A stretch of DNA of 10,623 bases from Syntrophomonadaceae bacterium (GTDB lineage: Bacteria; Bacillota; Syntrophomonadia; Syntrophomonadales; Syntrophomonadaceae). Of this stretch, positions 1-10,623 are shown piece by piece. How positions within the stretch are numbered: the stretch's first letter is position 1; every line of letters starts with the position of its first letter. The stretch lies in contig DAOPZM010000018.1 of assembly GCA_035353375.1 (NCBI GenBank), positions 26,713 to 37,335 of the forward strand. Direction: 5' to 3'. The notes under the pieces were generated by a model. The model saw only the letters and a program-made list of their open reading frames with translations, was not told the origin of the DNA and did no database searches. A program made the translations under genes and the position numbers.

Positions 1-742
1 GGCCGGTGTCAGGTGCCACGCCGACCGACATCAAGGTCAACTCGCTGTGGATGATTTCACCGTTATCCAGCAAAATTGTATTTCCTCTGTCGCGGAAAGC
101 AACCGCCGCGGTGCCGGTCAATACCCTTATACCGCGCAGCAGCAGTTCCTGCAGGACAAAGGCTGCCATCTCTTCATCAAGCGGCGGCAGGACCTGAGGA
201 GCTTTTTCGACCAGTGTAACTTCAAGGCCCCGGGTGACAAGACTCTCAGCCATTTCAAGCCCGATAAACCCCGCCCCTATCACTACCGCCTGCCGCGGAT
301 GTCTTTGGTTTATAAAAGCGGTAATTTTATCTACATCCGGAACATTTCGTAATGTAAACAGGTTTTCAGCTTCTTCCCAACCTTCCGCAGATGGAATTAT
401 AGCTGTGGCGCCGGGAGACAGAATCAGTTTGTCGTAACTTAGCGTGTAAGTGTCAATACCGCTCCTGACCGTAACTGCTTTCGCCTCCGCGTCAATGGCG
501 ATCGCTTCACTATAAGGCCGCACATCCAAAGCAAAACGGCTTTTCAAAGATTCCGGGGTCTGCACCAGCAGGGCATCCCGGTTTTGGATTTCACCGCCGG
601 CATAATAAGGCAGCCCGCAGTTGGCAAAAGAGACATAAGGGCCCTTTTCCAATACAATTATTTCTGCGTCTTCGTTCAAACGTCTTAATCGTGTGGCGGC
701 GGACATTCCGCCGGCAACACCCCCAATAATGACAACTCTCAT
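1..742 (-). CDS. FAD-dependent pyridine nucleotide-disulfide oxidoreductase, CoA-disulfide reductase / NADH oxidase-peroxidase family. Only the N-terminal ~247 aa are present; the 3' end lies beyond the left edge.
   Basis: My own translation of the reverse strand from the ATG at 742-740 is open to position 2: MRVVIIGGVAGGMSAATRLRRLNEDAEIIVLEKGPYVSFANCGLPYYAGGEIQNRDALLVQTPESLKSRFALDVRPYSEAIAIDAEAK...VVIGAGFIGLEMAESLVTRGLEVTLVEKAPQVLPPLDEEMA... It contains the GxGxxG FAD fold, the SFANCGLPYY single redox-Cys motif typical of CoADR/Nox/Npx, and a second GxGxxG/E NAD(P)H fold. An AAGGGG Shine-Dalgarno sequence sits ~8 nt upstream of the ATG. It is absent from the ORF track only because no stop codon lies inside the window. 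Confidence 0.88.
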   Translation of the reverse strand, partial: MRVVIIGGVAGGMSAATRLRRLNEDAEIIVLEKGPYVSFANCGLPYYAGGEIQNRDALLVQTPESLKSRFALDVRPYSEAIAIDAEAKAVTVRSGIDTYTLSYDKLILSPGATAIIPSAEGWEEAENLFTLRNVPDVDKITAFINQRHPRQAVVIGAGFIGLEMAESLVTRGLEVTLVEKAPQVLPPLDEEMAAFVLQELLLRGIRVLTGTAAVAFRDRGNTILLDNGEIIHSELTLMSVGVAPDTG

Positions 743-784
743 ATCTCAGACCCCTTGTTTAGGATTTATAAACAGCTTTTTGTA

Positions 785-813
785 ATAATATCATGAGCAG
801 GGATCTTTGAACA
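785..813 (-). promoter_or_regulatory. Candidate promoter for the oxidoreductase gene (extended -10 TGaTATTAT; weak -35 TGTTCA, 17-nt spacer)
   Basis: The reverse strand reads GGTGTTCAAAGATCCCTGCTCATGATATTATTACA. The -10 hexamer is at + coordinates 785-790 and the -35 at 808-813. The predicted 5' UTR is ~35 nt. Confidence 0.35.
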
Positions 814-884
814 CCTTAACACTTTTGAAAATAATCGAACGTTTTGATCTTTAACCCTGACAAATATTCCGGTAGGAATAAAAC

Positions 885-900
885 TTGAATAAGTATTCAA
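885..900. promoter_or_regulatory. Perfect 7-2-7 palindrome TTGAATA-AG-TATTCAA, a candidate ArsR/SmtB-family operator in the divergent promoter region
   Basis: Read directly from the sequence. The half-site TGAATA/TATTCA is the same half-site as in the 951-964 site. It ends 8 nt upstream of the -35 of the arsR-type gene promoter. Confidence 0.5.
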
Positions 901-907
901 ATAATAG

Positions 908-937
908 TTGACACCTATATTAACAGGGGGATAAAAT
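908..937 (+). promoter_or_regulatory. Sigma-A-type promoter of the cadC-cadA-like operon
   Basis: TTGACA (908-913), a 17/18-nt spacer, then ATAAAAT (931-937). It lies ~60 nt upstream of the ATG at 999. Confidence 0.6.
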
Positions 938-950
938 TTAAATGGATATA

Positions 951-964
951 TGAACAGTTATTCA
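951..964. promoter_or_regulatory. 6-2-6 hyphenated inverted repeat TGAACA-GT-TATTCA, an SmtB/CadC-type operator just downstream of the predicted transcription start
   Basis: The string TGAACAGTTATTCA is, as I recall it, identical to the 6-2-6 repeat described in the Synechococcus smt operator-promoter. Its position overlapping +1 matches how CadC/SmtB repressors occlude their promoters. Confidence 0.55.
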
Positions 965-998
965 ATTGATCAAGTGAGAGTCATGGGAGGTATTTAAT

Positions 999-1367
999 AT
1001 GATCAGAGTCCAGTCGATTGAAAAGTGTGACTGTGATGTAATTCATGAGGATATCGTTGCGCAGGTGAAAAATATAATGCCTGAGGAAGAGACTCTTTAT
1101 GATCTGGCTGAATTGTTTAAAGTTTTTGGCGATACAACCAGAATAAAGATTCTATGGGCATTGGATTCAGCTGAAATGTGTGTCTGTGACATTGCTTATT
1201 TGTTGAATATGACCCAATCAGCCATTTCACATCAATTAAGAGTACTGAAGCAGGCCAAGCTGGTTAAAAACCGCAGAGAAGGGAAAATAGTTTTCTACTC
1301 GCTGGATGATGAGCATATAAAGCAAATATTTGAACTGGGTTTAATTCATATTTCCGAGGAAGAATAA
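999..1367 (+). CDS. cadC: ArsR/SmtB-family metal-sensing transcriptional repressor, CadC-like (thiolate alpha3N site plus alpha5 site)
   Basis: 122-aa ORF with a GGGAGG Shine-Dalgarno sequence 8 nt upstream. The winged-helix core is LAELFKVFGDTTRIKILWAL...MCVCDIAYLLNMTQSAISHQLRVLKQAKLV. N-terminal Cys pair in EKCDCD plus CVC in helix alpha3 form the alpha3N Cd/Pb/Zn site. The C-terminal DEHIKQIFELGLIHISE fits the alpha5 pattern DxHx10Hx2E. It is translationally adjacent to a P1B ATPase. Confidence 0.88.
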   Translation: MIRVQSIEKCDCDVIHEDIVAQVKNIMPEEETLYDLAELFKVFGDTTRIKILWALDSAEMCVCDIAYLLNMTQSAISHQLRVLKQAKLVKNRREGKIVFYSLDDEHIKQIFELGLIHISEEE

Positions 1368-1384
1368 ACCCTGGAGGACTGATA

Positions 1385-3307
1385 ATGTTGAAGCAGGATG
1401 AAGCAGCGGTTGCAGCCAGAATTGAAGCGAATAAAAACCCGGGCGACGAGGACAAATCAAATTTAAAAAAACAGGCAGTGATATTTTTATTCGGCGGAAC
1501 TTTATTTGCAGCCGGGGCGATTTTTACTTTCCCGGTTGGTCTGGAACTTACCGTATTCCTGCTGAGCTATTTGATTGTCGGCGGAAGCGTCATTTGGCGG
1601 GCAGTTAAAGGTATAGTCAGGGGGCAGGTGTTTAGTGAGCACTTCCTGATGAGTGTTGCTACGATTGGGGCTTTTTGTGTTGGGGCCTATTCTGAGGGGG
1701 CAGCTGTCATGCTGTTCTATCTGGTGGGTGAGATGTTTCAGGATATGGCGGTTGATCATTCCCGGAAATCGATTGGGATATTAATGGATATCAGACCGGA
1801 TTATGCCAATCTTAAAATTGGTGACGAAATAAAAAAGGTATCTCCTGAAGAAGTTTTATGCGGCGAAATAATAATCGTAAAGCCGGGCGAAAAGGTCCCC
1901 CTTGACGGCAGGGTCACAGAAGGAAAATCGATGGCCGATACATCTGCATTGACCGGCGAATCAGTCCCGCGCGCATTGGAACCCGGATGTGAGGTCTTAA
2001 GCGGATTTATAAATAATAATGGTGTTTTAACGGTTGAAGTGACTAAAACATACAGTGAATCAACTGTGGCCAGGATTTTGGATCTGGTTGAAAATGCCGG
2101 CAGCAGGAAAGCTCCCACCGAGGATTTTATAACAAAATTCGCCGGGTATTATACGCCGGTGGTGGTGTTTGGAGCGTTGGCACTGGCAATCATACCGCCT
2201 TTGGCAATCCCCGGGGCAGCTTTTTCTGACTGGATATACCGGTCCCTGATATTCCTGGTGATTTCTTGTCCCTGTGCATTAGTGATTTCCATTCCCCTGG
2301 GATTTTTCGGGGGGATCGGCGGAGCTTCCAAAAGAGGCATACTGGTAAAGGGCAGCAACTATCTGGAAGCTTTGAATAAAGTGGAGACAGTTGTTTTTGA
2401 CAAGACCGGCACATTAACCAAAGGTGTATTTAAAGTTACAGAAATAAATCCGCAAAATAATTATACCGGGGAAGAGCTCATCGAATACGCAGCTTATGCT
2501 GAGAGCTATTCCAACCACCCGATCGCGCTTTCAATCATAGAGGCATATAAGGCTGAACCAGATAAAAACCGGATTGAAAATTATGAAGAAATTGCCGGTC
2601 ATGGCATCAAGGTAACTGTCGACGGCCAAGAAGTTCTGGCCGGAAACAGCTGGCTGATGGCTGCTGAAAACATCAAATACAGCGAAGCTTGCGCGGCAGG
2701 GACAGTGATACATGTGGCAATAAACAAGGTGTATGCCGGTCATATTGTGGCAGCAGATGAAGTAAAGGAAGATGCTGCCCTGGCCATTAAAGAGCTTAAA
2801 GCCCTGGGGGTCAGGAAAACGGTAATGCTTACCGGAGATTTAAAAAGTATCGGCGACAGGGTCGGCCGGCAATTAGGCTTGGATGAGGTTTATGCTGAAT
2901 TACTGCCGGCTGACAAAGTCGATAAACTTGAAATACTGGAGAACCAAAAATCCCGTAAAGGGAAGGTGGCTTTCGTTGGTGACGGCATAAACGATGCCCC
3001 GGTTTTAGCCAGAGCGGATATCGGCATAGCCATGGGAGGACTTGGTTCGGATGCGGCGATTGAAGCTGCAGACATTGTAATTATGAACGATCAACCATCC
3101 AATATTGCAACTGCCATAAAAGTTGCCCGCCGAACCAGGAACATAGTATTGCAGAACATCGTATTTGCCCTGGGAGTTAAAGCTGCATTCCTGGTATTGG
3201 GCGGAGCAGGTCTGGCTACCATGTGGGAAGCAGTATTTGCGGATGTGGGGGTAGCATTGCTGGCGGTTTTTAATGCTATGAGGGTTATGTATACCAAAAG
3301 CATATAA
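1385..3307 (+). CDS. cadA: Heavy-metal-translocating P1B-2-type ATPase (Zn2+/Cd2+/Pb2+ exporter) lacking an N-terminal HMA metal-binding domain
   Basis: 640-aa ORF with a GGAGGA Shine-Dalgarno sequence 6 nt upstream. Motifs present: TGES (SALTGESVP), CPC in TM6 (ISCPCALVISIP), DKTGTLT, SNHP, GDGINDAP, and the TM7/TM8 signatures NIVFALGVK (Nx7K) and DVGVALLAVFN (DxGx7N). The N-terminus (MLKQDEAAVAARIEANKNPGDEDK...) has no CxxC motif or His-rich stretch. Confidence 0.92.
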   Translation: MLKQDEAAVAARIEANKNPGDEDKSNLKKQAVIFLFGGTLFAAGAIFTFPVGLELTVFLLSYLIVGGSVIWRAVKGIVRGQVFSEHFLMSVATIGAFCVGAYSEGAAVMLFYLVGEMFQDMAVDHSRKSIGILMDIRPDYANLKIGDEIKKVSPEEVLCGEIIIVKPGEKVPLDGRVTEGKSMADTSALTGESVPRALEPGCEVLSGFINNNGVLTVEVTKTYSESTVARILDLVENAGSRKAPTEDFITKFAGYYTPVVVFGALALAIIPPLAIPGAAFSDWIYRSLIFLVISCPCALVISIPLGFFGGIGGASKRGILVKGSNYLEALNKVETVVFDKTGTLTKGVFKVTEINPQNNYTGEELIEYAAYAESYSNHPIALSIIEAYKAEPDKNRIENYEEIAGHGIKVTVDGQEVLAGNSWLMAAENIKYSEACAAGTVIHVAINKVYAGHIVAADEVKEDAALAIKELKALGVRKTVMLTGDLKSIGDRVGRQLGLDEVYAELLPADKVDKLEILENQKSRKGKVAFVGDGINDAPVLARADIGIAMGGLGSDAAIEAADIVIMNDQPSNIATAIKVARRTRNIVLQNIVFALGVKAAFLVLGGAGLATMWEAVFADVGVALLAVFNAMRVMYTKSI

Positions 3308-3550
3308 GAAAAATGTCAGACCGTCAAAAAAGGCCAATTGCTTCCTTGATTGTATCGTCAGCGATACATTGTAGTGCCCTTGGGTGCCGCGTTAACCCGA
3401 AAGTGCCGCTTAATCTACGTACTTTAGTACGTTTCAATCGCGCCACCTCAGGTTGCCTCGCTCTTGACCTTTTTTGCTCGCCCTGACGTGCAGGTACTTT
3501 TCCGACAGTCTCAAATAAATGAGCATTTTTTAATATCTTTCATACGGTTA

Positions 3551-4933
3551 TCAGATAAGATTGCGCCGTTTGGCTTCAAATTCCAATTCATCCCTGAAAT
3601 CGGGGTGGGCAACGCTGATTATATTTTTCACCCGCTGGCGGATAGACTGGCCCTTGATCTTGGCGGCACCGTACTCGGTTATGACATAATCAGCACATGA
3701 CCTGGGAGTAGTAATAATGCCCCCGGGTGTGATCTGTGGTGCAATTTTGGATATCATCTGGCCGCCGCCGCTTCTGGGAGTAGCAGTTGCAGTAGTGGCG
3801 ATAATCGACACCCCGCCTTTGGATTGGAATGCCCCGTCAACAAAATCAAGCTGTCCGCCCGGATGGGTATATTGTTTATAACCCATGGATTCCGAACAGA
3901 TCTGACCGGTCAGATCCACCTGCAGGCAGGCATTGATGGAGACCAGATTATCATTTTTGCCGATAATATACGGATTGTTAACAAAATTGACCGGGTAAAA
4001 CTCGATGCCGGGATTGTCATCTATCCAGTCGTAGAGTTTACGGGTGCCCATGGCGAAAGTAAAGATCGACCGGTAGGGCATAAAGGTCTTGCGCCGGTTG
4101 GTCACAACTTCGGCCTCCCACAAGTTGATCATAGTATCACAGGCCATTTCCGAATGGATACCGAGATCCTTGACATGAGTATCAAGAAATGCCTGGGCGA
4201 CTGCATTAGGTATGCTGCCTATCCCTAACTGAATGGTGGAACCGTCTTTGACAAATTCAGCGCAGCAGCGGCCGATAGTATCTTCTTCCGGAGTCATGGG
4301 GGCAGTATCAGGCAGAACCGCTAAATCCTGATCCTGCTCGACAATGGCGGTTATCTCGGAAATATGCAGGTAATTCATGCCCCGGCTCCGCGGCACCTGG
4401 TTATTGACCTGGGCCAGGACCATATAACGGTCATCCCCCTCGCGGCGTTTTTGAGCGGCATTTTTGGCTATCGCCAGAGTGGCATCAGCCCCAACACCCA
4501 GGCAAAAGTAGCCGTGTTTATCCATAGGAGTAACTAACACCATCGCTGTTTGCATAGGACGGAAGTTTTCATCGGTATAAATTTTTGGCAGTTCACAAAA
4601 GCGGTTGGGTGTCAGGGTAAATTCCCCGCTGACCACCAAATCGCGGCTAACCGAAGGATAGCCGCAGTCAACTCTGATATTGCTTTCCCGGCCCAGCTTG
4701 CGCCAGGTATTCTGCGGGTGGATATCGACGATGTGATTGATAGTTATATTTTCCACTTCCGGTTCCCGCGCTACCAATGCATCCACCAGTGCCAAAGGTA
4801 CAGGAACGGCTATTCCTATCCAGACCTCGGTATTGTTTTTTACCATTTTGGCAGCCTGCCCGGCTGACATTAACCTCTCCTTATACATTTCCTTTAAATT
4901 CAAAACTGTGCCCTCCTCGAAAAATTTCCACAT
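3551..4933 (-). CDS. CoA-transferase of the acetyl-CoA hydrolase/transferase family (4-hydroxybutyrate CoA-transferase / butyryl-CoA:acetate CoA-transferase-like)
   Basis: 460-aa ORF. YKERLMSAGQAAKMV resembles the YKEKLVTAE.A N-terminus of Cat2/AbfT-type enzymes. Also present: TIQLGIGSIPNAV, LGIHSEM, VSINACLQVDLTGQICSESMG (catalytic-Glu region), GGQLDFVDGA, and a C-terminal SVAHPDFRDELEFEAKRR. The start is ambiguous. The ATG at 4933 has its Shine-Dalgarno sequence abutting it. The in-frame ATG at 4888 (MYKERL) has a poor Shine-Dalgarno sequence. The ATG at 4870 (MSAGQ) follows AAGGAGAGG at ideal spacing. Confidence 0.85.
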   Translation of the reverse strand: MWKFFEEGTVLNLKEMYKERLMSAGQAAKMVKNNTEVWIGIAVPVPLALVDALVAREPEVENITINHIVDIHPQNTWRKLGRESNIRVDCGYPSVSRDLVVSGEFTLTPNRFCELPKIYTDENFRPMQTAMVLVTPMDKHGYFCLGVGADATLAIAKNAAQKRREGDDRYMVLAQVNNQVPRSRGMNYLHISEITAIVEQDQDLAVLPDTAPMTPEEDTIGRCCAEFVKDGSTIQLGIGSIPNAVAQAFLDTHVKDLGIHSEMACDTMINLWEAEVVTNRRKTFMPYRSIFTFAMGTRKLYDWIDDNPGIEFYPVNFVNNPYIIGKNDNLVSINACLQVDLTGQICSESMGYKQYTHPGGQLDFVDGAFQSKGGVSIIATTATATPRSGGGQMISKIAPQITPGGIITTPRSCADYVITEYGAAKIKGQSIRQRVKNIISVAHPDFRDELEFEAKRRNLI

Positions 4934-4943
4934 TCCCTCACCA

Positions 4944-4971
4944 TTATAATTATCGATTCCGATAATTATAA
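4944..4971. promoter_or_regulatory. Perfect 12-4-12 inverted repeat TTATAATTATCG-ATTC-CGATAATTATAA immediately upstream of the CoA-transferase gene; candidate operator overlapping -10-like hexamers
   Basis: Read directly from the sequence. Both arms contain TATAAT-like hexamers, so a dimeric regulator bound here would occlude the likely -10 region. Confidence 0.45.
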
Positions 4972-5279
4972 ATTCATATTATCAGTATCTAAATTATATA
5001 AAGTTCTAAATGTTTGCGGATAATCCTGCAAAACTATTCATTTTATGCTTCCAAAGGAATGATTTTGCAAACTTACGAATATTTAATATATTCGGTCAAT
5101 ACCCGGAACTATAGTTGCATGCCGGCCTGCCAACATTTCTTCTATGACGGTTATTTTTTGCTTGTTTGCTCAAATCAAATTGCATCCTCCTATTATATCT
5201 TAATTCCGAGGGATGACATTTTACCTGATGAGTTATACCATGACATTATTGCTGATTAACAAGAGCTGGGAAAAAATGC

Positions 5280-5309
5280 TTGCAAAAAAAAGTTAGCTTA
5301 TGTTATAAT
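5280..5309 (+). promoter_or_regulatory. Strong sigma-A-type promoter with extended -10
   Basis: TTGCAA (5280-5285), an 18-nt spacer, then TGtTATAAT (TG at 5301-5302, TATAAT at 5304-5309). No protein-coding gene follows it for ~950 nt. Confidence 0.65.
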
Positions 5310-5316
5310 ACATTTA

Positions 5317-5520
5317 GTCCGAAAGGATAAAAAAGATCTTAATGACCTGCCAGGGGAGCGTACAAGGGTTGCTTGACTGGCGTAAAAAGGAAACTAGGAT
5401 ATGTAGTCGGGCGTACCATAGTTGCTCGGTTACAAACTAGTGGTGGGTTCTCTTTAATGAGAACCTGATCATTAGAGAAAATTAACATCCCATCACTGAA
5501 AAGTGGTGGGATTTTTAATT
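5317..5520 (+). ncRNA. ~200-nt structured leader or small RNA with mutually exclusive antiterminator/terminator pairings; RNA class unassigned
   Basis: It starts at the predicted +1 of the 5280 promoter and ends at an intrinsic terminator. GTGGTGGG occurs twice (5440-5447 and 5503-5510), and both copies can pair with CCCATCAC (5489-5496). There is a perfect GGTTCTC/GAGAACC hairpin at 5446-5465. It contains an internal imperfect tandem duplication (GCGTAC..GTTGCT..AAACTAG appears twice). It shares the decamer TTAACATCCC with element 3 (5482-5491 vs 6014-6023). Confidence 0.5.
5487..5520 (+). terminator. Rho-independent terminator of leader 1
   Basis: A 10-bp stem ATCCCATCAC / GTGGTGGGAT (one G-U pair), loop TGAAAA, followed by TTTTTAATTT. 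Confidence 0.7.
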
Positions 5521-5749
5521 TGGAATCAGTAAAGAAGCGGACTTTTGACCATTTTATCAACTGCAGCAACAGCAGGACCATATGCTGGTAACCGCATTTC
5601 GCCCGGAGTTGACAGACGATTTAAGGATCCATAAGTATTTCCCGGGTATGGGCTGAAGTGTTCAAAATATCCAAAATTAAAAATATTGAAACTTTTTATA
5701 TTATGCAGGAACAAAATGTATACTTGTCGAAAAAGCTTATAATAAAAAA

Positions 5750-5850
5750 TATGCTCCGAGCCTTTTGACCTAAAGTTTTTTAGCTACGGTTTTCAGGCCG
5801 TCAGGGTGCATTCGGAAACGGGTGTGCCTCCCATTGTGGAAAGGAGAAGC
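5750..5850 (+). promoter_or_regulatory. Moco (molybdenum/tungsten cofactor) riboswitch aptamer, Moco RNA motif
   Basis: The three conserved strings I associate with the Moco RNA motif occur in the correct order: CUCCGAGCC (5754-5762), GCCUCCC (5826-5832) and GGAAAGG (5838-5844). A hairpin capped by a GAAA tetraloop immediately precedes GCCUCCC (CATTCG-GAAA-CGGGTG, 5809-5824). CCUUUU (5761-5766) can pair with GAAAGG (5839-5844). A TATAAT -10 box lies at 5738-5743, with a poor -35. Confidence 0.68.
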
Positions 5851-5866
5851 TGTATCAGGCCTGATT

Positions 5867-5904
5867 AAAGGCGGATTGCTTGTCGCAATCCGCCTTTATT
5901 GTTT
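5867..5904 (+). terminator. Rho-independent terminator (expression platform of riboswitch element 2)
   Basis: A perfect 13-bp stem AAAGGCGGATTGC / GCAATCCGCCTTT, loop TTGTC, followed by ATTGTTT. Confidence 0.8.
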
Positions 5905-5944
5905 ATCCGGCCATTGATGTAATATAAATAAAAATTTAATTTGT

Positions 5945-6040
5945 TGTTTCGAGTCTTTCTTCCTGCAGCCATCCTGGTATGGAAAAAGACCAATGTGCTA
6001 ACCCGGAAACAGGTTAACATCCCGCTTGGAAAGGAGCAAT
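5945..6040 (+). promoter_or_regulatory. Second, more divergent Moco-riboswitch-like aptamer
   Basis: Its layout is colinear with element 2. It has UUUCGAGUC (5947-5955) where element 2 has CUCCGAGCC. It has a hairpin with a GAAA tetraloop, TAACCCG-GAAA-CAGGTTA (6000-6017). This is followed by ACAUCCC (6017-6023), a 4-nt linker, and GGAAAGGAG (6028-6036). Confidence 0.42.
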
Positions 6041-6058
6041 TTTATTTAAATATTTTTC

Positions 6059-6093
6059 AGCTGGGATGGTTTTCTGTCCCAGCTTCTTTATTT
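6059..6093 (+). terminator. Rho-independent terminator (expression platform of element 3)
   Basis: Stem AGCTGGGA / TCCCAGCT (6059-6066 / 6077-6084), a 10-nt loop, followed by TCTTTATTT. Confidence 0.65.
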
Positions 6094-6174
6094 GAGAAGG
6101 AAGGAGCGGTAATAAACTTATATTCTGCAATTAAGGCCATGATTGAAGAGTACTCAGGAAAGTTGTGCCTTATA

Positions 6175-6217
6175 AATATTCTGTTGCCAAACTGATTTGG
6201 CTCAGCGGCAGAATATT
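6175..6217 (+). promoter_or_regulatory. Compound stem-loop in the 5' UTR just upstream of the surface-protein Shine-Dalgarno sequence
   Basis: AATATTCTG..GCC (6175-6188) pairs with GGCAGAATATT (6207-6217). This encloses a perfect inner hairpin GCCAAA-CTGA-TTTGGC (6186-6201). No U-tract follows, so it is not a terminator. Confidence 0.35.
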
Positions 6218-6258
6218 GTTGAATAGTGGTGAATCAATAAATTTAGGAGGAATAGTAG

Positions 6259-8469
6259 ATGCATAGGATGACGAAAAAATTATCAGGAATTTTTTTATTA
6301 ACGATGCTGGTATTATTGCCGGTCTTATGGGGCTCTGATGAAGCAAGCGCAGCAAGTACCAGCCTTACGGTTACAAAGCTTGCTTCTGATGGTGAGACTG
6401 TCATCGCCGAGAGAACTGTTGATTATGAGTGGCTCATGGATCCTGACAATATAAGAGTAATGGGGGACGGAAATACCCATTATTATCACCAGGGACCGGT
6501 ATTTATCGACGACCCTGATGAACAGGCCGAAGAACAGCTGCGCTGGAATCCGGAGGAAGATACAAACGTAGAGGACAAGGATATGGGAGCTGTAATGGGT
6601 ACCAATGTTGAAGATCTCTGCGAGCTGGTCGGAGGTATGTCGCGCGGTGAAACATTACAGATTAAAGCCAGTGACGGTCTTAAAAAAATGTTTGATTATG
6701 AAAATGTGTACGGCTATTCCAGCAAGGAAGGGCCTATGGTTGTCTGCTGGTATAAAGACGGCATGTACCCGGACACCGGATATAGCGACGGCATGCGGCT
6801 GGTCTGGTTTGCCGATGATTCCACCAACCCTTGGGGAATCAACGTTTTCGGCAATTGGGACTGGCACGAAGCTGCTGATTCTGAATACTGGTATTATTAT
6901 CGCAGCGGCGGTGAAAGTTATCCAACTACCACCGGACTTTCGATACAAAATGTTGCTTATTTGACCATTTACAGCAATGAAGACCCGCCTAAAGAACCGG
7001 AAGCTGATTTTAAAGCGGACAAAACCTCCGGTTATGCACCTCTTTCCGTCAAATTTACTGACAAGTCTGCTAATTCTCCCAGTGAATATGAATGGGACTT
7101 TGATAATGACGGTAAGGTAGATTCTACCGATCAAAACCCGAGCTTTAAATACAGTGAACCGGGAGTCTATACAGTCTGTCTTACTGCAGCCAATAGTATC
7201 GGCAGCGACGAGATGGTTAAGGCCGATTACATTACAGTCAGGGAAAAACCGTCAACCAAGACCCTGTTCAATGGCACGGTGGATTTGACATCAGGAAAAA
7301 CTATAAACGTGACGGCCTATAACTCAAATTCAAAATATGAGGTGAGTGAGACAACGACCCTGGGTGCGCTTGCAGCAGCAGCCGATGAGAAAAACTTCGA
7401 TTATGAAGTTACGGATAAAAAATATTCACAGTCGGGCGTGCTTCTCCTGGATGAGATCGAGAGTTATATAAGCGATGATCCCGGGGACTGGTATGTTTAT
7501 ATCAATGATGTTTATAAAGACAGCTACAATAAAAAATCTCACGCTTTAAACCTGCTTGAACTTAAAGATGGTGACGAAGTTGATTTCTACTATGCAGAGG
7601 ATATTAACGATCCGGATGATATTGATGATGTTGAGTATTGGGCATCAGCCGCAATAAAAATTGCTGTGTCGATCAGTGAGGCTGCCAGCAAGCCGGTTGC
7701 AGCTTTTACTGCCGCCCCTGTCAATGGTACGGAACCTCTGACAGTCAGTTTTATCAACCAGTCTACCGGTACTGGACCGTTAACTTATGAATGGGATTTT
7801 GACAATGACGGGCTGGCAGACTCCACTGACCGTAATCCGGAATATATTTATAAGACTGCCGGGACTTACACGGTCAAACTGACAGTAACTAATGAAGCCG
7901 GCAGCGATGAGGAAATCAAGACGGGCTATATTACGGCCAAAGCTTCGGATATAGCTGCATTATATGACATTGCCGGACACTGGGCCCAGGGGAGTATAGA
8001 AAGTCTGTTGGCCTCAGGAGCTGTCAGCGGCTATCCTGACAATAGCTTCAGGCCGGATGCGACAATTACCCGGGGCGAGTTTGTCACTATCCTGGTAAAA
8101 GCTTTCAAACTCGAACCTGGGACCGGAAAATTATTCACAGATACGACCGGCCACTGGGCCAAAGACTATATTTCTGCTGCCGCAGCGCTGGGGATTGTAA
8201 ATGGTTACGATGTAAATTGCTTTGGCCCCGATGACCTGATCACCCGGGAACAGATGGCAGTGATGATTATCAAAGCGCTGGATATCGGACTGATACCCGG
8301 TGACCCTGCATTTTCCGACCAGACCAGCATCTCTGACTGGGCAAAAAGTTCAGTAAAAACGGCCGGCGAGGAAGGGATTTTATCGGGGTATCCGGATAAC
8401 ACCTTCCGTCCGCAGGGTAATGCAACCAGGGCAGAGGCGGTGATGGTAATTGCAAAGGCTTTGGAATAA
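6259..8469 (+). CDS. Sec-exported, SLH-anchored multidomain cell-surface protein. Domain order: signal peptide, ~210-aa N-terminal domain (sulfite-oxidase-family-like pattern), PKD, DUF4430-like, PKD, 3x SLH.
   Basis: 736-aa ORF with an AGGAGG Shine-Dalgarno sequence 8 nt upstream. Domains by nucleotide range:
- Signal peptide: MHRMTKKLSGIFLLTMLVLLPVLWGSDEASA, with no twin-arginine motif.
- N-terminal domain: ~6355-6990.
- PKD 1: ~7000-7240 (PLSVKFTDKS...WDFDNDGKVDS...NPSFKYSEPGVYTVCLTAANSIGSDE).
- DUF4430-like: ~7261-7600 (TTLGAL...GDWYVYINDV...LKDGDEVDFYYAE).
- PKD 2: ~7693-7940.
- Three SLH repeats: ~7966-8466 (DIAGHWAQ..., FTDTTGHWAKDYI..., FSDQTSISDWAKSSV...GYPDNTFRPQGNATRAEA). Confidence 0.9.
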   Translation: MHRMTKKLSGIFLLTMLVLLPVLWGSDEASAASTSLTVTKLASDGETVIAERTVDYEWLMDPDNIRVMGDGNTHYYHQGPVFIDDPDEQAEEQLRWNPEEDTNVEDKDMGAVMGTNVEDLCELVGGMSRGETLQIKASDGLKKMFDYENVYGYSSKEGPMVVCWYKDGMYPDTGYSDGMRLVWFADDSTNPWGINVFGNWDWHEAADSEYWYYYRSGGESYPTTTGLSIQNVAYLTIYSNEDPPKEPEADFKADKTSGYAPLSVKFTDKSANSPSEYEWDFDNDGKVDSTDQNPSFKYSEPGVYTVCLTAANSIGSDEMVKADYITVREKPSTKTLFNGTVDLTSGKTINVTAYNSNSKYEVSETTTLGALAAAADEKNFDYEVTDKKYSQSGVLLLDEIESYISDDPGDWYVYINDVYKDSYNKKSHALNLLELKDGDEVDFYYAEDINDPDDIDDVEYWASAAIKIAVSISEAASKPVAAFTAAPVNGTEPLTVSFINQSTGTGPLTYEWDFDNDGLADSTDRNPEYIYKTAGTYTVKLTVTNEAGSDEEIKTGYITAKASDIAALYDIAGHWAQGSIESLLASGAVSGYPDNSFRPDATITRGEFVTILVKAFKLEPGTGKLFTDTTGHWAKDYISAAAALGIVNGYDVNCFGPDDLITREQMAVMIIKALDIGLIPGDPAFSDQTSISDWAKSSVKTAGEEGILSGYPDNTFRPQGNATRAEAVMVIAKALE

Positions 8470-8612
8470 TTTAATTAATTGTAATTTCGGGAAAGTATCG
8501 GAGAAATGCTGCGGATAAAGAGTTCACATTCTTCCAAAAGGGGTGATAGAAACAATTAGATTTTTAACTGCTGAAGCATATTGATAAATTTTTAAAAGAG
8601 GGGAGAAAGTTG

Positions 8613-10623
8613 ATGGACAACCTGATAAAGAAAACTTTGGGAATACTGCTGGTCGCATTTATGCTTTTGATAACGGTAGTATTATCACCGGCAGAAGCAA
8701 GCGTAACAGCAGGGACAACCAGCCTTACCATCAAAAAGCTTGCTAATGACGGAACGACTGTTTTAAGCCAGAAGACTGTCACCTATCAGGAGTTAATGGC
8801 CGGGGAACTTAATGATGACACGGTTATACCCATATTAGGCGATGGAACTACTCATTATTATCACCAGGGACCGGTATTTGTCGACGATCCTGATGAGGCA
8901 ACCGAACAGACGCTTCGCTGGAATCAAGCGGAAGATACCAGTGTCCTGACTAAGGATATGGGGGCTGTCAAGGGTACCAATGTGAAGGACCTCTGTGACT
9001 TGGTCGGAGGTATGGTAACAGGTGATACATTACAAATTAAAGCCAGTGACGGTCTTAAGAAAACGTTTGCTTATGAAAATGTGTACGGATACTCGGTTCG
9101 TGAGGGGCCAATGGCGATATGCTGGTATAAGGACGGAGGAACTCCTGAAACAACCTATACCGAGGGCATGCGCCTGGTCTGGTTTGCCGATGATTCAGTC
9201 AACACATTGGGTGAGGGCGGAGCAGGTGTTCATGCCTTCGGCAACTGGGACTGGCACGAAGCTGCGGCTGAACAATACTGGTACTTTTACACGGATACTA
9301 CAGTAACAGGAACAGGAACTGAAACTGAATATTACCCTACCACAACCGGCCTGTCTGTACAAAAAGTTTCCGAATTGATTATATTAAGTGATGAAGAACC
9401 GCCGGCGCCGACAGCTGCCTTTACATCCGATGTACAATCCGGTGCAGCACCGCTGACAGTCAGCTTCACTGACCAGTCCACCTATAATCCCACTTCTTGG
9501 GCCTGGGATTTCAATAATGACAGTACGGTGGATTCTACCGAACAGAACCCCGAGTTTACTTATGAAACAGCCGGGACCTATACGGTTAAAATGACAGCGA
9601 CCAATGCAAAAGGCAACGATGAAGAGATAAAGACTGACTACATTACAGTAAGTCCTGCTCATGCTGACTTCCCCATACAGTTAATCGGTACGTCAACTGT
9701 TGACATGAGTAAAGCCGATATGGAAGGATTGCTTAATACAGCCAATACTTATACCGATAGCAACGGTAATATTTTTGCAGGCGTACCATTACAGCAACTG
9801 ATCGCTAAAGTGGATGATAATGATACTGCCACATTAAATACTTCACTTTTGGGAACCTATAATATTGTGTTTACAGGTTTGAACCAGGATGGGACCGACT
9901 TTGTTAAAACCGCGGCAGCAGGCAGTTGGAGTACCATGATTACGGATGGGAATATCCAGACCAATGACGTGTTTGTCGCTACCAAGGTAAAGATCGGTGG
10001 AACCGGTGAATTTGCCGATCTGCCACTTGTAAGTGTCAACAATGCAACTAAAAACTGGCGCCCAGGTATTTTGAACGGCAGCGGGATAACCGGATCAGGA
10101 AACCGCATCGGCGGGTTATACAAAATCGAATTGACTGGTCTTGCGGCGGTAGCACCGACAGCTGCCTTCACATCCGATGTACAATCCGGTGCAGCACCGC
10201 TGACGGTCAGCTTTACTGACCAGTCCACCGGAACCCCGACATCATGGGCCTGGGATTTCAATAATGACAGTACGGTGGATTCTACCGAACAGAATCCCGA
10301 ATTTACTTATGAAACAGCCGGGACCTATACGGTTAAACTGACAGCGACCAATACTGAAGGCAACGATGAAGAGATAAAGAATGACTACATTACGGTTACT
10401 GAAGCATCGACCATGGACGTACTGTATGACGGAACAGTTGCTTTAACACTTAATAAAACCTTCGATGTGACGGCTTACAACTCGTCTGCTTCTTATACAG
10501 TCGATGAAACTACCCCGTTGGGAGCACTACAGGCAACCGGCTTGACCTATGGAGTAACAGATAAGAATTATGCAAGCTCAGGAGCTTTGCTATTGGACAA
10601 TGTAGGAACTTATCTGCGTGATA
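8613..10623 (+). CDS. Paralogous Sec-exported multidomain surface protein, 3'-truncated by the window edge. Domain order: signal peptide, same N-terminal domain, PKD, second diverged molybdopterin-oxidoreductase-like domain, PKD, DUF4430-like...
   Basis: My own translation from the ATG at 8613 (GAGGGGAG Shine-Dalgarno sequence 7 nt upstream) is open through 10623: MDNLIKKTLGILLVAFMLLITVVLSPAEASVTAGTTSLTIKKLANDGTTVLSQKTVTYQELM...GDGTTHYYHQGPVFVDDPDE...LQIKASDGLKKTFAYENVYGY...GMRLVWFADDS...FGNWDWHEAA...YPTTTGLSVQKV... PKD domains lie at ~9411-9650 and ~10158-10397. A middle domain lies at ~9660-10140 (GVPLQQLIAKV...IVFTGLNQDGTDF...GGLYKIELTG). A DUF4430-like start follows (VLYDGTVALTLNKTFDVTAYN...TTPLGALQATGLTYGVTDKNY...). 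It is absent from the ORF track because no stop codon lies in the window. Confidence 0.88.
   Translation, partial: MDNLIKKTLGILLVAFMLLITVVLSPAEASVTAGTTSLTIKKLANDGTTVLSQKTVTYQELMAGELNDDTVIPILGDGTTHYYHQGPVFVDDPDEATEQTLRWNQAEDTSVLTKDMGAVKGTNVKDLCDLVGGMVTGDTLQIKASDGLKKTFAYENVYGYSVREGPMAICWYKDGGTPETTYTEGMRLVWFADDSVNTLGEGGAGVHAFGNWDWHEAAAEQYWYFYTDTTVTGTGTETEYYPTTTGLSVQKVSELIILSDEEPPAPTAAFTSDVQSGAAPLTVSFTDQSTYNPTSWAWDFNNDSTVDSTEQNPEFTYETAGTYTVKMTATNAKGNDEEIKTDYITVSPAHADFPIQLIGTSTVDMSKADMEGLLNTANTYTDSNGNIFAGVPLQQLIAKVDDNDTATLNTSLLGTYNIVFTGLNQDGTDFVKTAAAGSWSTMITDGNIQTNDVFVATKVKIGGTGEFADLPLVSVNNATKNWRPGILNGSGITGSGNRIGGLYKIELTGLAAVAPTAAFTSDVQSGAAPLTVSFTDQSTGTPTSWAWDFNNDSTVDSTEQNPEFTYETAGTYTVKLTATNTEGNDEEIKNDYITVTEASTMDVLYDGTVALTLNKTFDVTAYNSSASYTVDETTPLGALQATGLTYGVTDKNYASSGALLLDNVGTYLRD
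9408..9650 (+). repeat. Copy A of a ~243-bp intragenic direct repeat (a whole PKD module)
   Basis: It aligns without gaps to 10155-10397. By eye I count ~20 mismatches, about 92% identity. The offset is 747 bp (249 codons), so the copies are in frame. Confidence 0.85.
10155..10397 (+). repeat. Copy B of the ~243-bp intragenic direct repeat (PKD module)
   Basis: Same alignment as copy A. Mismatches cluster in one ~15-nt patch (TATAATCCCACTTCT vs GGAACCCCGACATCA) and in a second short patch (GCAAAA vs ACTGAA). Confidence 0.85.

Follow-up and report, generated by a model that had tools for sequence, protein, structure and literature searches.

Why should leaders of the Moco riboswitch class precede genes for large S-layer proteins? 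The locus that raises this question lies in a 10,623-nt stretch of DNA from a Syntrophomonadaceae bacterium (GCA_035353375.1, DAOPZM010000018.1:26713-37335), which we refer to as the window. An earlier note, made from the sequence alone, had placed Moco-sensing leaders upstream of two surface-protein genes. This holds for the two aptamers listed in Table 1, but not for a third one assumed at 5317. Both aptamers cover positions 1-135 of the 135 positions of the Rfam model RF01055 and exceed its curated gathering score of 36 bits; with a Moco model built in this analysis, they reach 110.8 and 87.2 bits, respectively. Both Rfam alignments show deletions at the P3 positions. We call an aptamer P3-less if the P3 hairpin is absent between the closing GGCC of P2 and the AGGG of P4, and this site spans only 2-4 nt in all 21 of 21 related aptamers (alignment A2). 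Sensing of a tungsten cofactor by P3-less RNAs is a proposal of Breaker's group, and the ligand assignment for the whole Moco RNA family rests on genetic evidence (PMC2408646). The two aptamers thus belong to the proposed tungsten-cofactor subtype.

A strong hairpin starts about 3-7 nt 3' of each aptamer (5866-5898 in leader 1, 6059-6084 in leader 2) and is followed by a T-run. Terminators are likewise found downstream of 18 of the 22 related aptamers. For leader 2, folding without the right terminator arm predicts that the left arm pairs alternatively with the aptamer core CAUCCCGCUUGG, which would represent the antiterminator; for leader 1, the predicted antiterminator pairing is not convincing. 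We infer that both aptamers act as independent, transcription-terminating OFF riboswitches, and their tandem arrangement should sharpen the response.

The RNA starting at 5317, here unit 1, is highly structured, with a minimum free energy of -78.1 kcal/mol compared to -48.2 +/- 4.4 kcal/mol in shuffled sequences (z = -6.8). It ends in an intrinsic terminator (5487-5512 plus T-run), and since AGTGGTGGG (5439-5447) duplicates the 3' arm of this terminator, it could form an antiterminator. We rejected unit 1 as a Moco aptamer: no Rfam family matches at E<=10, and our own Moco model, run with filters off, yields only a 40-nt skeleton match of 13.7 bits at 5305-5344. The same Rfam search speaks against c-di-GMP-I/II, T-box, cobalamin and ZTP riboswitches, which had been considered by eye. 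Unit 1 has no similarity to the leaders of related loci, and a metagenome scan with the poorly chosen pattern GACTGGCG-N10-40-GTCGGGCG returned chance matches only, none of them resembling unit 1. Two candidate promoters lie in the region. The one at 5280-5309 is a candidate by consensus only, with 10 of 12 matches, and the weaker site 5' of aptamer 1 would be an alternative start for the Moco leaders. A dedicated promoter between 6094 and 6258 had been named in advance as evidence against read-through from the leaders; a consensus scan of the + strand, for sigma-70 only, finds no site with 9 or more of 12 matches there.

Table 1. Features of the window (positions counted from its first letter) and gene order of the operon.
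Feature	Position	Strand	Evidence or remark
Best sigma-70-like promoter of the intergenic region	5280..5309	+	TTGCAA-18-TATAAT, TG before the -10 box
Unit 1, structured RNA outside the known classes searched	5317..5520	+	folding versus shuffles
Weak promoter-like site just 5' of aptamer 1	5695..5724	+	TTTATA-18-TATACT, 9/12 matches
Moco-class riboswitch aptamer 1, P3-less	5742..5862	+	RF01055, 80 bits, E 1.5e-18
Intrinsic terminator, leader 1	5866..5905	+	14-bp stem, then TTGTTTAT; dG -20.5 kcal/mol for the hairpin 5 nt 3' of the aptamer
Moco-class riboswitch aptamer 2, P3-less	5935..6052	+	RF01055, 50.4 bits, E 7.2e-10
Intrinsic terminator, leader 2	6059..6095	+	dG -17.5
Gene A ribosome-binding site	6246-6251	+	AGGAGG
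Gene A, 736-aa S-layer-anchored protein	6259..8469	+	domain searches
Gene A signal peptide	6259-6351	+	
Gene A N-domain (predicted SUOX fold)	6355-6990	+	
Gene A PKD copy 1	about 6997-7248	+	
Gene A DUF4430-like module, 140 aa	7258-7671	+	
Gene A PKD copy 2	7690-7935	+	
Gene A SLH repeats, three	about 7954-8466	+	
Gene B, first 670 of 2069 aa	8613..10623 (window end)	+	rest on parent contig, locus L081
Gene B signal peptide	8613-8699	+	
Gene B N-domain	8700-9410	+	
Gene B PKD copy 1	about 9408-9653	+	
Gene B Cys-less SUOX-like domain	9666-10139	+	
Gene B PKD copy 2	10149-10397	+	
Gene B DUF4430-like module, start	10410-10622	+	
Operon gene 1			S-layer-anchored protein A
Operon gene 2			giant S-layer protein B, 2069 aa
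Operon gene 3			secreted purple-acid-phosphatase-like metallophosphoesterase
Operon gene 4			N-domain variant, membrane-anchored
Operon gene 5			small PF00174 protein, membrane-anchored
Operon gene 6			WtpA (last gene found on the parent contig)
Operon gene 7			WtpB (seen in two relatives)
Operon gene 8			WtpC (seen in two relatives)
Operon gene 9			further N-domain/PKD protein (seen in two relatives)

The surface architecture of both proteins is as the earlier note had described it. Pfam detects, above threshold, three SLH repeats (143 bits) and two PKD_4 copies (90 bits) in gene A, and two PKD_4 copies (100 bits) in gene B within the window, with SLH (115 bits) in the full-length protein. 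On inspection, both N-termini show a K-rich n-region followed by a hydrophobic core and an AxA site, and neither has an RR motif, as expected of Sec-type signals. The assignment of DUF4430 is not borne out. The copy in the window has no match to PF14478 even at E<=10, full-length gene B reaches 17.7 bits against a gathering score of 23.8 bits, and weak matches occur in only 6 of 15 homologous copies (best E 0.0013). As a query the module retrieves no homologues, and its AlphaFold model from a four-row alignment is unusable (pLDDT 41). Full-length gene B also contains a bona fide PF00174 domain (50.5 bits, cutoff 24), and beyond the window its repeats, like those of its relatives, are SUOX repeats with an invariant Cys-x4-His. 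This motif could not be mapped onto the Mo-ligand cysteine, as the HMMER alignment with sulfite oxidases covered no more than the C-terminal half of the domain; a single-sequence PDB search with a gene B repeat gave nothing significant.

The earlier note had further regarded the two surface proteins as the only + strand genes downstream of the leaders, in place of moa, mod or tup genes. The first statement is true inside the window only, and the contrast itself is wrong, as it arises from where the window ends. In the parent contig (ENA contig k141_175180, NCBI assembly GCA_035404145.1, Syntrophomonadaceae; 22 kb examined, locus L081), the co-directional cluster runs past the window end into WtpA, with gene gaps of 143, 148, 2, -4 and 33 nt. 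The 22 kb contain the two Moco RNAs of the window, no others, and no convincing internal terminator. In two further genomes the complete nine-gene operon, including WtpB and WtpC, lies on single contigs with Moco RNAs in the leaders. The truncated WtpA copy of L081 (228 aa) scores 205 bits over model positions 2-184 of TIGR03730, below the cutoff of 242.75, which the syntenic full-length WtpA of Methanoregula exceeds with 329 bits; permease and ATPase find their best matches in WtpB and WtpC, with scores below the NCBIfam cutoffs. Since the cluster continues into WtpA, and in the two relatives into WtpB and WtpC as well, the regulon would include a canonical tungstate/molybdate transporter. 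Read-through from the leaders would have to span about 14 kb to reach the whole operon, and internal promoters might be present in the gaps of 143-148 nt.

This arrangement recurs, as comparisons proposed in the earlier note bring out. In the 890 kb searched we find 24 Moco RNA matches, all bacterial and all P3-less. Among the 13 bacterial loci in which the N-domain gene heads its cluster, 12 carry a P3-less Moco RNA within 400 nt 5' of this gene, and such RNAs stand directly 5' of orthologues in at least 11 other assemblies from several families. At one bacterial locus, L011, the N-domain gene is preceded by an intergenic region, but this contains no Moco RNA. Rescanning the loci without Moco RNA with filters off revealed no hidden copies; most of them are internal operon genes or are preceded by further secreted proteins. 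Moco RNAs are also located directly 5' of the metallophosphoesterase gene (L019), of an N-domain variant gene (L021) and of tupABC-moeA-moeA (L004). In L039 and L046, an ECF-type transporter follows a P3-less Moco RNA, and the S component of this transporter (PF09819) has a C-terminal SUOX-like tail (hhalign 65.7%, E 5.8e-5). In L007, an SLH protein and a FecCD-type permease are encoded behind tandem Moco RNAs. Leaders of three related loci contain c-di-GMP-II aptamers. These aptamers hint at a role in attachment or aggregation, for which uptake alone offers no explanation.

The bacterial order is kept in Methanomicrobiales, where these domains again flank wtpABC; wtpA lies within 6 kb in 21 of 49 loci of this group, with the same gene order. 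Between bacteria and archaea, the accessory proteins share 59, 51 and 45% identity, compared to 42, 41 and 44% for WtpA, WtpB and WtpC, so that they appear to be as conserved as the transporter, or more so. Clustered at 50% identity, the N-domain family amounts to about 620 clusters in a set of 1.8 billion representatives and is confined to syntrophs and their methanogen partners; the archaeal form is often a protein of 270-300 aa with a membrane anchor only. Riboswitches in bacteria and synteny in archaea represent two independent lines of genomic context that tie the family to tungstate uptake.

The fold of the N-domain could not be read from database models. It has no Pfam match at E<=10, PF00174 included, no Pfam or NCBIfam model describes it, and a single-sequence PDB search returned nothing significant. 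Profile comparison aligns it with the small PF00174 proteins (hhalign 97.5%, E 7.7e-12). The top PDB matches of its structure model in Foldseek are PruR pterin-binding proteins, with a probability of up to 0.99, a TM score of up to 0.60 on the target and about 0.4 on the query, and E values of 0.01-0.17. From profile and model we conclude that the N-domain is a divergent sulfite-oxidase (SUOX) fold domain. Its alignment contains no invariant cysteine, the only nearly invariant one being located in the LC-LVGG helix, and in the small PF00174 proteins, too, the Mo-ligand position lacks a conserved cysteine.

We therefore favor a tungsten-uptake operon, in which tandem OFF riboswitches gate surface capture proteins together with WtpABC, and give this explanation as a whole a probability of roughly 0.6. 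The two P3-less aptamers would gate one long operon, of which genes A and B lie in the window. The surface proteins would be arrays of Sec-exported SUOX-fold modules that extend from the cell on PKD spacers and SLH anchors. Tungsten (or molybdenum) species would be enriched or processed in this extracytoplasmic layer and handed on to WtpA, and the entire unit would be switched off once the intracellular tungsten cofactor is replete. The surface proteins probably assist tungsten uptake as an accessory component, so far undescribed, that syntrophic bacteria and methanogens have in common, and their ligand may be a tungsten oxyanion or a pterin-type molecule. The capture of Mo/W oxyanions or a pterin at the surface, as put forward in the earlier note, gains comparative support from this context, namely the recurrence of Moco RNAs, the predicted PruR-like fold and the synteny with wtpABC.

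The nature of the ligand is where a different explanation has to be weighed. The nearest solved relatives bind pterins and not oxyanions. The exported SUOX-fold modules might serve the salvage or sensing of a pterin-type cofactor rather than of a bare oxyanion: molybdopterin, tungstopterin, remnants of Moco that lysed neighbours leave behind, or a pterin used in signalling. The phosphoesterase would then process the cofactor in its phosphorylated or dinucleotide form, and either the metal set free or the pterin would be imported. The best structural matches, PruR, are indeed Sec-exported, Cys-less SUOX folds that bind pterins (PMC11194511). A conserved purple-acid-phosphatase-like gene lies within the operon, the transporters behind Moco RNAs in L039/L046 and L007 are of types that import vitamins and cofactors (ECF) or chelates (FecCD), and the highly conserved aromatic loops HYYHQGPVF and WYKDG fall into low-confidence parts of the model, as is typical for loops ordered by a ligand. 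Yet free Moco and molybdopterin are very labile, the tight synteny across domains of life is with WtpABC, an oxyanion transporter, and the structural match itself is weak in E value and query TM score, with the pterin contacts of PruR that could not be mapped onto the N-domain. We consider salvage unlikely, though worth keeping in view.

That the proteins are surface Mo/W enzymes of the sulfite oxidase family, with the riboswitch matching apoenzyme synthesis to cofactor supply, seems improbable to us. It would account for the invariant Cys-x4-His of gene B and its relatives and for the gene B repeat above the PF00174 threshold, and the spacing from this Cys to WxGVPL presumably resembles YedY-type enzymes. 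Regulski et al. 2008 considered this reading for S. wolfei (PMC2408646). However, Sec-type signals without twin arginine could not export a folded, cofactor-loaded domain, the N-domain and the small PF00174 protein lack a conserved cysteine at this position, and no haem, cytochrome or other redox partner gene is present in the operon. A terminator directly after the aptamer implies repression when the cofactor is abundant, the opposite of apoenzyme need. Similarly improbable is a role as adhesins or S-layer components that mediate contact in aggregates or with partners in syntrophic consortia; their genes would then be no more than co-transcribed with the transporter or located next to it, and the Moco leaders would be relevant to wtpABC only. 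SLH, PKD, cadherin-like and Big_3 domains are typical of adhesins, and the c-di-GMP-II aptamers and the restriction of the family to syntrophs and partner methanogens would fit; but what is conserved is the SUOX-fold domain rather than the adhesin-type spacers, this domain diverges less between domains of life than WtpA does, archaeal copies are often anchor-only, and in L039, L046 and L021 Moco RNAs precede N-domain genes without wtpABC immediately downstream. Finally, the leaders might be constitutive terminators or relics, with gene A on its own unrecognised promoter. The 164 nt between terminator 2 and the start codon leave room for this, and promoter scans see sigma-70 consensus sites only. 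With no promoter-like site in this gap, two aptamers far above threshold with intact cores, and the repetition of the arrangement in at least 11 other assemblies, we give it hardly any credence.

The electron flow between syntrophic fatty-acid oxidisers and methanogens runs through tungsten-dependent formate dehydrogenases and formylmethanofuran dehydrogenases, and tungsten and molybdenum are scarce and sulfide-complexed in syntrophic habitats. To our knowledge, no route of metal acquisition beyond the Tup, Wtp and Mod binding proteins is known in these organisms. The operon points to a compact, sharply delimited protein family linked to tungstate uptake, of which the 210-aa N-domain and the 190-aa membrane-anchored protein are expressible targets for extracellular tungsten, molybdenum or pterin binding. 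A more far-reaching version, which we regard as speculative and rather unlikely, is that syntrophs and methanogen partners share a laterally transferred extracellular apparatus of Cys-less and Cys-His SUOX-fold domains, which would bind either tungsten species or tungsto/molybdopterin extracellularly. It would then be the first known system to harvest or relay tungsten, or the pterin cofactor of tungsten, beyond the cytoplasm. Cofactor from lysed neighbours could be scavenged in this way, or partners could share it, and in bacteria both the tungsten-cofactor signal and, in some species, c-di-GMP would feed into expression of the apparatus.

Surface capture relays that feed ABC transporters are known from the Isd NEAT-domain haem relay of Gram-positives and the BtuG/BtuH B12-binding proteins of Bacteroides. 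The logic is alike, surface-anchored binding modules being co-regulated with a high-affinity importer for a scarce cofactor or metal and repressed when this nutrient is replete. Folds and nutrient differ, control here is by a Moco-class riboswitch and not by Fur or a B12 riboswitch, and the relay here is a putative one; the DUF4430-like module presumably carries a faint echo of a B12-binding domain family. The transporter itself probably corresponds to WtpABC, which is known from archaea such as Pyrococcus furiosus (Bevers et al. 2006, as cited in PMC2408646), the binding protein matching the WtpA equivalog model, while the classical wtpABC operon is without SUOX-fold, phosphoesterase or surface-protein genes. 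PruR is a small, single-domain periplasmic protein of Agrobacterium and other Proteobacteria (PDB 7kos, 7kom, 7kp2, 7rkb), which is encoded in a pruR-dcpA operon, sandwiches its pterin between conserved Tyr/Trp with an Asn, and controls the cyclase/phosphodiesterase DcpA (PMC11194511). With the N-domain it shares Sec export, a SUOX-like fold without Mo-ligating cysteine and a link to c-di-GMP, through DcpA there and through c-di-GMP-II aptamers in related leaders here. In contrast to PruR, the N-domain is only about 10% identical in sequence, some 60 residues longer with extra conserved loops, and in genes A and B not a small stand-alone protein; it is multi-copy, fused to PKD and SLH, tied to wtpABC instead of dcpA, and under a Moco-class riboswitch. 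If the proposed operon is confirmed, the pterin-binding, non-enzymatic branch of the SUOX fold would extend to Firmicutes, Chloroflexi and Archaea.

The closest known system is found in Syntrophomonas wolfei. Moco and tungsten-cofactor (P3-less) riboswitches are known 5' of tupABC, wtpABC, modABC and moa/moe operons (PMC2408646; Sherlock et al. 2022, PMC9481103), and S. wolfei has tandem and triple Moco RNA arrays (Regulski et al. 2008, PMC2408646; PMC9481103). They resemble our locus in family (RF01055), in the lack of P3, in tandem arrangement with separate terminators, in their origin from Syntrophomonadaceae and in the tungstate ABC transporter at the operon end. The claim that the system has not been described is largely right, with the exception that P3-less RNAs 5' of S. 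wolfei 'putative sulphite oxidase' genes were noted in 2008, and these genes were taken for cofactor-using enzymes. The S. wolfei equivalents of the genes at our locus were then listed under 'putative sulphite oxidase' or 'unknown function' and not recognised as a conserved extracytoplasmic module of wtpABC (PMC2408646), and our literature search on such a module found nothing beyond that paper. In contrast to known Moco regulons, the first genes and most of the operon length here encode large Sec-exported S-layer proteins with predicted SUOX folds, and the operon allows the 'sulphite oxidase' exceptions of the original Moco riboswitch paper to be read anew.

On the plus strand upstream of gene A (6259-8469, 736 aa), Rfam finds two Moco RNA motifs (RF01055), both above the gathering score of 36. 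The positions of the P3 hairpin are deleted in both alignments, so that aptamers 1 and 2 belong to the P3-less form proposed as a tungsten-cofactor subtype. Only a few bases separate each aptamer from a strong hairpin with a T-run; this is the 'complete riboswitches in tandem' layout that was described for Syntrophomonas wolfei by Regulski et al. (PMC2408646). When leader 2 is folded without the right arm of its terminator, the left arm is predicted to pair with the aptamer core (CAUCCCGCUUGG), which is how the two structures of an OFF switch would compete. The same folding test gives no clean competing pairing for leader 1. No sigma-70-like promoter site was found on the plus strand between 6094 and 6258, and we infer read-through from the leaders into gene A.

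The earlier note had counted a third Moco leader at ~5317. Two leaders stand and this one does not: Rfam has no hit at this position with E<=10, and our own covariance model, built from 21 related aptamers, reaches only 13.7 bits over 40 nt (5305-5344, plus strand, ..UCCGAAAGGA..), matching a P1-only skeleton. This match is probably the source of the third leader and is either chance or a relic. The region holds a structured RNA of its own (unit 1, 5317-5520). Its best promoter-like site is followed by an RNA of ~200 nt whose predicted fold is much more stable than that of shuffled sequences (z = -6.8) and which ends in a terminator. As AGTGGTGGG is present twice, an antiterminator is possible. 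Unit 1 matches no Rfam family at E<=10 and has no counterpart in the related loci. It may be an sRNA, or else a leader of unclassified type placed 5' of the Moco leaders.

Features of the leader region and of the operon (window positions unless stated otherwise)
Feature	Position	Strand	Remark
Promoter-like site	5280-5309	+	best of the region
Terminator of unit 1	5487-5512	+	
Moco RNA motif RF01055, aptamer 1	5742-5862	+	Rfam, 80 bits, E 1.5e-18
Strong hairpin and T-run after aptamer 1	5866-5898	+	14 bp
Moco RNA motif RF01055, aptamer 2	5935-6052	+	Rfam, 50.4 bits, E 7.2e-10
Strong hairpin and T-run after aptamer 2	6059-6084	+	11 bp
Cys-x4-His SUOX repeats of gene B	L081 (parent-contig locus) 15000-17420		residues ~880-1690, beyond window
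Purple-acid-phosphatase-like metallophosphoesterase, 445 aa	parent contig, 148 nt 3' of gene B	same	
Membrane-anchored N-domain variant, 288 aa	parent contig, 2 nt 3' of metallophosphoesterase gene	same	
Membrane-anchored PF00174 protein, 193 aa	parent contig, overlaps N-domain variant gene by 4 nt	same	
Binding protein	parent contig, 33 nt 3' of PF00174 gene	same	best model WtpA tungstate equivalog TIGR03730

The operon continues beyond the window edge. Exact look-up of the gene A product led to the parent contig (ENA k141_175180, 56.9 kb); the same window also lies within NCBI assembly GCA_035404145.1, a Syntrophomonadaceae MAG. The fetched parent-contig locus of 22 kb, which ends inside wtpA, contains the two window aptamers as its only Moco RNAs. 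In it, terminator-like sites do not exceed the frequency seen in shuffles, and the gaps between genes hold none. The entire unit is present on two further Syntrophomonadaceae contigs, with Moco RNAs in both leaders and in the order A, B, phosphoesterase, N-domain variant, small PF00174 protein, WtpA, WtpB, WtpC and a ninth N-domain/PKD gene; WtpC of these two complete units has a TOBE domain. The claim that the leaders control surface proteins rather than mod/tup genes thus fails, since the same-strand cluster reaches wtpA here and wtpABC in two relatives, and the premise becomes surface proteins together with wtpABC. Further upstream, the window holds unrelated neighbours: an ArsR-family regulator followed by a heavy-metal P-type ATPase (999-3307, plus strand), an acetyl-CoA hydrolase/transferase (3551-4933, minus strand) and, by the parent-contig gene calls, the 5' part of a pyridine-nucleotide disulfide oxidoreductase with rhodanese domain (1-742, minus strand).

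Genes A and B both start with a K-rich signal peptide without twin arginine, which agrees with the Sec-type export read earlier from the sequence. Gene A has a strong Shine-Dalgarno sequence, two PKD and three SLH domains; gene B (8613 to window end) has two PKD domains inside the window. Inside the window, the description as SLH/PKD/DUF4430 proteins holds for PKD in both and for SLH in gene A; for DUF4430, Pfam finds no match in the window. The DUF4430-like module of 140 aa is a genuine repeat, with 108 copies across the fetched related loci, and 6 of 15 copies match PF14478 (DUF4430) weakly (best E 0.0013). At its full length of 2069 aa on the parent contig, gene B encodes a signal peptide, the N-domain (the ~210-aa N-terminal domain common to both proteins), PKD, a Cys-less sulfite oxidase (SUOX)-like domain and PKD, then two DUF4430-like modules, SUOX-type repeats and a second N-domain, and finally cadherin-like and Big_3 domains with three SLH repeats. 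One SUOX-type repeat scores PF00174 at 50.5 bits (cutoff 24). These repeats, in gene B and its relatives (143 copies in 45 loci), carry an invariant Cys-x4-His (consensus LAC-GSGH). The cysteine and histidine may together bind a metal or a cofactor, in a protein exported by Sec.

No Pfam or NCBIfam model matches the N-domain. Its family is small (624 clusters at E<=1e-3 when 1.84 billion representatives were scanned exhaustively with HMMER), and relatives are 57-72% identical, with invariant motifs that include GDG-THYYHQGPVF, KDMGAVKGT, LVGGM, FGN-DWHE and YPTTTGLS. Two independent tests place it in a predicted SUOX (Oxidored_molyb) fold. By hhalign, it is related to the small PF00174 proteins that these operons also encode (97.5% probability, E 7.7e-12), which themselves match PDB sulfite oxidases (1ogp, E 2.5e-5). 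The seven best PDB matches of its AlphaFold model (pLDDT 78.5, pTM 0.80) are all PruR (E 0.013-0.17, probability 0.77-0.99, TM 0.43-0.60 on target). PruR is a Sec-exported, non-enzymatic SUOX fold without the Mo-ligating cysteine that binds free pterins (PMC11194511), and with this precedent the objection that a SUOX-type domain could not work extracellularly falls. A conserved cysteine at the expected Mo-ligand place is absent from the alignments of both the N-domain and the small PF00174 protein. The invariant PTTTG loop is reminiscent of TupA's oxyanion motif TTTS (PMC5517513), a resemblance and no more. Two secreted N-domain proteins of 270-290 aa from Methanoregulaceae (P0021, P0102) are named 'argininosuccinate synthase' by NCBI, which looks like an annotation error spread among MAGs.

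One genome per GTDB species was scanned with a degenerate pattern, which gave 247 N-domain relatives. The best 80 comprise bacteria (Syntrophomonas, Syntrophothermus, Pelotomaculum, Desulfotomaculaceae, Dehalococcoidia, Chloroflexota) and archaea (Methanolinea, Methanoregula, other Methanomicrobiales). Moco RNAs were searched with Rfam in the bacterial loci and with our own covariance model in 86 sources (890 kb in total), and were mapped onto loci annotated with home-made HMMs. All 24 matches are bacterial and P3-less, and a hairpin with U-tract lies 3' of 18 of 22 aptamers. The earlier note had proposed to check whether orthologues repeatedly follow Moco motifs, and they do: where an N-domain gene heads its cluster in bacteria, a Moco RNA lies <=400 nt upstream in 12 of 13 loci, L011 being the sole exception. 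Loci lacking the RNA are those with the N-domain gene as ninth operon gene after WtpC, those with other secreted SUOX-like proteins before it, and short contigs. The RNA also stands directly 5' of the phosphoesterase gene (L019) or of the N-domain variant gene (L021). At L004 (1-5780), Moco RNAs form a divergent pair on opposite strands; by position, the minus-strand copy would control a classical tupA (TTTS motif)-tupB-tupC-moeA-moeA operon and the plus-strand copy the N-domain surface-protein operon.

Other arrangements were seen in the same loci. Three Syntrophomonas-type leaders share Moco aptamers with c-di-GMP-II aptamers, each with its own terminator (L005 880-965, 56.2 bits; L008 3837-3922, 57.7 bits; L018 5500-5583, 51.7 bits, with a Moco aptamer on either side). 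A 2022 tandem-riboswitch review (PMC9481103) does not list such a heterologous pairing. At L039 (939-4579) and L046 (from 1408), the N-domain operon has an ECF-type transporter immediately 5' of it, itself preceded by a P3-less Moco RNA. The transporter consists of a PF09819 S component, whose extracytoplasmic C-terminal tail is SUOX-like (hhalign 65.7%), together with a CbiQ/EcfT subunit and a fused double ATPase. At L007 (3188-8393), tandem Moco RNAs lie 5' of genes for two Big_5 proteins, one an SLH/Big_5 surface protein of 936 aa and the other 284 aa long, and for a FecCD-family permease. Here a surface protein and an importer are again paired, apparently under riboswitch control and with no N-domain.

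Archaeal N-domain proteins (Methanoregulaceae/Methanolinea) are mostly 270-370 aa long, with signal peptide and C-terminal membrane anchor. They flank wtpABC in the bacterial order: N-domain, N-domain variant, small PF00174 protein, WtpA, WtpB, WtpC, often phosphoesterase, then further N-domain proteins. wtpA lies within 6 kb in 21 of 49 archaeal loci and moeA is nearby in one; our covariance model finds no Moco RNA in them. Between Syntrophomonas and Methanoregula, identity is 59% for the N-domain protein, 51% for the small PF00174 protein and 45% for the N-domain variant, compared to 42%, 41% and 44% for WtpA, WtpB and WtpC. The window N-domain (6355-6990) is 57-72% identical to Methanomicrobiales proteins, above the co-located WtpABC. 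Such identities imply movement of the module between domains of life, between syntrophic partners, and indicate that its accessory proteins are constrained no less strongly than the transporter.

From the observed RNA class, terminators, homologies, synteny and recurrence we propose, with a probability of about 0.6, that tungsten-cofactor OFF riboswitches gate an operon whose products feed WtpA. Two P3-less riboswitches, as proposed tungsten-cofactor sensors, would switch the operon off. Its products would form an extracytoplasmic layer of S-layer-anchored SUOX-fold/DUF4430-like arrays, a secreted phosphoesterase and two membrane-anchored SUOX-fold proteins, which may capture the ligand and relay it to WtpA. 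The synteny with wtpABC favours an oxyanion, a thio-form or a mineral-bound form. Salvage of a pterin-type ligand would instead fit the relationship to PruR, the phosphoesterase within the operon, the ECF-type transporter that stands behind the same class of riboswitch and has a SUOX-like tail on its S component, and the FecCD-type permease under tandem Moco RNAs; we consider it unlikely, yet the most serious competitor.

That the proteins are true surface Mo/W enzymes is improbable, because they are exported by Sec, most modules miss the cysteine, redox partners are absent and the presumed OFF logic does not suit such a role. Equally little weight falls on the reading as co-transcribed adhesins with no further role: what is conserved is the SUOX-fold domain, which is often found without adhesin-type domains.

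The earlier note knew of no description of such a system, which applies to part of it. In the searchable literature we found no recognition that these genes code for a conserved surface module of wtpABC, exported by Sec and built on a largely cysteine-less SUOX fold, and nothing on its sharing with Methanomicrobiales or its relationship to PruR. The riboswitch, its P3-less subtype, the tandem use in Syntrophomonadaceae and the control of tungstate transporters are already known. Sherlock et al. (PMC9481103) list tandem tungsten-cofactor riboswitches 5' of assorted genes. For S. wolfei, Regulski et al. (PMC2408646) reported two P3-less RNAs whose downstream genes were listed as 'putative sulphite oxidase', as well as a triple array at the head of an operon that includes 'genes of unknown function'.

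Follow-up and report, generated by a model that had tools for sequence, protein, structure and literature searches.

Among the closest described systems are small RNAs that titrate or scaffold proteins, namely CsrB/RsmZ, which act on CsrA, and EutX/Rli55 with its dual ANTAR-binding hairpins; these are noncoding RNAs that have their own promoter and terminator, carry a repeated hairpin module and conserve this module rather than a pairing seed. The same properties are found in an RNA element located in a 10,623-nucleotide stretch of DNA from a Syntrophomonadaceae bacterium (contig DAOPZM010000018.1 of assembly GCA_035353375.1; the whole stretch is referred to as the window), in which two neighboring hairpins, P2 and P3, carry a common module at their apices (H1 and H2, respectively; Table 1). 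In contrast to CsrB/RsmZ and EutX/Rli55, the element has two modules only, contains neither GGA loop motifs nor A..G hexaloops, varies in its loops but keeps an invariant helix that contains a G·U pair and a bulged U, and has no linked partner protein; no such gene was found in any of the loci. A CsrA sponge of the CsrB/RsmZ type was rejected because the loops of H1 and H2 differ in every homologue and no GGA recurs in them.

T-box and metabolite riboswitch leaders share with the element the order of promoter, structured RNA and terminator, a gene that directly follows in two relatives and, in the window, a sequence competing for the 5′ arm of the terminator. Unlike these leaders, the element has no Rfam match, its competing pairing is not conserved and its downstream genes are unrelated. 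The T-box leader (RF00230) in particular gave no match at E<10, and AGUGGUGGG is only loosely similar to AGGGUGG and is not conserved. The neighboring Moco riboswitches (RF01055) lie in the same intergenic region and on the same strand, and each ends in a terminator, but the element has no score with their model, no Moco core and a different helix plan. Guanidine-II (mini-ykkC) and other tandem-hairpin aptamers also place two similar hairpins side by side. Guanidine-II conserves its ACGR loops while its stems vary, whereas the twin-hairpin RNA does the reverse; this class was discarded, as the loops (AAGG and CAUA in the window) are variable and are not ACGR, and no Rfam match was obtained. 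HK022 put and EAR may also be likened to the element as twin-hairpin RNAs upstream of terminators, although there is no match in sequence or structure and the gene contexts are unlike those of put or EAR.

Table 1. Features of the window in and around the twin-hairpin RNA
Feature	Position	Strand	Details
ArsR regulator	999-1367	+	
P-type ATPase	1385-3307	+	
CoA-transferase	3551-4933	-	
Sigma-A type promoter	5280-5309	+	-35 TTGCAA 5280-5285, 18-nt spacer, extended -10 TGtTATAAT 5301-5309 (TG 5301-5302, TATAAT 5304-5309)
Hairpin P1	5317-5328	+	GUCC-GAAA-GGAU; MFE helices, alignment read by eye
Long hairpin P2	5336-5400	+	same fold in 9/9 sequences
P2, outer helices	5336-5348/5388-5400	+	
P2, helix GCCAG/CUGGC	5349-5353/5377-5381	+	
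P2, 2x2 internal loop GG/GA	5354-5355/5375-5376	+	invariant, below the apex
P2, apical module H1	5356-5374	+	GAGCG-U-AC[AAGG]GU-UGCUU
Twin motif, first copy	5358-5373	+	GCGTAC-N4-GTTGCT
Hairpin P3 (module H2)	5402-5434	+	UGUAGUCGGGCG-U-AC[CAUA]GU-UGCUCGGUUACA
Twin motif, second copy	5411-5426	+	GCGTAC-N4-GTTGCT
Hairpin P4	5437-5475	+	CUAGUGGU GGGUUCUC [UUUAAU] GAGAACCU g AUCAUUAG
Intrinsic terminator	5487-5516	+	stem 5487-5497/5502-5512, GAAA loop, U tract 5512-5516
pdxT relic, last 30 codons	5561-5650	+	frame 2; 60% identical to PdxT of L003 by tblastn (E=1e-8)
Moco riboswitch (RF01055) 1	5742-5862	+	to 5898 with terminator; Rfam, 80 bits
Moco riboswitch (RF01055) 2	5935-6052	+	to 6084 with terminator; Rfam, 50 bits
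SLH/PKD surface protein	6259-8469	+	

The element lies in a 1.3 kb intergenic region between the genes for the CoA-transferase and the SLH/PKD protein, upstream of the Moco riboswitches. The CoA-transferase, an acetyl-CoA hydrolase/transferase, is 93% identical to a protein of Syntrophomonas sp. UBA1368, and the synteny of the encoded proteins assigns the window to Syntrophomonas/Syntrophomonadaceae. An exact copy of the window is present in JGI metagenome contig Ga0116247_10000131 (145 kb), and a second sample differs by two mismatches, none of them in the element. An SLH surface protein is an unusual gene class for a Moco riboswitch. In relatives L067 and L070, one Moco riboswitch stands ahead of SLH proteins of 1127–1267 amino acids; the tandem arrangement in the window suggests a sharper response. 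On the CoA-transferase side of the element, the direct repeat ATGACATT..TGAT occurs at 5213–5229 and 5240–5256, spaced 27 nt. On the minus strand the repeats read as ATGTCA −35-like boxes, giving two promoter-like sites that face the CoA-transferase gene, and may represent promoters in tandem or a site bound by a regulator.

The initial annotation had described a near-consensus extended −10 promoter that is followed by no open reading frame and instead by a structured RNA of ∼200 nt with a good intrinsic terminator, and each of these features was borne out. The promoter matches the consensus at 10 of 12 positions in addition to the TG and is the top promoter-like site between 4800 and 6400, although sites of such quality are not rare by themselves (12 seen versus 5.6 expected). 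When the 5′ flanks of eight homologues are aligned, the letters of the extended −10 element (TG-TA---T) are the sole invariant columns. The homologues carry −35-like TTKMMA boxes 17–18 nt upstream of the −10, and in L064 the matching promoter was picked up by the scan. Judged from the promoter, transcription would start at ∼5316–5317. No frame is open throughout the element in the nine homologues, and a Pfam search of the local open reading frames gave no match.

At the other end of the element, the terminator stem of the window (11 bp, 5487–5512) has a stability of −17 kcal/mol and runs into five T (T5512–T5516); the 3′ end of the RNA is expected at about 5516–5521. All nine sequences have a terminator hairpin, with stabilities between −15 and −21 kcal/mol and U4–5 directly after the stem. 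The base of the stem, AUCCC/GGGAU, is fixed, and its inner pairs are swapped by compensatory changes between lineages (A-U/U-G/C-G/A-U versus U-A/C-G/U-A/G-C versus G-C/C-G/U-A/G-C). On another Syntrophomonadaceae contig (L076, 7960–8050, plus strand), an unrelated terminator has the same AUAUCCCAUC...GGGAUUUUU frame. AUCCC/GGGAU may therefore be a habit of terminators in this lineage and not a feature of the RNA.

The 209 nt from promoter to terminator on the plus strand fold to −76.4 kcal/mol (z = −7.6), and none of 200 shuffled sequences was as stable. The minus strand of the element reaches only −54.8 kcal/mol; in every homologue the plus strand is the more stable by 9–27 kcal/mol, with 5–12 G·U pairs. 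Taken together, the fold, the strand bias, the closed reading frames and the separate promoter and terminator indicate a unit that is RNA-level, strand specific, and independently promoted and terminated. We infer from these features that the element is transcribed; the predicted transcript would be ∼200 nt long and would run on the plus strand from ∼5316 to ∼5516–5521, from its own constitutive-type sigma-A promoter to its own terminator. A 6S RNA was rejected as a candidate: the four hairpins are separate, the ends are unpaired, there is no rod-like fold and an Rfam 6S match is absent.

The initial annotation could not match the upstream ∼120 nt to the cores of T-box, cobalamin, TPP, ZTP, SAM, purine, c-di-GMP or ykkC RNAs. 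When the window and two distant homologues were compared with Rfam 15, both with the gathering thresholds and with a cutoff of E<10, the core was left unmatched. Sub-threshold matches over P4 and the terminator (psRNA14, RcsR1, His_leader, PyrR and others) were judged to be junk. A literature search turned up no description of this RNA.

Homologues were sought by synteny and by pattern. Among 185,579 species genomes, a synteny search through the neighboring CoA-transferase led to 38 loci, two of which carry the RNA: L003, from Syntrophomonas sp. UBA1368 (85% identical), and L004, from a Syntrophomonadaceae MAG. At the other 36 loci, the RNA is missing near the CoA-transferase orthologue. A DNA pattern of the twin motif, derived from the window, L003 and L004, was then scanned against a metagenome collection and returned 33 matches; a profile search confirmed 13 of these as homologues, and the remainder were GC-rich coding repeats. 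Similar patterns in viral contigs were chance or coding matches only, and the plasmid and phage collections held no copy of the RNA. Weak covariance-model matches in L006, L009 and L076 proved on inspection to be a histidine-kinase coding region and plain terminators.

The searches yielded nine distinct sequences (the window, L003, L004, L050, L064, L070, L073, L074 and L089) with pairwise identities of 58%–86%. The eight further homologues that the searches added come from Syntrophomonadaceae genomes and digester metagenomes. All have the promoter, P2, P3 and the terminator, and all but one have P4. The homologues that can be placed belong to the Syntrophomonadaceae: the genes beside L074 and L089 encode proteins whose names assign them to Syntrophomonadaceae MAGs, and L064 shares its assembly (FZPS01, GCA_900198705.1) with L080, which has an acyl-CoA ligase orthologue of 80% identity. 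The family has no Rfam entry, and to date it has been observed in Syntrophomonadaceae alone.

The RNA is not tied to a site in the genome. It is not near orthologues of the acyl-CoA ligase, the upstream gene, at 74%–88% identity. It is likewise missing from the sites examined ahead of the DUF2225 gene in S. wolfei, S. curvata and S. palmitatica, which are syntenic; among the DUF2225 orthologues of these three species and two MAGs, only the closest, L089, has the RNA. Its absence from several syntenic sites indicates that its position is fluid.

Each homologue, folded singly, gives P2, P3, P4 where present, and the terminator (nine of nine). In the model-based alignment, 95.4% of the pair cells hold standard pairs, as compared to 31%–46% when the partners are slid against each other. 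Compensatory changes occur at nine pairs of the alignment, and the covariation score of 0.231 (0.155 for shuffled alignments) was reached by none of 500 shuffles, in a set of only nine sequences from few lineages whose signal partly reflects two clades. Covariation for a pseudoknot outside the model helices was noisy, with eight sequences in two clades only. The changes are unevenly distributed over the fold. In helix 1 of P2, 96% of the cells are paired and 5 of the 13 pairs show compensatory changes. P4 is variable in sequence and covaries (helices 3 and 4). P3 (31 nt) is nearly unchanged across the family while the outer helices of P2, P4 and the terminator are rewritten: eight of its 14 pairs never vary, five vary on one side and one varies on both. 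The small hairpin P1 has another sequence in some homologues and is missing from others; it may serve as a 5′ stabilizer. A kink-turn reading of the GG/GA loop in P2 was rejected, since the pair 5357/5373 covaries between A-U and G-C and thereby sets the Watson-Crick register.

A natural variant that lacks P4 is found in L004 (147–292, minus strand) and L067 (6540–6685, minus strand), in which P3 is joined to the terminator by a 16-nt A-rich linker. As defined by this variant, P2, P3 and the terminator would constitute the minimal form of the RNA.

The most conserved part of the element is the motif GCGUAC-N4/5-GUUGC at the apices of both P2 and P3. It folds as a helix that includes a G·U pair and a bulged U, in the order G-C, C-G, G·U, bulged U, A-U and C-G, closed by a variable loop. 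The most conserved letters of the two apices can be written as G(R)GCG-U-AC-[loop]-GU-UGC(Y). The internal imperfect duplication pointed out in the initial annotation corresponds to the two copies of this motif in the window, where 0.03 such pairs are expected by chance. The motif is retained in both hairpins of all eight aligned homologues, and the loops differ in each. The sole exception to the motif that was observed is H1 of L089 (2001–2190, plus strand), which reads GGUGC in place of GUUGC, breaking the A-U pair beside the loop. Single-stranded linkers and loops drift between homologues, and the invariant letters sit in helices. A comparison of H1 and H2 with rRNA, confined to the E. coli rrnH operon, revealed mimicry no better than that of shuffled queries.

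On balance, the element is best explained as a new family of stand-alone small RNA that probably binds protein via its twin hairpins, a reading in which we place moderate confidence. A stand-alone small RNA was the third of the options offered by the initial annotation, whose interpretation is in this sense partly supported; the RNA has its own promoter and terminator, and its neighbors vary. Since conservation is concentrated in the stems, loops and linkers drift and the motif is present in two copies, we infer that the RNA docks a protein. P2 and P3, with the common invariant helix motif at their apices, would be the functional core. Acting in trans, the RNA may offer a bipartite docking site to a protein, plausibly a dimer, and so titrate or scaffold it; seed pairing with mRNAs would not be involved. 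P4 and the terminator would then provide structure and termination at the 3′ end. Leakage past the terminator may, in some genomes, also feed the next gene.

In the main alternative, the RNA attenuates transcription in cis, as a new riboswitch or as a protein-dependent leader; the twin hairpins would sense a ligand or bind a regulator and so set the read-through into the next gene. The ancestral target would have been the HhH-GPD glycosylase, with pdxS/pdxT in one lineage, and the window would contain a leader orphaned by deletion. The layout of promoter, structured leader and terminator fits this explanation, and so do the genes that follow in two relatives. In L003 the terminator is followed by genes for the HhH-GPD glycosylase, a kinase-like protein, pdxS and pdxT, and in L070 by the glycosylase, a Moco riboswitch and an SLH protein. 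In both, the glycosylase gene has a good RBS, starts 35–45 nt past the terminator and has no recognizable promoter; read-through must therefore occur, and at these two loci the RNA is physically a 5′ leader. The pdxT relic in the window, 75% identical in nucleotides to the 3′ end of pdxT in L003, is also in favor, as it indicates that the lineage of the window formerly had the gene order of L003 and lost the block of glycosylase, kinase-like gene, pdxS and pdxT by deletion.

The same relic, however, argues against attenuation, since the promoter, all helices and the terminator of the window RNA are intact after the loss of the operon. In addition, the genes downstream of the RNA are functionally unrelated, and several are 120–450 nt away, with promoter-like sites or a further riboswitch in between. 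With the pdxT relic included, six differing downstream contexts were found. In L004 and L067 a Moco riboswitch and a 1267-aa SLH protein follow after ∼175 nt, and in L050 a 548-aa lipoprotein follows after 270 nt. L064 has a small LysM ORF and then a convergent M23 peptidase, and L073, L074 and L089 have a cNMP-binding DUF2225 protein after ∼130 nt with a promoter-like site. The glycosylase is the only gene that recurs, in two of the nine loci, which are closely related to each other. The lack of a common function among the genes downstream of the RNA in different genomes speaks against a metabolite riboswitch. In L064, an ordinary and unrelated TPP riboswitch (6692–6797, plus strand) lies 4 kb upstream of the RNA homologue, before a block of four genes.

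A further sign of a switch was seen in the window itself. The initial annotation had proposed that the 5′ arm of the terminator can pair with an upstream copy of its 3′ arm, in the manner of an antiterminator. Both copies of the 3′ arm and the 5′ arm are indeed present (GTGGTGGG at 5440–5447 and 5503–5510, CCCATCAC at 5489–5496), with the upstream GUGGUGGG copy (5440–5447) contained in the 5′ arm of P4. The alternative duplex of the P4 and terminator 5′ arms has a stability of −14.3 kcal/mol and is part of the MFE structure of the nascent RNA, where its gain over keeping P4 is only 2.7 kcal/mol. The pairing is not conserved. The upstream copy is perfect in the window only, and among the nine sequences the nascent RNA favors the alternative pairing in the window only. 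In L003, L050 and L070 the copy has a mismatch and the nascent fold keeps P4, leaving the alternative pairing unused. In L064, L073, L074 and L089 the copy is absent, and the most favorable alternatives are instead unrelated G-runs or a local helix of 5 bp. In L004 the hairpin that bears the copy, P4, is missing altogether, and the homologues revealed no further conserved structure in competition with the terminator. The switch logic that headed the initial annotation thus finds no support, and the case carries a caution: a terminator/antiterminator pair that was convincing in a single sequence vanished when homologues were compared.

Given this evidence, an attenuator is an unlikely explanation of the family. 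The more specific proposal that the twin hairpins are the aptamer of an undescribed attenuator class, in which a small molecule, a metal ion or a dimeric regulator tunes read-through, is very doubtful. If true, the ancestral order of glycosylase, kinase-like gene, pdxS and pdxT would point to a DNA-damage or vitamin B6 signal; we know of no vitamin B6 riboswitch.

The stand-alone RNA that we prefer could also act by base pairing, as a trans-acting small RNA with a seed exposed to mRNAs. Its independent promoter and terminator, its size, which is typical of small RNAs, the terminator hairpin with its U tail and a location independent of its neighbors would all suit such a role. A seed is nevertheless hard to place, as the linkers and all loops vary while the invariant letters are locked in helices, and no conserved unpaired stretch, C-rich or other, is visible in the homologues. 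Base pairing is accordingly rather improbable as the mode of action. Processive antitermination of the put/EAR kind, in which the two hairpins would bind RNA polymerase and carry it past the following and later terminators, is highly improbable. The two conserved hairpins stand just upstream of a terminator, and some genomes have same-strand genes or terminator-containing riboswitches downstream, but there is no similarity to catalogued antitermination RNAs, the long downstream gene of L064 is convergent, and a strong terminator kept by compensatory changes is hard to square with constitutive bypass.

A degenerate or variant member of the Moco family, which the initial annotation had considered in view of its internal duplication and of a sequence shared with a Moco-like element, and which would also suit the location of the RNA in one intergenic region with two bona fide Moco riboswitches, is effectively refuted: no Moco match was obtained at E<10 over 5150–5760 or in the homologues (the gathering threshold is 36 bits), the architecture differs, most homologues are not beside Moco riboswitches, and the 10-mer TTAACATCCC, although present at both sites (5482–5491 and 6014–6023), is at chance level for a post hoc find (in simulations, 17% of elements had a 10-mer in common with the 784 nt that follow) and is not conserved in the homologues.

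Syntrophomonadaceae carry out the rate-limiting step of fatty-acid oxidation in anaerobic digesters and are hard to grow. To our knowledge, no regulatory RNA has been characterized in this family. The interest of the twin-hairpin RNA rests on this host lineage, on how strongly the RNA is structured and on the unusual invariant helix motif that it carries twice. With the covariance model, genomes and metatranscriptomes could be annotated for the RNA family, and the twin invariant helix could serve as a handle with which to fish the partner of the RNA from cell extracts.

What the first reader, a model, noticed from the sequence alone, without database searches (positions are those of the whole stretch)
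5738..6093. Two Moco-riboswitch-type aptamers in series, each with its own intrinsic terminator
Element 2 (5750-5850) carries CUCCGAGCC, a GAAA-capped hairpin, GCCUCCC and GGAAAGG in the order of the Moco RNA motif, and is followed by a perfect 13-bp terminator. About 40 nt later a colinear but diverged copy appears (UUUCGAGUC, GAAA-capped hairpin, ACAUCCC, GGAAAGGAG), followed by a second terminator. Serial same-class riboswitches are uncommon and give a steeper, more switch-like response. The two copies differ in the conserved core, which raises the possibility of different ligand preference. Molybdenum- versus tungsten-cofactor specificity has been linked in the literature to structural variants of this motif.
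Basis: partly seen in the sequence, partly recalled or inferred. Interest (0 to 1): 0.8.

Follow-up and report, generated by a model that had tools for sequence, protein, structure and literature searches.

The report
Tandem tungsten-cofactor riboswitches before tungstate-uptake operon
Two real Moco/tungsten-cofactor-type riboswitches, each with its own terminator, sit in series before a cell-surface-protein and tungstate-transporter operon of a Syntrophomonadaceae bacterium; this serial arrangement is already documented for this riboswitch class in this bacterial family.

Summary
Rfam RF01055 matches window 5742-5862 (80 bits) and 5935-6052 (50.4 bits), against a gathering score of 36. Each aptamer is followed by an intrinsic terminator, at 5866-5898 and 6059-6084. 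Orthologous leaders in other Syntrophomonadaceae MAGs keep the aptamers and terminators. Twenty-four related aptamers show strong covariation: 21 of 29 pairs change on both sides.

The idea that the two copies sense different ligands is not supported. Both lack P3, the published signature of tungsten-cofactor (Tuco/Wco) sensing. The "core" differences in copy 2 preserve structure: G-U wobbles in P1 and a compensated U5996-A6019 pair in P4.

Both units read as OFF switches, because each terminator's 5' arm can instead pair with aptamer sequence. In series they would give a steeper, deeper shut-off.

The operon encodes two SLH/PKD surface proteins, further genes, and wtpABC (tungstate uptake), so the logic is feedback repression.

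Tandem and triple P3-less Moco RNAs with terminators were reported in Syntrophomonas wolfei in 2008 and catalogued in 2022. This is a new member of a known kind.

The side findings are more interesting:
- Orthologous leaders include a c-di-GMP-II riboswitch.
- The regulated proteins carry a PruR/sulfite-oxidase-like domain.
- An unclassified attenuator-like element lies upstream, at 5316-5520.

The parts
5742..5862 (+). Aptamer A: canonical P3-less Moco/Tuco (RF01055) aptamer
   Evidence: 80.0 bits against a gathering score of 36, E 1.5e-18, model positions 1-135 with P3 positions deleted. All conserved core strings are present. Orthologue in L007 at 9284-9403.
5866..5908 (+). Terminator T1: 14-bp perfect stem (5866-5879 / 5885-5898), 5-nt loop, T-rich tail
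   Evidence: Hairpin energy -22.7 kcal/mol. Equivalent terminators with compensatory stem changes follow the A-type aptamers of L007 and L009.
5754..5766 (+). Candidate antiterminator strand for unit A (CUCCGAGCCUUUU; pairs with 5866-5876). The alternative candidate is 5847-5862 pairing with 5869-5882.
   Evidence: RNAduplex -9.7 kcal/mol. The MFE of the prefix without the right arm instead pairs the linker after P1 with the left arm. Which of the two operates is not resolved; this part is inferred.
5935..6052 (+). Aptamer B: diverged but intact P3-less Moco/Tuco aptamer
   Evidence: 50.4 bits against 36, E 7e-10. Orthologues in L007 9747-9865, L009 9740-9858 and L005 3988-4107. Compensated P4 pair U5996-A6019.
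6018..6033 (+). Candidate antiterminator strand for unit B (CAUCCCGCUUGGAAAG; pairs with 6053-6068)
   Evidence: with the right arm left out, the terminator's left arm pairs with the CCUCCC/GCU core in all four orthologues. L007 has a C->A change that makes a perfect CCAGC/GCUGG match.
6059..6094 (+). Terminator T2: 11-bp stem (6059-6069 / 6074-6084), 4-nt loop, T-rich tail
   Evidence: Hairpin energy -17.4 kcal/mol. Conserved after every B-type aptamer.
6259..8469 (+). First regulated gene: 736-aa secreted protein (Sec-type signal peptide, PruR/SUOX-like N-terminal domain, 2 PKD domains, 3 SLH domains)
   Evidence: (100% identical to a Syntrophomonadaceae MAG protein).
8613..10623 (+). Second regulated gene (paralogue, runs off the window; 2068 aa in L001). 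In L001/L007 it is followed by a purple-acid-phosphatase-like gene, an unknown gene, a PF00174 gene and wtpA, and in L007/L034 by wtpB and wtpC.
   Evidence: No convincing intergenic terminator along the operon.

Best explanation
Two complete, independently acting riboswitches of the P3-less Moco RNA type (the type assigned to the tungsten cofactor, Tuco/Wco) lie in series in the leader of one operon. In each unit, the ligand-bound aptamer holds sequence that would otherwise pair with the 5' arm of the following terminator. The terminator therefore forms and transcription stops (OFF switch). Without ligand, an antiterminator forms and RNA polymerase reads through. A transcript must escape both terminators, so read-through is the product of the two escape probabilities. 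That gives tighter repression and a steeper ('pseudo-cooperative') response to the cofactor. The operon encodes two cell-wall-anchored surface proteins, further exported proteins and the WtpABC tungstate importer. The circuit is thus negative feedback: enough tungsten cofactor shuts off tungsten acquisition. Shown here: aptamer identity, terminators, conservation, covariation, and gene content. Inferred: OFF polarity, a single transcription unit, and ligand identity.
For: Identity: two RF01055 hits above the gathering score. RNAalifold on 7 aptamers independently recovers P1/P2/P4/P5, with 10 of 29 pairs compensated. On 24 aptamers, 88.4% of cells are paired against at most 51% when partners are slid, 21 of 29 pairs change on both sides, and 0 of 500 shuffles reach any measure.

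Subtype: P3 is deleted in both. P3-less means Tuco-associated (PMC2408646; PMC11725836).

Platforms: terminators directly follow each aptamer and are conserved in orthologues. Left-arm/aptamer alternative pairings were found, conserved for unit B in 4 of 4 loci.

OFF polarity by analogy: in E. limosum, the Tuco aptamer-plus-terminator units (fetABC1, focA) were up-regulated under W limitation (PMC11725836).

Context: the operon is conserved in four lineages although the upstream flanks are not syntenic. WtpA scores 307.9 bits against a cut-off of 242.75; WtpB and WtpC are the best matches for the next two genes. Tandem aptamers are kept in L007 and L009, and occur in L015 and L040.

Precedent: doublets and a triplet of P3-less Moco RNAs with terminators in S. 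wolfei; Wco listed as a pseudo-cooperative tandem class.
Against: No transcription data are available. The promoter is not identified: sites at 5677-5704 and 5695-5724 are at chance level, and the only strong promoter, at 5280-5309, is followed by its own terminator at 5487-5512. An 8-of-12 promoter-like match, read by eye between T1 and aptamer B, cannot be excluded.

The antiterminator of unit A is ambiguous: there are two candidates, and the better local one overlaps P1 by only about 2 nt. Full-length MFE structures show aptamer-like folds and terminators together, so switching would have to be kinetic.

One orthologue (L005) has only one Moco-type aptamer, so the doublet is not obligatory. 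Direct Tuco binding has never been shown for any member of the class.
Confidence: 0.68

Rival explanations
1. Two-input NOR gate: the two aptamers have diverged to sense different ligands (for example Tuco versus Moco, or cofactor versus a precursor such as MPT), so the operon is on only when both are low.
For: The promoter-distal 'B-type' aptamers form a distinct lineage. It has a U instead of the consensus A just before P4, and a CCUG(N)AG variant of the tetraloop-receptor strand, in six aptamers from six loci including the window's. WtpA-type transporters can carry molybdate as well as tungstate (my own knowledge; not checked here).
Against: Both lack P3, the only published specificity marker. 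The window-specific 'core' changes are compensated pairs or wobbles. Other tandems in related genomes (L015, L040) are A-type plus A-type, and L009's first aptamer is a mosaic of the two types. The doublet is therefore not systematically heterotypic.
Confidence: 0.1
2. The two units are not one device. Unit A with T1 acts separately, either as a stand-alone terminated riboswitch RNA or as insulation against read-through from the upstream promoter at 5280. Only unit B, driven by its own promoter, controls the operon.
For: In L007, unit A and unit B are about 340 nt apart. By my own reading of the sequences (no alignment was run), the stretch before L007's c-di-GMP-II aptamer resembles the region that must hold the promoter in L005. 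L005 lacks unit A altogether. No significant promoter is found just upstream of unit A in the window.
Against: In the window only 36 nt separate T1 from aptamer B, and no promoter-like site passes the scan there. Unit A and T1 are conserved with the operon in two lineages whose upstream flanks are unrelated. No ORF or other target follows T1.
Confidence: 0.12
3. Aptamer B in this genome is decaying and no longer binds ligand, so T2 is a constitutive attenuator or leaky terminator.
For: It has the lower Rfam score (50.4 against 80 bits), three substitutions at positions that are invariant in the other six aligned aptamers, and two mismatches in P4: C5998-A6017 and C6004-A6011.
Against: Every substitution at an otherwise invariant position keeps pairing, and one is a double compensatory change. 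The same C->A change extends the predicted antiterminator (GGGAUG/CAUCCC). The score is still 14 bits above the gathering score. Junction nucleotides, the GAAA loop and GGAAAGG are intact.
Confidence: 0.07

Closest known systems
Tandem and triple P3-less Moco RNAs of Syntrophomonas wolfei (Regulski et al. 2008, PMC2408646), listed as pseudo-cooperative 'Wco' tandem riboswitches by Sherlock et al. 2022 (PMC9481103)
   Same: Same RNA family (RF01055), same P3-less subtype, same bacterial family, serial arrangement with an intrinsic terminator after the aptamers, a long gap before the first ORF, and an operon containing a molybdate/tungstate transporter plus genes of unknown function. P3-less RNAs were also noted there upstream of 'sulphite-oxidase-like' genes.
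   Different: This is a different, uncultured species. The operon here is led by SLH/PKD surface proteins and contains wtpABC but no MPT-synthesis gene in the part seen. I did not establish whether the S. wolfei operon is orthologous. Orthologous leaders here also carry a c-di-GMP-II aptamer.
Tandem TPP riboswitches of Bacillus anthracis (Welz and Breaker 2007, as cited in PMC2408646 and PMC9481103)
   Same: Two complete same-class riboswitches, each with its own terminator, giving a more 'digital' response without true cooperativity.
   Different: Different ligand class. That system was tested biochemically; this one is inferred.
Single Tuco riboswitches of Eubacterium limosum (PMC11725836)
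   Same: P3-less RF01055 aptamers controlling tungstate transport (tupABC) and other transporters. Terminator-type units are derepressed under W limitation.
   Different: Those are single aptamers. The transporter family is TupABC rather than WtpABC, and they are not associated with surface proteins.
SAM-I/AdoCbl tandem of Bacillus clausii metE (NOR gate; cited in PMC9481103)
   Same: Two OFF riboswitches in series with independent terminators.
   Different: That system has two different classes and ligands. Here both aptamers belong to one class and subtype.

Membership tests
Rfam RF01055 Moco/Tuco riboswitch aptamer | Covariance-model score at or above the curated gathering score (36 bits) over the full model | tested here: met
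   80.0 and 50.4 bits, model positions 1-135 for both. The same result appears in L001.
Rfam RF01055 Moco/Tuco riboswitch aptamer | P1, P2, P4 and P5 helices supported by covariation | tested here: met
   RNAalifold on a MAFFT alignment of 7 aptamers recovers the helices, with 10 of 29 pairs compensated; on 24 aptamers, 21 of 29 pairs change on both sides, 88.4% of cells are paired against at most 51% when slid, and 0 of 500 shuffles reach the observed values. Caveat: that alignment was fitted to the model.
Rfam RF01055 Moco/Tuco riboswitch aptamer | Conserved core strings (CUCCGAG, AGGG, CCUCCC, UGGAAAGG) and a GAAA tetraloop on P4 with a receptor in P2 | tested here: met
   Copy A matches throughout (receptor CCUAAAG/UACGG). 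Copy B has UUUCGAG, GUG and CAUCCC, all of which preserve pairing, an intact GAAA loop, and the receptor variant CCUGCAG/UAUGG that is shared by its orthologues.
Rfam RF01055 Moco/Tuco riboswitch aptamer | Location in the 5' leader of Mo/W cofactor-related genes, on the same strand | tested here: met
   the operon holds wtpABC and PF00174 (molybdopterin-binding-fold) proteins. The aptamers lie 200-520 nt upstream of the first start codon.
Rfam RF01055 Moco/Tuco riboswitch aptamer | Direct, selective binding of Moco or Tuco | not testable with these tools
   The ligand is unstable, and binding has not been shown in vitro even for the type member (PMC2408646).
Tuco/Wco-sensing subtype (Regulski 2008 criterion) | Absence of the P3 stem | tested here: met
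   model positions 59-73 are deleted in both copies. Only 4 nt (GUCA) and 3 nt (AAU) join P2 to P4.
Tuco/Wco-sensing subtype (Regulski 2008 criterion) | Host or operon carries tungsten-specific genes | tested here: met
   WtpA (TIGR03730) scores 307.9 bits against a cut-off of 242.75 in L007. The partial L001 copy scores 205 bits. WtpB and WtpC are the best hits for the next two genes, but both fall below the equivalog cut-offs.
Pseudo-cooperative tandem riboswitch (Sherlock et al. 2022 definition) | Two or more complete riboswitches of the same ligand class, each with its own expression platform, with no ORF between them | tested here: met
   The only ORF in the interval (5941-6195, 84 aa, TTG start) is a mechanical ORF overlapping aptamer B and T2. 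No gene is called there in any source.
Pseudo-cooperative tandem riboswitch (Sherlock et al. 2022 definition) | Both units lie on one transcript and respond to the same ligand with similar sensitivity | not testable with these tools
   No expression or binding data. The promoter is unresolved.

The most novel reading that the evidence does not exclude
The riboswitches mark a previously uncharacterised extracellular tungsten- (or pterin-) acquisition system. It would consist of cell-wall-anchored proteins built on a roughly 215-aa PruR/sulfite-oxidase-like domain with no Pfam family, which is widespread in syntrophic Firmicutes and their methanogen partners, co-transcribed with wtpABC. In sister lineages the same leader also carries a c-di-GMP-II ON switch (Tuco - c-di-GMP-II - Tuco in L007; c-di-GMP-II - Tuco in L005). 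That would give a 'c-di-GMP AND NOT Tuco' gate, a combination absent from the parts of the 2022 catalogue I read. In the window itself, a third, unclassified attenuator at 5316-5520 may occupy the equivalent position.
Probability: 0.3. Interest if true: 0.65.

Novelty: new member of a known kind. Interest (0 to 1): 0.35.

Why it matters
The finding adds one more well-supported natural example of serial tungsten-cofactor riboswitches, which is useful but not surprising. What could matter more is the content of the regulon. It ties a large, unannotated family of secreted PruR/SUOX-like-domain proteins, found in syntrophs and methanogens, to tungsten homeostasis. It also shows that leaders of this operon are modular (Tuco, c-di-GMP-II, Tuco), which offers a natural multi-input RNA logic device to test.

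Tried and rejected
- **Different-ligand reading:** rejected as the main reading after mapping each copy-2 difference onto the structure.
- **ON-switch reading:** rejected because neither terminator's 5' arm overlaps the P1 3' strand by more than about 2 nt, and for unit B the arm pairs with the ligand-pocket core.
- **Thermodynamic folding:** full-length units do not show a clean two-state switch. The MFE contains both an aptamer-like fold and the terminator, so only prefix folds and duplex searches were informative.
- **Promoter search:** nothing above chance lies immediately upstream of aptamer A or between the units.
- **N-terminal domain of the 736-aa protein:** Pfam, NCBIfam and PDB sequence searches found nothing. 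Only the fold search and hhalign gave a lead.
- **Upstream structured element 5316-5520:** no Rfam family at E <= 1, and no homologue in the other fetched loci by blastn or nhmmer (88 loci searched; the only hits were the same-species copies L001-L004). I ran no further search on it, because the nearest relatives of this organism found here are only about 63% identical at protein level, so a 14-nt exact seed was unlikely to hit.
- **Further riboswitches inside the operon:** none found.
- **Internal terminators along the operon:** none convincing.

Full report

Yes. A full Rfam 15 scan of the window returns exactly two hits above gathering score, both to RF01055, the Molybdenum/Tungsten riboswitch aptamer (Moco RNA motif). 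They lie at 5742-5862 (+, 80.0 bits, E 1.5e-18) and 5935-6052 (+, 50.4 bits, E 7e-10), against a gathering score of 36, and both cover the whole model.

Each aptamer is followed within 4-7 nt by a terminator-like hairpin with a T-rich tail:
- T2: an 11-bp stem at 6059-6069 / 6074-6084.

The region holds 4 terminator-like sites where shuffles give 0.9 +/- 0.9.

**2. Where the window comes from, and what the leader controls.**

The downstream ORF (6259-8469, 736 aa) is 100% identical to a protein from Syntrophomonadaceae metagenome-assembled genomes. It has a Sec-type signal peptide without a twin-arginine motif (by reading), an N-terminal region of about 215 aa with no Pfam or NCBIfam match, two PKD domains and three SLH cell-wall-anchor domains.

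A paralogue starts at 8613 and runs off the window. Longer contigs carrying the same gene, and three orthologous contigs at about 60-63% protein identity, show a conserved operon:
- an SLH/PKD protein;
- a giant PKD/SLH protein of 1805-2318 aa containing a PF00174 domain (E 1.1e-13 in L007);
- a purple-acid-phosphatase-like protein;
- a protein of about 288 aa with unknown function;
- a 192-aa PF00174 (molybdopterin-binding oxidoreductase fold) protein;
- WtpA, scoring 307.9 bits on TIGR03730 against a cut-off of 242.75;
- WtpB and WtpC as best matches for the next two genes, though below the equivalog cut-offs.

The upstream flanks differ in every lineage, so the conserved unit begins at the riboswitch leader. 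No further riboswitch and no convincing terminator interrupts the operon.

**3. Conservation and covariation.**

The orthologous leaders carry RF01055 hits at the same place:
- L007: 9284-9403 and 9747-9865.
- L009: 9555-9672 and 9740-9858.
- L005: 3988-4107 only.

A MAFFT alignment of the seven aptamers, folded by RNAalifold without prior structure, reproduces P1, P2, P4 and P5, with 10 of 29 pairs compensated.

A covariance model built from these found 22 aptamers in 17 of 40 bacterial loci that encode the same N-terminal domain, and none in 39 archaeal loci. Those hits include the L005, L007 and L009 leaders again, refetched as L014, L023 and L010.

On the resulting 24-sequence alignment (these hits plus the window's two aptamers):
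- 88.4% of cells are paired, against at most 51% when partners are slid.
- 21 of 29 pairs show changes on both sides.
- No shuffle out of 500 reaches any measure.

That alignment is fitted to the model, which inflates pairing somewhat. The independent MAFFT/RNAalifold result points the same way.

**4. Do the two copies differ in a way that suggests different ligands?**

The evidence says no.

- The published structural marker for Mo- versus W-cofactor sensing is the P3 stem. P3-containing RNAs go with Moco genes and P3-less RNAs with Tuco genes (PMC2408646; used the same way in PMC11725836). Both copies here lack P3: model positions 59-73 are deleted, and only GUCA or AAU joins P2 to P4.
- The copy-2 'core' differences map onto helices and keep them.
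  - U5947 and U5949 pair with G6036 and G6034 as wobbles in P1.
  - The GGG->GUG and CCU->CAU changes are the two sides of one P4 pair, U5996-A6019, where the other six aptamers have G-C (columns 66-89: GC 6, UA 1).
  - GAGCC->GAGUC is matched by G->A across P2 and is shared by the whole promoter-distal ('B-type') lineage.
- Other doublets in related genomes (L015, L040) consist of two A-type aptamers, and L009's first aptamer is a mosaic of the two types. Doublets are therefore not systematically heterotypic.

A residual difference remains. B-type aptamers have U rather than the consensus A just before P4, and a CCUG(N)AG receptor variant. I therefore keep a different-ligand NOR gate as a rival at about 0.1.

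**5. Mechanism.**

Neither terminator's 5' arm overlaps the 3' strand of P1 in the way an ON switch needs.

*Unit B.* Folding the transcript up to, but not including, the terminator's right arm pairs the left arm (AGCUGGGAUG, 6059-6068) and the U-rich linker with the aptamer core CAUCCCGCU...GGAAAG (6018-6033). The same alternative pairing appears in all four orthologues. In L007 a C->A change in the aptamer removes the mismatch, giving CCAGC/GCUGG. Ligand binding would sequester that core and release the left arm to form the terminator, which makes the unit an OFF switch.

*Unit A.* There are two candidates. In one, the left arm AAAGGCGGA pairs with the 5' core UCCGAGCCUUU (-9.7 kcal/mol). 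In the other, the linker after P1 (5847-5862) pairs with 5869-5882. I cannot choose between them.

OFF polarity agrees with E. limosum, where the terminator-type Tuco units were derepressed under tungsten limitation (PMC11725836). It also agrees with the logic of repressing a tungstate importer when the cofactor is plentiful.

Two OFF terminators in series multiply their escape probabilities. This is the 'pseudo-cooperative' behaviour described for tandem riboswitches (PMC9481103).

Caveats:
- Full-length MFE folds contain aptamer and terminator together, so switching must be kinetic.
- The promoter is unresolved.
- No expression data exist.

**6. Comparison with what is known.**

Regulski et al. 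(2008) already reported tandem Moco RNAs in S. wolfei and G. metallireducens. They also reported a triple series of P3-less RNAs in a seven-gene S. wolfei operon (MPT synthesis, molybdate/tungstate transport, unknown genes). That triplet had terminators after the first two aptamers and a long gap before the first ORF, and the authors proposed 'digital' control by Tuco. They further noted P3-less RNAs upstream of 'sulphite-oxidase-like' genes in S. wolfei.

Sherlock et al. (2022) list Moco (13 doublets, 2 triplets) and Wco among pseudo-cooperative tandem classes.

The finding is therefore a new member of a known kind, in the same bacterial family where the phenomenon was first seen.

**7. What is less ordinary.**

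- *c-di-GMP-II in orthologous leaders.* L005 has c-di-GMP-II (57.7 bits, gathering score 53.5) followed by one Tuco-type unit. L007 has Tuco, then c-di-GMP-II (51.7 bits, just under the gathering score, E 2.4e-10), then Tuco, that is, three aptamers in series. By my reading, the 3' end of the c-di-GMP-II aptamer (ACCGGCC) doubles as the 5' arm of a short terminator-like hairpin followed by a U run. That would make it an ON switch and the leader a 'c-di-GMP AND NOT Tuco' gate. No Moco/Wco plus c-di-GMP pair appears in any passage of the 2022 catalogue that mentions Moco or Wco; its Table 2 was cut off in both outputs.
- *The N-terminal domain.* The domain of the regulated proteins (aa 31-245) models at pLDDT 92.5. 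Its only meaningful structural neighbours are PruR periplasmic pterin-binding proteins (7RKB, 7KOM, 7KOS; Foldseek probability 1.0, E 3e-3 to 3e-2, TM 0.42/0.60). A 40-residue stretch aligns at 96.8% hhalign probability to the operon's own PF00174 protein. The domain occurs at the N-terminus of many otherwise different secreted proteins of syntrophs, Dehalococcoidales and Methanomicrobiales.
- *An upstream element in the window.* The best promoter of the 1.3-kb intergenic region is TTGCAA-18-TGxTATAAT at 5280-5309. It is followed by a roughly 200-nt stretch (5316-5520) that folds at -76.4 kcal/mol, against -46.7 +/- 3.7 for shuffles (z = -8.0), and ends in a terminator at 5487-5512. An upstream copy of the terminator's right arm (UAGUGGUGGGU, 5438-5448) can pair with the left arm at -14.3 kcal/mol, a value that 5 of 500 shuffles reach. 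This is an attenuator-like layout with no Rfam match and no homologue in the fetched loci.

**8. Verdict.**

The novelty of the finding as stated is low. Interest is moderate only because of the regulon and the modular leaders seen in relatives.

Noticed in passing
window 5280-5520 (+): A strong sigma-70-like promoter (TTGCAA, 18-nt spacer, extended -10 TG, TATAAT; 5280-5309) is followed by a roughly 200-nt exceptionally stable structured stretch (MFE -76.4 against -46.7 +/- 3.7 kcal/mol for shuffles, z = -8.0). The stretch ends in a terminator (5487-5512 plus T5). An upstream repeat of the terminator's right arm (5438-5448) could form an antiterminator (-14.3 kcal/mol; 5 of 500 shuffles reach this). 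There is no Rfam family and no homologue in the fetched loci. It is either an unannotated small RNA or a third, unclassified attenuator in the same leader.
   Followed up: partly
L007 9284-9865 and L005 3837-4107 (orthologous leaders): A c-di-GMP-II riboswitch (RF01786) is combined in series with Moco/Tuco-type aptamers before the orthologous operon. L007 has Tuco, c-di-GMP-II (51.7 bits, gathering score 53.5), then Tuco. L005 has c-di-GMP-II (57.7 bits) then Tuco. The 3' end of the c-di-GMP aptamer overlaps a short terminator-like hairpin plus U run, which suggests an ON switch and a 'c-di-GMP AND NOT Tuco' gate. The combination does not appear in the parts of the 2022 tandem-riboswitch catalogue I read.
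   Followed up: partly
window 6349-6993 (aa 31-245 of the 736-aa protein); also 8700-9380 in the paralogue: A conserved secreted domain of about 215 aa has no Pfam or NCBIfam model. Its AF2 model (pLDDT 92.5) matches PruR pterin-binding proteins, and a segment matches the PF00174 fold. It sits at the N-terminus (sometimes in three copies) of many different multidomain exported proteins in Syntrophomonadaceae, Pelotomaculum, Desulfotomaculaceae, Dehalococcoidales and Methanomicrobiales. In 17 of 40 bacterial loci a Tuco-type aptamer is nearby.
   Followed up: partly
window 6120-6217 (+), between T2 and the start codon: The motif ATATTCTG occurs twice (6120-6127, 6176-6183), and its complement CAGAATAT occurs once (6209-6216). 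This gives a 9-bp perfect inverted repeat, 6175-6183 / 6209-6217, around a nested GCCAAA...TTTGGC hairpin. It could be an operator or an mRNA structure in the 165-nt gap. It is not conserved in L007, L009 or L005 by eye.
   Followed up: no
L007 778-863: A NiCo riboswitch (RF02683, 63.7 bits) lies upstream of a cation-efflux (PF01545) gene in the orthologous contig. It is unrelated to the finding.
   Followed up: no
window 999-3307 (+): An ArsR/SmtB metalloregulator gene (999-1367) is directly followed by a P1B-type heavy-metal ATPase gene (1385-3307; best match to the Cd/Zn family). This is a standard metal-efflux pair next to the tungsten locus.
   Followed up: no
L011 2279-2400 (-) and 2667-2786 (+); L015 3188-3489; L040 830-1269: There are further multiple Tuco-type aptamers in related MAGs: a divergent pair in L011, and same-strand doublets with terminators in L015 (before an SLH protein) and L040. 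Multi-aptamer leaders are therefore recurrent in this clade.
   Followed up: partly

Follow-up and report, generated by a model that had tools for sequence, protein, structure and literature searches.

The window, by which we mean the whole stretch of DNA analysed here (10,623 nucleotides of a Syntrophomonadaceae contig), carries on its forward strand two Moco-motif riboswitches followed by the genes for two large surface proteins, referred to as gene 1 and gene 2. Both proteins begin with a signal peptide and a domain of about 215 residues, here called the N-domain.

5742..5862, + strand: Moco-motif riboswitch aptamer 1 (RF01055, 80 bits against a gathering score of 36)
5866..5898, + strand: intrinsic terminator of riboswitch 1 (terminator scan, 14-bp stem and T run)
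5935..6052, + strand: Moco-motif riboswitch aptamer 2 (RF01055, 50.4 bits against a gathering score of 36)
6059..6084, + strand: intrinsic terminator of riboswitch 2 (terminator scan, 11-bp stem and T run)
6259..8469, + strand: gene 1, a 736-aa surface protein (open reading frame; Pfam SLH E 2e-42, PKD_4 E 1e-25)
6259..6351, + strand: predicted Sec-type signal peptide of gene 1, MHRMTKKLSGIFLLTMLVLLPVLWGSDEASA (read from the sequence; no twin-arginine motif)
6349..7002, + strand: N-domain of gene 1 (hhalign, AF2 model, Foldseek)
7249..7668, + strand: tentative DUF4430-like module of gene 1 (BLASTP similarity to gene 2 aa 596-670)
7957..8466, + strand: three SLH repeats, the cell-wall anchor of gene 1 (PF00395 E 2.4e-42, three stretches)
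8613..10623, + strand: gene 2, the first 670 of 2068 aa (translation; extends past the window end)
8709..9437, + strand: N-domain of gene 2 (family HMM, i-E 9.6e-123)
9648..10148, + strand: degenerate type-B SUOX-like repeat, gene 2 aa 346-512 (BLASTP to sister repeats)

An earlier note on this DNA had placed Moco riboswitches upstream of gene 1, and the two RF01055 matches (80 and 50 bits) bear this out. Both aptamers lack the P3 stem, RF01055 model positions 59-73 being deleted in the alignment. P3-less Moco-motif RNAs correlate with the use of a tungsten cofactor ('Tuco') (PMC2408646); the 'Tuco' class is assigned here from the absence of P3, and the biochemical ligand specificity of the class has never been shown. 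An 84-aa open reading frame at 5941-6195 was discarded because it overlaps riboswitch 2.

The gene 1 product consists of the signal peptide, the N-domain, a PKD domain, the DUF4430-like module, a second PKD domain and the three SLH repeats. The DUF4430-like assignment is tentative: a Pfam scan of the isolated segment 7249..7668 gave no match, and PF14478 matched full-length gene 2, which has two such repeats, at E 0.0049. The full gene 2 open reading frame occupies positions 12355-18561 of L001, the locus on the window's own contig, and its Pfam and HMM domain map comprises two N-domain copies, five type-B SUOX-like repeats, PKD, DUF4430-like, Cadherin-like and Big_3 modules, and three SLH repeats.

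The N-domain family

The two proteins match each other at BLASTP E 7e-156 overall, and their N-domains are ~66% identical. A tandem-repeat artefact was discarded as the explanation, since four independent assemblies all keep the paralogs as separate genes. The earlier note had delimited the shared domain at 6355-6990 and ~8700-9390, about right for folded domains at 6349-7002 and ~8709-9437, and all of the blocks that it quoted were found (SLTVTKL..GETVIAERTVDYEWLM, GTNVEDLCELVGG, TLQIKASDG, PMVVCWYKDG, DGMRLVWFAD and GDGNTHYYHQGP). HYYHQGPVF, FGNWDWHEA and YPTTTGLS are indeed identical in the two copies, and the insert before YPTTTGLS is longer in gene 2 than in gene 1, and rich in Thr and Gly.

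The resemblance well exceeds what chance would give: the N-domain has 376 close homologues in a 90%-clustered protein set, and 616 clusters at 50% identity reach E<=1e-3. Bacterial and archaeal members are about 60-70% identical, and the alignment has ~30 invariant columns. Each locus encodes 2-7 copies, several per polypeptide. Large aromatic/His-rich inserts (HYYHQGPVF, RWN.EED.N, FGN.DWH, YWYYY and YPTTTGLS) characterize the domain. Database entries label the homologues 'hypothetical' or 'argininosuccinate synthase'; the latter label is wrong, as no such domain was detected. The family is absent from Pfam and NCBIfam and is undescribed: literature searches that paired Moco riboswitches with tungstate, Syntrophomonas or WtpA, and others on sulfite oxidase, turned up no account of it.

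SUOX enzymes carry their Mo-ligating cysteine in the loop that follows the first strands; in the N-domain family the corresponding loop, ahead of the GT.V.DLC block, contains no Cys among 47 or 92 aligned members, and the sole near-invariant Cys of the domain, C91, lies in the DLC.LVGG helix block. The absence of the Mo-ligating cysteine, claimed earlier for the two paralogs, extends to all aligned members; the proposed residue-by-residue pairing of HYYHQGP with the CAGNRR motif depends on weak loop alignments.

Descent from the molybdopterin-binding fold

Direct searches for the Oxidored_molyb domain, which the earlier note had suggested, returned nothing for the N-domain. In the two window proteins it remained unmatched by Pfam and NCBIfam, PF00174 matched 0 of 92 family members even at E<=1, and phmmer and hmmsearch comparisons of the domain and a 47-sequence profile with PDB sequences gave nothing above noise (E 0.04 for a WD40 protein, E 1.6 for YqeU).

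Profile-profile alignment linked the N-domain to a family of 193-aa proteins that matches PF00174 above the gathering score (E 2.5e-11) and has a member encoded 12 kb downstream (L001 20913-21494). The N-domain profile aligned with this family by hhalign at 97.8% probability (E 1e-12), and a more diverse profile at 98.15% (E 6.4e-14) over 126 columns, spanning all five blocks named in the earlier note: the first strands, GV.L.DLC..VGG, I.A.DG, CWYKDG/LMYKQDG and GMRLV/KPFRIA. The 193-aa family in turn matches plant sulfite oxidase (1ogp) at E 4e-4, its last two blocks aligning to VLLAYEMNG and GFPLRVVVPG, and its HMM alone detects 134 of 231 N-domain copies at i-E<1e-5. When E. coli MsrP (YedY) was used as a lone sequence, hhalign gave only ~1% probability with the N-domain and the 193-aa profiles alike, which is not informative.

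Structure prediction gave a convergent picture. The best AF2 model of the N-domain had a pLDDT of 88.2 and a pTM of 0.87, and an independent first model had a pLDDT of 79. With the best model, Foldseek ranks 1-7 in the PDB were all PruR, from four species (probability 0.98-1.0; next match 0.16), with target-normalised TM-scores of 0.52-0.67, though the structural resemblance is modest (query-normalised score ~0.44, E 2e-3, rmsd 6-7 Å); the first model likewise retrieved PruR as its only significant PDB match. PruR is a periplasmic pterin-binding protein with a degenerate SUOX fold that lacks the Mo cysteine (PMC11194511); it is known from Agrobacterium, Vibrio and Klebsiella (PDB 7kou, 7kos, 7kom, 7kp2 and 7rkb). 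Full SUOX enzymes were not among the top Foldseek matches. The sulfite-oxidase-family fold suggested in the earlier note is thus upheld by profile alignments and predicted structures, on which basis the N-domain family appears to descend from the molybdopterin-binding (SUOX / Oxidored_molyb) fold with loss of the Mo-ligating Cys, and the gene 1 domain to be a cysteine-less, insert-bearing derivative of that fold.

The segment at ~9660-10140, which had been taken for a further diverged copy of the same domain, proved to be a different, type-B SUOX-like repeat. The N-domain family HMM does not match 9648..10148, and BLASTP aligns this repeat to gene 2 aa 879-1037 (E 1.9e-10), 1542-1686 (E 2.7e-7), 1044-1129 (E 2.5e-5) and 1210-1337 (E 3.4e-4). 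These sister repeats match PF00174 at E 3e-6 to 8e-3. A Cys-x4-His motif conserved in the other type-B repeats is missing from the window's copy, in which LLNTA replaces LAC..SGH in the alignment. The N-domain and type-B profiles align weakly (hhalign 34%, 23 columns around the DG block), and the two kinds of domain appear, by profile comparison, to be related only via the 193-aa family.

Sec export and surface display

A loose Tat-like RR pattern is rare among the homologues (8/120 and 4/120) and absent from both window proteins. Elsewhere in the family, the N-domain is accompanied by C-terminal TM or PGF-type anchors, or by PKD or dockerin modules. The N-domain is thus predicted to be exported unfolded via Sec and displayed on the cell surface, here by SLH repeats. 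Cofactor-loaded Moco enzymes are known to cross the membrane folded, by Tat. The lost Cys, Sec export and surface display therefore point to a non-redox binding module as the most likely identity of the N-domain, rather than a Moco enzyme.

The N-domain could instead be a genuine extracellular molybdo- or tungsto-enzyme, redox or hydrolytic, that binds its cofactor through His, Tyr or Asp in place of cysteine and, for example, converts thiomolybdate or thiotungstate into transportable oxyanions at the cell surface. Its SUOX ancestry is compatible with this, and the extreme conservation of polar and His residues, with numerous invariant His, Asp, Arg, Asn and Tyr, is what a catalytic site might show as well. 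Moreover, Moco-motif RNAs precede cofactor-using enzyme genes, including 'putative sulphite oxidase' genes of Syntrophomonas wolfei (PMC2408646), so that riboswitch control alone does not prove a role in uptake. However, besides the missing canonical Cys and the Sec-type signals, no electron-transfer partner genes (heme, cytochrome or FeS) were found in the inspected loci, the closest structures are non-enzymatic PruR proteins with a truncated cleft, and 2-7 copies per locus, repeated within polypeptides, are typical of binding modules. We consider an enzyme very unlikely.

A conserved cassette with the WtpABC transporter

Downstream of gene 2, the operon continues with a purple-acid-phosphatase-like gene, a membrane-anchored N-domain paralog, the 193-aa PF00174 protein and wtpABC, the genes of a tungstate/molybdate ABC transporter, and no strong terminator was found between gene 1 and wtpA on L001. 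WtpA on this contig is partial, scoring 205 bits over 228 aa against the TIGR03730 equivalog cutoff of 243, and the downstream transporter was read from the orthologous loci L007 and L009. WtpA exceeds the cutoff in L007 (305 bits), L011 (292) and L009 (286), and the next two genes after it have WtpB and WtpC as best matches. A near-identical database entry of the 193-aa protein is a truncated copy on short contigs.

The cassette, in which the phosphatase is conserved, recurs across Syntrophomonadaceae, Pelotomaculum, Dehalococcoidia and Methanomicrobiales. Among the 25 genome loci with a full 20-kb context, 18 contain WtpA and 16 contain both WtpA and the 193-aa family; in about a quarter of the complete loci, WtpA is missing from the surrounding 10 kb. 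In the 16, the genes almost always run N-domain, 193-aa protein, WtpA along a single strand, in Firmicutes and Methanomicrobiales alike, and natural fusions of the N-domain with the PF00174 protein (460-500 aa) occur. Ten related loci share the riboswitch arrangement, RF01055 immediately preceding N-domain genes: L009, L012, L013, L015, L019, L020, L028, L045, L050 and L067. No adjacent GGDEF/EAL gene was found; the neighbours are WtpABC, the metallophosphatase and PKD/SLH proteins. In L007, a protein that bears a Shr-like heme-interacting domain is also under riboswitch control. Riboswitch control and surface anchoring characterize the family, and its synteny with WtpABC and the PF00174 protein, to which it is sometimes fused, is conserved in both bacteria (syntrophic Firmicutes and Dehalococcoidia) and archaea (Methanomicrobiales).

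This context bears on another alternative, that the N-domain is a purely structural or adhesive module of the S-layer or sheath, with no role in Mo or W metabolism and a coincidental neighbourhood. Its combination with PKD, Cadherin-like, Big, dockerin and SLH modules is typical of surface adhesins, but a coincidence is hard to reconcile with riboswitch control in at least ten independent bacterial loci, a WtpABC gene order kept across two domains of life, and natural fusions with the PF00174 protein. A purely adhesive function is disfavoured, and we give it almost no weight.

A proposed surface module for tungsten and molybdenum capture

Taken together, we propose that the N-domain is probably a non-enzymatic surface capture module that serves WtpABC, with a W or Mo species as the candidate ligand. 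When the W (or Mo) pterin cofactor is scarce, both P3-less riboswitches would cease to terminate transcription, and one long operon would be transcribed, yielding the two giant surface proteins, the phosphatase-like enzyme and the membrane-anchored N-domain paralog; the same transcript would include the membrane-anchored, cysteine-less 193-aa PF00174 protein and WtpABC. The SUOX-derived surface array would capture scarce W/Mo species, as oxyanion, thio-oxyanion or pterin-bound form, at a vestigial cofactor or oxyanion pocket, and pass them, directly or once processed, to tungstate-binding WtpA for import. Ligand binding without catalysis, the identity of the ligand and the hand-over to WtpA are the parts of this scheme that we infer. 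Tungstate is a small anion that diffuses freely, and WtpA alone was reportedly found by Bevers et al. in 2006 (cited in PMC2408646) to bind it with picomolar affinity, so a surface relay is not obviously needed.

A bulky or labile ligand would make such a relay more sensible. The N-domain could be viewed as a PruR-like receptor that binds a pterin at the vestigial Moco cleft, the candidates being free molybdopterin, Moco or Tuco from lysed neighbours, or another excreted pterin, and that serves metal or cofactor salvage or signals cofactor availability to the transporter. Among known structures, only the pterin-binding PruR proteins are significant neighbours, and one of these structures contains neopterin; invariant aromatics are unusually many (Y45, Y46, W66, Y117, Y121, W134, W172 and Y180-Y184); and the conserved N119-V-Y121 recalls N102-x-Y104 of PruR, although this match is at the sequence level only and a sequence-based guess puts the SUOX-conserved Tyr at Y117, not Y121. 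Molybdopterin bears a phosphate, and the cassette keeps a phosphatase. In addition, the sister type-B repeats retain a Cys in the Mo-ligand loop, and the DUF4430-like and, in L007, Shr-like domains of the same loci are relatives of cofactor-binding modules. Against this, the adjoining transporter is a typical WtpABC oxyanion importer rather than a vitamin or cofactor importer, and we know of no organism with extracellular salvage of Moco or molybdopterin. A pterin or cofactor receptor is conceivable, but on balance unlikely.

A broader scheme, which we regard as rather improbable, would make the SUOX-derived surface domains a machine that salvages the W/Mo-pterin cofactor or its breakdown products, released by neighbours in syntrophic consortia. 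Three kinds of domain would take part, namely the N-domain, the 193-aa membrane protein and the type-B repeats with their Cys-x4-His motif. Once pterin-binding folds had bound the cofactor extracellularly, the phosphatase-like enzyme and the domains would strip it, and WtpABC would import the liberated metal. If true, this would be the first extracellular Moco/Tuco-handling system, horizontally shared between syntrophic bacteria and their methanogen partners.

Implications

W and Mo limit formate dehydrogenase and formylmethanofuran dehydrogenase, the enzymes that carry electron transfer between species and methane formation in sediments and anaerobic digesters. To our knowledge, their uptake is thought to require only an ABC transporter (ModABC, TupABC or WtpABC). 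If the N-domain is a capture module, as we favour, the family would imply an unrecognised extracellular step in W/Mo acquisition, one that members of the syntrophic guild would have exchanged by horizontal transfer. It may also bear on an anomaly of 2008, when P3-less 'Tuco' riboswitches were found to precede 'sulphite oxidase' genes in S. wolfei (PMC2408646): if those genes are of the N-domain type, they would encode cofactor-less surface proteins of a tungsten uptake operon, not Moco enzymes. A recent concept, for which PruR has so far been the only basis, sees the SUOX fold as reused time and again for binding modules free of cofactor; the N-domain would extend it.

Comparison with known systems

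PruR and the N-domain are alike in being secreted, degenerate SUOX folds without the Mo-ligating Cys, and therefore both fit binding proteins better than enzymes. Their sequences are only about 10-12% identical. PruR is a single domain of ~140 aa, encoded in a Proteobacterial operon with the c-di-GMP enzyme DcpA, and has a PW motif where the Cys used to be, besides a pterin sandwich formed by N-x-Y and Trp. In contrast, the N-domain spans ~215 aa with ~70 residues of conserved inserts, is found alongside WtpABC, downstream of Moco/Tuco riboswitches, in Firmicutes, Chloroflexota and methanogenic archaea, and forms part of multi-domain wall-anchored giants, unlike the stand-alone PruR.

With the SUOX/YedY (MsrP) enzymes of PF00174, the N-domain shares the block order GV.L.DLL..VGG, V.F.A.DG, LLAY.MNG and G.P.RLV after the first strands, and transitive profile alignments argue for remote common ancestry. 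It differs from them in falling below the Pfam threshold, in lacking the Mo-Cys, in its Sec rather than Tat export, and in having no dimerisation, heme or cytochrome partner, the redox partners of the enzymes being heme b5, cytochrome c or MsrQ. Its nearest sequence relative is the 193-aa 'molybdopterin-dependent oxidoreductase' with 41 homologues (hhalign 98%), itself uncharacterised, which is likewise cysteine-less (GGFFST in the Mo-ligand loop) and extracytoplasmic, and whose gene adjoins, and is sometimes fused to, that of the N-domain. The 193-aa protein is compact, lies above the PF00174 threshold, lacks the HYYHQGP, FGN.DWH, YWYYY and YPTTTGLS inserts, and has an N-terminal signal-anchor rather than the combination of a cleaved signal and a C-terminal anchor.

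Comparable systems are the Gram-positive wall-anchored ligand relays that feed ABC importers, such as Isd/NEAT for heme, and the surface cobalamin-binding DUF4430 proteins. Their folds and ligands are unrelated to those of the N-domain system, for which the hand-over is proposed. By analogy, however, the N-domain system would follow an Isd/NEAT-type logic, in which starvation-induced, wall-anchored, multi-copy modules act together with a substrate-binding protein and an ABC permease.

Riboswitches and gene architecture

The N-domain, an N-terminal domain of about 215 residues (window 6349-7002 in gene 1 and ~8709-9437 in gene 2), lies downstream of two Moco-motif aptamers (RF01055, gathering score 36; Moco and Tuco are the molybdenum and tungsten pterin cofactors), in the following arrangement.

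Features of the window
999-1367, +, ArsR-type regulator
1385-3307, +, heavy-metal P-type ATPase (E1-E2_ATPase)
3551-4933, -, acetyl-CoA hydrolase/transferase
5742-5862, +, Moco-motif riboswitch aptamer 1 (RF01055, 80 bits)
5866-5898, strong intrinsic terminator directly after aptamer 1
5935-6052, +, Moco-motif riboswitch aptamer 2 (RF01055, 50 bits)
6059-6084, strong intrinsic terminator directly after aptamer 2
6259-8469, +, gene 1 (736 aa)
8613 to past the window end, +, gene 2 (begins with the same modules as gene 1)

The model alignment showed that the P3 stem (RF01055 model positions 59-73) is deleted in both aptamers. P3-less Moco RNAs were previously correlated with Tuco metabolism, and Syntrophomonas wolfei was found to carry tandem and triple Moco RNA arrangements with individual terminators (Regulski et al. 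2008, PMC2408646); the tandem aptamers at 5742-6084 match this 'digital' Tuco-class arrangement. The same study reported an exception in S. wolfei, P3-less RNAs ahead of 'putative sulphite oxidase' genes (PMC2408646), which the N-domain family may account for if those genes are members. RF01055 is also found directly upstream of N-domain genes at the related loci L009, L012, L013, L015, L019, L020, L028, L045, L050 and L067, in tandem at L012 and L020. In bacteria, Moco/Tuco riboswitches control the N-domain genes.

The ArsR-family regulator and the P-type ATPase (999-3307) make up a divergent pair of metal-efflux type immediately upstream of the riboswitch operon, and are kept beside it on four assemblies. 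An 84-aa ORF at 5941-6195 overlaps riboswitch 2 and its terminator, and is therefore almost certainly no gene. At locus L007, an additional Moco riboswitch (15306-15425) precedes an SLH-anchored protein (15643-17529) with an Shr-like heme-interacting domain (PF07550), a further surface module of 'cofactor-binding' type controlled by Moco/Tuco. At L020, in a Syntrophomonas MAG, a NiCo (nickel/cobalt) riboswitch (688-773) precedes the tandem Moco riboswitches by about 9 kb, and trace-metal regulons thus cluster there.

From the N terminus, the gene 1 product has a Sec-type signal peptide, the N-domain, PKD, a DUF4430-like module, PKD and three SLH repeats. Gene 2 contains a second true N-domain at residues 1335-1538 (family HMM i-E 1.5e-50). 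The DUF4430-like module, a repeat of ~135 aa, occurs at window 7249-7668 and 10410-10623 and at residues ~596-870 of gene 2 on L001, the longer contig with the window DNA. It resembles DUF4430 (PF14478, E 0.0049 with the full-length gene 2 product), a family related to cobalamin-binding transcobalamin-type domains.

The N-domain family

The conserved blocks quoted in the earlier note are all found in the sequence, and HYYHQGPVF, FGNWDWHEA and YPTTTGLS are, as it claimed, identical in gene 1 and gene 2, whose N-domains share ~66% identity. The family has 376 matches in a 90%-clustered protein set and 616 clusters (50% identity) at E<=1e-3, 334 of them at E<=1e-30, and the membrane-anchored paralog as query retrieved a sister subfamily of 876 matches. 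Invariant columns number about 30 in the first subfamily and 14 across both. Many family proteins carry 2-4 copies of the domain. The N-domain region received no Pfam or NCBIfam assignment in any family protein scanned. Public names are 'hypothetical protein' or, at NCBI, 'argininosuccinate synthase' (database homologues P0027, P0088 and P0330); the latter label is evidently wrong, with no such domain detectable in family members, and is probably a propagated misannotation.

Fold of the N-domain

Direct Pfam, NCBIfam and PDB sequence searches with the N-domain gave no informative match. The sulfite oxidase (SUOX)-type fold proposed from the sequence alone was nonetheless borne out by three independent lines: profile-profile comparison, HMM search and predicted structure. 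For the first line, we used L001, an ENA metagenome contig whose DNA is also present in the Syntrophomonadaceae MAG GCA_035404145.1, and which encodes, 12 kb downstream, a 193-aa membrane-anchored protein that matches PF00174 (Oxidored_molyb) above threshold (E 2.5e-11). The profile of this 193-aa family aligned with plant sulfite oxidase 1ogp (E 4e-4) via the LLAYEMNG...GFPLRVVVPG...VKW region. In hhalign, the N-domain profile matched the 193-aa family at 97.8% (E 1e-12, 90 columns), and a broader 92-sequence profile did so at 98.15% (E 6.4e-14, 126 columns). The first two strands were matched up, followed by KGTNVEDLCELVGG opposite KGVTLEELCEQVGG and by the pairs LQIKASDG/VMITAKDG, VVCWYKDG/ILMYKQDG and DGMRLVWF/GKPFRIAVV; the blocks thus paired are the five that the earlier note had likened to Oxidored_molyb. 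In addition, the 193-aa family HMM alone detected 134 of 231 N-domain copies (83 loci, i-E<1e-5; best 1.7e-9), through a 40-residue GV.L.DLC..VGG....D.V.I.A.DG block.

AlphaFold2 models of the N-domain reached pLDDT 79 with 47 sequences, and pLDDT 88.2 with pTM 0.87 with 92 sequences. Foldseek searches of the PDB with both models agreed, placing PruR of Vibrio vulnificus, V. cholerae, Klebsiella and Agrobacterium at ranks 1-7 (probability 0.98-1.00, E 2.4e-3 to 2e-2, target-normalised TM-score 0.52-0.67). These alignments span ~204 columns, nearly the whole PruR chain, and the probability at rank 8 was only 0.16. The resemblance to PruR is remote (identity ~11%, rmsd 6-7 A, with the N-domain query longer by ~70 residues), and canonical SUOX enzymes were absent from the Foldseek PDB top list, indicating that the N-domain is a distant offshoot outside PF00174.

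The site of the molybdenum ligand

The Mo ligand of SUOX enzymes is located after the first strand pair and before the GV.L.DLL helix. The N-domain segment at this place reads (L/I)PV.GDG.THYYHQGPVF.DDPD....E..LRWN.EED.N...KDMGA.KGT, and has zero Cys in every aligned member, in agreement with the absence of a Mo-ligating Cys that the earlier note had reported. Its placement of HYYHQGP at the position of the CAGNRR motif is approximate, as this loop is aligned at low confidence. The sole near-invariant Cys, C91, is inside the DLC.LVGG helix, and this position is mostly Cys in the 193-aa family too.

Extracytoplasmic Moco enzymes are exported by the Tat pathway in the folded state. The export signals here are Sec-like, with a permissive twin-arginine pattern only in 8/120 and 4/120 homologues, and no heme, cytochrome or FeS partner is encoded in the loci inspected. 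The Cys-less segment, the Sec-like signals and the lack of a redox partner argue that the N-domain is no conventional Moco enzyme. The N-domain descends from the SUOX fold, is extracytoplasmic, lacks the Mo-ligand Cys and bears inserts; we regard this ancestry and the exclusion of a Moco enzyme, taken together, as very probable. The same three observations bear on a non-canonical enzyme, which the descent from an enzyme fold would allow and which we consider improbable.

Type-B repeats in gene 2

A third, diverged N-domain copy had been proposed at ~9660-10140. The corresponding residues 346-512 of gene 2 (window ~9648-10148) were unmatched by the N-domain HMM, so the proposal fails; they match instead residues 879-1037, 1044-1200, 1210-1337 and 1542-1686 of the same protein (BLASTP E 1.9e-10 to 3e-4), in the following region.

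L001 14980-17430, type-B SUOX-like repeats (gene 2 residues ~876-1692, beyond the window)

The type-B repeats match PF00174 weakly (E 3e-6 to 8e-3 each; whole protein 2.3e-13) and the 193-aa family at 95.8% in profile alignment. Their consensus LAC..sgH (Cys-x4-His) keeps Cys and His at 84% each (189 domains, 46 bacterial and archaeal loci). This Cys probably falls roughly at the place of the SUOX Mo ligand, because repeat residue 24 aligns to Pfam profile position 42. The degenerate copy in the window has lost the motif and reads LLNTA. Type-B repeat proteins are Sec-exported surface proteins despite this Cys.

Coupling to the WtpABC tungstate transporter

In the L001 operon, genes 1 and 2 are followed by a metallophosphatase, a 288-aa N-domain paralog anchored by a C-terminal TM segment, the 193-aa PF00174 protein and then WtpA, with no convincing terminator found from gene 1 to WtpA. 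The partial WtpA sequence scores 205 bits to TIGR03730 (cutoff 243 bits). At orthologous loci, WtpA (305 and 286 bits), WtpB and WtpC are followed by a PKD protein also carrying the N-domain. At L011 (Methanomicrobiales), the cassette encodes a pair of N-domain proteins, a PF00174 protein of 195 aa, WtpA (292 bits), a permease and an ATPase, with genes for MobB, a MOT1-type molybdate transporter and a metallophosphatase close by.

Scanning a single genome per species yielded 72 N-domain loci, 57-80% identical to the window domain, from Firmicutes and Chloroflexota (Syntrophomonas, Syntrophothermus, other Syntrophomonadaceae, Pelotomaculum, Desulfotomaculaceae, Dehalococcoidia) and archaeal Methanomicrobiales (Methanolinea, Methanoregula, Methanomicrobiaceae). 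Full 20-kb context was available for 25 loci, of which 23 have at least two N-domain genes, 18 have WtpA, and 16 have both WtpA and the 193-aa family, almost always on one strand in the order N-domain, (N-domain), 193-aa protein, WtpA. Natural fusions that join the N-domain and a 193-aa-type PF00174 domain in one polypeptide (460-500 aa; P0333, P0335, P0339, P0340 and others; L044 7424, L046 635, L052 4996, L057 5364) occur mostly in Dehalococcoidia and in some methanogens. This gene fusion and the synteny in two domains of life couple the N-domain genetically to WtpABC and to another SUOX-like protein that lacks the Cys.

The anchors differ by host envelope: Firmicutes use SLH and archaea use C-terminal tails of TM or PGF-like type, and dockerin and PKD occur too, all of which suggests that the proteins are at the cell surface. 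N-domains of Methanolinea and Methanoregulaceae (L030, L036-L043, others) share 64-68% identity with the Syntrophomonadaceae domain, and the entire N-domain/193-aa protein/WtpABC cassette is common to both groups; the sequences thereby indicate putative horizontal transfer between the syntrophic bacteria and the methanogens they partner with.

Also conserved in the cassette, in Firmicutes and methanogens alike, is a secreted purple-acid-phosphatase-like metallophosphatase (Pur_ac_phosph_N + Metallophos):

L001 18710-20047
L007 7719-8960
L010 1265-2545
L011 19147-19833

Tungstate and molybdate are tightly bound inhibitors of purple-acid-phosphatase-type enzymes.

Function and relation to known systems

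We infer that the N-domain is a binding module rather than an enzyme. Its proteins would be produced upon cofactor shortage, and would capture or condition W/Mo species for WtpA; such an uptake-accessory function appears reasonably probable. The WtpABC partner favours an oxyanion as the candidate ligand, whereas a bulky pterin-type one is favoured by the similarity to PruR, the aromatic-rich set of invariant residues and the phosphatase. The latter features would also suit a pterin/cofactor receptor, which, given the transporter, we consider rather unlikely. A purely structural module is highly improbable. The N-domain expansion in Methanomicrobiales recalls sets of orphan binding proteins that share a single transporter. 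Five to seven separate N-domain genes, each with its own anchor, lie within 20 kb at L039, L052, L057, L066 and L072.

Literature searches found no prior description of the N-domain family, which should strongly interest researchers of Mo/W metallobiology, riboswitches and syntrophy. To our knowledge, one family of Cys-less SUOX-fold binding proteins is known, PruR (2015-2024). PruR has a degenerate SUOX fold, in which the β-hairpin with the Mo-ligating Cys is truncated and Trp replaces the Cys, and it binds pterins, not Moco (PMC11194511). The N-domain family is set apart from PruR by its sequence, size, architecture, taxonomy, regulation and partners.
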